Of a DNA stretch of 64,000 nt, positions 1-64,000 are shown piece by piece; the stretch's first letter is position 1; every line of letters starts with the position of its first letter. This DNA is from Lytechinus pictus. Lineage: Eukaryota. The stretch covers positions 49,600,001 to 49,664,000 of the forward strand of contig NC_087246.1 of NCBI RefSeq assembly GCF_037042905.1, given 5' to 3'. The notes beneath the pieces are model-generated. The model was not told where the DNA came from and searched no databases. It saw nothing but the letters and a program-made list of their open reading frames with translations. Both the position numbers and the translations under genes were made by a program.

Positions 1-287
1 GTAACATTTATTCTTTGTTAATTTTCACTGAAGCTTCATTAATATGTTCCCTTTACTTTCTGGTTTTATGGAAACCGACAATATCAGGGTGAATGCCCCT
101 TTTACGTCTCTGTTATTATGTATTCAGGATGTTGGTTGGAAATCGTGGGCGTGTTACACAGACAGAATTGATAATGTGATTTGATTATAGCAGTACCTCG
201 ATTGAGGATCGAGACTTTGCATGTATTACCGAATATTACCACATGCATTTGAATATTTTTTCCCTCTTGTTTTTCTTCGGTCTCCAG

Positions 288-404
288 AAAGTAACACAGA
301 AGCTTATGTCTGAGTCAACAATTGAGTATCCTACTGATAGTGGTAAATTTAAGGAAAGCAAGACCATTAATGCGGAAATATTCTTACTGTTTGGTGGTGT
401 TGAG
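288..404 (+). CDS. TRPC4AP: TRPC4AP exon (KVTQK...IFLLFGGVE)
   Basis: tctccag acceptor, GAG|gtaagt donor, 117 nt, phase 0-0. Confidence 0.9.
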
Positions 405-3400
405 GTAAGTCTACAGCCAACCTAGTATAAGTTGACCTCTCTTTTAATATACATGTATGTGAGAATTTTCCTTTGTTTCTGAGCAATTCTTCAGACCACA
501 CGTTTGAAGCAGTACTTATCTTTATTGTGTAAAAAGTATAAGCCATTTTTCAGTTCAGCATATATGACCTTCATCCGAGACAAAATCTAAAATCTCATTG
601 TTTCATTCCACCAATCAAGGTAACCGTTGACCTTCTCCTTCAACCGCACTTCTACAAGAAAAAACAGAAGAAAAAGTTGGCAACAAGCAGTGAGAGCAAG
701 GAATCTAAAGCTGATGAGGAGAAACCCTCTACAAGTGACACACCAGAAACGTCTACCACAACCACTCCTGAAGCAGCAACATCAACAGAAACCACTCCAC
801 CAGCAGCAACAGATGATGCAGCATCAACAGCAACTGAAGCTGCTGCTGCAGCATCAACAACTGAAACTGAAGCAGAAGCAACAGAGATGGATGACCCTCC
901 GCCAGCTTCGTCAACAGCCACACCATCAACAGCCACATCATCGTCGGCTGCAGCATCGTCCACGGTAACGACATCAGCATCATCCACTCAGCAGGCATCA
1001 GGATCATTTCAGTTCCGCCTGGTCCGAGACAGTTACAGTGCTGGTAGTTCGGGTCACCCAGCATCACAAGGTACATTGAAATGACAGTGATTGTTGATGA
1101 TGTATCTTGAGAGTGGACATATAGATCTAGTTTACTGTGATTTGCCCATCATTGTTGACTATGTGAATGATTGTGATAATAATGTAGGTGATGATTGAGG
1201 ATGGTAAATAAGATATAAAATATAAGATAAGATATAGAAGGAGGGTGAAGGTCAAGTAGGTCAATATATCCTTAAAAAATTAAACAACTTGCCCTTATAA
1301 TAACGAAAGAAAAATTCAGGGGTTAGACTTCATAATCTTCTCATGTATGCATATGATGGACATTGCATTGTTTTATTTGGGTCACAAGGTCAAATGTGAA
1401 AGCAGTTATTACTCACTGTTACAGTCACTTGTAGATGCACTGGGTAAATAAGAATTTACCTTGATTTATATTGGTGATATGATTATTCAATTGAAATTTT
1501 GTCAACATTTTAGATGTGGGGTGTGTTATATATTTTGGTTTATTTTCAATTGGTCTAATGCCATTTCGTCCATTTACCAACTTATCTACTATCATTCGGT
1601 CTACCATCAGTTCGTCCACTATCCTATTGGTCTAACTGCCATTTCGTCCACTCACCATTTTATCTAATAACCTGTCGGGCCAATAGCCATTTAGTCCATA
1701 TACCATTTGGTCTAAATAGACAATGTTAAAATGAATGGAAATAAAATGGATATTAAACCAACTGGTTATGAGACAAAATTGTTATAGACGAACTGGTTAT
1801 GAGACAAAGTTATGATTCAACCAATCCAAATGGTTATTGGGCCAAATGGTTGTTTGACAAAATGTTAATGGACAGAATGGCATTAGACTAAATGAAGGTA
1901 GACCATGTGATGAGTGGACGAATTGGCAATATTACATACCATATTTTTTCAATATCTGTACATGTTAATTATCATTTATGTCATTGAATATAATTATTAT
2001 GACAATGAATTGTATTGTAAATGTTTGTTATAAATGTTTAAAAATTATTTGTATTATACTTTATGTTCTGTTGAAACTTAAACTGAATTTGATTTTGAAT
2101 TAGAATTCACCTATATTTCTGATTCAGCAATAGTTGGGTTATAAAGACTCCATTTATTTGAAGTATGCTATGATAATTTCATTATTGTCCTTCCTTTAGA
2201 TCCACAGAAAGTTCTGAGACATAAGATAGCTTACAATGCTATGGACCTTCTTCACTATATGTGTCAAAATGTAAGTCTGAATATGTTTTGTACATCATGA
2301 TTATTCTGTATATTACAGGTGTGTACCAAATTATTCTAGAGGACTTTTATAGCAACTTCCAAATGTGCTGGTAATCCGGGGTGGTATTCTGGAACAGTCA
2401 TAACTTTCTCATAAATTTTGTCATTTCTCTCCGAGATGTGACACCGCTATGATTGTCACAAATCGGTATTCTGATCATTGTCTTTTCCCTGTCATATCTC
2501 TCTAAGTTCCCGCCCATCTTTTCGGAAGCAAACCAATCAAAATCATTGTTAGTTCCCAGTGGGAGCCATTCTAGCCAATAGGAAGGCCCTGTGACAGGTA
2601 GGGCGTATCCCCAATACAGTTGTTGGCATCGCGCAACTACGCGAATATCGATGCGCTTAATTACAAAGAGAGACAGGGAGCTGTGAAGGATTTTTGAGGA
2701 GAAGTAGAAAAAGAAGGAAAACAGAGAAAAAAAGGAGGAATTAATATGTAGGGCCTAACTAATTGTAGCATGAAAATATGATATTGAAAATTGTCATGGA
2801 TGATGAGTGAAACTAATACCACAATCTAATCTAAATAATATGATATGCTTGACATTCAGTCGGCAGGGTATCAGGATATTTGGTACTAAAAGATATGACA
2901 AAATTTATGACTGCTACCCCCCTGTCATAACTTTTGCTTGTATAATAGGATTACGCGCTTTTAAAGCCGCGTATTTTTGGTGCGCGCTAAAGAGAAGAGA
3001 CAAAATTTATGACAATTTTTGTGACAAAAGTTATGACATCCACCAGAATACTTTGTCATATCTCTGAGAAAAGATAAAATATGGAGAAAAGACAATGTTC
3101 AGTATACTGCCCCTGGGTACAAAATTCTGAGCTTGGGGATTTCTTGCTAACTCAGTCGCACCCTGCTCTTTGGAGAGCAAATATAAATCTATACCAAAAA
3201 TAAAGTACTCTCATTTCATTTGATATTTTGCACCAGCTAATTTTAGTGTAACAAGACTCTCTGGCCAAAAGTCATAATTTTGTCTTTTGTTTAAGAATAC
3301 CATAAGTGTCTTTTCACTGCTAATCAATACATTTTATCAAAGAAAAAAAATGTTAAAGTGTTGGAAAGCTGGGGGACCATTTCATGAAAGTTGTCAGCAC

Positions 3401-6400
3401 TGACATATTGTCTTTCTCTGACAGTTACCATAGTAACAGTCAGAGGCATGTGCCTCTAAGCCAATGAAAACCAAGTATTTCACTGAAATTGTCAGCACTG
3501 ACAATTTAATCAGTGCTGACAACTGACCCCCCCCCCCCCCCCCCGATGTGAATGATGTAGCATGGCTCCTACAAAAAATTGTATGATTCTAATGTATATC
3601 TTATTGTTTTTTAAATAATTTCTAATATGATAATAATAGTGATAAGTTTTAACTGAAAAGATAAGTTTTAACTGAAAAGATTATTTATAAATAAATTGCA
3701 TACTAATTACCTGAATTAAAGCCTTTTTTATCCAAGTGCATGTATAAATTACAAGTACCTTGAAAACCGCTTACCTGTGCACCACATAATTTTTCTCATA
3801 AGAGGCAAGAGATTTGATACCTTGTAATAAAAAAAGTATATTTAGGATTCAGACTTTCATGTGAGAAGCATGGAGCAAGGGGCATGGGAGGCCTCTTGTG
3901 CTTGTGGATAGCACATGTAAGCTTATCTGTGGTGAATATCTACCAAACAGAAATAACCTGAACTGTTCTGTGGTTTTAGGGACATGTGAATGATGCAATG
4001 GAAAATTTGCAGAGTTAGCAAGTGAGAATACATGTACATGTAGGTCTTGATGAAGACTGCAATTTAGATTTGTTTGTGGTCAGTTAATATGTCCTGTCTA
4101 AACTAGCTGTGTTCATATACTGGACAGCAGAGCTTTATGACAATGTTTTGTACTTGTCAGACGTGATAAGACAAATTGCGTTGTAAAAGTTGTCATGCAT
4201 TTCGTGATCGCAATTAATGTTTTTATATGCCCCTCCTATGGGACGTATTATGGTATCATGCTCGGTGTCCGTCCGTTAACTTTTCCTTGTAAACGCCATA
4301 ACTTCAGTTTAAATTAACCTAAGCTCATATAATTTGGTGTGTATGATACTAGTATAGATCCCAGGAATTCTATTGATTTTGAGGTCAAAAGGTCAAAGGT
4401 GAAGTCGCCACCTACCACTTTTCTTGCTTGACCAATAACTCAATTTTACGTGTTACAGGCGGGCGTATTATGTGCTCACCTTAGCGACACTCTTGTTATG
4501 GTCTAACTGGCATTAGAAAATGTATGAAATTCCTTGCAAATTCAAATTGCAGATCTAGAAACTTGAATACTGTCTTTGTTCACTCAAAAGTGACAAACGA
4601 GAAGAAAATCAAAGAAAGGAACGGTTCCAAAGATTGGTATGACAGAAATCTTCCAGGATTTGGGGTGCAAGCTCCCTATCTTGTATGATGTTTTTCATTT
4701 CCCTCCAAATCAAGATATCAAATGGACCCATTTTGAAGTAATGGAGGCCAGAAATAGGGTTTAAAAAAATGAATTTGAGGGGCACTCAAGTAAAGGCATT
4801 TATTATAGAGGAAAGACTGTTGGGTTTTTTGGGCGGGGGGGGGGGGGTCTTAAAAAATCATTCATATTATATTTAAAACACGATATTGAATGTGTATGAA
4901 TTGTATGTTACATGGATAATGTTATTAATCAATCTTTTATACATGTCTTGTAGATGGGAACAGATATGGCCACGCCTCTCTCGGACCATGATGACCTCAT
5001 AGTCTATCTCTTCACCCTACTTACGGAGAAACAGTGTTTCCTCAAAGCTGCAACCCTCATAGAAGATATCCTCGGGGTCAGAACACAGATGTTTAAGCTG
5101 CAAGATATCCGTAAGTTATTATTGTCTATGTGTATAGTGAGATTAATTGTTCAATGATTGGAAAGAAAGAAGCTAACTGAAAAGGAGAAAATATATATGC
5201 TATTGATTTTGAAAACTTTAGTTCTGTCCTTGTAAACTTTAAAACATGCTTTATAAAGACACAATGCCCTGTAGAACAATAGGTTGTATACTTTATCTTA
5301 TTATTACTAAGTAGTTATCTCAAAAGTAATGTATAAAAAAGGGAACCTTATCTACAAGCATTCTGCTTCTAAGGTTTCCTCCACTTTTCCGTTTTTTTAT
5401 GTACTTAAACATGTATTAATATGTAGTGATTAAGAATGCTTGCTATTTATACTTATATAGTCTATGTGTGTAATGGTTGCTCAGCCTAGTTATGTCAGTT
5501 AAGTTATCAAAGTTTTGTAACATAACGGATTTGTGGAAATAAAACCTAAATGAAAAAAATGAAATGATCTTATTATTGACATAACGTGGGGACATTGAAG
5601 ATAGAAATATTCCCTTTGCATATTATCTTTGTTTTTTAGTCCATATATTGACTTGACTTGGAATAATTGCACTTCCATTTACATGACTAAAGGAGAATAG
5701 ATAATTAATGAGAGGGGTGTAAACCCATGAATTAGCACTGGAAGTTTGACTGTATTTTCATATCTCATTCGTTCTATTTTCACAGCTGAGCTTGAAGAAC
5801 TGGTCAAGAAGTTTGAGGAGGACCAGCTTGCCAACTTCTGCCGCGTCCTCTCCATCACCATCTCGGAGCTTGACCCCAAGGATGACCCTTGTACCTTGGC
5901 TGCCCAGGACAAGGCCTGCAGGAATCGCAGCGATACACCCATCTCGGAGGTCAACCAAAGTAAGCAATTCTTGCGTAAATGTTTTTGGTGGTGGAATGGC
6001 GTTAGTTATTATTAGTGACAAGCCCAAATATGTATGTTTATTGTTGTTCTATAGAGATGGATTGCAATGATGATGTTTAACAATATATTTTCTTGTCATT
6101 TGCTTGATTTTCGTGAATTATTAGCAAGTATTATATTATTCAAAGAATACCTGTTCCTATAGATCAAATGTTGGCAACTCTGATGTGATATTGTGAAGGT
6201 CATGTTTTAAGTTTATTTTAAGAATTTAATTATTTTAATGTTTTTTTTTTAATACAACAGAAACGGTAGTTGAGCTCCCTGGCTTTGTTCAGAAACTTGT
6301 CAAGATAGCATGCAAGTCAGTTGGTAAGTATGTATTGTCAAGTCAATTGATGGTCACTGTGTATCTCTTCAAGTGGTAATGAAAATGAGATGATTTTAAA

Positions 6401-9400
6401 TGCTTGCATTGCAATTATCATTTTCTAAACTGGTTTCTGCTTGATATTGTGATCTTAAAATTTGTGTGATATGACAAATTTGTATTCGTTATCAGGATTT
6501 GCCATTTGAAATACCGCCTTATATTGATATTGAGAAAAAAATGATTCCAATACTTTTATGACAGTGCACTTTGCAAATTGGGGATGCAAGGATAGACAAA
6601 GTGGGCAACTAGTTCCACATTTAACATAATGAGTGATTTAACAGCGACATATAATTTTGAAATGTTCTGAATGTCCTTTGAATTACTTTTCATTGCAGCC
6701 ATAATCATGAAGATAAATTCTCTCTACCTATAAATTGAAAATGAGATAAATAGGTTGCAGTTAGCCCACTGACCCCGATTTGATTTTAGTAGGATGCAGA
6801 TTTTCTAGAGACCCTACCCATTTTATCACCGCCCTGGGGCCTAATGGGTAAAGAATGAAGGATTATGCAATCAAATGACAGTATTTCAACAGAGCCAGTA
6901 TCAATGATGTTCATCATAGAATACCCTTGAGTGCTACATGGAATCATGGAGCACTATTTTGAATAAGACTAAATCAAGAAAAATAAAACACCCCCTCTTT
7001 TTACTCTCTTTTTATCTCTTCTCTCTGTATCTTTCACTCTCTCCTCTCTTTCTCTCTCCTCTCTTCATCTTTCCCTCTCTCTTTTTCTCTCTTCATCTTC
7101 CTTCGTCTTTCCCTCTCTCCCCTCTCTCATTCTCCCCCCTCTTTCCCCCTCTCTCCTCTCTCACTCTCTTTGGCTCATCCAATCGTTCACCCCTGCAGCA
7201 GAGCCCGATGGAGTCGCAGACATGGACACCCTCTTCTCTCAGATCGACAGCTGGGTGACCTGGCTGGACAGCTCCTTGGCCTTCGACGCCCTGGCCGAGG
7301 TCGCCAACGAGGACGAGGGCGTCTACCTCAACCTGCCCCTCCATGACCTGTCCTTGCCCCTCCCGGATTCCCTCAAGACCATGCATGAGGTTGTCTATAA
7401 GGTGGAGGTCCTTCATGTGCTTTGCCTGCTGCTTGGAGGAAAGCAGAGGCATAAGGTTGGTGGCCATCATTAATTTTCTATTTTAGAAAAAGTAAATGAA
7501 ACTTATGAAACTTAGCAAAATTGAGTTCTGGAGAAGCTTAATTATATTGTAAGATATATTTTTTCTAATTTCTTGGAATTTTCTATTAGTTTCTTATACT
7601 CGAAGTAAAATGCATTTATTTGTCATATACGTTGTCTATTGAGGAAAACGGATACATAAGTTTAGTCACCTTTTTAAGGTGTTGCTCTTTTGAAGTACAC
7701 AAACTAGACCTTTTTATATACACATAATTGCATGCTTAATCAGGATGTCATTTTGTTGTTGACCTATTTTTTACAATTAAACTCATTCAAACATCATCTA
7801 TCTATTTTTCGTACTTGACCATCTTGATAGGATTTCGTGAGTATGGGTAGTTGTGATTTTAGAAAATGCTACGTACCTCTACAATCCACAACCTCTGCCT
7901 CTCTTTAAAACAAAAAAGAGCAAGTTGATTGGTCATATTGATTGATGATGCATACACAAGTGAATATGTGACCAGCCACACCAAACCAACACTACATTGC
8001 CAGGGAAGGTTCTCTGTACATAACCAAAATAAGAATTTGGTCTTCACAAATCAAAAACTAGATAATCATCTCATCTGAGAGAGTAATGCTTCAACTTCAT
8101 ACTGTCAAAATGTCAAGTTGTGACAGTGAAGTCGATTAAAAAGCAAGATACAAGAGTTTCTTTGACACAAGTTTTTGTGGATTGCTTGTAAGTTTCATTG
8201 AGATTGCACAGTGTGCACATCTCATGCTTGAGTGAACCAGAACTCTAACATTGTTTTCTCCTTTTTTCTTGGAGCTTTTGCTGGGTTTCTTCTACATTCA
8301 ATCAAGAACTTATGCGGTTTATCATTGATCAATTTTGACAAGTTATATATCGGTTCAAATCTTAGGATGTGCTATTTCAAACTCAATAAAAATCTAAAAA
8401 TTTATTTGGGTGACTTACTGCTGGTTTTGAGGTGACTGGTTACATATTATCTTTTGAGTGCATCATGCTCAGACCAATTGCAAACTATGACCGGTTGATA
8501 TCACAAAGGATTCTGGCTTTCTGTAGTTGAGATTAAGTTAAATCCAGTCTGAACCTCTGAGATAAGCTTTACCTGATCACTGAATTAGACCATCCATTTG
8601 CCAACCAATCTGTGGTTTATCCTTTGCAGGTCCATGAGATCCTTGCCCAATACAAACTGATGCCTGGACTGAACAACCTGTTTGATAAGGTCATCTGGAG
8701 GTGCAATCTTCGAGCCCCTATCCACGGGGTCAACGAGAACTGCGACTGCAGTCCGGAGGTGGCCCTCAAGGTCCAGTTCCTCAGACTTCTGCACACCTAC
8801 TGTGATCATCATGAGTAAGTAAAATGGCAACCCTGGATTTCAGGAGGGATTTTGGTCGCTAACTTCAGCATATTTTAGAGATAAAAGATAAGGATTAGGA
8901 ATAAGGGTCTTGGTTTCCTTTCCACATAAAGTTCTAGGAGATGATTTTACAGTTAAGTGACACATCTATCAAGATAATTGCCCTTCTGTGTTCTGCACTA
9001 GGTTGTGCATTGGAGATGCATTTGTATCTTGTTCTCTCATTTTCTGCCACAGGTATTGCAGATGGGCGCTGATATGTATATAATCCAATTGTAAACTCTC
9101 ACCTCTTGTCATTGGTCAAAAAAAGGATGGGTCTTTATGGAAACATCATCCTAAGAAAGGCTATAAACTCCTCACTACCTCCTGGGTTTGTCTGGCAATG
9201 AATTACCTTTGTCAGTTTCAATTTTGTGAAAAAATTCTTTATTTTACAATGTGTCCACTTTATTGGATGAATTCCAGGAAAGTTTCATATTTTATATAAC
9301 ATTGAAATCACCTCCACTTTCTTTTATTGTATTAAGATATTTTTCTTTTCTCTTTGATTTTCTTCAACTGAGTTTCTTTAGGATGATTTAATAATGGACT

Positions 9401-12400
9401 TCTGTTATGCAGGATTTTCTAAGGTTTATTTTGTTTTTCATGACAGCAACAAGTACCTAATCATGACCCGGCATGAAATCAATGATCTGAATAGAATATC
9501 GACAAGTTCAAACATTCCCCAACTAGAAGCAGTCAAGAAGATTGACAGGTAAAGAGATAGTCTGTAACCTACTTAATCTTGTTCCCTTCTCCTCCTACCG
9601 TTTCAGCAGTTGATTTTTCAATCCAATGTAACAACAATTATGCAATGAGGCACTGGGATTTTAAAAAAGGTCCACCATATTGTTTTCAGAGATTACTCCT
9701 GATGATGATGATGATCCACAGCATTTATATTGCGCCATATATATGTTAGAAACATTCATAGGCGCAGGCTGAAATTCTTTAACATTTCTTTAGAGTTGAT
9801 ATTTTCGCAATGTTGTTTTCTGTATGAGAATCTGTTTCAGAATCTATAAGGGATGTTACTAGTGCTATTTATCTTTCTGTAAATTGAGATAAGAGTGAGC
9901 CAACAAGAGAAGCAGAAATGTTATACTTTATATTGATCGCCCGGAAGACTATTTAAATTAGGTTTCTCTTATGAATGGGCAGGGTTCCCAGCCAATCAGC
10001 TAAAATTATTTAACTTTTTTCCAGTCAGGGAATAATCAGGGAATTTGATTTTAAAAATACCTCAAATCAGGGAAAATTGCCCAAATGAGGGAATTTTGAT
10101 CAGCCAAAAGTCGAAAGCATGGTAGTCAGTCAGACTCTGTTATCAAAACAACATCCATTGAATGACTGGTTATGGTGGTACTAAGTAGTTTTACATTATT
10201 GTTTTTATACTGAAAATACATGTAATGCACTGCACCAACTTAGAAAACATGTGAAAATGGGAATGGGTTTAAATATTTATCTGAGAAATTTTGAACTTCA
10301 TCAGGGAAAAATCAGGGAATTTTGTTTTCTTGAAGAGCTGGGAACCCTGATGGGTGAATGGGTGATGGTCGTTATTAGGGCTGAAACTGTGAGAACAGGA
10401 AATACAAATAATAAAGATGAAAGAGGCTTGGAAAGTTTTAACAACTAGATTGGTTATTGGATATCACAAATGATATGAAATGAAAAGCGAGGGTTTTTTT
10501 TTTAGTCAAGGTTGAAGGTCATTAGAGGTCAACGAACATGATTTATTATCAAATGAATGTTTTTTCCCTCTCCTTTTGAAGATTATTATTCTTATATGTA
10601 CATGTAGTGGTTTTCAAAGTCAGCACTGATACCATATTGAATGGTGCCATTCAGGTAAAACCAGCCAGAGGCATTCCACTTCTGATAAGGAGGGGGGGGG
10701 GGGGGGGCGGCAAGATAACATGATTTTTTCCCCCTATTTAATAACAGGTACAGATATGTGTAAGATACTGTAGAGTTACATGCACATACCCTCTCTATGA
10801 GGGACCTTTCTTGTTTATTTTGATTGATAGTAAACTTGTTATAGAAACTATGCATTTGTTATTATTAACAAGTCTTTATGAAACAGCACCCATGAATTGC
10901 ATCATAAATCTCAAGCTGCCCTATGTAGGGAGTTACTTTATAGTGGTGGTGATGTATTACTTGATTGATAAGAAAGCATGAATGCTTGTAATCAGCAACC
11001 AGAAGACAGAAGGCTCTAAGGCCTCTCCGAGGGACGTGGCTTTGATAAGGATATATGCCTTACCATCGGGCTCTAACACACTTTATTGGGATCGAACCCG
11101 GGTCACAGGATTGCAAAACCGACTGAGCTATCGTGCCTCCTCACTCAGCTGTCATGCCTAATCTGTTAGCACAGACCCCGATTGACATTTTGATCTACAA
11201 GTGGGTTTTACACAAGACTAGCACATTCAAAACTTGCCATTTAAATCTGTGCTAAAACTGAGAAGATGAAGCGCACCCTGGGCGATAGGGCCTTCAGTAC
11301 ACAGGCCATTGGAGGCTGCTATTTCAGACCACTTAACTTTAGTGAAGGGTTTGCACAGCAGACTTGTCACGCCTGCTTGGTAATAGAGTACCGAAGTGAT
11401 GACGTCGCAAAAAACCTTTTTTTTGCATTTCAGTGTTATTTATACCATACCTCGGCAGTGCATGATGAAAAACACCCATTACCAAAATTTGGTGGGAATC
11501 GGTCCTGGGGGGGGGGGGGCTTAGATATGACCTCATGAATACATAATTAGCCCCATTAAAGTCAATGTATTATTAGCCTGGCTCCCAACATTTAGAACCA
11601 GGCCAGTAATACATTGATATCAGTGGGGCTAATTATGTATTCACGAGGTCATATCTAAGCCCCCCAAGGACCGATTCCCACCAAATTTGGGCTATGGAAA
11701 TATTTGTATCATGCTCTACAGAAATATGGTATAAAGGACGCTGACATGCAAAAAATGAAAAGTGATGTCACACTTTGGTACTCTATGATCAACCGATTTG
11801 TCTTCTTATCTCTAGGACATTACTCTGTCAAGGTCAGAAAGGTATCCTCACCAAGCTGGTTGAAGTGATGAAGAAAGAACCAAGAGATTCACCCTTCAGG
11901 TAAGATAAGAATATCCTTCCAGAAATCTTAAAGGACAGCAGTGTTGACACCTTGCAGAATCAGGTGGATATTTATCTGGTGAATTAAAGATTGCTAATCT
12001 TGCTCCTGCCTTATGGAAAGCACTTCCTTCCTTTTCAATGTTGATGATAAGTTTGCAGATTCATTCAAGGCTGTTCTTAAAACCTGTATGTTCCTTTCAT
12101 ATTACATCATATTACAAATGATTTCCCCTGCGCATTAGAAAAGTTTACTAGTTAGACAGTGTATGTAAAACACTGTTACTGTTATATTTGATGTAATCCA
12201 AGCATGCAGAAATAACTAAACCAATAAAGAGAAAACAAGTAGGTTTATTCCAAAGATGAATATTGATTGGAGACGAAGATATAATATATATATATATATA
12301 TATATACAGTTGTGCAAAATATAGCTGGTTATAATATGGGTACTCCCCAACAATGGCCATATATCAGCCCCTAAAAATGGATGGCGAGGGAAACCAAGCA

Positions 12401-15400
12401 TGCTGTGTCTTCTCGTCAAGAGACGGAGAAGAGAAGTCCTTTCTTAATTATTTTTGGAGGAATAACTCTTAGTTTTGCACCATTAGGGAGAGGAGTTAAA
12501 CAATGTATTAACTAATCAGGAAAGAAGGGTGGAGCATAACAAAAATGAAAGTTTATTTGAACCTGAAGTCAGGGAGAAATTATCTGGGAAGGAGGTTGGA
12601 TGGAGGATAAATTATACCTCATTATGGTCTCTTAGGAGGAATTATAAACACAATGCAAGGATAAGGCTACTTCATCAATCTGTGCAAACAGGTGACCACA
12701 TAAGCTCTAAACAAAAGGAGTTGTGTCAATGGACAAAAGAGCATTGAACTTACTTTCGACCAATTTACTAGCTGGAGTTTGTGAGCTTGCACAAACATCC
12801 AAGCATGTTTAAAAGTATAATCAGTTTGACAAAAATATGGAAAAAAGAGTGTTATAGTAACAATCAGAAACATACTTGTCTGCCGATCAAAAGGAAGGAA
12901 AATAGTCAGAAGTCAGATCTGACAACTTATCAGACTCATGTTGATGAAATTCTCTTCAAATGATCATATATTTCCTTAGGTTCTGGATGGCCCGTGCTAT
13001 AGAGAGTTTCTTAAGAGGAAAGACCTCGTATGCAGACCAGACCTTCCTCATCAGGAAAGGACTCTTAGAGGTAGTATATAACATTTCCATCTTCAATATA
13101 ATTTCACAAAAGTTTAGATCATGAAGTAGTGTAGACTCCTCTTACAGTTTTTGTTTTTAACAATTTTTTCGAACATAATCTTGTTCAAAGATGTGGGGTT
13201 TTAACATATGCATGTTTAATGTCTGCTTCATTATACCTATTATAGGGTGATCATAGCGGTTAGAAATGATCAATGTTACAATTTATGTGAACAGATGCTA
13301 GGACTTCTTGTCGGACTTTATGGCCCGTATTCTCAAAAGAGGTTTCAATTGTACCATGGTACAAAACCCTTGACTATGCTGATTTCTTAACATAATTACG
13401 CTTATTTCATCGCATACACAAAGTTAAATCCAATTAACTGCGCACTTTCGGCAAAGTGCGCTTAAAATGAAGCGTGTTAATGAAATCTGCATAGTCTATA
13501 GTTTTGTACCATGGTTCAATTGAAACCTCTTTTGAGAATACAGGCCTATATGTTTGAATGACATGCCAACATGTGTAAAAGACTTCCAGTGCACTTAGAT
13601 TTGCTCGTCACTTGGCAATTCTCATATCCCAATCTTTGTGTTTATCGATTCATGAAAGTAGTACCACATTCTAGCCTTTGAATGATACAAAGTAGCTCTT
13701 TGACTGGTGAAATAACAGTTCTTTTTTCCTTTCTCCAACACAGCATGTTGTACAGCACATCCTGAGTAGTGAGCACCACTCAAAGGAGGTACTCCAGAGC
13801 TACTTTGATCTCCTGGCTGAGTTGATGAAGTTCAACATCCTGGCTTTCAAGAGATTCAACAAGGCCATCCACTCAGAACATCAGGTGGGCACTTTAAACG
13901 ATTATGATAGTAGTTGTGGTGGTGATGGTGGTAGCAGTTACGATGGGATTTGATGTTGGTAGTGGTGGTGCTGGTGATCATGGTGGTCAGGGGCAGATCC
14001 AGGATTTTCCAAAAGTGGGGGCACATTTTCCCGACAAGCAAACAAACAAAAAAGAAGGTCTTCACATTCAAGGGGGGGGGGACACTTCTCTTATAACGGC
14101 ATTTTTACATTACAAATTTTAATTGTGCCTCTTAAAAGGGGGCATGGGCCGGCTTTGTTCCCCCTAGATCCGTGAAAGTGTAAATGAAAATGATGGCAGT
14201 TGTAATGTTGGTTATGATAGGGATGATGGTTGTGGTGGTGGTAGTGATGATGGTGATGGCAATTGCTTTATTGGTGTTGATGGGATTGATGCTGATGATG
14301 GCTGTGGTTGTAGTGGTGGTTATGGTTGTGGTGATGGAGATGATGATGATGGTGGTTGTATTGGTGCTTATGATGGTAATGGTAGTGGTAGTGATGAAGG
14401 GGATGATGATGATGGTGTGAGTGATGATTATGACGTTAAGATAGTGATAATGGTAGTGGATTTTATGATGATGATGGTTGTGATGATGACGATGGTGATG
14501 ATCTTGATGAAGATGATGATGAAGATAATGATGACGATGATGATGATGATGATGATGATCTGCATTACACCATTAATACCAAGGCATTCTAAATAGATTT
14601 CTTTCAAAATTTTGAAACATATTATAATCTTACATAAACAACAATGCTTGACAAATATAATGATTATTTCCTACTTGTCATGCCAATTTTTGATGTTTTC
14701 TCCACACAGTTTAAGCAGTTTGTACATCTGGTGCGCAATCACATTGTTGACTCAAACATGTTTGTGAGATGTCTGGCACTCACTATCGAGCACTTTGAGA
14801 AGGAGCAGCCTGAAAATTATGGTAAGAATACTTGAGCTTCTTCACACAGAAAACTGCAGGCCACTACCAAACAAAGTAACTATGACCAGATCTACAGTCA
14901 GCAAGAAAAAAAGAAAAAATCAAATATCCCATCATAAGAACACTTATCTCACAAATCTAAGCCAGCAGATTGTTATTCATACTGTGAACTATATAGATCA
15001 GGGGTTCTCAAACTTTTTCTTTGAAGGGCCAGATGAGACTCCAAGTAAACCTGAAAGGGCCAGGGTGAAGTGGATACTTAGGAAAAAAAATGTGCGCAAA
15101 GCGCAAAGACCCTTGCGGTCGGGGTCCTAGATGCTCACTTGTGCAATCGGGCCCTTACTTTGGGAGCATTTAATCCAACAAATTTATAACAGTTTCATAT
15201 GGAACGCAGGCAAAATTAGAAAAGATTTCAAAATACAGCGAGAGTCAATATTAATGATAACAACATTTGTAGTACTTTGTTAAAAGGAATCTAGATTGTA
15301 CCTATACATACCTGGTATTGGGGTCACAGATAATGTCTTGAACTATCAATAGTACTTTGTAAGGAATCTAGATTGTACCTATACATACCTGGTATTGGGG

Positions 15401-18400
15401 TCACAGATAATGTCTTGAACTATCAATAGTACTTTGTTAAAAGGAATCTAGATTGTACCTATACATTCCTGGTATTGGGGTCACAGATAATGTCTTGAAC
15501 TATCAATAGTACTTTGTTAAAAGGAATCTAGATTGTACCTATACATACCTGGTATTGGGGTCACAGATAATGTCTTGAACTATCAATATTTTTTGTAGTC
15601 AAAGTAGAATTAATAATAGAGCATGTCTGTTGTATACTCTAACAAGGGTTTCAGTCCCCTAATCACTTTCAATATGGGAAACGTGACAGTCTGTCAGCAA
15701 CAAGTTGCTTGAATCTTGGCACAAAGGTGTGATTGCCAGACGAAGGCACTGTTGCAAATGTTCACTGAAGCAGGGGCCGCAGAAGCAGGGGCCGCAGAAG
15801 CAGGGGCCGCAGAAGCGGGGGGGGGGGGCCTTTTTTCCAAAACCATGTACAAAAACGTAAAAATGACCATATGATTGTGATTTTTTGCATGGCCAGCCCC
15901 CCCCCCCCCACACACACTTTGAAAACCGTTCCACGGCCCCTGTCAAGGTACTTCGGTATGAGTTAGTTCTTTAAAATGTTCATTGTGGAAAATGCACTTT
16001 CGCACCTTATGTATAGATCTAAACATGGTGAGAACAGCGCTGGTCATCTAATAAGAAAGTAGATCGAACAGACAGAAAAGACTCCACTAAACTTTGTTTA
16101 AAAGTCAAATTAATTTCACTGCCATTACTTTTATTACGTCTACACGGATACACAATGTAATCATATTGAGCTATATTTCATATTGCGACTTAAAAGTGAT
16201 TGAAAAAAAACCTAGCAGAGTCTCGCGGGCCGGATTGAGAAGCTCCACGGGCCGTAGCCGTCAAAGGTCATTAAGGTCAATGAACTTTGGCCGTGTTGGA
16301 GGTAATTATAGAATTGCTGTCATAACTTTATGGATATAGTTTATGAATTGTGGGTAATCAGGTATCACTGACAAGTCTTGGGTCACATGATCAAGGTCAA
16401 ATGTAATTTAGAGTCGGTGAACACAGTATTGTATCATTATATAAATGGTGTTTTTTTTTGAATAATTATTTTATAGTAGTTTTCAAAGTAAGCACTGCTG
16501 CTATATTAAATCATGTTATCCATGTGAGACTGCCAGAGGCACTCCACCTGTTTTAATTTGAAATATGCGTGAACAGGTCATAAATAATATAGGCATTCTC
16601 ATGATTACGTATGATATGTTTCTAAAATAAGATTTGCCCACAAACATTTGATTTATGACCTTTTTCTCTCCATTTTGTTTCATAATGTAGCATTTTAATA
16701 CCCTATTTTTCATTTGTTTATTTTAGATTGGGGAATACAGTCTTGTCGTCTCCTTCAGTTTATCTCAAAGAGAGAGAATCGTTTGACCTTCCTCTACAAG
16801 CTCATCAACATCATCCATGTTGAGATCCTCACACAGGTAATATTAACGGTTAAAGCCTTGATCACATTCTGTGTAAAAAATCTCAGCAATATCTTTGATA
16901 TTTTTTAGACAAGTGGAGGCCAATTGCCCCTTTTGTGATGATAAAATACATTGTATGCTTCAAGGTTTAAAAATCATTTAAATTTTTTTGTTTTCTTTTT
17001 CCTTTTTTGGGGAGGGGGGTGGGTGGGATCTATTACTATGATTTGATTATATATCATAAGTTATGTTAGAGGTTTAATTGCGACATCACAACTCATGATA
17101 AATTATGTCATGAGATTGTCCGTGCAGCTCTAGACGAACTTTTTTAGCCATCTTTAAAAAAAATTGATAAAATGTTCATAAAATGGCAAGTGGATCCTAA
17201 CCAATATGATTGGCTAAAATCTATCACATGACAATTTTTTTTTTTTGGTGGTGGGGGCAAATTTGCCAATGACATGTACTGATGACTAGTTCTATTGCAG
17301 GGCTCCACACTTACCCTTTTTTTTCCTACTGGTCCAACCTGTTCCTGTTGGATCAGTAAATACCCAGTTTTTCAGTTTTTTGGTGGTCCGAATCCAAAAT
17401 TTACTGTCCCCCAAAAAATAAAGAAAAACAAAAAAAAAGACTTGAATTTATTTCTTTAGTTTTTAATTTTTCCCCTTTAGCAAGTCGACTATTGTCACCA
17501 ACACTGGTTTGCTTCAGTTAATTCTAGCTGACACTATTCAAAATGAACAAAAGAGACAATGCCTATTTACTTGTATTGATCACATCCTATTCTGATATAC
17601 TGCACTTTTTGAGCACATTTTTATTCTGTAGATTGACTTTGTAATCATTGTTTTCATTCAATTTTCAAAATAAATTGCCATCATTTTATCATACCTTGAA
17701 CATACCTTGAAGCGCCACACTTCCATCTTCACGTAGGTAGATATTAGTGTGGCAGGGATTGGGGGGCTTTGTAGCCCATTAATGATATCATTATCATTGT
17801 AATCCATCAGCCCAGAGTTCCTAATACACACAACAAGAGCTCGAGTGTGAGTGACTCTTACTCACATAGTCACACTTTGATCTTTGTGAAAACAACCCTC
17901 AGTTGTACTCATTTTTTTTTTTTTTTTTTTAGGAGAACGTGAGTTGTCTCAACACCACCATCATCTTCCTCATGTTTGCTGATCGTATTGGTGAGCTATC
18001 CCGCTATCTGACAGATCTTAGGAAAGAAGAGCAGAAGCAATGTAGACCAGGATTCCTCCTTCAGAACTTCAGGTAAGAAATCAAATCATTTCAAGAATGA
18101 GTTTAATTGTGGGTAGACAACTGCAATCCCTCTCTGTTTGGAGGAGTTTTTAAACATTTAACAAAATGTTTTATTTTCTCCTCCAACACAGACGGCTAGC
18201 CATCACATATGCAGTGTGAGGGACCTAATGTTAGTCCCCATGGACCAGGCTATGTGTGGCACTCCCCCCAGTGGGGATTTCTAATTTTTCTACATCAAGA
18301 TGATGACTGATAATATCTTTGATATTGATATAACAGTGCCTCGAATATAGGCCAAGATTATTAAATTTAAAATAAAATTAGACATAACTTGCCTGTGGTA

Positions 18401-21400
18401 TGTTCATGAATCGTGCATCTGAAACTGCAATGCAATGAGTGCATGATGTCTCCAGAATTCTTTTTTTTTTTTTAGACCAAACAACCAGAATAGGGTCTTT
18501 TTTAAGGCGAAAAATAAACCAAAAGGTATTCAAAGACCAATATTGTAATGGTGTTTTTACTTCTAAAAATTCATAATTAATTTGGGGACAGACACTCCCT
18601 GTACAGAGTCGAAGATTGATTTCAGTCTATGGATGAGGTGGAGTGTAGCAAAACGTAGTCCAGCATAACAACCGATGAAACAGAGACCGAAGCTTTTGGT
18701 CTAAATTATGGGTAGAAATCTTGTATTTCTAAAATGAGGCATCAAGGTGTATAGAGGGTTCTGATTCTTGCCGTTCAATCACAGGGCCATGGTTTGAATC
18801 CAAGTCCCAGGCATCATTTTCCTTTAGCAAGAAATTTACTCACATTATGCTGCACTCGACCCAGGTGAGGTGAAGGGGCACCTGATAGGATTTATTCCTT
18901 GAATTCATCAGTGCCTATATGGCTCGGTTACATACAGCTAGGGTAATAATGTGTAACCGTGCATGGAGTGCTGTAGATTATATGCATGTGGTTGCTGCAC
19001 TAAATAAAGGGACTATTAAGCTTTATTGTGTAGATTTTCATGAGAGATGCTGTTGTCGGACAATTGTGGAAACATATATATGAGTATTTCAGTCTTGCTG
19101 GCTTTTACGTTTGGCACCTATAAGCAACTTTGAAAGCCGAAAGCTCCGTACTGTAACATATTTCCATTTGTTTTGCTTTATCTCTGCAGGGAGCTTCTGT
19201 TCTTCTGGCAGGAACATTATCTTCACAAAGACAAGGATTGCAGTGCCCTTGAGAAGGTTAGTCATCTTTTCTTTCTTTACCTCAGTAGTGTGTCATATCT
19301 CAAGCTAGGGTTACACCAAAGCTGGATTCTCCTGAATAAATTCGGACCGATTCTGCCCGAACACGGCCTGATTCGGATGGTTTCGGTGGATTTGAATGTT
19401 CCCGAATTCCTCCCGAATTTTCGCGGAGGAAAAACAGAATACTCTTGAGACCACCCAAGTACATGTATTTGTATGAATTCGCAGCTGATTTGTTTCCGGT
19501 GTAACCCTAGCTTAAACGGTTGTTTCATAATGTTTCATAAAGCTGTTAAGTTTCACATGACAAACGACTGAAACATGTTCTCAGGTGCTAAGTCAGCTAC
19601 ATAGAGATATATATATTAGCATGAGAAAGGGTCACCAGTCGGGCATCAACCCTTGTGTAATTAACAATCAGCTTTATGTTAAAGGGCCTGGGTAGTTTTT
19701 CATAAAGCTGTTCTTAAAGTTATCAGAGCTGCCAACTATTTTAAGAAAAAAGTCATAATTTTTTACGATATCCATGTCAAATTACTCCATTATGCTTTTG
19801 AAAGATGAACAGGTGAAAGTCCATATCTTATTATTCGAAATAGACATGATATGAAATACTCTGAAAATTTGCTTTGCCTAATTGATCGTGGGCCCGGCAG
19901 CTGCTGTGCGGCGCCACATCGACTCGGCTCTATCGTTGAATGCCAAACAGGGTAGCAGCAACTCCCATTTTTAGCTCATCCGGCCAGAAGGGCCAGATGA
20001 GCTTATGCCGTGGCGTGGCGTCTGTCGTCCGTCCACAATTTCAAAATGCTTCTTCTTCGCCATTTCAAGTCCGATTTAAATTCTGTTTGCTTTATATGAT
20101 AGCACTAGGTGGGGGATTCAAAACTTCTACACAGAATTTTGAAACTCATTAAATATGCTAATCTTTGCGCATTTTTCAAAATTCACAAAAAATGCTTCTT
20201 CTTTATTTGTTGACCGATTTTGAATTTTTTGCTTCCATCTGGTAGAGCTTTATGAGGTTCACCAAACTTCTACACAGAATTTTGACTAGAACAATTTTTA
20301 TGCTAATTTATGCAAAATTAATTTATGCATATTTTTTTAATTCACTAGACCGATTTTGATTTTTTTTTCTTCCATCTGGTAGAGCTTCATGAGGTTCACC
20401 AAAACTCTACACAGAATTTTTAAATTTGGAGTAGAAAATTATTTATGCTAATTTATGCGAAATGCATAAATCGCAGAAAATGCCTCTTTATTTGTTGACT
20501 GAATTTCAAAATGCTTCTTCTTCGTCATTTCAAGTCTGATTTCAATTCTGTTTGCTTTATATGATAGCATTAGGTGGGGGATTCCAAATTTCTACACGGA
20601 ATTTTGAAACTCATTAAATATGCTAATTTATGCATATTTTTTAAAATTCACATAAAATGCTTCTTCTTTAATTGTTGACCGATTTTGATTTTTTGTTATT
20701 CCATCTGGTAGAACTTCATAAGGTTCACCAAAATTCTACATAGAATTTTGAAATTTTCAGTAGAAACTTATTTATGCTAATTTATGGGAAATGTATAAAT
20801 AAATCAAAGAAAATGCCTCTTCTTCTTTATTTGTTGACCGATTTTGATTTTTTTTTTCTTCCATCTGGTAGAGCTGCATGAGGTTCACCAAACTTGTACA
20901 CAAAATTTTGAAATTTTGTCAAGAAAATTATTGATTTAATTTATGCAAAGATTATTCATAAATCACAAAAAATGTTTTTTCTTCTTCATCTATTGATCAA
21001 TTTCAATTTTGTTTGCTTTATATGATAGCTCGAGGTATACAAAATTTCAACACAGAATTTTGAAACTCATTAAATATGCTAATTTATTCATATATTTCAA
21101 AACTCACAAAAAATACTTATTTATTTTTTGATTGATTTTGATTATTTTTGTTCCATCTGAGAGCTACATGAGGTTCACCAAGGTTCTACACAGAGTTTAG
21201 AAATTTTGACTAGAAAATTATTAATGCTTAATTTATATGAAATTTTATTCATAGATCACAACAAATGCCTCTATGTCATTTCTTCATCAATTTCAATTTT
21301 ATATCCTCAATTTATGTCACCAATGTAATTCACTACAGTGTCAACTGGGCTCAAATTAAAATTGTGTTCAATTTAGTTGCGAGATGCCGGATGAGCTCCA

Positions 21401-22654
21401 CATCACTGATGTACTAGTTTATAAAGCTGTTCTTAAATTTATCAGAGCTGCCAACTACTAAGAAAAGACATAATTTTTACGATTTCCATGTCAAATTACT
21501 CCATTATGCTTTTGAAGATGAAAAGGTGAAAATCCATATCTTATTATTCGAAATAGACATGAAATGAAATACTCCAAAAATGTGCTTTGCCCAATTGATC
21601 GTGGGCCTGGCAGCTGCTGTGCGGCGCCATATCGACTCGGCTCTATCGTTGAACGCCAAACAGGGTAGCAGCAACTCCCATTTTTTAGTGTCCTTTGGTC
21701 TGATGTGGCTGGGGTTTGAACCCCAACCTCCTGGTTGTGAGACAGACGCTCTACCAACTGAGCCAACACACGGGTGACCTTAATTTGACCTTAATTATTG
21801 CGTGAAATAGATGAGGCTAAGGAGAGGGTGGGGGCATTAGCCCCACCAATTTCCTGGGGTTAAGCTTAACCCAATTCGGTTTCACACTATGTTACCAAAG
21901 TGGGCTAGCATGGTACGGTACTGTTCGGACCTGCTAAAAAGCAGGGTTAGCTGGCATATTGCAGTGCTAAGAACTGCAGTCTGAATCCGAATCAGGCTAA
22001 AGAAAAGTAGGGCTAAGCATTAGCCAATCACAGAAGCCGAAATTGCATGTTAATCACGCACTGTGTGGCAAAATCATCAATATCCATAAGCCGTGCGATT
22101 GTCCGGTGTTAAAGCCTCAAACCCGGCTAAGCAAATAATATGGGGTTAAGAAAAACAGACTGGAACCCCAAAATAAGATAGTATGGGGTTAAAGATAGCA
22201 TGGAGTTAAAGGAAGTGCAGTGCCAAAAGCATATAAATATATTAATTTTACTATACCTTCTTTGTTGAAGCATGAATATTTAATCTGATGTCTTCTTGGA
22301 TATATTCAAGATATAAACTCTTTGAAAGTCAGATTGGGTATTATGAGAAACATAATTAGTGAGATTAAGTGATCTTGCATTAATTTGCCTTTTTTCCCTT
22401 TTCTTCCTCTCTTTGTCTGTTCTTTCATTCTCACGCTTTGCTTCCATATTTATTTCTTCCCACTTATCTTGTGCTCTCTGTTTCCCCTTTTCTCAATACA
22501 GAGCTCTTGCATCAGTTTCTCCAAGTGGAAGGACATGGTCAGTCTACTGGTCAGCGGTAACACCCACTCCTCCTTGACCGTTGCCCACTATCTTCAGATG
22601 GACGACCTCTTCCCCTGTACGGAACATCAGCACGCCCCTCTCCGCACCAGTTGA
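288..22654 (+). CDS. TRPC4AP: TRPC4AP/TRUSS (short transient receptor potential channel 4-associated protein, DDB1-CUL4 substrate receptor), 5'-partial, 17 coding exons in window
   Basis: Exons 288-404, 620-1070, 2200-2270, 4954-5110, 5786-5959, 6261-6323, 7199-7455, 8630-8814, 9447-9548, 11816-11899, 12980-13070, 13744-13884, 14710-14821, 16727-16836, 17933-18072, 19190-19256, 22502-22654. All have AG/GT boundaries with compatible phases; total 2475 nt. Peptides match recalled vertebrate TRPC4AP motifs: LFGGVE, ATLIEDILGV, QLANFCRVLSITISE, PGLNNLFDK, NCDCSPEVALKVQFLRLL, FRFWMARAIESFLRG, LQSYFDLLAELMKFN, ENVSCLNT, FWQEHYLHKDKD, SSCISFS. Confidence 0.95.
620..1070 (+). CDS. TRPC4AP: TRPC4AP exon (VTVDLLLQP...) with T/A/S/E-rich low-complexity insert
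   Basis: caatcaag acceptor, open frame, AAG|gtacat phase-1 donor; an alternative phase-1 donor exists at 689/690. Confidence 0.75.
1545..1930. mobile_element. Fold-back element with arms of ~16-bp tandem subrepeats
   Basis: Left arm repeats CCATTT(C/G)GTC(C/T)A; right arm carries the reverse complement T(A/G)GAC(G/C)AA(A/C)TGG; axis near 1715. Confidence 0.7.
2200..2270 (+). CDS. TRPC4AP: TRPC4AP exon (DPQKVLRHKIAYNAMDLLHYMCQN)
   Basis: ttcctttag acceptor, gtaagt donor, phase 1-0. Confidence 0.85.
2376..3116. mobile_element. MITE with imperfect TIRs and subterminal repeats
   Basis: CCGGGGTGGTATTCTG...CAGTATACTGCCCCTGG; TTTTGTCAT / ATGACAAAA subterminal motifs in opposite orientations. Confidence 0.6.
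4220..4497 (+). mobile_element. Helentron-associated short element (HINE / DINE-1-like)
   Basis: T-run, subTIRs ATATGCCCCTCCT / AGGCGGGCGTAT, GTCCGTCCGT motif, AGGTCAAAGG motif, 3' stem-loop, CTTGTT end. Confidence 0.7.
4954..5110 (+). CDS. TRPC4AP: TRPC4AP exon (MGTDMA...LIEDILGV...QDI)
   Basis: ttgtag acceptor, gtaagt donor, conserved motif. Confidence 0.93.
5786..5959 (+). CDS. TRPC4AP: TRPC4AP exon (PELEELVK...QLANFCRVLSITISE...VNQ)
   Basis: ttttcacag acceptor, gtaagc donor, phase 1-1. Confidence 0.93.
6261..6323 (+). CDS. TRPC4AP: TRPC4AP exon (KTVVELPGFVQKLVKIACKSV)
   Basis: poly-T then acaacag acceptor, gtaagt donor; PGFV motif. Confidence 0.9.
6990..7170. repeat. CT-rich low-complexity tract
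   Basis: ~180 nt almost purely pyrimidine, immediately upstream of the exon at 7199. Confidence 0.85.
7199..7455 (+). CDS. TRPC4AP: TRPC4AP exon (AEPDGVADM...WLDSSLAFDAL...KQRHK)
   Basis: long CT tract then CAGCAG tandem acceptor, AAG|gttggt donor. Confidence 0.92.
8630..8814 (+). CDS. TRPC4AP: TRPC4AP exon (VHEILAQYKLMPGLNNLFDK...DHH)
   Basis: tttgcag acceptor, gtaagt donor. Confidence 0.95.
9447..9548 (+). CDS. TRPC4AP: TRPC4AP exon (NKYLIMTRHE...KKID)
   Basis: tgacag acceptor, AG|gtaaag donor, phase 2-2. Confidence 0.92.
9980..10349. mobile_element. hAT-like MITE with 13-bp perfect TIR and 5-bp TSD
   Basis: ATGGG|CAGGGTTCCCAGC...GCTGGGAACCCTG|ATGGG; internal ATCAGGGAA repeats. Confidence 0.85.
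10990..11140 (-). mobile_element. tRNA-derived SINE 5' fragment
   Basis: Minus strand has A-box-like TAGCTCAGTCGG and B-box GGTTCGATCCC; related remnants at ~38850-38945 and ~30550-30625. Confidence 0.6.
11383..11786. mobile_element. Fully palindromic ~400-bp MITE / fold-back
   Basis: ATAGAGTACCGAAGTG...CACTTTGGTACTCTAT ends; inner arms nearly perfect; loop near 11585-11595. Confidence 0.85.
11816..11899 (+). CDS. TRPC4AP: TRPC4AP exon (TLLCQGQKGILTKLVEVMKKEPRDSPF)
   Basis: tctctag acceptor, AG|gtaaga donor. Confidence 0.93.
12980..13070 (+). CDS. TRPC4AP: TRPC4AP exon (FWMARAIESFLRGKTSYADQ...GLLE)
   Basis: tttccttag acceptor, GAG|gtagta donor. Confidence 0.95.
13322..13546. mobile_element. 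PIF/Harbinger-like MITE with long TIRs
   Basis: GGCCCGTATTCTCAAAAGAGGTTTCAATTG... / ...CAATTGAAACCTCTTTTGAGAATACAGGCC; flanked by TAT on both sides. Confidence 0.8.
13744..13884 (+). CDS. TRPC4AP: TRPC4AP exon (HVVQHIL...LQSYFDLLAELMKFN...EHQ)
   Basis: acacag acceptor, CAG|gtgggc donor, 141 nt. Confidence 0.95.
13905..14560. repeat. Degenerate (GAT/GGT)n microsatellite interrupted by a MITE remnant at ~13988-14172
   Basis: GATGAT / GGTGGT runs; CAGGGGCAGATCCAGG...CTAGATCCG insert. Confidence 0.85.
14710..14821 (+). CDS. TRPC4AP: TRPC4AP exon (FKQFVH...VDSNMFVRC...ENY)
   Basis: cacacag acceptor, gtaaga donor. Confidence 0.93.
15271..15587. repeat. 80-bp minisatellite, 4 near-identical copies
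   Basis: Units start at 15271, 15351 (3-bp deletion), 15428 and 15508. Confidence 0.95.
15771..15942. mobile_element. hAT-like MITE with triplicated left TIR
   Basis: CAGGGGCCGCAGAAG at 15771, 15786 and 15801; right end TTCCACGGCCCCTG. Confidence 0.75.
16260..16552 (+). mobile_element. Helentron/HINE-like 3' fragment (related copy at ~10500-10685)
   Basis: AAGGTCA motifs; shared TTTTCAAAGT-AGCACTG...GCCAGAGGCA(C/T)TCCAC end. Confidence 0.5.
16727..16836 (+). CDS. TRPC4AP: TRPC4AP exon (DWGIQSCRLL...LINIIHVEILTQ)
   Basis: ttttag acceptor, CAG|gtaata donor. Confidence 0.93.
17933..18072 (+). CDS. TRPC4AP: TRPC4AP exon (ENVSCLNTT...PGFLLQNF)
   Basis: poly-T ag acceptor, AG|gtaaga donor. Confidence 0.95.
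18737..19018 (+). mobile_element. Degenerate tRNA-derived SINE, same family as 27090
   Basis: Shares the core AGCAAGAAATTTA-CACATT-TGCTGCACTC-ACCCAGGTGAGGTGAA. Confidence 0.8.
19190..19256 (+). CDS. TRPC4AP: TRPC4AP exon (ELLFFWQEHYLHKDKDCSALEK)
   Basis: ctgcag acceptor, AAG|gttagt donor. Confidence 0.95.
19306..19509. mobile_element. Short MITE with TAGGGTTACACC TIRs
   Basis: 12-bp perfect TIR; internal CCGAA/TTCGG repeats; no clear TSD. Confidence 0.7.
19702..19974 (+). repeat. Direct repeat copy A
   Basis: Aligns by eye with 21421-21688, with about 14 substitutions and a few small indels. Confidence 0.95.
19970..21420 (+). mobile_element. Non-autonomous Helentron (HINE) with internal ~150-bp tandem array
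   Basis: Perfect 12-bp subTIRs AGCTCATCCGGC (19973) / GCCGGATGAGCT (21386), 3' hairpin ACATCA-C-TGATGT, CTAG-TTT end, T-run at 5', GTCGTCCGTCC motif. Confidence 0.85.
21421..21688 (+). repeat. Direct repeat copy A'
   Basis: Second copy of 19702-19974; continues into a SINE head. Confidence 0.95.
21530..21774 (-). mobile_element. tRNA-derived SINE
   Basis: Minus strand: A box TGGCTCAGTTGG, B box GGTTCAAACCC; body and tail lie within the duplicated segment. Confidence 0.7.
22502..22654 (+). CDS. TRPC4AP: TRPC4AP terminal coding exon (SSCISFSKWKDMVSLL...RTS*)
   Basis: pyrimidine tract then atacag acceptor; TGA at 22652-22654. Confidence 0.92.
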   Translation, partial: SSCISFSKWKDMVSLLVSGNTHSSLTVAHYLQMDDLFPCTEHQHAPLRTS

Positions 22655-25414
22655 GGCGAGCCACTTAACCATTAGCACCCCCCCTTCATGATCTACATTC
22701 TTTTCTTGCCTTATTGGAAAAGGGAGGTCTCTAAGTGATATCAGTAATGAAACGATTTGTATGTTAGGATTCACGATGGCATTGTTTCACTAAACTATAT
22801 TTCATCCCATTGGAATATCAGTTTCAATAGCAGTGTGTCTCAATTGGATATCAGTGATTTTAGTGGAGGTGCATATTTGTGAAACAGTGCTCACAGAGTC
22901 CTTAGAATTTGAATCTGCAGGATTTTGGCAGAAGAACATGGATTTTTAAACTTTTTTGAAAGTTCATGAACTCTGTCTTCTGGATTGGAGAAATGTAACT
23001 TTAGTGGGTCCTCTTTACCAATGCAAAGTGTAGTTGTATCGTTAAGATGCCATAGGAATGAAAATAGTACAACTTCTTATCCTTTTCGTCTCGGGGTAAG
23101 ATTTAATTGAAAGAGATATGTATTTTTAGATATCACGCACAGTATAGTTAAAGGCAAGAAAGATGCACGACTGAAGGTTACGACTAGTAAATATGAATAA
23201 AGCTATAATGTTAATTCTTCCTGGATGCTTTTAAGGAATTTCATCAGAGGATCCTGACATCGTGGTGTAGAAATAATTAGTTTTCTTTCTGTTTATAAGC
23301 CTAATCATCTGTTTACATCTGAACATTTGACAATGGCTTGGTTCATCCTTGGTAGATGAAACTGTTGAATCACCAGATAATGCCAAGAATATGCAAATGT
23401 ATCAATGTTTTGGAGATTCTAGCCTACTTGGCTTTCTTAGCTCTTCATGTTTGTATAATAGGTGTTGCAGTCCGTACACACAATGCAATTTTAATAACTG
23501 GTTCGTGTTGATGAGCTTGTCCTGTTTGGTGTTGGTCTGTGGACATTCTGATCTTGGATGACATCTGTGATTGCTTGGTGATCGTGCTTATGGTATCTGC
23601 ATCAAGCAGGAAATCATTTGATAACGTTTCTCGGTATTGAAGAGAACGGTCTTTTCTGCTCATCATGTGCTTTTGAAAATAATACCATGACCTGCTGAAG
23701 GAATGTGTAGTCTTGTTCCATAAGACAAAGAATTTAATCATGTTTTGTAATAACGTACTCTGAGACTGGATGTGAACTATGCTGATAAAGACTTGTTATG
23801 AAGAGCAGCTTTGAAAGTAGCAGCTAGAGGATGCTGGCTTCAGTGAGAGAGCAGTCCGGTGTTTCAATGTGTATTTGCCAAAGGAAAGTGATGGTCCATG
23901 ACATTGATATTTGGAGAGACAAGATGGAGACGGAATGGACAGACGTCAAGACTAATGATGAAACGATGACAATATCAGGACTATCAAAGATTTGTATTAT
24001 TGAGGAAGCTTTAATTTGCTAATTGTGCTCTGTGCAAAAAAAAAGAAATTAAGGATATTTTATATGAATGGGAGTGTAGGTAGAGATGTTTTGGATGTTT
24101 TTTATTGTAAAAGAATGTGTCGCATGTTGCGGTTTACAAATGTACATAGACATAATAAGAAGAGAGGGTTTTTTTTTTATGAGGCAACATGTTATGATAC
24201 TGGCGTGTTTTATATATGATTATCATGTCAATCTATTTGAATGCTTCTTTCTTCATATGATCATAGCAGAGACGCATATATGATGCATGTGGAGTTGATG
24301 CCATGCGGAATCTAAAAAACAAAATTTCTCAAATGATAATCATCTATTGTAATTGACTAAAGGTAAAAGAGGATATTACATTAACTTGAAAGATCATTTT
24401 TTTAAATATACTAAAACTTTCGTAAGGTTTAAAGAGGATTCATTTTGCAACAGTGTAGACATAAAACCCTGCAAAATTTGTTATTTTTTGTAAGTAAAGA
24501 AAAGAAATCACATATTGCTTTTAAAAGTGGGAAATTGCTTGTCTTTGCATTGATTTGAGTTCATATCATGTGCATATGTAGCACCTATATCATGATATAA
24601 TTCATCATATAACATATATAATGCTACATTTTAAAGTAAAACATACTTCCCAAATTGCACTTAGCACGAAGTATTGACATCTATTTTTAAGTCGCTCATT
24701 TTAAGTTGCCATTATTTTATGTTAAATGTTTTTTTTTTCATTTTAGGCACTGCAATACAAAAGATGGTCTTGATTAGGGATAGATTCCACTGTAATTCAA
24801 CCATTGTATTACATTAATGATATGAAAAATACTAATCATTTTTCTTTAAGGAATGGTACTTCTTTTGTGTTTCAAACGTTGAAGCCTGGCCCAAAAGCAG
24901 TTTCACATATTTAGACACAGATTCAGTGTAATAGATTTCTGAATTTATTTTGCATTGGAACAAAAATTTCCTGAAAACTAGAAAGATAAAGCAAAACATT
25001 GCAAAAATGGAGAACCCTATATTTCTTAAAACCTGTTCCTCTATGTTAATGTGTATACGAACTTCTTGCATTTTAATTGTGATATTATTTTTTCTATAAT
25101 GTTTTCGAATTTCCCTCTTAGAAAGGCAATACATATTGGTAAGCCACCTTTAATTATCACTCTGATGTAGTTACGGTTATTGGACATGTATTTCTATGTT
25201 CCGAAATATATTTTACAAAAGCATCTTTAAATTTGTTGTCTTTCCTTCTTTTTATGTTTGTTACTTGTATTGTAACTAAGACTTCTTTTTAAACAGTTTT
25301 AACATAATTATGATTTCATTTTCATTAGAGGTTATTTTCAGTTTGTTATGTGTCATATATGTTTTCAAGGCACACTTGTACAGCATTACCGCATTGATTG
25401 GTATGTGATGATAA

Positions 25415-25638
25415 CCTGGGGGGGGGGGGGGTGTTTCACAAAGAATTGAATTTGAAATCATGCTTAGTGTTAGGCGCGCACATGATGTTTAATGCCCAAT
25501 CTCATTGATGGCTCTGCAGTACTGCGCGTCCACTAAACATCATCTGATTAATGCACTGAGGCATTGTGGACTGTGCGCAAATGGGATTTTAAGTGTGATT
25601 TTTAGTCAAGCTTCAATCTTGTGAAACCACCCCCCAGG
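25415..25638. mobile_element. MITE, possibly inside the TRPC4AP 3'UTR
   Basis: CCTGGG(G)nTGTTTCACAAAGA...TCTTGTGAAACCACCCCCCAGG. Confidence 0.7.
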
Positions 25639-26088
25639 TTTACTGCAAATATATATATACATTATTAGATGGTTCCATTTTCAGGCCATAATAACTGTGT
25701 ACAGGGACTTGCAAAGGAGCAATAGCAAGTAACTTTCACTATACAACCATGTATATTTATGATTTTTTGAATTATTTCACTCAGTTTTCTGACAGTAAAG
25801 TTTATTCAAAATTGCACATTTTGCAAATTGGAATGAAACCTTTTTTTTCTAGTTCCACTATCAAAAGACATATGGTTTATATTATTCTGTTATGTTTCCA
25901 CATAATTTTTCTCACCTGTGATAAGAAATGTTTCCCCAAATTTACGATTGAAGAATTCCCTTTTGATTCATTTCTCATGAAGGATAAGACAAACTTTGCT
26001 TGTAAAACAAAAACTCACAGTAGTTCCTGCTTTCTTCTCATTTTATATTAACACACATTTCATTTAATAACTGTCATGTAATTACTAG

Positions 26089-26094
26089 AATAAA
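26089..26094 (+). terminator. Candidate TRPC4AP polyadenylation signal (AATAAA)
   Basis: AATAAA followed by T/GT-rich sequence. Alternatives at 23196, 26521 and 31445 cannot be excluded. Confidence 0.3.
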
Positions 26095-26689
26095 ATCTTA
26101 TCATTTGTTGTATTATAGCACTGAACATCTTTTTCTCCATCCTATCACTTGTAATACTTTCAGTAACGTTTACAGGGGCCCTGTCTAACAATGAAATCAA
26201 CTGAATCAATCACTTTCAACTATGGAAAGCCAGTTTCACCATCATCTGGAATTCATGTATCCATTCACAGTGTTACCTGGAAGGCATAGATACAGATGAT
26301 GACATGAATTGCTTTCCATAGTTGAAGATGATTCGGTCAATCACTCAGAACCATATTGTAAACCGTTTGGTTCAAGTGTAATTTCCATGTCATGCAACAG
26401 GGAAAAATATATGGAATTCCCTTGCAGTATTGAAACTCTAAATGAAAGAAAGAATTTTTTTAAAACTGGAATGTTTGTAAACGAATGTCACCTGTGCTGT
26501 TCCCTGCATGGAATATTGTCAATAAATTGTAAATGAATTCTCAATGATAATAGTCTCTCACTGTACTTTTTATTATTATGTAGCCTCATAATGCCATTTA
26601 AACCTTAATCATCTCTTTGATTTTTTATTTTATTTTAATTTTTCAATGCAGCATTTACACTTGTCTGTGAAATTACAAAGTTGCATCAG

Positions 26690-26960
26690 GGCCCCATCTT
26701 ACAAAGAGTTACGATTGATCCAATCATTCGTGACTCTATGGAAATCCATCAGTGTCATCATTTTTTCTACAGGAAATTTGCAAAATGTCCTTTGTAAACA
26801 AAGGAGAACACACCAAATTGTCAAGAAATCAATGAATTTATGGATATACATTCATATCTAGAATTTTGTTAGAACAAACATGCATTTTATATGTTGACTT
26901 TGCTGGCTTTCCATAGTTGCGATTGATAACGTCAATCGCAACTCTTTGTAAGACAGGCCC
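26690..26960. mobile_element. Harbinger-like MITE with CAG TSD
   Basis: CAG|GGCCCCATCTTACAAAGAGTTACGATTGA...TCAATCGCAACTCTTTGTAAGACAGGCCC|CAG. Confidence 0.8.
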
Positions 26961-27089
26961 CAGGCTTTTCTTCCCTTTTACAGGTATTCAGTATACTACA
27001 CTATCCAAAAAAAGGAAAGAAAACTCATCAATTTATTGTTATTCTCTGTTTAATAATGATAAAAATGATTACATACAGACCAATGTTGT

Positions 27090-27400
27090 GGAGCGTTTTG
27101 GCCCAGTGGATTAGTCTCCGGACTTTGAAACAGAGGGTCGTGGGTTCGAATCCCAGCCATGGCGTAATTTCCTTCAGCAAGAAATTTATCCACATTGTGC
27201 TGCACTCAACCCAGGTGAGGTGAATGGGTACCTGGCAGGAATTTATTCCTTGAAATGCGTGTGCGCTGTAATCTTAGTAATTACAGCAGCCAAGCTACAG
27301 CTGGGGTAATAATATCCAAGTCCTTTGGAAGCGCATAGAGACATTATTCATAATTGTGATATGCGCTATACAAGTACTGTTTATTATTATTATTATTATT
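27090..27400 (+). mobile_element. Full-length tRNA-derived SINE (Deu/Nin-type core suspected)
   Basis: A box TGGCCCAGTGG, B box GGTTCGAATCCC, conserved central core, LINE-like 3' stem (GCGCATA...TATGCGC), (TTA)n tail. Confidence 0.88.
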
Positions 27401-28291
27401 AAAAATTTGCATACACTCTTAGGTTTAATGAATAATTATTTGATTGAATTTGTAGCCTCATCGGAATGAAAGGGGTACAGTAGTGCATTACATTAATACA
27501 GAGTGCTTATCAATGTAATGTACATTATTTCTTCAAGTAGCTGTGTAATACAATACCGAGTTTTAATCGTAAAAATGACATTAAAACCTTCATTGCAGAT
27601 AGGCACTTCTTTTTTTTCCACCGTTTCTTTTCTCATTTCTTTACAACTTTGGTCTGGTGATCACTGTAAATATTTTGAGATGGCCTTTAGTCTTTTATGA
27701 TAATGTGATATACTTTTGGCTCCTGAGATACCTCAGTGATAACATGAAAGGATCTTTCTTCAAACGTGCTGTAATATCGGACGCATAGAATACTTGCAGA
27801 TGCTAGCCTTCAGATATTACATTCACCAGAAGCATGAAAAAACTGTATCAGGTTTTCATAATTCGAAAGATTACAGAACTTTAAAAGGTTATATTTTAGT
27901 TGTTACATATTAGCATAAATATCCAAGTGCATGAATATTCATGCTGATGGGAATGTTTTTGAAATGTTAATACCTTGGAGATGAAGTGAGGTGTTCTTTT
28001 TTATTAGTTCATTGTATCATTGCTTTATTGATACCTCATTAATCCTAGTTTGATAAGCCAACTTTATGTGGAAGTATTTTCCACTAAATTCTGACATGTA
28101 CAATGATCTGAGTTCAGGTTTATAAAAAATTGTAAAAAAAACCATGGGAAGATAATGAAAGAGATATTACGGCTGTCATATACGACATATTTCTTTTATA
28201 TATAGTTACCATCGTGACCCAATTTCAAAAGTAAAATTCACACTCAGGGTATTGCACAAGTCCAATCTACCGAGTTACAGTTACAGACTAG

Positions 28292-28470
28292 CTGACTTAC
28301 TTACTTTACTTACTTTATTTTACTTACTTTACTAACTTACTTATTTTACTAACTTACTGAACTAACTTACTTACTTTACTTAGTTACTTACTAACTTACT
28401 TTACTTACTTACCTACCCACCCACCCACCTACCTACCTTGCCACCTACTTACCTACCTATTACTTACTTT
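28292..28470. repeat. (TTAC)n/(CTAC)n/(CCAC)n compound microsatellite
   Basis: Seen directly. Confidence 0.9.
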
Positions 28471-31400
28471 TATACCCCAAAATGGTGCAATCTTGTAATG
28501 AGAGTATTGATGTACTCAACTTGTTTCAGATCTTTACATATATCTTAGAACTGTCAAATAATACTACATAAATTATTTGAGGGTGACATTAAGGGGAAAA
28601 ATTGAAAAGATAAAGATTGTTCACATATGGATACTCTAGATATTTTTTTAAAAGTGATATTTCCTTCTCACAAAAGTGATCAGGTGAAATCAAGCGCCAT
28701 TAACAATTGTAATGTTGTCCAGTTTCTGGCCAAGGAAGAAAGGATCAAGACAAAAAGGTTCCATCTGTTTAGAAAATGTAAATTGCATCTATTCAAAATA
28801 AGAAAGAAGTAAAAGAAACAGACTTCCTTCTGCAATATCAGGTTTGTTTCAAAATGCAATGGGATGTATCATTCCATTTCAACCAAATAAAAATAAAAGG
28901 TATTTAAGAGCAGTTCATGATTAATTCATGGTGGGATAAAATCACTGGATATTCCAAAAAGAGAAATAAGTGACAGTATCTTTAATGAAATCATGGACAG
29001 AAATGTCAATACCTATAACATATGCATGAAAGGGAATACCCCAGTTAAACTGCCATTTGAAGACAAGTGAAAAACAAAACCCCTAATGTCAATGGAAAGC
29101 AGAAAGAAGTTTTTCAAGATTTGCTATTTCTACTCTCTTGCGTCTCATTCCTAATTACCTCGGTCGAGATATAACCAAAAAAAATTCAATGAAAGCAGAT
29201 TGTTGTCAGAAAATTTAATTACTGAAACTTTATCGTGGTAGTTTGAGGAAGGAAAAAAAACGGATGGGGAGGAAAGAGAAGGTTTTGCGATGCCGGCTGG
29301 CGGATACACAGAACCACAGAAGTAACTGAAAACTTGCCATGCTCGGGGCGGTTGAGAAAGTTGTCAACTAAATGGCTATCAAATTTGTTTTTCAAAGGCT
29401 GAATGAAGACTCCTTTTTCTTTATTACTCTAGCTTTGGTTTTTGTTCGATTGATCGGTGATGTAAGCAAGCGCCTTTTAGATATCCTCTCAAGTCTCTTG
29501 CATGCTTCTAGCATCATCACCTATTTATCAAATCACTGATATATATATATATATATGTTTATCAAGCCTCGACTTACCCCTCATACTGAGTTCATTCTTT
29601 GATCTAGATGGTTATTTAGCTAGTATGTCAGCAAACGGTCAACATTGAATGTGTGCATACTAAACATCTAAACATCCTAAACTGGTTTAGAACTCTGATT
29701 TCTTGAGACTTTACCTTAAAAGCACATACAGTCAACTTTGTATTAGCAGCCGTCACTCGTCATGTATAGCAGCCACCAGGACCACTAAAACAGATTCCAA
29801 AGGGGGAATATTGTGTATAAGATCCCGTCTTCAGCAACCACCTGACTCTATTAAAGGCCGTAGGTTTTCTTTCCCTTGGTTGGTGACAAGAGACGGGTTT
29901 CAATTCAATTATATAGAGATACATTCAAAAGAGTTAGATTTTACAATAGTAATTATGCTTCTATTCCTAGGATAACCGTTTTAACTCCTAGCAGATCTTT
30001 CAACAGTCCCTGCATGATATTTGAGTGTCACCCTAATGAAAATTATGTTGTAAAAATACCAGAAGCAATTTTTAAAAGGAAGGTTTGAGGACACTCCAAA
30101 GATTGATAAATGCATGATAATCTTTAGGTTCTGATTCATGAAGTCATATATGAGCAGCTGTCCCATCTGTTATGTAATAATCATAAATTTCATTTTTTTA
30201 TGGTTCATGTGACTAGATTTTCCTTCTTTCTTGAGCGGGTGTGAAACAATTTGTCTGTTGATATATTAAATGTACAATAAAAACCATTTTCAATGTTTTG
30301 AGAATATGTCATTTGATGATTTGATTTGATTTTTTTTTTACTCCACAATGTATTGGGAAGGTGCTTGCATATGACGTCACAAATCAAAAAGTTAAATTCT
30401 TGATGGATTTTCCTCATACCTTCACCGGTATTGTTTAATTATTTCTTTCTGCTATTTTTGAAATTAACTTTTTGTCCGGGTGAAGAACTTCTTTAAATAC
30501 ATAGCACATGATAAGAAGGCATAAGGTCCAATGACCCATTATGAATTTTTTTAAATGACCAGGCCATGGATCCAACCCACATGCATTCCTGATCCAAGCA
30601 CTCAACCACTGAGCCACCATGTCCCACATTGCAAGTCTCTCATTATTTAGCCTTGATTGCGATAGTGGTTTAAGGTCAAATATCATCTATTTAGCCTTCA
30701 TGTTTCTTTTACATCTTTGTTAACATATCTCTGCTTTGACTTGTTGAATATGATTTCTTCATTTGGTATTAAACGGAGGTGGAAGAGACTTTCATGTTCC
30801 TAATATACATTTTACTTTCAACTTGAATAAATCCAGATACTTGGTTCAAGACTCGGCTTTCTCTCCATAAGGACTGCTATTCACAAATACCATTATTCAT
30901 AAGTATTGTAATCTATAACGTATCAAATTAATGGATGGCGATCCCTTATCACAACATTTACAACTAGCCAGCAAATACTCCAATTTCTGAGCAGCTATCA
31001 AGAATGGTTTGGGGCCTCCTTGCGTGACAAGAAACTCCTTAATTTTACAGTCATTTTCCATTTAAATTGTTACTATGATGTATTGACTTAGCTATGGAGT
31101 CATTTTAAAAATGCAGTTACAATAATGAAAACGTTACCCTAAATGTAAGCCTTTTTTGCATGGGATCTTGGTGGTTTTCACATGCATTTTACTTCTTATA
31201 CTCTAATTATGAGTTACAAAATGCTATGGATCACTTCAAAAGTAATCTTGTGGATGTGTTTCATTTGTACAGTTGCTTGTACTCAAGGCTCAACTTTATT
31301 TATATGTGAATATCTGTATGTATTTTATTTGCCAATGGAGGCATTACAGTTCTGGTTACAAGCAGAATATTTCTTCAGGAAATATTGTGATCATTTTAAT

Positions 31401-34400
31401 ATTTTACTTATGCTTTTATTTGGGAAGTGAAGGATTATAGCAACAATAAAACAAAATACATTTTATATCCATTACTTTTAAAAAATTGTAAATAAAAAAA
31501 GAATGAAGCAGATTGAATTGAATTTAGAATATTCAAATATTTTATGTTGTCCATTGTTATCATGTGGTTATAAGCAATCAAGGACATAGTCCTTTGAATG
31601 TACGTCAATGTTTCAAGTTCCTAAAAAAGGTGTACTTAATGACCCTCATTCTATCCCTGCAAATTGAACATTAGTGTATTTCTAAATCCGTTGACATTTT
31701 TGTCTGATTTGACCCAGTAAAATTTGGCATTTACTTTCAATTTGGTCATATTTTGACATCATTGCATTTAAATAGTATAGGTCGCACTTCAGGAAGGTTT
31801 GGGGTATTTGGTCGAGCGAACACAGTTAAGTGATTTAAGTGGTGTCTTGGAGTTGTTATTGTGTATTTGTGTGGTAGAGGTGTTTAGGGTAGGTATATAT
31901 AGAGAGACCCTTTCTAATATAAAAGCAAATTCATTACATTTGTACGTCCCAGCCCAGAGTAAACTCGGATCAATATGGGAAGTATTGAGAATAGAAATTG
32001 AGATGGACTTCACCAAGGCGAAATTACGGGACAGACAAGGGAAAGGATTTATGGTTATCAGCCATGAAACTATACCTTCAGTCAATAATTGCCTAACATG
32101 ATACAGAACAGGAGGAGATACCCGATCAGAAGAAAAGATAAGGAAATATAATAAGAAAGATGGCCGGGGATGTTTTCTAGATGACGGATGAGAGTCAATG
32201 ATGGTCTCGGGCATCCCAAGAAGAAGAGGAGTTGTAAGCTATTATAGCCATTGGAAAGAAACAATCTTTTATTTTTTGAAATGATACGTCTATTATATGT
32301 TATTTGTTTCCCAAGTTTTCCTCTTGCAAGGATGCTTCGCTTGGAGCAATGTTGGGGTGCTCGCTTACAGGCCCGCCTCTCCTGTTTCCCTTCGTTTAAA
32401 CTCGCAACGCCTCTCGCGTAAACAATAGAAGTAAGGGGATGAAACCCTGCTCTGGTGTTGCGGGCCATTCGCGAAACCCGAGCCCCATCTCATCTATCCA
32501 GTATTGGGGGGAGTGCTGCTCCTCCGATGCTATCCGGCTTGGGCCGGGATGGGCTAGCCATCTCCTTGTGGTTTTGCTCCACGGGATAACTGCGCTGCAA
32601 TTTATGATGGAATCGGAGCTCCCATTTAGGTCGGGTGATATCTGTTTTTCCATTAATTGATTTTTGCCACTGGTTTTTTTCGGAAATCAGATATTTTTGG
32701 TGCTCTATCCTCCCCCATAAAGTGAAGATACATTTTAATTCATTGTTCGACACAAATGGGTGTGATTTCGTCTTTGCTCCCGATCGTGTCCATGGGGTAA
32801 ACGGCAGACGACTTATCCTCTTGCAACGCCTTGGTATATATAGCGACAAACAACTTATCAAGCTAAAATCCACACATGATATGAGCCAGAAGTATGTTGT
32901 TTAGGTGTGTTCTATTATAGGTGTCTTGTTTCTCTTAACCTTCACTGTTTGAACCATGCTCACTTTCCTTCCTCCAATCAACTTGAATGTGTCGAGCAAT
33001 GTTCATCGATGAGCTGATCTAGTTTTGAATAACCTATCTAGTTGTTGTTTCTACAATGCTGTTTCAAGTGTTTCTGCAATCAATAACTTTTAACCAGCAA
33101 AAGCTTTGCTCTTGGAAGTGAAACAAAAATTGCAGATGTGAATATCACTTTCTTTAATCTCATATATTTTTTATGCATAGAGTAATGGATTTATAGTTGT
33201 CTTTTGACAATTTTTCTTTTTTTTTTCCTCCATACTTTGAATTGACTCACAGCTTCCTGCATTTTTTTTATAACACACAAGATTTTTTTTTCATTTACAT
33301 TTGAACCAGGTGTACGATCCAATGTCCTTAGGCATATGTTTTAAGTGGTGTAGAATAAAATGAACATATTTGGATTATTAATTGAGATTAAGTTCTAGCA
33401 AGAAGCAAAGAGAAGTATAAGTATCAACATTTATGCTCTGGGAAATTTTTTTACAATATTTGAAATCACTTAGGTCTGGGGAAAAGTATCTACAAAAATC
33501 ATTTGGTTTTGTAGAGTAGGAACTACTGCTTTTAATGGGACAATTTCATTTCAGGGCAAAAAGTTACTGATTTATGTCCATCTGATATGTTCTACTAATT
33601 CAACAGACCTAAATGCCCATGGGGTATGTCGCATTGCCAAATTTCTTTATATTTTTCTTTTGAATCTGTACATTACATGCTATGTCAACTCCCTTTTCTT
33701 TTCCTATCATTTATCAAACTACAAAGAAGAAATACAATCTATTATCATTTTTAAAGGAAGAATAAGATTTTAGAAATTTAATGTTGAAAATTTTCCTTTG
33801 AAATGCCTCCCTATTTGTGATGTATCTAATATTGTATGCCCTATTTGATGAGCTTTTATTGAAAATGAATCTCAAAGTAAAGATTCCCTAAGTATACATA
33901 ATGTTCTACATGATTAAACAGCTTTTTCGACAAAAATTCTAATAACAATATTTAAGGTATTCATTTGGTGGGAAAATGTCAAAGATGTGTTGGAGAAGAA
34001 CAAAATTTGGCATTCTGTTGAAAAATGAAACTCTTGTTGCTTTACAAATATAATGAATAGCATTATGAAATGTATTTCTATGATAGTCATCCGATCAAAC
34101 CAACCTTTTCACTCCTTTTGAAAAGCGCTTGGTACTTTATGATGTGGGAGATTTCATATGAATAATAGCGATATTAACCAATGTGATTTAATGGTGTCTG
34201 CTTATTATGACATATTTTCTGTTTGTTAATCTGGTTTAATTACAGTTTTACTGTGACAGCAATTTGTTAAAACGGAAAGGAACATGTACATAATCATTAA
34301 GTTGAGTTATTGTACTGTTTATTCATACATATTTGTATGATATATTAGTCTTAGAGAGAGAGGGGGGAGAGAATCTAAGATTAAAAATTGTTTACTTGTA

Positions 34401-36240
34401 TAAGAAAATGACAATTTAAAAGGAAGTTATTATACAGTTATTGAAAGAAAAAAAACATGATCTTTAGGTAAAGATAAATACACGTTTAAAGTATTATGGG
34501 GAGTAACAAGCTGTGAAAAAGGAAAAAAAGAAAAGATAATACAAGAGTTTTGAGCCATCCTCTTCATGACTTGTAGACCATCTGTTAGATGGATAAGAAG
34601 ATGTATTGAGTGAAAAGGGGTAGGTAAATATTACAAATTAAAAAGAGATTGTTGGGGATTTGTACATGTACCTCCTTGACCTTCCTGGTCGTCTTTGTGA
34701 GGAGTCTGTTAAATAGATTGTAGGTAAAAAGACGATACAGAACAGAATAAAGGGTATATGGGCTGGCTTGAACTTCATCACGGGGGGGGGGGGGGGGGGA
34801 GGGGTACGTGTTAGAGACAGTGGGATGGGTCTTGAACAATGAATCAAAACTAAAATGTGCTAAAAATCCCTATATCCAATTGGTTGAAAGGAACTTCATC
34901 AGGAATTACTGACAATTTGTTTGGGAGGGGGTCTTTAAACATGAATCAAATCTGAAATCTACTGAAAATCGCTGCATCCAATTGGCTTAAAATGACCTCA
35001 TCAAACTTTCCTAACAATTTGATCTCTGCCAATCATAATTTTGGACTAAAATAACAAAACAAGGGAAGTTCAGCTCCAACTATGAATATCATGATATGAC
35101 AATACATGTATTGTAAATCAACCAATTGATCAAATTATCTGGGTCATGTCATACTTTGAGTTGTTATTGATCAATTTCATCTTCTGTTTGGAAACTTGGT
35201 GATACGTTTTCATCTAGTGTACATTATGTTTTATCAAAGAGTCCTTAAAATATGATAAAAACTTATTTATCATTGGTTTGACCAATCAGTGAATCTTTTT
35301 TTTTATCCAAATAGGTTTATGCAAAGGGGTGGTGCATACACCTATAAAGGATTATGATACTTGTGGCTTGCCATAGTTAAGATTAATTGAATTGATTGTA
35401 ACCATTTGTGCAACAAGGCTAAAACCCACGCATGTTGAAAAATAAGTGGGTCCTCTTATATAGGACATGTTTGTTCAAATACCTTCATAAATTCGTGGCA
35501 TGATATTTTTTTTTAATGCATTTGATAATTACATGTTAAAGTACATGCAGTTGGTTTCGAGGAGGATGGGGGGGAGGAGCTAAGGATTTTCGTATATATT
35601 TTTCTCAAGTGAATAACAGGGTTATAAGAGTAAACCACCCACATCTACCTCCTTTTCATATTCTTCTTTCCCCTTTTACCTCTTTTCACTACTTAAAAAA
35701 TCACGAGAGGGGTGGGGCAGTTGCCCTTGGTAATAATAACCCCAGAATCTTGTTCTGTACCCTCATTTTGAAATTATAAAGCTCATTATAATGTACATAG
35801 ATTTTTTGCTTGACCAAGTAGGTCATCCCATGATAAAGTCATCACTCTAAATCAAAAGCATTATTCCTTTTACAAGGAGGGGTAATTTTGTTTTTACACT
35901 TTTTTATTGTCTTTTGTGTTCACATGTTTTATTCTAAAAGAGGGGGGTGCACCAAGATTATGCCACTTTCAGGTGCTTAACGTCACTGACACGATTTCAT
36001 TTGTTGATTTAAAACAGAATTCATGAAGCTCATGGATTTTTCTGAATTTTATAGGATGGAACCCCCTCCCCCCCTGTCTACCCCATACATCATTTTAGAT
36101 TTATTCCATGATGTGCCATTTCTAAGAAAAAAAGTAAAAAATAATCTTATCTATGCATTCAATACACATGTGTAAGCAGATCATTATTTCAACATGCTTT
36201 GAATTATTTCTCAAATCATCATGGATCCTTAAAGTGGCAG

Positions 36241-36735
36241 TTAAAGAGGAAGTTCCCCCTGACATTGAGGTGGTTTGTAATAAAAGCAGAAAAATTGAGA
36301 AAAATATTGGTAAACTGAAAGTTTGATGAAAATCCATCAAAGCATGAAAGCTATGAATGTTTAAAGTTTTTGATGTGTGACGTCATGTGGGAGCACTTCC
36401 CCCATATTAGGAACATTAATTCTAAGTTTTTGATGTAAAATGATGAATCAAAATATTTTTTCTTCTAAAAGGGGGTATGAAATGACATGCCTGCTGATAA
36501 ATTTACCATGCACATAAAGCATTTTCAATTTTTATTAGAAAATGGCATTTTTGAAAATTTTGTTAACAACATAATGGAGAAGCTGCTAGTCTGTGATATC
36601 ACAAAATAGAAATGTAAAAAATTCATAAATCTGTTATTCTTAGTCAAATTTTCATCAAACCTTCAGTAATATTTTTTATTTTTTGTTCTTGTTTATATTA
36701 AAACCAACTTATTGTCATGGTGATCTTCCCCTTTG
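36241..36735. mobile_element. TTAA-associated Kolobok-like non-autonomous element
   Basis: TTAA-AGAGGAAGTTCCCCCTGACA...TGTCATGGTGATCTTCCCCTTT; related copies at 1-103, ~30090-30495, ~37062 and ~55865-56330. Confidence 0.65.
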
Positions 36736-37980
36736 AGTCGATTGTATTTGACTTTATAAAAGAGATATTTTCAAGTACATAGCTCTGTTATTCCTGATTA
36801 TAAAACCAACCTGTGAGGTGGACTCCCCAATAGTTATCCAAATAAATCCATTATCCCCCGCCAAATTAATGTGGATGCAATGTATAATGCTGTTTATGAA
36901 GGTATCCATGACTTTACAAATTACTTGAATTTGAGAGCAAGACTGTTTATGTACAATTTTCTCATGTTTTAAAAATCATGGCTTTATTTCAATTTAATTT
37001 AAAGTTTTTCTTCCCCAAAAATGTGTTTCTTGAAGAAAAACTCTATTCAACATCTGTATACTTAAGGTGAAGTCCACCCCAACAAATTTAATTGAAAAGA
37101 GAGGAAAATCAAATAAGCATGACAATTATAATGCTTTAAAAATTCATCAAAATTGGATGCGAGATAAGAAAGCTGTGACATTTTAAAACTTGTCTTATTT
37201 TCATAAAACGGCACATTCTGGCAATTCAATTTTTTTTCTTCACCGATTCAAAATAAACTGATTAATGAATTAACACATTCCTTGAGGAATGAAACCCACT
37301 TTTCTATTGTTGGGGGGAAAATGGAAATATTTGATAATTCAAATATCAACTACACAATACAAGTTGCTCTCTCATTTGCGTACCACCAATACTTCAATCT
37401 TGACAATGTCACTATAGATAGATTGGTATGTTTGTAGTTATTGAGACATTTGTCATGTACATGCTGTGCCTCAACCGGGAGGGGAGGACACACTCTATTT
37501 CATGCATTTTTTGGTCGTACATTGTACTGCAATGTATATAATAGAGGACCAGCCCTATCCTGAGTAATATATGAAGCATAATAGACCATCATATCATGGG
37601 AATGTATATAGTTTCAAATCAGATCATAAGGTAGGTGTAGTACATTTCAATCTACAATGTGATGGTAGGTAATCTATCAGAAATTAAAAACATATATTCA
37701 TATGCTATACAATAAAATCCTAAATGTTTTTTTTTTCATAATTTTTTAATAGTTTTATATTAGTGAACATATACCTTTGATTCAATGCATGCATAAAATC
37801 AACGGATGGTAGGTATGGTAAATAGGTATAATTTTCATTAATTTGTAGATTTTTACCTCATTTGTAAATCAATTATGATCAAGACCATAGTGGTTGAAAT
37901 GATGTACATTGTGGTGGTGATTTTGTTTAAGACCAGATTGTAAAACAGTACAAGCAACCAGGGGACCCAATTAAGCTTCA

Positions 37981-38838
37981 AGTGGTACTCCAGGCTGAAA
38001 ATAAAATGATTGGAACAGATAATGAAAATTCAGACAAACAAAACACTGAAAATTTGATTGAAAAGGGGAAGTTCACCCAGACAATTTGAAAAAAAAGAAA
38101 ATTACTGTACTTTCAGTTTATCGACAGACAAATCATTTTACACCCGCTCCTGTGAGAAAAAAAAGATAACATCTTGGACCATCAAAAATGAAATTTAGGC
38201 TTATTTATATCACATAGCATATGGGGCAGCTGCTCGTCTGTGACGTCAAAAATAAAAATTCTAATAACTTCCTTCACCTTATACAGATTTTTCTCCAACC
38301 TTCACCACCGTTTTTTATTATTTTTCTATTTTTACAAAAACTTTTTGTCAGGGTGAACTTCCCCTTTAAAATTGGACAAGGAATAAAGGAAGTTATGACA
38401 TTTTAAAGAATTGCATTATATTGGTGAAACAGTTCTATGCATGTCTTTATCAATATTCAATGAGCAAACTGACGTCATATCCCCACTTGTTCTTTAGTAT
38501 TTTATTAAATGAAATGATGTTCATTCAAATTTTGTCCTCCAAAAAGCTATAAAAAATAATGGAATGGACACTGATTTAATGCATGAGATGTTCATTGCTG
38601 CAACTTACTTTATCATAAAGGGTACATACCACACACTCATGTATGAAAATATAAATTATTACATCGTTAGCCCAATAATTAATATTCATGACGATGTGCA
38701 AATAATTCACAAAACATTGCTAAACTTTAGAATTCAGTAGCTTTAATATATGATTTTGATAAAATTTTCAGCATTTTGCTTGGTGAATTTTACTCCTTTT
38801 ATTTAGATTTAATCATTTTCAGCCTGGAAAATACCCCT
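37981..38838. mobile_element. Kolobok-like MITE containing a nested second MITE (38064-38365)
   Basis: Outer TIR AGTGGTACTCCAGGCTGAAAAT / ATTTTCAGCCTGGAAAATACCCCT-TTAA; inner TIR AGGGGAAGTTCACCCAGACAA / TTGTCAGGGTGAACTTCCCCT-TTAA. Confidence 0.8.
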
Positions 38839-39047
38839 TTAAAAATGAAGGTCCTCTCTGAGGGCACCCAATGGGCACCAGTACACCAAGTATGAATCGA
38901 ACCTGGGTCACCAGAATCCCCCCCCCCCCCCAACAACTGAGCTATTAGAATGAACCTCCTTCAAATATACATTATAACCTGAATTTTTGCAAGCTGTCAA
39001 ATAATGGCAGCAAAACTACATATCATAACCAGAATAGAGGATATTCA

Positions 39048-39820
39048 ATGGTGACACATTTGCTCCGGGCTGAAAATATTTATACCTAAAACAATAGAGT
39101 AAAATTCAAAGAGCAAAATGCTGAAAATTTCATCAAAATATGATAATTGCAAAGTTATTGAATTTTAAAGTTTAGCAGTATATTGTAAAACGGTTATATG
39201 CACGTCGTCATGAATATTCATTAGATGGACTGATGAGTTAACATTCCCACTTTCCTTTTTTTGTTATTACATGAAATCATTATTTCATTTTTTTCATACA
39301 TGTATGAATGATATGTCTCTCTTGTAAATGAAATGAGTTGCAGCAATGAATATCTAATGCACTTAATCAGTCGTTATTCCAATATTTTTGGTTCTTGAAG
39401 AAAAAAATTGAATAAACCTAATTTCATATAATAAAATGCAACAGAACAAGTGGGGATATGACATCATCAGTTTGCTCACTGAATGTTCACGAAAGCATGC
39501 ATGGAACTGTTTCACCGAAATAATGCAAGTCTTTAAAATGCCATGACTTTGTTATTCCTTGTCCGATTTTGATCAAATTTTCAGTGTTTTGTTTGTCTGA
39601 TTTTGCTAAGTCTGTTCAAATCATATTATTTTCAGCCTGGAGTACCCCTTTAATTTCATCCAAGATGAAGTGTTCGGGTTGCAATAGGGTTTTATGTTAG
39701 GCTTAGGGTAAGGTTTAGGGTAGGTTGTAGTGTTAAACCCAGGGTTGAAGTTGGTCATTCGATCAGTGTGTAGAATTTAGAGCTGAGTAATTGTCGCCAG
39801 AGCAATAGTCATGGAACCCA
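39048..39820. mobile_element. TTAGGG-containing MITE interrupted by an inverted copy of the 37981 family (~39064-39649)
   Basis: GGTGACACATTTGCTCC...AGAGCAATAGTCATGGAACC ends; TAGGGT repeats at 39685-39745; insert ends ATTTTCAGCCTGGAGTACCCCT-TTAA. Confidence 0.65.
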
Positions 39821-39888
39821 TTCAATAAGTTTGTACTTAATTTAACCAATAAATCAAACCATCACACACAAATATTCCTTCTTCTCAA

Positions 39889-39894
39889 TTTATT
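39889..39894 (-). terminator. Candidate Sall polyadenylation signal
   Basis: Minus-strand AATAAA followed about 20 nt later by TTTGTGTGTGATGGTTTG. Confidence 0.55.
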
Positions 39895-42800
39895 TTGTTA
39901 GACTTCAGTATAATAAAATATACAAGCTTCACTATATTCTACTCCAGTGCATACATATATTTGTGAATTGGTACACATGTACATACGATCGTGTAAAGAA
40001 ATTACAGCAAGGGATCTTTACGGCCAGTAAATCAAAAGCCTTCAGACAAAAACCAAGTAATTACTACCACAAATAATGCAATAGTTCTCATTTATATGAT
40101 CTTTACAACATACACCTTGTCTTGGCCAATAAAATAAAAGAGTACACATACTTTTTTTTCATTGTTCACACACATAAAACAGTCATAAATACTAGCAACA
40201 TACATTATTACATGAACTACAGTATTGGTTGTATTCTCCAACAAAGTCTGGACATAGTTACTAGTGATCAAATTGTAACCAAAAACAACATTGTGTTTTG
40301 CTACTGGATCCTATTTTCCCCAAAAAAATTCTTAAGAATTGTAGTGACAAAATCAATGAAAACATGAATAACACTTTTAGACTAATTTCATGACATTAAT
40401 TCTTTTCTTGTTAAGCTGCATTGTTAATGCTACTTGCAAGCTTTATTCTTTAGATATTAACCTTGCCCTTTTATGGACAGATAAGAATTTCTTCATTATT
40501 ATCGAAGTGAGATTATTTCTCTGTATAATCTCTTTCTATCATTTTCTTTTTAACCCCAAATGAAGCAGACATGTCAAGACATGTCAAGACAAATGGATAA
40601 ATATCCTAACTGGTTTGCCTGCCTTATCACCCAAGCAGTATCCTACTATTACAACACAAAATACAGTAATGGTATCATTCTGAAAATGCTCACGTTTTCA
40701 TTTAAAGTCAACTGAAACATTTTTTGCACATCGATCATGTTACCATAAATTTCGATGCCATTGTTGAGCAACTAAATCTTGATGCCAAACCCTTGTGAAA
40801 ACCGAAATACAAACTTTTTCAAGAAGTTGGCCTTTTACATTGACTAAAACTATAATGATTTTAATTCTAGAAAACACTGTATTTGTATTCATTTTAGAAA
40901 ACAATTTTGTTGCCACTTTTTTTTCAAATTCATTGCTTATGGCAGTTTCATTCAATACTGATATTTGAATACAACTTTGGAGAAAATCAAATGATATGCC
41001 ATATTAAGGAAATGGGTGCAAATTTATTTACTTTGTGGAATGTAAAAAAAAGTGATTTTGGGGGCAGGGCGAAAAGCCATTGTAAGTGCTATCATTATTG
41101 CAAGAATTAAAAGAAATAATTGCTTTAATCTATATACTTAATTGTCACTAGTAATCTCTCATATACCAGCTGCAAATTGATAATCTTTTATGTACAAATC
41201 TCGATGAAAAAACAACAAAATCATAAAATATTTTGAAACAAAAACATGAATTTCCACACAGTATCTATGAGTAGCAACAAGAATTTGATTGGTAACATCT
41301 TAGAAATTATATTCTCTCTCTTTCTGATATATTTTCATGTTTTCTCTCTGAAATATACCCGATGAACCTAAATAATTCACAAATCCCAAATAATTATTTT
41401 ACCTTAATATCAAATTATCAGTTATGATAAAAAAAAAAGTTCATTTAAATGATAGCAGTAGACAACTTCATGCATTCTGTCCACTATAGGTAATGATTGT
41501 GCTTTGTTTGTGGGGAGAAAATGTGCAGAGTACTTTTTTTTTTTAAATCAAATTTTTGTTGCCATTACAAATACTCTAGAAAATATACAAAACAATATAC
41601 AAAAAATTGTGAAATCTACAATTCAAATGAAAATACTTAAAATAATACTGAGAGTGTGCTGATGTCAAATATGCATAGAAAAAATTAATTTATCTATAAC
41701 TAACATAACATTCTTGCAATCAATGATATATGTCAATTTCTACCAGTAAATCAGATCAAGAGCTATGGCATGAGCTTCTGCAATATCATCAGAACTAGTT
41801 TGCGAAGTCAGCATGGACAGATAATTTCTCATAAAAAATGAACTTGACAGTTTGAGTGAGATACTGCTATAAAGAGATAGAGAAGAAAAAATCATGAATT
41901 CTCATTATGATTAAAATACTCAAGGCCAATGCCGAAACAGGGCTATCGATTGTCTACCCTTCTTCATCATTTTTTCCCACTTGTGTTTTATTTTCATCGC
42001 GCCAGCAATCCCACGATATTCCACAAACTAGGAAAAGAAGGCCAAAAACTAGCAAGATGCATGGATCATTCATAATGAAATAACTAGACAGAAATTGGTT
42101 ACAGCCGTTAAAGACATCAAAAAGTTGATTTAATCACGAGAGGAGCCAACTGGAGTTTTGAAAACTTTTCTCATCCCCCCCCCCATTCCAATCAAAAAGG
42201 AAAAGTTTGACAGAAAAAAAAATTGTCATATTGCAAATGAAATTGCCAGCCTACTTGCCTTGGACACTATGTACCATTCATTTGCCCAATCCAAAAAGAT
42301 AGGAAACATACTCCAATATCTCACAATTTGTACCAGATAGAAATACAGAGAGAGAGAGAGAGAGTTCATAAAAAGTCCAAAAAGGCAGATGTTAGCTAGA
42401 TAGGGCATTGTTTGCAACTATGCTTTTTATCTGTCATAACTATCCTACCGGGCTTCCCTAAATTTTATTTTCATAATGAAATTCGCAGGAAGTTTGGACA
42501 AGTGGCGAAGTGATTTTGATATTCCATGGTTGTCAAAAAACCAGGGTATGATATATGAAGCAAAAAAAAAAACTGTTTTGACTTCAAAGGGGTTCCTGTT
42601 CGATCCACTTTTGTTTGTTATCATTTATTGTATGCATTAATTTTGCGGTCGACAGATTTTTCTGGATTTTCTCACGAGAGCAGTGTGTAGGATAATTAGG
42701 AGTTCAACCACCCAATTAAAATGGACCTCAAACTCTTGCCGAGTTCAAACCAGATACCACACTTTCTAAACAGACATCCATCATTAAAAAGAATTAATGA

Positions 42801-43756
42801 AATAATCTTTCCTGAAAGGAAATTATCTCAACATGATATCATCTCATGAAATGCCGGTCTGATGTTTAAAAATCAGATTTTCTGACACTGTTTTACACTA
42901 AGTAGAAGTAACACGCAATTTGTGACAAGAAATTTTGAAAAAACAGGCGATTTGTTTGCAGGGTTGAATCAGAGATTTTCTTGTCATTATGAAAAGCATT
43001 TCCCTTTGAATGACTGATCGGTTGATATTGATCAAAATATGACATGTCAACACTGTAACATACCGTTGCAGTAACATGTCTGAAAATCGAAGAGTATTTG
43101 GTTCCAAAATGATTACTGCAGACAAGTGCCTATTTTTTGTAAACCGGGTTATATAATATTACAGCAACATGTAAACGAATTAAGAAAAAGAATGATTAAT
43201 CTGGCAGTTCTTCGCTCTTCTTTCAGTTGTTTTTGTGACCTTGATTGTGAATGACAGTTTACAACACTAACTTCCCTGAGAATCACAAATTGAACAAACA
43301 AAAAAATAACTTGTGCTATTAGCAACACTGATATATATATATACTGTATAAAATGCCCGTCATTGATTTAGCAAAGTTAATCAAACTTCACAAAAGAAAA
43401 AAAAAGAAGCCCTATCATTCCATATATTCAAGTAACCAATGAACTATAAAAACTTTCTTAACCCTTAAAACAAAATTCCATTCTACTATGGGTTGTTTTC
43501 TCTGATGAACAGTTTTCTCTCTTTCAGAAACTTATTTGAAGATTAATCTATCAACACATTTGGGATATTCAAAATTACATTAAACCAGGGGCATCTTCCA
43601 TTGATACAGTTAACAGCATTAAAAAGAAATGAAGCGAAATAAAAACAAGTGTCCAAATTATTAAAAAACAATGAAATGAAATGTACATATACGCCTACTT
43701 AAGTAAGGGCAGGTTGCATACCCGACACCTCGATCCTGATTTGGTTTGATGGAACG

Positions 43757-44052
43757 TTAAATCAAGCCAATCAGATTCAGGCATTTCAGTAGCTTGTCAC
43801 AGTTGCAAATGAAAATTCATTGACAAATCACTTCATGAAACACTCCCGTTGGATGGACCAGTTGGAGCAAATCAATGAGGGCAACCCTGACCAGAGAATG
43901 ACCCTTCCATTTAGGGCTGCCTTTCATGAAACTTTGTGTCTGTCATTTCCATTGCCAATTGTTACAAGCTACTGAAATCCTTGCATCCGATTGGCTAAAA
44001 GATGATTTGACTGTTGAAATCACTGACAAGATGACTGATTAAACACTCCCCT
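43757..44052. mobile_element. Two MITE remnants in inverted orientation within the putative Sall 3'UTR
   Basis: 43765-43847 is reverse-complementary to 43913-43996; related sequence at ~3370-3530 and ~34860-35010. Confidence 0.7.
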
Positions 44053-46818
44053 GTACTAGGACAGACTCTGGCGTTGCTAATTGGTCTTAAGAGTGTGATT
44101 CCAATAGTGTTATCTTCATAGCAACCCATCTACACAAGATCACGATTTAGAAAATCTACAAAAGTAACAATGTCTGGTGGTAACATACAAAACTTGAACT
44201 GGTTTTGAATCTCCTTTATAGAAAGTATAACAGGGTTTATCATTTCAAAAGGAAGAATTTTAAAAACTATTATGAACAGGCATTGTATATTTCACAGTAC
44301 ATGTATTTGAAATGTATACAAACAAACACCCTTTTTGCCAAGACAGGATTCCCGTTGTGAATTTTGCATCAAATGAGCAATAAATTACGTCCTATAATGA
44401 AATAAAGATGAATTTCACTTGTGATTACAACATACTTGGATGAAACTAAATAGGGCCAAACAGGGGGCATTCTCACTTTTGCATGGTATATGCATCATGT
44501 GGTACAGACTGAACATGAAATTTCACCATTAGCAGATAAATATACTACTAAAAAAGTCTTGGCCCAAGAGAATATTATGCAACTAGTACAATATACTTGA
44601 ATGACTGGAAGTTAACACGACCACAAAGACCCATTTCTAAAATTGACCATATTTTTCCAAAGGGATGCAAATATGTACCATCCATAACATGTTAACATTA
44701 AAGGGCATTACGTTTGTAAAATACCACTTTGATGTCTACAATTAACAATCATCACTTCTTAACCTATTCTGGTGGGGGAGGTGTGGCAAATAGGATCATT
44801 TTCAATTTGGAAATATCACATGGAGGGGGGGGGGGGGGGGAGATCAAGGTGCATTACATTTTAACCAGAACCAAGGAAAATAGTTTTTCAAAGGGTTGCA
44901 AAACCAAAAGAAAAATGGTGTACTTTTATCGACAAACTCACATTATATTCGACAAAACAAGTAACAATAGCACACACAAGTTTTAAGCAGTTCATGGCTC
45001 CTTAGTTCACAAATCTAGCAGAAGAAAGAACCACAATTTTCAACTCCATTTCAAATTTGAAATTTATCCAAAAAGCGGGAGAATGCGGTTTCTTTCCTTT
45101 TTCCTTAAATATGCACTAACATTTTAGACTACGAGGTGAATAAATACGGTTTTGAATGCTGTACAACACATGTAGTTTTCATATTCATTTTTTTTCCATC
45201 ATAAGAACGAAGGTTCACAACATCACATGTATTCTAACTTTTAAACAACACTCATAGATCATTTTATCATAATCAACAATCTTAGCACACTACTTGCTTC
45301 ATCGGAGCAGGTGGCAGATACATTTCGTATTTCTAATTAGACGACAGTTCTTCGGATTTCCTATTTACAACAAACTTTTTTTTCTTATGTCCTTTTTTCT
45401 TCATATATTACACTTTCTCTGAAGTCATACGCAAAGCTACTGTTAAATTCTGTACATTGTTCAACTGAACAAAGTCTTTGGTTTTAATCAAAACAAATTA
45501 TAAGGATGATAAACTGAAGCTCATGATAGGTGATATGTAAATAAAAATACCCAAATAAATCCTCAACACATGAATTTGAAAACACCTTTATAGACCAAGA
45601 CATTAAGCTAGTTCATATTGCCTTATATCTTCAGCGAATCTGGTTTCATGTCCATGATATACAGTACTTTAAGCAATTGTCCATGTCATTTTCATTCCAA
45701 GGTTGTAATAATCTGAGGCATGACTGTAAGATTAAAACCATTTTTCTTTCTCATTAAACAGGCAGCTTGAAGGGGTTACAGCATAGGATTTTAATTACAT
45801 ATGAACATGATTACCCTTCGTAATTTGATATATATATTATATAAATTTGTTACATAAATACTGATTCACATTCAGACACTGAATTAGTCCACACATACAT
45901 ATATCCTCATCCACAGATTACATATCATTTGCATTCTCAATTAGTTAATCATCACAATCATGACTCGCAGTGAGAGTACTACGCTGCTGTCAATCGTAAA
46001 TATCACGCCCTCAATCCGGAGTAAGTACAAAAAAACCTATTTCATGTTAAGCTGATTTTGTTTCAAGTCATTTCTGAGGTATCGCAGGTGTCTCATTAGC
46101 TCTTCGTTTCATCATACCGAAGCATTTTCTGCATCATGCCATGTACATAAAATTAAGTAATCATCCATGAATACTTCCATATTCATGATACTCAAAAAGA
46201 GATTAAAAGTTACAACTTCCAAAAAGAGATCAAATACTGGCTGATATACTCCAAAGCCAGACTCTAAGCTCTTTGCAAAACATAATTGGAATCCTTTGTA
46301 ATATCCAAATAATGACATTCCTATATAACAATGCCAAAAGTACATCCTTTAAAAAAAAATGGTGTAGCACACCATTTCAAAATTTACCCTGTCGTAAATA
46401 AATTGCCTTTTGGGGGATGGGATGCAGAGAGAGTTCAAGTTGATAACTAGCTGGGAAAATAAGCACCAAAAATGAAGAAAATAACACGAGATGAATGAAT
46501 CTACAGCATGCACAAAAAATAACCCTGATGGAAGCAAGAAATAACAAATAAACAAAATCATCTGATATCATTCCTTTCCTTAAAAAAATGTACAACTTTG
46601 ACAATTTTGTCATACTAACAGGTCTCCCTCAAGAGAAAACGCATATATGTATATATAAACATACAAAATAACATCGCAAAACCAAGGTCTTGGAAGAAAA
46701 GAAATTGGAAGCTCTCCTGACTAAAGTCACGTAGGACTTTCCCACAAATGACATATAAAGGTTTAATCAAGATTGTGTGTAAAAAAAGGTGGGTGAATCA
46801 AACTCAAATAATTCAAGA

Positions 46819-49800
46819 CTATGAACTCAATTGTGGTGCAACAGGTGGGGTTCTGCTGTTGGATCTTTCTAGGGCTAACTCCTTGTTCTGGGCTAATTCT
46901 CTTTTCAGGGCCATCTCCCTGGAGAAGGCTTCTTCTCTATTCAGAGCGATTTCACGGTTGAGAGCCTCTTCTCTTTTAATTGTCATTTCACGCGAAAGAG
47001 CCTCTTCCCTGCTGAGGGCCATCTCACGAGAGAGAGCTTCCTCCCTGCTAAGGGCCATCTCACGAGAGAGAGCTTCTTCCCTGTCACGAGAGAGCACCTC
47101 TTCCCTGGTATGGGCCATTTCGCGAGCTTCTTCTCTACTATGGGCCCTCTCAAGAGATAGGACCTCTTCCCTGCTATGGGCCCTCTCACGAGATAGCACC
47201 TCTTCCCTGCTATGGGCCCTCTCACGAGATAGCGCCTCTTCCCTGCTATGGGCCAGCTCGCGAGAAAATGCCTCCTCTCGGTTCATTGCAATTTCACGGG
47301 CGAGAGCTTCTTCTCTGTTAAGAGCAATCTCATGGTTGAGTGCCTCATCTCTGCTCAGGACCATTTCACGGTGGCGCTCTGCTTCTCGGCTGTATGCTGC
47401 CTCCCTGCTCTCTGCAGATGGAGCCAAGCTGTTCCTCATGATGACTGACCCAGAATCTTGAAGATGGAGGCTAGTGGGCTGCTGAATGACTGAGATCTCA
47501 TTGGCCTTTGAGTTTGCAGCTGCTGCGGCAAAGCCATTCAGAAGATGAGGAGGAGGGTAGTGGTAAAAAGCACCCTCTGCGAAACCTGGGTGCATGCCAA
47601 AGAGATCCCCACGGAAGATCTCTCCTTCTTTGGGGCTGACAATGAATGGAGGTTCAACAGCGATGCGCCGTCCCCGTCGTCCACCTCCATTCCACATATG
47701 GGTGCCAAGATGAACCTTAAGGTTGCCTTTGGTGGTGAAGGCTCGGCTGCAGATGTGGCAACGGAATGGTTTCTCTCCTGTATGGGTGCGCATATGAATT
47801 TCCAGGGCACTGTTGGTCTGGAACTGTTTCCCACAGACAGAGCAAGAGTGCCTGAATTGACTGCGCTTGTTGGCTTCTTCTGGAGAGACACTCAAGCTGC
47901 GCTTCAGGGGTGGGGTTTGGGAGTTGGTAGTGGTTGTCTGCTGTAGAGGGAGTTCCTGGCTAATTATTTTTGGCATGACAGGAGATTTGGCATTGGAGTT
48001 TCCAGGGATGTTAATCGGTGAATCATATCTAGGCATGGGCATATCTCTGATTTTGTGTGTAAGCATGTGCTGCTTGAGGTTACCTTTGGTTGAGAACCCC
48101 TTGCTGCAGACATCACAGCGGAATGGACGCTCCTTGGTGTGGCTGCGATAGTGGATATTCAGTGCACTGGTACATGCAAACACCTTTCCGCAGTAGTGGC
48201 AGGTTGTGTTTGGTCTCATAGGCCTTCTGCCTCCAAGTTGCATGCTAGGGACACTCATCAGCAGGCCAGCAGATGTCATATTTGGCTTTACATCTTCAAG
48301 ATAATGACCATCATGTTGGTAGTAGCCTGGCAAATCACCAGTATCTCTAGAATGTGGAGGAATGTTTTCCTGAGGAGTTCCCTTTGGTCTTAAATCAAGT
48401 GCTCCGCTCATATCAGTATCGTTCTCCTCATGTTTATAGTTCCCATCATATTCTTCATCAGCCATGCTAGATGAGATAGATTCACGTCCATCATGGTTAT
48501 ACATGGCCATATTGATATTTCGATTTTCATCTTCAGACATCATTGATTTTGTATCAACACTGTGTCCAGGGCTTGGAGCAGTAGAGGAATCTCCATTTGC
48601 CATGGAACTTACAGGCTGCAATCCAAGGATACTTGGCATGAAAGGTCTGCATTGGACCTGACCTGTCTCTTTTTCGTCATCAGATGCCCGACTTTCAGAT
48701 GCATGGTTTTCTGCTGGTGGCGAATTGACATCTGATGGGAGGGTACCATCTTCAGGCTTGTCACCTTCAGGAAATGTATCATCTGGGAGTTCTCCTTCCT
48801 CAGGTGTTGGAAGGTCATTACGCTCATCCACATCCATGTGGTTGTCTTCACCAACTGTCTTTTCTATATCATCTTCATCATCCTTCATGTGCATTTCTTC
48901 AGACCTTGGATGATCCAGATGTGGAGGTATTGTCATCCCTTCTGCTGCATGAAGGCGCAAATGCTGTTGTAGCACAAGTGGGTTGCTGAAGCGCTTCTCA
49001 CAGATGGGACAGTCATGGAGAATTCTAATTGGTCCTTTACTTCTATGGACAGCATAATGTGTCTTGAGGTTCCCTTTGGTAGTAAATGAACGACCACAGA
49101 TTTTACATCTGAAGGGGCGTTCACCGGTATGTGTGCGATAGTGAAGCTGGAGAGAGCTCTTGCAACTCAGAACCCGGTGACAGATGACACATTGGTTTGG
49201 GTCAGTTATTTTCTGCTCGATGTTCTCCACTAATTGCTGGAGTTTGGATGTTTCAGATGCCCGCATACCAGCCTCGGCAAGGTTAGCCAATGATGGAGGT
49301 GTTTCAGGTTTGACTGGGTCTACGTCTGCAGCACTTTTGGAAGACTCAAATGGCACAGTACCGTTCTGGCCAAATGCCATTCTCGGAAAACCAGTATATG
49401 GTAGGGGATATCCAGAAGACATCGGAATACCACCTGCAGACATGACAGGGAAGACATTGGAGGACAGGGCAATGGAAGGAGAGGTGGATGTAATTTGCCT
49501 CCTTTCATTTGGGGATAAACTTCCAGACTGACTTGTTGATGGACTGTCATGATCATCATCACCATTCCTGTCAGTGCTGTTGTACTGCTTCATCTCTTCC
49601 TCCTGATAATGCCGAGAGCTGTCTGCCATACTTCCTTCAGATTCTCTCGGGGAGGTGCTCTTGGATGGTTGATGAATTAACATGTCTTCTTCATACATAG
49701 CTCTGGCTTGGTCATTTGGAATGGTGGAAATGGGAATCTGGTGGATTGAAGGTGGTTGGAGAGGCTGGTCCATAAGAGGTGGTGTTGGTGGATGGTGTCT

Positions 49801-51083
49801 GATATCCATATGGATGTGCGGGTACCTAGACTGGTGGCGCTGGAAATGTACCTTCAGGTTACCCTTGGTAGAAAATCGGTTCCCGCAGATGTTGCACTTA
49901 TATGGTCGTTCACCGGTGTGGGAGCGAATGTGGATCTGGAGGGCACTGTCACTTCCAAATACTTTGTGACAGAATCTGCATTTGTGACGGAAGAAGGGAT
50001 CATCAGCACTGAATTTGGGGTCAAAAACTGAGACATTGGGGGGCTTCGGTTTTTGGTTACCAGAAAGCAAACTCTCATGATAAGGGAGTGGTGGCGGAAT
50101 TCCAAGAGGGTTGAGTGGCATATGTCGGTTGGCATGCTGTTGAAGCATCTCAAAAGGGGACTTCTGGCTAGGCAGATGGAATGGTGGTGGTAGAGGTGGC
50201 AGCAACCTTCCTTGAGCATGCATGGCCTCTATAGCAGATTGTTGCACAGCTGATGCTGCTGCAGCTCCTGCAGGAGATAATATATGTGGTGGATGAATCA
50301 TACCAGGTATGGTAGGGATTGGTACAATGGGTGTGGATGGAATGCTAAATGTGGTAGCAGTGTTTGTGTCAGAACTGGGGGCTGGTTCAGTTTTGCTTTC
50401 TAAAAGCTGTTCATCAAGTTCTGGCGATTCCTGACTCCCTGAGGAATCTTTTGGTTCTTGCTTCGGTTGATTTTGTTGCTGAAGCTGTTGAAGTTGTTGG
50501 TGCTGAATCTGCTGCCTTTGTTGCTGGGCAGTTAAGTGGTTGATCTGATGCTGGATGCTCTGGATCATATGAAGTTGGTGAAGATGCTGCTGTTGAAGGG
50601 CATACAGCTGTTCTCGTATCATCACTACATCAGTGTGCCCAGGAACCATGGCAGATTCTCGAGGAAACTGTGCCACAGCATATGGAGTGTTTTCAAGGTT
50701 GTCCAAGGAAACATTTGAAGGTGGGAGACTTGGGTTTGGGCTTTGATCTGAAGACCTGCCAGGTTGTTCATCCTGCTGCTGAGCTTTTCCTTCAGAGACA
50801 TAGTTTGGTTCAACAGATTTCCTGCTATCAGGGGTCATGGAACGATCAGAGGCAGTGTCCTGGTCTTTCTCAGACATCCTGCTAGAATCTTCCATCTGCT
50901 CCTGCCCTTCATTGAAGATCATCACGACCTGCTTCTTGATACAGTTCTGCTTATGCTTTACAAAGTCGGCAAAGACAACAAACTCCCCACGGCAGTTGCC
51001 ACAGACATGGACATCTCCGATAACTTCGTCATGTTCGTCTGAGTTCATGGCATCTAGAGGCTGGTTGATGCCTTCAGATGAAC
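46819..51083 (-). CDS. SALL: Spalt-like / Sal-like C2H2 zinc-finger transcription factor, large terminal coding exon (~1420 aa); first exon outside window
   Basis: N-terminal C2HC finger (~50941-51009), Q-rich multimerisation segment ([24 protein letters not shown]), KPPNVSV, four ZF clusters (2+3+2+2 fingers) each with a Sal box F(S/T)[31 protein letters not shown]. Phase-1 acceptor TTCTCCCATGTACAG at 51084; TAG stop at 46819-46821. The ORF-track start at 51141 is intronic. Confidence 0.97.
46867..47406 (-). repeat. Coding 18-bp / 6-aa tandem repeat (RE-x-A-L/H-S/N) in the Sall C-terminus
   Basis: 29 full hexads plus REEA and RD partial units = 180 aa; 12-aa super-period ([12 protein letters not shown]). 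Confidence 0.95.
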
Positions 51084-54000
51084 CTGTACATGGGAGAACA
51101 AGACGAGAAAATGATTTAATAAGAATTTCACAAATCATCAAAAAGCTTTTTTATATATATATATATACTTTCAATTGAAGTACATAATGTACAGTGTACA
51201 TCAAAACAAGTACAATCTTGCAATTATGGGCTATATACTTTTAATCTCACTCTAAATCTGGTGAAGTAATTTAATTTTTATGATAAGAGGACAAAGGGCA
51301 AAACTTGGTTGTTTTAAGGAATTAATGTCACAGATTAAAAATAAATGACTTTAGACATCTGACATTCTTCAATCAAGAAATTAAGTACATATAGAAAGTG
51401 CTTGCAATTGACAGAAGGGTGGGAAATGTTAATAACATGAACAGAGGCCGTTCCAACAACTACATATGAAAGAAACAAATGTTATCATAGAAAACGTCCT
51501 TCACTAGGCAGCTATACAAACACCAAGTTTCACCCTTGTCAAATGCTTGTGTAATTCTATTTCACAAACTGATAAGAGGTGCCCTCTGAGGAAAGAACTA
51601 AACCTCATTTCCTTCTGAACATTTTTTTTTCTGTTTTGGTTTATGTTCTGTCAGGAGGCTTGCATCAGTACAACTGGTAATCATTTCATTTTGACAGTGC
51701 ACTCAGTAACCTAACATGACCAGTTAATCATTCAATTGCACTTATTTTTACGAGGTTGACTGAAATAAGCTTTCAATAAAAAGGATCAGTACATATTTGA
51801 AATGAACTACTAATAATAGAAAACTTTCCCCCATGATGTAAGGTACAAAACAAAATTATCTAAAACAAGCTATGAAATAATCAAATGTCTCAATTAAAAC
51901 AATAACATCACTATCATTCTGACTTACAAGTGATATGATGCATGAAAGGCAAGTGAAATGTAAAATTCACGTCAGTAGAAAGATGAAGAGAACTTGACAA
52001 AACTCTTAAGTGTACAACACAAGCTGAAAGCAATCCAAGTAAAATATCACTATGGACAGTGTCAAAACATTAGTGTACAAAATTCAACATATCCAGTTTG
52101 AGGTCCAATTTATGTACAGGCTCCGAGATTTCTTTCCTCTTCCAGTACTAATCCACAAAAACAACTCAAAAGTGAGTAAAATATGTTTGTTTTTCTACAT
52201 AACTGGTAAAAAGTCTAATGTTCTCTTAAATGACAAAAAAGAGCCAAGTCCATTTCAGTTCATTTCCTCTTCAACACAACTGATTCCTTTGCATGGGTAG
52301 ATCGGATGATGCCTGTCAATTGAACAGCAAATGCGATAAAAAAATTGTGAGAATTGAAAGTTGTCTATTCAAACAGAATATTATTTGACAGTATCTATTC
52401 ACTGAAGCATGAAATTGTGCACATGACTACATCACTTCAGCGAAATTCAGATCAGGGAATCAGAGATAACCAAAGAGAAACGCTTGCTATCCCCTCATCA
52501 TGTAATCTCCTAGAGATCTCTCAGCGACAAGCTTGTTACCGTTCTCCGGGCGGGAAGAGAGCCGAGGAGCATCAGCTACGCATGTTTACAGTCAGAATAT
52601 CATCGCATTTATGGGTGACACATCCCCGTATATTGGCTGGCTGGATTATTATGATAACAATAATAATCAAACATTGGTGAGCTCTCCAATGCATAACATT
52701 ATGATATGAAAAGCCTCAGCAATCTTTTGTCGCTCTGCCATCAACTGACAAAAGCGTAAATAGACTTTTTTTTTTCTTATCCCTCTTGTAAATAGCATGC
52801 TATGATAGCAGTGAATGGCTGAGTGGGTCGGCTGTTGGTCGTGATAACTGAAGTGACACACTAAACCCTCGGGGCACAAATTAATACGAGTGGCGCAGTG
52901 ATGCCATAGATATGATCACATCATTCATCAAATATTAAAGTGGTAGCGTCAAAATTCATCTAATCGCTTCAATTACTTTGTGGTAGCATTTTTTAGGGTT
53001 GCCCATTTAAATTCAGCTGATAATGCAATATCATTTTTCATCTATTGGATTGGTGTGCGATGGTAATTGGTGATTTTGTTAAAGTCACCCTTCTCATGTA
53101 GAACAAAAGCTCTTGTCGTAGATTGAATACACGATTTCAGCTCAAATTGCATCGATGATGAAAATATATACAAGCCTAAAGTTTTCAACCCTTTTTAATG
53201 GCTCACACAAAAATGAATACCCTTTAAATCAACACTAATGTAAGAGGAATAAAGACCCCTTATCATTTAACATCATTCCTTTGTGAGAAAATGTCATCTT
53301 CATTTATTTTGCTGCCATTTCCTTTTGTCATGAAACTGTGAAAAATGGGTGAATTCATCATTTAATGGGACATAAATTTCTTTTATGCCCATGACATTCC
53401 CAATATCTGGTTGATACATCATACAGGAGTGTTTGAAGAAGATATTAGACACAGCCATGATGATATTTCATCTCAAAATGACTATGGTGATTCGGTTAAG
53501 AAAAGGGGGCACATCAGTTAGCTGTTCTCCTTACGTGTACCTCATTATCAGATGCCGCTTGCAGAATTTTTTTCATGACAAGAGCCGTGAAAGACGGCAA
53601 AATGAGATTGGTATGATTTATGACCACTGGAGGAGCAGCTTAACAAAATTGAATATGAACAATAAAACGTGATATCGCATTTGGAAATGAATTTTCTAAT
53701 GATTGATATGATCATTATGTTTGCCGGCAGAAACACCTGCTTTTTTCCCCTCCTCCACTTTAATGATACATTTTCATATCATCATTTCGATATTGAATAA
53801 ATGAAGAAGACCTCTGCGAATATGCAATTAAAATTTCTGATTATCATCTCATAAATTATTGACTCGTGGGTGATACCTCACGTTTGAAATGCATTGCATG
53901 ATGGATGTCATTTATTTGATGATTAAGAAAAACATCTTTTAATCTTCTGATTCTATTAGCAATGAAAAGGATATGCAAAGTATAATCCTTTACTATGAAT

Positions 54001-57000
54001 ATATGATGGTAACTAGAAATAGAATATCATAAAGTGCTTATCCTAGAATGAACCTGATTAAATGAAAGAATTTTGATGGATTGGACTAATTAGGATAAAT
54101 TTGGAAGGGGATGGGTATGGTCACAACACTATTGGTTTTGAAATGATCCTTCTTTTGTATGTCATGTATCAATGAAAATTCAAAGTCATTAAAATGTCCT
54201 TAGAAATTGAAGCAAGATCTTAGATTCTTAGCCCTCAGGCTGGATGGTGTTTTAAGATTACCTCAAAAAACTAAGGTAGTAGTTCATAATATTACATTTG
54301 ATTTATTCTTTAAGCAGATATAATAAATGTGGCAAAAACTCACTTTCTTCCATATCTAGTTCGTACCTTTCTTTCTTTTGCTCCCTTTCCTTTATTCCCT
54401 TCTTTTCTTTTGTTCATCTACCATTTTTTGTCAAATACTTTTTTCCGATTAAGAAAATCCTTCCTTTTCATCCCAACTGCAATTTCCACCTCTTAACACC
54501 ATTTCACATCTGAATTGAAGGGGTTTGGCGCAGCCTCCCATACAATAGTAAGATAGAAAGGAGTCACATTTCATACATTCTTAATTCTCTTTAGTGCTTG
54601 GGGTCGTAAAAATATGTAACTGATGCGCCGCGCTGCCCCTTCCAGCCGACCGAAAATTGATCGCCTGGAACAGATCTTCATACAGGTGGAAGTGAACGTG
54701 CAGGGTTTGGGAATCTGATATATCAAATATTGATAATATCTTTCACTTGAATCAGTCGAGTATTTCACATTTGCAAGGAGGGCACTAGCCCGATAAATCA
54801 AGCATAAAAGGGCCAAGCGTGGCTGAATTCATGAAGTGATACATGCTTGCATAAAGGACGCTTTTCATGCAAAAGTATAAGCTTATAATATCAGCAATGC
54901 ATGAATAAATGTATTGTAAAACTAGTCGTAGATGGGAACAATAAATAAATAACAAATGCTCGACTGAAAAGAGCATCAAATAAGCAAGGCAAAAGACAAA
55001 ATAACATTCTCCGGCTTTCGGACACCATGTATCATAAAGATGATGATCATGATGAAAAAATTGCAAATAACCTCTTTAATCAATGTCATCCAACAGACAC
55101 ATAATCAAATAAACCAAACACCATAGGAAGAGATCAAGTTCGTATTAGAGACACAAGATCGAGAAAACATGGTTCTCCGATCACCAAGGAAAAGAAGTTG
55201 AAAAGGTACACAAGGAAATAATGTCTTTATTTCACCTGTAGCAGATGTGTACCATGACTGAACTTTGCATCAATTTAATTAGTTTTTTAAAGGGAACTCA
55301 GTCAAGCGCAACCTCGCTTCGACTTGGGATAGGATAAAACAAGGATGCAGCGGCTTTCTCGTTGTTAATCAACGTTACTCCAGATTCGGGAGTCCTCCTG
55401 GTGGTGTGTGTGCGCGTTCATGATATCTGTGACAGAGATCATTCCAACCATGATGGAATCATTCAGACACTTAATCTCCTGTTGCGCTCCCCCAACTAAT
55501 CCCAAATTGATGCTTATTAGCAGGCCACAACGGTCAGGCCTGCCAGATCAAGAGCCCTCCCAGCCCTATGATCAGAGCATTGATCATGAGGAATAAATGA
55601 GAGGGAATGGGTGTGAGGGAGGGGGGAGAGGAGTTAAAGAAAGAGAGAGAAAGAAAGAAAGAGGTAAAACAAAAAAAGATGGAAAGAGAGAAATGAGAAA
55701 AACAAATAACAGACACAAAGATAAATTGAAATATTAAAGAGAAGCAAGAGGAGGAGAATGAGAAAGAGAAATATTGAGCAGATACTGAAAGAAAAGATCA
55801 TAGAGATAAATTCTCCAATAATAAAAATCTATTCATAATGTGACATCACAGAGAGGAAAGGGATTTAAAGGGAGGCTTATCCAGACATAAGTTAACAGAA
55901 CATTGAAATGTGAGAAAAGCATATTGACCAAAGTTTGGAGAAATGCATTAACAAGAGTTATGAATTCTTGAATTTTCTGACATCGCTCACAAGCTTCTCA
56001 TCCATTTGTCATGTACTATGAATTTTATAAAATGCAATTTTCTCAGAAAATTGAAAATGAATTCAATATTTAAAATCGGACATATTATGTCATACACGCT
56101 TCTATGGGGGGGAAAATGCATTCAATCATCATGAACCATTAGAAATGGCAATTTATGGAATGTATATCGTGTGATTTATGGGAAAGCTGCTGGCATGTGA
56201 CATCACAAAATTAAAACGATAAAAAATTCATAACTCTGTTATTCTTTAATGGATTTTTGCCAAGGGTTCATCAATATGATTCTCTTATTTTTTATTTGCT
56301 ATTTTTAATCAGCTGGACATAAGGGTAGATTTGAAAAGGAGGGGGGGGGGGAGGAGTGAATGGGAGAAGTTTGTATACTACGGAATCCTTGCCCTACCAC
56401 AGGATTGGTTTTTTAGCTGGTGAGAGGGAATTAATATTACCCATCCAATCGTTCATGTGCCGCGAGACAGCTGTGACCCAGTGGTCAGTTATTTTGCACC
56501 ACAAGAAGCAGGAGCAAGGGTCAAGTCTGGGTAGAGCGGCTGGTTTGAAACAATTAAACAGCAACAATGCAATGAGCACTGTCTGTAAGAATGCATCCAA
56601 TATCATTGAATACTTTCCGGCTATGGTTTATACCACTATCTTTTCATTGTATTACTGCGAAAAAGAAAGAGTGAATCAGTTAGATTGCTCTAATTATTTT
56701 CAAAATAAGTTTCACTGATTGAATTCACTTGTCAGACAGCATTTTACATCTGGTGATGAAACCTTTGATTGATTAATTTAGGACAAACATAATAATATAA
56801 TTATACACAGCCTGTATTCACTCTCCCTGTTGACAAAGGGAGTCATGTGAGATATCATGTGACCAATGATGAATTTATGCCATGTGACAATAGAACAGTA
56901 CTATAGATCTTGTGTAGCTTCTAACTTCTATAACAAAAGAAACAGAAATGGGATTTAATGAATTTATAATCCCTGTCAACTTTGGCAAACACCTCAAATG

Positions 57001-60000
57001 TATTGAATCTCGAGTCTTCCATGCATTTCCTTTCCTTAACCTCCTTGAAATATGGGGACCTTTTGGGAAAAGGAATTAGAGTTTGTCCATTGTATTACCA
57101 GGTGATGAATAAAATTTGATGCAATTCCCAGAGCTGTATGAATTGCAAGATGGACCCAGAAAGAGATAAGAAATTCCTCCATACATGAAAGGGCACAATA
57201 ACAACAATCTTGCGATGAAAAGGTTTCTCTAACTATTTATGGCATACTTTCATTTCTCTATTGTGTTCTGGTGGTCATTCATTGGTTGCTATCGGCAGAA
57301 GAAGATCCAGACATTACAATGATGTGTGAGGCGTCCATCCGAATGGATATATGGACAGTCGCCTAAGAGCAAGAGATTATAATTCAATGCAAAGCTTCGT
57401 AAACCTTCACAGATAATCTCCACTCAATATTCGACAAAGCATATCTATACATGATAACATGCATCAGCCACAATGTGAATTCTTATTACCAATCAAAACT
57501 CGCCTCTTATTCCAATCGACATTGATACTGTAGGTCTACATTACATGAAAGCAGACATGCTTCTGTATGCTTTGACTGTAAGGTGAACATCAAGACTTGA
57601 AAAACAAAAAGTAAAAGTGTGCTTAGGACCTTACTTAGGCCTCCTATTAATGCCAAGCCCTAGGCCATCATTCAAATGATAGAAGTTTATTTCTAGTAAG
57701 ATGGAACTATCTATCATTTCTACCTGACGTAGGCAAGAGGGAGTCAACAATAGGGGGCAGTCATCCATGTGCTACACTATTCCTGCCACAGAAAATTGGG
57801 TGATATAATCCCTAAGCTTTGTTTTGCATCATCATTTTCTTCAGGGGGTTATGGTCATTCAAAATGAACCATGGCAAAATTTGCAACACTAATCCTCATA
57901 ACTGTACCAATCTGTACCTATTCCATCTTCTCCCTCTTTAGGCTCTGCAAATTCTTCCTTCAATCTTGTCTTATCCATTTTAATTGTCTAGTTTCAACAA
58001 ATATCTCTTCCTCCCTCCATCTTTCAAACATCTCTTATCATGTAAAGATGATAGAGTTATCTAAAATCCATCCTTTTCCACATGAATGTATATAGGTTTA
58101 CTTTACTGAAATGTTTTCAATAGCCCCTCCCCTCCATCTCTCTATCAGAGTTCTATTCTCAATATTTCTTTGTTTTCTCTTTCTTTTCCTATCTACCCTT
58201 TTTACACCCCTCCCTATTCACCTCCAACTATTTATACATATGCAATAACTCGGCATCAATAACAATACATTGCATTCCATAAGTTTCTTGGTTGAAACTC
58301 ACAAAGCCATCTCTCTATTCAAAACGTTTTTTGGTGAAATTTCTTTTCATACTTGTAAGAAGGAGAAGGCTGATTATTATCCCGAAACCCAACAACAGGC
58401 CCCGGCTAATCTCACTTTTCAAAATTTCAAGTTATTCATGTGAACAATCCATAGAATATTTAATACATGCGATCGGCGAGGTGGTATGGTTTTCAAGATA
58501 CAATACTTCAAACTATTTCTTCATCATTCAATGTATATATGTAGCCTATTTCCTTCATGTTCAGACATTTATATATAGATTGCCATCTTAAACATTTGGT
58601 CCTTGGTCTCATTTTAATAAAAAAAAATTATAGAATTCCTTGATAACCATGAAACGTGTCATCAGGTGTGTTCAATGGAAAAATTTAGCTATTTTTAACA
58701 AGGAAATTGTAATTGTTAGTGTCGTAACAGCGATGTTTAAGTAATCACCCTTATATTTTTTATGACAAAATAATACACCTTCTAGCGTTTCAGATGCCAC
58801 AATTTTGATAGACAATGATTGATTATCATGTCTTCTTTTAAAAAATGCTTTGAGTTAGAACAAAATTATACTGATATGATTTATAATACGGGTTTATCTT
58901 TTTCTTCTACAAAATATGAGTTACACTTGTTCCTCAAGTGCTCCATTATGACATGAAGATGATTTACAAACATCAAATTAATAAGATTTTTTTGTGAAAT
59001 TACTATTTTGATTTTACAGAAAGATATGACTCAAAATTGTTCATGAGATTATTTACTGAGTTAGTGTTACAAGAAAGGTTACAAAGACAACAACCTTTTG
59101 ATTCTGGAGAGCTATCATACAACATAAAAGGGTATATCAGTAAATTTTGAGTTCTAGAGGGGCTTTTACTGACAGACCATAGGCATGTAGGGTTGGTGCC
59201 CTTCTGTCTCCCAGCAGAATACATAATTATGTATATCAAGTAGAAAGTCTACCAAAAGTTCACCATAAAGGGAACCAAAGGTGGGATAAAATGGCAAAAT
59301 GGACATCCAGAACAAGGCAAGACATAGGACAAGTCATCAAGAATGGAGATAGGCATTAGCAGATACACCAAAGGGGACAATGTCAAAATCGAAAGCTCTC
59401 ACACAATTTCTGCTCAAAGTTTATTCTAGAGGTAGTGCTTAAGACCCAAATTAGCCCCGAGCCATTCAGCAAATCAGAAATTTATGGATTCCTGTATATG
59501 AATATCATCCCATACCGATCCCATTCACTTAACATCTTCCTCAGTTGCGACAGACCTAATGGACAGCACCGATGGAATTCTCTCAGTCCACCCAAGAAAC
59601 CTATTTAATTTTTGGCCAGTCCGAATTGAAGTCATTTTGTCCCTTCCCAGATTTTCAGATTTAATTTTGATGTCATTACGTCCCCAGGTAATTGAATTAA
59701 CAGTAATATGATTTAATTGCCAGTTGTTTAATAAGCGAGAGCCATCATGCACAGTGGGCATTCATATTACCTTGCATAATCATTGTCGGGCCCACGTCTT
59801 TATGAAAGTTCATTTCCTTTATCCGCAGACTTCAACTTTCATTTTAACTACTCTTCTTTCTCCTTCAGCATCTCGCTCTCTCCTCCCCTCTCTCTCTCTC
59901 TTATTTATATCCATCACAATATCTCTTCATTTGAGTCTCTTGTTCCATGTCCCCCCTGCAATCATACAACCTTCTTACTCATTACACATCATGACAGCCA

Positions 60001-63000
60001 CATTCGTATTGAACACACAACGCTCTCACTGCATGATGGATGGCCAAACCACGATTAATCGGTCAATTCCGATGAGCGTTGCTTAATAAATTCCCTCGGC
60101 CCTTTTTACAAGATGAAATCCATACACATCTCTCCCACAATGCATTGCAATGCTGCAAGACGAATCGACACTGCGGGGTGGAATATTGCACAAAACAAAC
60201 ATGGCACGATTCTGTTCCGAAAAAATAGAAACCACGCTCCAATTATTAATTTTTTAGGCTATTTACAGATGGGCAATATTTGCTTACACTGTGGAAGCCG
60301 AGACTAACAGGATATTAAATAGGAAATGGCAGAGGAAAATGGTTACATCTTTTTTGTATGCCCAGACGACGAGTCAAAATTAAAAAACTGAAAGTTGCAT
60401 ACAAGTACGGAATATTGCCTACGAGATCTGTGACATAGCATTGTGTAGATTCTTCTAGAAATATTTCATCACATTTTAGTTGAATAAGCTGGAAAGTAAA
60501 TTATGACCAATGACCTAGTTATGCTACATGTTTAAATTCCCAGAATAGAAAGAAAATGGGGTCATTCCTGTAAATGTTAATTGCTCAGAAAGCCTCTGCA
60601 TCAGTAAGCTTATACATAGAATGAATACATTTTGTCTATCCAAGTTTACCTACATATTTTTCAGTAATATCAATAAAAATAAGAAATCAATACAAACAGG
60701 CAAGGATACATGAAACCTGATCTACATATTTCCTCTGTCAAAGACACTATTCCATGAGAGATATTATTTTTTCACGATGCAATTAAACACCTTGACAGTG
60801 ATTTTAGAGAAGTGGGCCATCTTCTTTAGCTCTTTCATTTATGAAAAATGTCTGTCGAGAGTGACGGTTACAAGAGATGCACTACTCAGAAACGTCAGCC
60901 TCGACCCTTCCCCAAATGGGCAACATGATTTTCAAAAATTTCTTGCCCTTCAAATTCAGTCTGAGGAACAGAGATAGCATCAAAATAGAAAAGTGTATAT
61001 TGCATTCAAAGGCAGATGCCTGAATAAGAAGGGGAAAAAAGAAATAGCTGGAGCAAGGGTACCTTTACTTCGCAGCTTCTTATTGTGAAACAAGAAATGT
61101 AATAAAATTAACTACCACTGCAATTTTTTTTATGTTACCATTCAAAAGGGAAAAAAATGATAAATGTAGGCCTATGTTTATTTCAATTGGTAAATAGCAG
61201 GTCTGTGAAAATTATATTTTTTTTCCTCTCCCGTTTTCCAATTTTTTTCCCTATTTCCCTTTGTCTCTTTATGTTTTCCCTGTGCATTTGTCTTCTTCTT
61301 GATACTCTCCTCTCCCCTCTCTCTCTCTAACTTCTGTCCTTCCTCCCTCTGTTCCCCTCCCCATTCTCTCTCTACTCCCCCCCTCACTCCACCTCTCTTT
61401 CCATCTCTCATTCTTCATCTCCAAATCCTTCAAACAGAGGTAAAAAGTAAAAATGAGTTGAATGACATGACAACTGAAATGGGTAATACACCATATTCTG
61501 ACTGATCATTCATCACAAGACATATCTGAGGGGGAAAAAAAGCCTTAAATTGAATAAAACTCTCCATTTTTCTCCTTCAATAATGCCCTGTACTAAAAAT
61601 TGCCTCTGGGCGTGTCATTCATGTAAACACTATCATAAATTGTGATTGTGCTAACAGAGAAAAGGAATTTTGACAAAACATGCGACTTAAAAGAAAATGG
61701 AAAAAAGTTAGGACATGGAGTTTTTTTTTTAAAGGAGAAAAAAAAATAGGCAGATCAACAGTAGAAAGTCCGACCTGAGGGTACCGAAAATGGAAATGCT
61801 ACAAGTTTTTTTAACCTCAAAATTATTCTTGAGGGGAGGAATATCTGAAAGCAAGCATTTGGCCATTCCATCTTCACTTCAACACCTGTGCAAGGTAAAC
61901 AGAGATCAATCAGAAAATAGTTTCCATAATTTGATGGGTTTTTGTTGATAACTGGGAGGCTTTGAAGAAAAAAAAATTCAGACTACCAAGAACTGCATGG
62001 CAGAAGCACTTTAAGCCGATGTCTGCCAAAAGATAAATCTGGCAAGGAATGGCAATACAAGCCTCTTCTCCAACTACAATTTTTCAATCAGTTCTTTTTA
62101 TTACATTTTATTTTATTTCTTCAAGGTAATTTAGGGGGACTTGAAAGACAAATGCACCAAGAAATGGCAACACATGCTTTTTTTCCGACTACAATTTTTT
62201 TATCATTTATATTTCACTTACACGGTGCTTGTGTAATTGTTGAGCATCGGTCATCAACTCAAAAGAAAATTGAAAATGTCACGAATCTTTCCCCGTCACA
62301 ACTAAAGAAGACTCTGTGTACGGATGGTCGGTCAACGCGCAAGAGCGGGCCGATGCTTCTTCAGTCCTGCTTTTTACCATGTCGTTGACAGATGCAAAGG
62401 TAACAATGGAAATGAGAAAGCGCTTGGGGGATGTTTATCCCCATTTTCCACAATCTGTAAAATCCATATCGGTTGGATTACAGATGTTTAGCCGAGCTGT
62501 CAGGACGAGTAAGGGCAAAGATGATTTTTATGATTTCAAAAGCCGGAGATGTAGGCCTCATCAGTGAGGAGGCACAACTCCTTGCGTTGATCAAGGGTGA
62601 GAAGGAGGATCTGAGTAAATTGCTTGTCAGACCTTATAGCAGCGCAAAGGCATTTCCGGATCTCTGTGCTTACTCTACAAACAATAGAATTAGCCCATCA
62701 AGGAAAACACGGCAATCATGACTTCTAATCAAAGAAAACAAGATCATTTCAATTTTTTCTGCTTGTTCTTTTGATTGGTTGAACAAGAAATGGGGTGTTT
62801 TTTAATAATTTCTAAAAATTCCTAGAAAATGACATTTGTTACAGATTTTAATTAAGTAAAAGATTTGTTTTCATGGTCTCCATATCAGTGGTCTTTGTAA
62901 TTGTTTGAAATTAGTCCAAAAGTGTAGGATAGTCAGAATTGAAGTATAACAAGTTGAAGAGGCAAAAACCTGGAATATGGGTATGACAAGCAAAACTAGA

Positions 63001-64000
63001 ACATCTTTAAAGCCGCCGTGGTGTTTGTCAAAACTAAAACATGAGAACAATTGCCATCATTCTGATGGATGATTCAAATTTCCTTCTTTTCTTTGAACAG
63101 GGAGCATCATCCAATCAGAGAATGTTGTGAAATCATTTATCTCTCCCAGCTTAGACCACACATCAGATCCCAATGTTGACATAAAAACTACCAAGCATCT
63201 GCGAACAGGAAATGCTGAAGAAAAAAAAAGCGTAAAGAGAAAAGAGGCAAAAGCCCCATAACAATTTACCAATTTTCAATTTATGGCCCTAAACCCTGAA
63301 CTTCATAACCTCTCGCTACTCATAACCAGCTACAATTTTTTTTTGTTCTGTCTTTTTCTCGCACTTGCACTGAAGCTTAGTTTTGATGTGATTATTAAAT
63401 TATAGATAGCAAAGTGGCTAAATGTTTTTCACAAATGCCACCTTATTTGGCATCAAATATTACTGCTGACGGACATGAAATTTTGCTCACTTTACCAGCC
63501 CTCTTTCGTGTCATTTTATCGGCATCTATCTCTTTTTTTCTTTCAAGTTCTAGGTCTTTTTTTTTTTTTCCGCGGATCACATCTGTTCCGAAAGTTTCCA
63601 TTCCAAAAGGTGACATACAGATCAAGTAAGTGAACAATGAATGCAATAAACAGGTCATAGAAAGTATCTCCTTGTTCATGACAGTTCATGTTTTTGTTCA
63701 TTATTTGTTCATCATTTGCTCATTTCATTTGTATTTTCATCAAAGGAATATTTTTCCCTCCATGAGAGATACATAACAAAATCTTTTTTTCTTCTTTCCT
63801 ACAAACTAATTTGTTAAATTTAATCTTGCAAAAATGTCAAAACTAAAAACTACATCATAAGAGAATCATAGAAGAAACCACTGTTTTAGATTCCAATCAA
63901 GATCAATTTTACTGAATTTACATTATAGAAATTAGCAAACCAAAGGCAACAAATTGTAAACTCTTTAGAATAAAGCTAAATAATTCAATAAAACTCGATA

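Follow-up and report, generated by a model that had tools for sequence, protein, structure and literature searches.

The Sall gene of the sea urchin Lytechinus pictus ends in a long array of six-residue repeats, and we consider it somewhat probable (about 0.55) that this tail is a sea-urchin-specific C-terminal extension of Sall which can be explained as a helical rod carrying contact sites in repeated units. The gene was analysed in a window of 64,000 nucleotides (assembly GCF_037042905.1, contig NC_087246.1, positions 49,600,001 to 49,664,000), and all coordinates refer to this window unless stated otherwise.

Gene structure and transcription

The tail belongs to a minus-strand open reading frame (ORF, 51141-46819), which is the coding frame of Sall and continues into the tail without a stop codon. 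One exon, exon 2, encodes four Sal-box zinc-finger pairs, a Q-rich region and the tail (Table 1). We find in this frame paired C2H2 fingers (Pfam zf-C2H2 at 1.6e-35), four occurrences of the Sal-box F[ST]TKGNLK (ORF residues 423, 686, 1016 and 1135) and, after the first finger, a Q-rich stretch (ORF residues ~177-225), all of which characterise Sall/Spalt proteins. The N-terminal 12-residue NuRD-recruiting motif of the family (MSRRKQAKPQH) is encoded by exon 1, which lies outside the window (G000:C2:49703048 and upstream) and encodes MMSRRKQAKPQHIGSERNPLTSIEN, followed by a GT donor. The contigs of all four runs diverge from the window at 51084 into the same 30 letters; this exon 1 tag has a single genomic occurrence, 52 kb upstream, and codes for the conserved Sall N-terminus. 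Sal-like proteins are the top matches, and the tree contains an urchin clade with a support of 100/100. The gene in the window is the sole urchin orthologue of Sall/Spalt (SALL1-4, Salm/Salr). The SVIMR motif is the final ancestral landmark ahead of the repeat; its starfish counterpart is SVIMK, and starfish Sall stops ~20-25 residues beyond it.

Table 1. Positions of the Sall features within the window
Feature	Position	Strand	Remarks
Sall coding exon 2	46822..51083	-	ORF; stop codon 46819-46821; best matches are echinoderm and vertebrate sal-like proteins
Splice acceptor AG of intron 1 (~52 kb)	51084..51085	-	mRNA contigs depart from the window sequence at 51084
NEISVIQ motif	47482..47502	-	ORF residues 1214-1220; common to Sall from urchins to human
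SVIMR motif	47434..47448	-	ORF residues 1232-1236; tail comparison
Hexad array	46864..47409	-	182 residues, ORF residues 1245-1426; consensus S-R-E-[E/M/I/R]-A-L; super-period of 12 residues / 36 nt
Degenerate N-terminal edge units	47248..47409	-	ORF residues 1245-1298; one-to-one alignment with S. purpuratus
Amplified trio of 36-nt units	47140..47247	-	SREE[A/V]L-S[R/L]ERAH; ORF residues 1299-1334; DNA 92-97% identical
Irregular zone	47068..47139	-	24 residues, ORF residues 1335-1358; hexad register slips and is then restored; also in L. variegatus
Regular C-terminal hexad block	46864..47067	-	ORF residues 1359-1426; final 32 residues near-invariant across urchins
Non-repeat end peptide	46822..46863	-	14 residues; contains RTPP[V/I]AP, fitting [RK]xxPxxP
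3'UTR (minimum extent)	45250..46818	-	mRNA contigs continuous from the repeat to 45250 and past it
Antisense ORF, 237 aa	46748..47461	+	wobble positions in common with the sense frame

Spliced mRNA contigs from the four runs, which represent two Lytechinus species, connect exons 1 and 2 at 51084 and extend over both the tail and the 3'UTR. They run through the repeat, which is neither spliced out nor preceded by the end of the transcript, and the sole joint within the tail is a 72-nt species difference that the L. variegatus genome shows as well. One contig extends another 581 nt below 45250, giving a 3'UTR of at least 2.1 kb. The L. pictus tail is identical to RefSeq XP_054770419.1. There is no retrocopy, since both the repeat DNA and the tag from exon 1 are single-copy in the genome. 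An origin from a dispersed satellite or a transposon was dropped, since the repeat DNA and its protein have a single occurrence in the 812-Mb genome.

Composition and register of the array

An earlier reading of the window, made from the sequence only, had proposed a 180-residue hexad repeat after NEISVIQ, at 46867-47406. This repeat is real, and its limits agree with ours within 3 nt. Residue identity has autocorrelations of 0.51 (lag 6) and 0.59 (lag 12), as compared with a maximum of 0.24 in 2000 shuffles, and Tandem Repeats Finder reports a period of 36 with 12.3 copies. Charged residues account for 45% of the array, its net charge is -10, and a composition count bears out the stated absence of Pro and Gly. 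Besides 26 regular hexads, the array contains an irregular zone of 24 residues and a terminal ER, which makes ~30 hexad equivalents, close to the 29 units counted previously. The broken units had been said to restore the register; this is true for L. pictus and L. variegatus, but it is not a general rule, since the S. purpuratus array contains one 5-residue unit that is uncompensated and causes a one-residue register shift. In the more distant urchin P0003 all 44 hexads are in perfect register.

The variety of Arg codons that had been noticed is real as well (AGG 12, CGT 9, AGA 7, CGC 3, CGA 2). Codon use is, however, systematic by hexad type, with AGC and AGG or AGA in REEA-type hexads and TCT and CGT in REMA-type hexads. 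Within the 12-mers, 29 of the 38 positions at which the two hexads share a residue differ in codon, including Ser (AGC vs TCT). As Ser and Arg are each encoded from different codon families in the first and the second hexad of a 12-mer, the hexad symmetry is a symmetry at the protein level.

Distribution of the tail

We found the tail in the Sall proteins of four urchins, with approximate hexad counts of 30 in L. pictus, 26 in L. variegatus, 21 in S. purpuratus and 44 in P0003. In a tree calculated with the tail excluded, P0003 falls within the urchin clade (100/100) and outside Strongylocentrotus and Lytechinus. The tail is absent from the Sall of three starfish, three sea cucumbers, two crinoids, two hemichordates and human, in line, for the human protein, with the statement of the earlier reading that vertebrate and Drosophila Sal proteins are not known to have such a tail.

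When 1.84 billion proteins were searched exhaustively with phmmer, urchin Sall proteins were the only true relatives. The other 36 matches are unrelated proteins that bear six-residue-type tandem repeats of their own and are not homologues. Searches of the tail against Pfam, PDB sequences and Atlas gave chance-level matches only (phiX174 protein H with E 0.12; DUF5804 below the cut-off), and in word-index searches of proteins neither the tail by itself (227 aa) nor the final 593 aa had a match, and no gene fragments of additional urchins were obtained. The distribution and the constraint described below rest on four urchin sequences, and dN/dS covers L. pictus, L. variegatus and S. purpuratus.

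Selection and turnover of the units

Between L. pictus and L. variegatus, omega is 0.10 in the repeat (8 synonymous and 3 non-synonymous changes) and 0.12 in the body of the protein. Between L. pictus and S. purpuratus it is 0.075 at the N-terminal edge of the array (dS 0.73), 0.02 at the C-terminal edge and 0.11 in the body, and the synonymous excess has a binomial P of ~1e-10. Paralogous units differ from each other with pS 0.71 vs pN 0.23. The end peptide is identical in L. pictus, L. variegatus and S. purpuratus (dN = 0 and 3 synonymous changes against the latter) and shares 10 of its 14 residues with P0003. With the frame kept and a repeat dN/dS of 0.02-0.10, as compared with 0.11-0.12 in the zinc-finger body, the orthologues show neither frameshifts nor neutrality. 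Like the mRNA contigs that pass through the repeat, they support the view that the tail is a real, translated part of Sall with constraint at the protein level. As judged from these alignments, purifying selection has kept the tail in frame since before Lytechinus and Strongylocentrotus separated, and it has been as strong on the tail as on the remainder of Sall; the frame is kept in P0003 too.

The sequence-only reading had favoured constraint over recent slippage. The first half of this statement stands, while the choice between the two does not, as units have recently been gained or lost too. A block of 72 nt (47135-47206) is missing from the L. variegatus genome locus L001 and from the organism B contigs. 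Since this block differs between congeners and three adjacent 36-nt units are 92-97% identical, we conclude that gain or loss of units was recent, and the trio itself reads as a recent amplification. The array displays what is expected of gain and loss in a coding tandem repeat, namely 36-nt units arranged head to tail, a differing copy number, a homogenised centre and conserved edges; in the alignment of L. pictus with S. purpuratus, the edges of the array can be matched one to one and the middle cannot. The comparison shows an array that grows and shrinks by in-frame units of 36 or 72 nt, with both edges and the end peptide fixed.

Predicted structure

From the single sequence, AlphaFold2 predicts one helix of 186 residues (tail residues 30-215, ORF residues 1243-1428) with a pLDDT of 96-98, and for P0003 one helix of 266 residues (residues 53-318). 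The predicted length in L. pictus, ~28 nm, is in line with the single helix of ~27 nm that had been suggested. When two copies were modelled as a complex with ESMFold2, the confidence in the fold of the individual chain was only ~59; the support for the helix therefore comes from the AlphaFold2 single-sequence runs and from composition.

The geometry expected for a period of six residues was also recovered: the hydrophobicity signal lies at 6.0 with a net moment of 0.01 at 100 degrees, which corresponds to three straight stripes (18 residues per 5 turns). In each of the four urchins the hydrophobic signal is dominated by a period of 6.0, and the moment at 100 degrees is 0.01-0.18. Taken together, the models make it probable that the array is one continuous alpha-helix, ~19-40 nm long depending on the species, with three straight and narrow ridges and Arg/Glu bands between them. 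Each ridge is predicted to be made up of Leu flanked by Ala and Ser.

Possible functions of the tail

Because the S, R, E, A and L positions are conserved between species and among old paralogous units and the number of units varies about two-fold, the unit is most likely a contact site. The mechanism that we favour, and to which we would give a little less than an even chance, is that of a helical rod along which contact sites recur. Each 12-residue unit would be one site, and the rod would work through multivalent, individually weak lateral association, either with the tails of other Sall molecules or with a repeated partner. Thereby it would add a capacity for clustering on chromatin to the Q-rich multimeriser of Sall, and it would also keep the RTPPxAP end peptide distant from the DNA-binding fingers. 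Three observations count against a contact rod. A ridge with a single Leu in every 18 residues makes a weak interface, the uncompensated register shift of S. purpuratus would break any long in-register pairing, and the net charge of -10 together with the well-mixed charges favours a soluble monomer.

The same charge properties suit the main rival, according to which the tail is an inert, monomeric and semi-rigid stalk, similar to a single alpha-helix (SAH) spacer, that holds RTPPxAP ~20-40 nm off the zinc fingers. Such a stalk would agree with a single long predicted helix without an amphipathic seam, with an end peptide that is conserved in four urchins and unchanged at the protein level in S. 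purpuratus, and with the register slip tolerated in that species. On the other hand, spacers normally preserve their composition and not their sequence, and here every position of the unit is constrained (omega 0.02-0.10); a role as a ruler is disfavoured by the two-fold difference in length between species. The single helix considered by the sequence-only reading does not qualify as an ER/K SAH on either of the two measures we used. SAH domains consist of ~80% E, K or R (PMC5812594), while the E+K+R fraction of the array is 0.44. They are further expected to reach a salt-bridge score of at least 0.25 of that of an EEEEKKK repeat; by a crude proxy, the array has 0.11 possible i/i+3 and i/i+4 bridges per residue vs 1.68 for E4K4, or ~0.07 of the maximum. 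Moreover, 36% of its residues are non-polar, and the SAH literature describes aggregation when heptads have three or more Ala (PMC5812594). We regard the stalk as unlikely, though it is the rival to be taken most seriously.

A bolder version of association, which we find distinctly doubtful, is that the array is a new alpha-helical assembly module, in which three equivalent Leu/Ala/Ser ridges would allow up to three neighbours per tail, so that Sall could build up a lattice or gel laterally on chromatin. If true, the module would oligomerise by a principle other than that of heptad coiled coils; it would have originated and become fixed in the urchin lineage, and it would be tunable by the number of units.

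Another suggestion of the earlier reading was an Arg/Glu mixed-charge low-complexity region that targets Sall to nuclear condensates such as speckles. R and E are indeed the most frequent charged residues, the copy number is variable, and 36 positive and 46 negative residues give a ratio of 1:1.28, within the published 1:0.7-1.3. Mixed-charge domains are, however, defined by a charged fraction of at least 0.7 in a window of 60 residues (Greig et al., bioRxiv 10.1101/771592), and the array reaches at most 0.50, or 0.63 with all Ser phosphorylated. It is also predicted to be helical and not disordered, and it is net negative, while the cohesion of speckles has been linked to Arg enrichment and a net positive charge (Greig et al., bioRxiv 10.1101/771592). 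The suggestion does not hold up, and we consider a role of this type quite improbable.

Two other candidates were dropped: a CK2 phosphorylation ladder (S-x-x-E), since the REEA-type hexads of S. purpuratus begin with Asn and the Ser-first hexads have Met at +3, which leaves the site unconserved, and a DNA-binding helix similar to the STPR repeats of FMBP-1 (PMC4856987), since the array is net negative.

The period of 36 nt, the 72-nt difference that separates congeners and the near-identical trio would all be compatible with a neutral, slippage-prone coding minisatellite that is in frame by chance and has no function. This very improbable reading is already contradicted by the results on selection and conservation: dN/dS is 0.02-0.10 at a dS of ~0.5-0.7 (P ~1e-10), frame and end peptide are preserved in four urchins, and old units near synonymous saturation are still alike in protein sequence. 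Finally, the plus-strand ORF of 237 aa (46748-47461) merely mirrors the repeat and is no gene, and the idea that the signal belongs to it instead of Sall can practically be dismissed: it is open in three species (L. pictus, L. variegatus, S. purpuratus) with omega below 1, but it inherits this openness and apparent constraint through the wobble positions in common with the sense frame, its dN/dS of 0.15-0.21 is 2-10 times the sense value, GT-AG splicing places the mRNA on the minus strand, and the sense frame runs on into conserved Sall motifs on both sides.

Comparison with known systems

With the Sall/Spalt proteins (SALL1-4, Salm/Salr) the urchin gene shares the MSRRKQAKPQH N-terminus, the Q-rich region, the Sal-box finger pairs and NEISVIQ, whereas the hexad array and the RTPPxAP end were found in urchin Sall only among the Sall proteins sampled. 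A survey of Sall domains across bilaterians from 2018 makes no mention of either (PMC5892016). The domain plan of Sall, a developmental regulator of deep conservation, is treated as fixed in bilaterians, and one animal class has added to it a domain of 130-270 residues and maintained this domain under strong selection. The array is a clean natural example of a protein domain that was born through repeat expansion and constrained afterwards, and L. pictus is an urchin in which the tail could be deleted and the embryos scored.

Like the ER/K SAH domains of myosin VI and X, INCENP and the CAF-1 KER, the array is a long predicted Glu/Arg-rich single helix without a hydrophobic seam, with a folded domain on one side and a terminal element on the other. 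It differs from them in having about one E-to-R i+4 pair per 12 residues, a larger non-polar share and a strict sequence repeat of 6/12 residues, where the charge pattern of SAH domains is loose. With arginine-enriched mixed-charge domains (U1-70K, CPSF6) it has in common adjacent Arg/acidic repeats, a near-balanced charge and a variable length; it differs in its charged fraction (0.45-0.50 against their minimum of 0.7), its predicted helicity and its net negative charge. There is no sequence relationship to the Glu/Arg/Leu-rich tandem-repeat rods of the trichohyalin type (PMC2119783): trichohyalin, a structural protein of the cytoplasm, has longer units and is rich in Gln, whereas the array is an appendage of a nuclear DNA-binding factor with an Ala/Ser-rich unit of 6/12 residues.

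The canonical coiled coils, heptad (7/2) or hendecad (11/3), resemble the array in their helix-favouring composition and regularly spaced Leu. Their period is 3.5-3.67, however, as opposed to 6.0, and the array has three equivalent stripes instead of one seam, with a hydrophobic moment of 0.01 at 100 degrees vs 1.01 at 102.9 degrees for a model heptad. If the three-ridge helix self-assembles, it would be of interest to protein designers; otherwise its interest, as an appendage specific to one lineage, is moderate. The array has an unusual and very regular helical periodicity that lies outside the standard categories of coiled coil, SAH and mixed-charge domain.

Repeat and gene structure

The open frame that contains the tail (see table) encodes C2H2 fingers recognised by Pfam, four Sal-boxes and a Q-rich stretch, and its best matches in a protein search are sal-like proteins. 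The array is built of six-residue units with the consensus S-R-E-x-A-L, in which the fourth position switches between Glu and Met/Ile/Leu/Arg and thereby gives a super-period of 12 residues. At lags 6 and 12 the autocorrelation of residues reaches 0.51 and 0.59, respectively (highest of 2000 shuffles: 0.24). Tandem Repeats Finder reports 12.3 copies with a period of 36, and an 18-nt period only at the 3' end of the array. Neither Pro nor Gly occurs; 45% of the residues are charged, with a net charge of -10, and the register is lost and then regained across one irregular zone. The repeat described in the sequence-only reading differs from ours by at most 3 nt and by about one unit.

Features of the Sall gene and its repeat (window and open-frame numbering)
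Feature	Window	ORF residues	Strand	Remark
Open frame	51141-46819		minus	1440 codons
In-frame intron sequence	51084-51141			5' of exon 2 acceptor
Start of exon with tail	51083			just past AG acceptor
NEISVIQ		1214-1220	minus
Linker			 	24 residues, holds SVIMR; between NEISVIQ and array
Hexad array	47409-46864	1245-1426	minus	182 residues
Irregular zone		1335-1358		24 residues
18-nt period	46866-46911
Trio of similar units	47140-47247			neighbouring
72-nt block	47135-47206			24 residues, in frame
72-nt skip	47134 to 47207			in relative
Contig interruption	47162-47233			L. pictus
End peptide	46822-46863		minus	14 residues, non-repeat, 3' of array
Antisense ORF	46748-47461		plus	237 aa

Exon 1 lies outside the window, 52 kb upstream (locus L004, from G000:C2:49703048 of the L. 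pictus genome sequence onward), and codes MMSRRKQAKPQHIGSERNPLTSIEN, followed by a GT donor. Protein numbering is ORF numbering plus 6, with 1446 residues in full. The tail is identical to that of RefSeq XP_054770419.1 (Lytechinus pictus). The N-terminus of this model is intron sequence and lacks the conserved MSRRKQAKPQH, which is encoded by the upstream exon that mRNA contigs join to exon 2; the L. variegatus models, with an odd Asp-rich N-terminus, look mis-started too.

Transcription of the tail

We compared contigs from four public runs (two of L. pictus, two of a close relative) with window positions 45250-51200. In all four the contigs depart from the genome at 51084 and add the same 30 letters, the end of exon 1. 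This jump shows that the runs contain spliced mRNA, which their records do not state. A retrocopy was ruled out, as the exon 1 tag and the repeat DNA are single-copy in the genome. Contigs are blind to rare isoforms, expression level and strand; the mRNA strand was assigned from the GT-AG intron.

The contigs joined to exon 1 cover the zinc fingers and the entire tail and run on through 2.1 kb or more of 3'UTR. Those of L. pictus are interrupted at a single place, spanned by short overlapping pieces, and a gap is expected there since the 36/72-nt units are nearly identical. None of the joints in the contigs of the four runs removes the tail. The sole joint within it, the 72-nt skip, has no splice-site ends and is found in the L. 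variegatus genome, so that it is a species difference and not splicing. The refuting outcome named earlier, transcripts that splice out the repeat or end before it, is contradicted by contigs that run through it.

Selection and turnover

Between L. pictus and L. variegatus, whose chromosome shares 95% DNA identity with the window over 20 kb, dN/dS is 0.10 in the repeat (8 synonymous, 3 non-synonymous changes) and 0.12 in the zinc-finger body. Against S. purpuratus the body gives 0.11 (dS ~0.5), the N-edge of the repeat 0.075 and the C-edge 0.02 (excess of synonymous change at the edges: binomial P ~1e-10), and the end peptide has dN = 0 with 3 synonymous changes. Frameshifts, stops or neutral dN/dS in orthologues had been named as refuting; the orthologues keep the frame, and the repeat yields values of 0.02-0.10. 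Between genera the array aligns one-to-one at its edges and not in the middle, the usual pattern of a centrally homogenised tandem array.

DNA identity among the 36-nt units of the array has a median of 67%, with pS 0.71 and pN 0.23, so most units are old and kept alike at the protein level. In each 12-mer the paired hexads agree in S, R, E, A and L but draw on different codons (AGC AGG GAR GAR GCN CTN vs TCT CGT GAG ATG GCC CTN as the typical pair), which differ at 29 of 38 same-residue positions. Single synonymous steps offer no route between the AGC and TCT codons of Ser, so the hexad symmetry belongs to the protein level. Turnover at the DNA level is also continuing: the trio of similar units is 92-97% identical, and L. 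pictus has the 72-nt block while L. variegatus does not, as both the genome assembly and contigs of mRNA from two independent studies show. The initial preference for protein constraint over recent slippage thus set up a false opposition, since units have also been gained or lost recently.

The antisense ORF is open across the repeat in all three species, with an apparent dN/dS < 1. It remains open because its wobble positions are common to the sense frame; antisense frames of coding repeats can thus look like conserved genes. Together, the mRNA contigs, dN/dS and antisense-frame analysis essentially exclude a neutral repeat, an antisense gene or an untranslated tail. The tail is shown to be a translated, selected and lineage-specific domain.

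Distribution among Sall proteins

The tail was found in four urchin Sall proteins: L. pictus (~30 hexads), L. variegatus (24 residues shorter), S. purpuratus (~21 hexads, one of just five residues) and P0003, from a more distant urchin (ENA assembly ERZ26222911; 44 hexads, the register never broken, pattern SRDEAL-SRExAL). It is lacking in Sall of three starfish, three sea cucumbers, two crinoids, two hemichordates and human, the last in line with vertebrate Sal proteins in general, which are not known to have such a tail. Starfish Sall stops ~20-25 residues past SVIMK. In a tree of Sall proteins trimmed of all residues past ISVIQ, P0003 falls within the urchin clade (100/100 support), outside Strongylocentrotus plus Lytechinus, on a path to the window three times that of S. 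purpuratus. From this position and the distribution across classes, the tail therefore originated in the urchin lineage after the sea cucumbers split off, and it predates a split far older than the one among the sampled camarodont urchins.

Sea cucumber Sall (P0006, P0007, P0009) carries after NEISVIQ an unrelated Ser/Pro-rich tail of ~200 residues with a conserved finish (...SASRMVDQL[QE][AP]QRV). Two echinoderm classes thus seem to have lengthened the Sall C-terminus independently of each other.

Searched exhaustively with phmmer, 1.84 billion representative proteins yielded no further true relatives of the tail. Many unrelated public proteins (P0121, P0131, P0135, P0145 and others) have charged six-residue-type tandem repeats of their own, for example RERALQ-REQALR or SEEAVA-SEDAQE, so such repeats arise repeatedly.

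The end peptide, which closes the protein, equals the zinc fingers in conservation; starfish Sall lacks it. Its RTPPVAP (RTPPIAP in P0003) matches the class I SH3-ligand pattern [RK]xxPxxP, which suggests that the rod may also present a docking peptide. The end peptide contains a Thr-Pro site as well.

Predicted structure and possible function

AlphaFold2 without alignment predicts a single unbroken helix of 186 residues (tail residues 30-215, ~28 nm, pLDDT 96-98), close to the ~27 nm proposed earlier, and one of 266 residues in P0003 (residues 53-318, ~40 nm). In an ESMFold2 complex prediction the own-fold confidence per chain is just ~59, so a long helix is likely, not certain. Hydrophobicity has a period of 6.0 in all four urchins, and the net hydrophobic moment at 100 degrees is 0.01 in the L. 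pictus array (1.01 for a model heptad at its own angle). Calculation from the consensus reproduced the suggested three-stripe geometry (18 residues in 5 turns): modulo 120 degrees, L lies at 0, A 20, E/M 40, E 60, R 80 and S 100, which gives three straight ridges of Leu with Ala and Ser beside it, and Glu/Arg bands between.

Unit number spans two-fold (21 to 44 hexads) while every unit position is conserved, and for this reason repeated contact sites fit the pattern best (probability roughly 0.4). Each unit would be one weak site in a multivalent association that runs along the three ridges, possibly with other Sall tails or with a repeated partner, and this could add to clustering by the Q-rich region. 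The main rival, an inert stalk, we regard as rather unlikely: a pure spacer should keep composition and length but not exact residues, and a ruler would keep its length. A bulk polyampholyte would have no need of fixed Ala and Leu at positions 5 and 6. A condensate-targeting region is improbable.

Comparison with known domains

The feature is real and well supported: a well-known transcription factor occurs here in a new form, specific to one animal class, and the sequence is already known from RefSeq models. Our searches of the sea urchin Sall literature turned up no description of the tail, nor is one mentioned in a 2018 survey of bilaterian Sall domains (PMC5892016). The tail has no match in Pfam, PDB or ESM Atlas, and the repeat domain of this Sall variant lies outside all curated families. 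Arginine mixed-charge domains are required to reach a charged fraction of 0.7 or more within 60 residues (bioRxiv 10.1101/771592), whereas the tail peaks at 0.50, which speaks against the R/E mixed-charge domain proposed at first. ER/K single alpha-helices contain ~80% E/K/R with a dense salt-bridge network (PMC5812594); the tail contains only 44%, with 0.11 possible bridges per residue (1.68 for E4K4). Unlike heptad or hendecad coiled coils, it lacks the required 3.5-3.67 period. The closest analogue by composition is the non-homologous, Glu/Arg/Leu-rich tandem-repeat rod of trichohyalin (PMC2119783).
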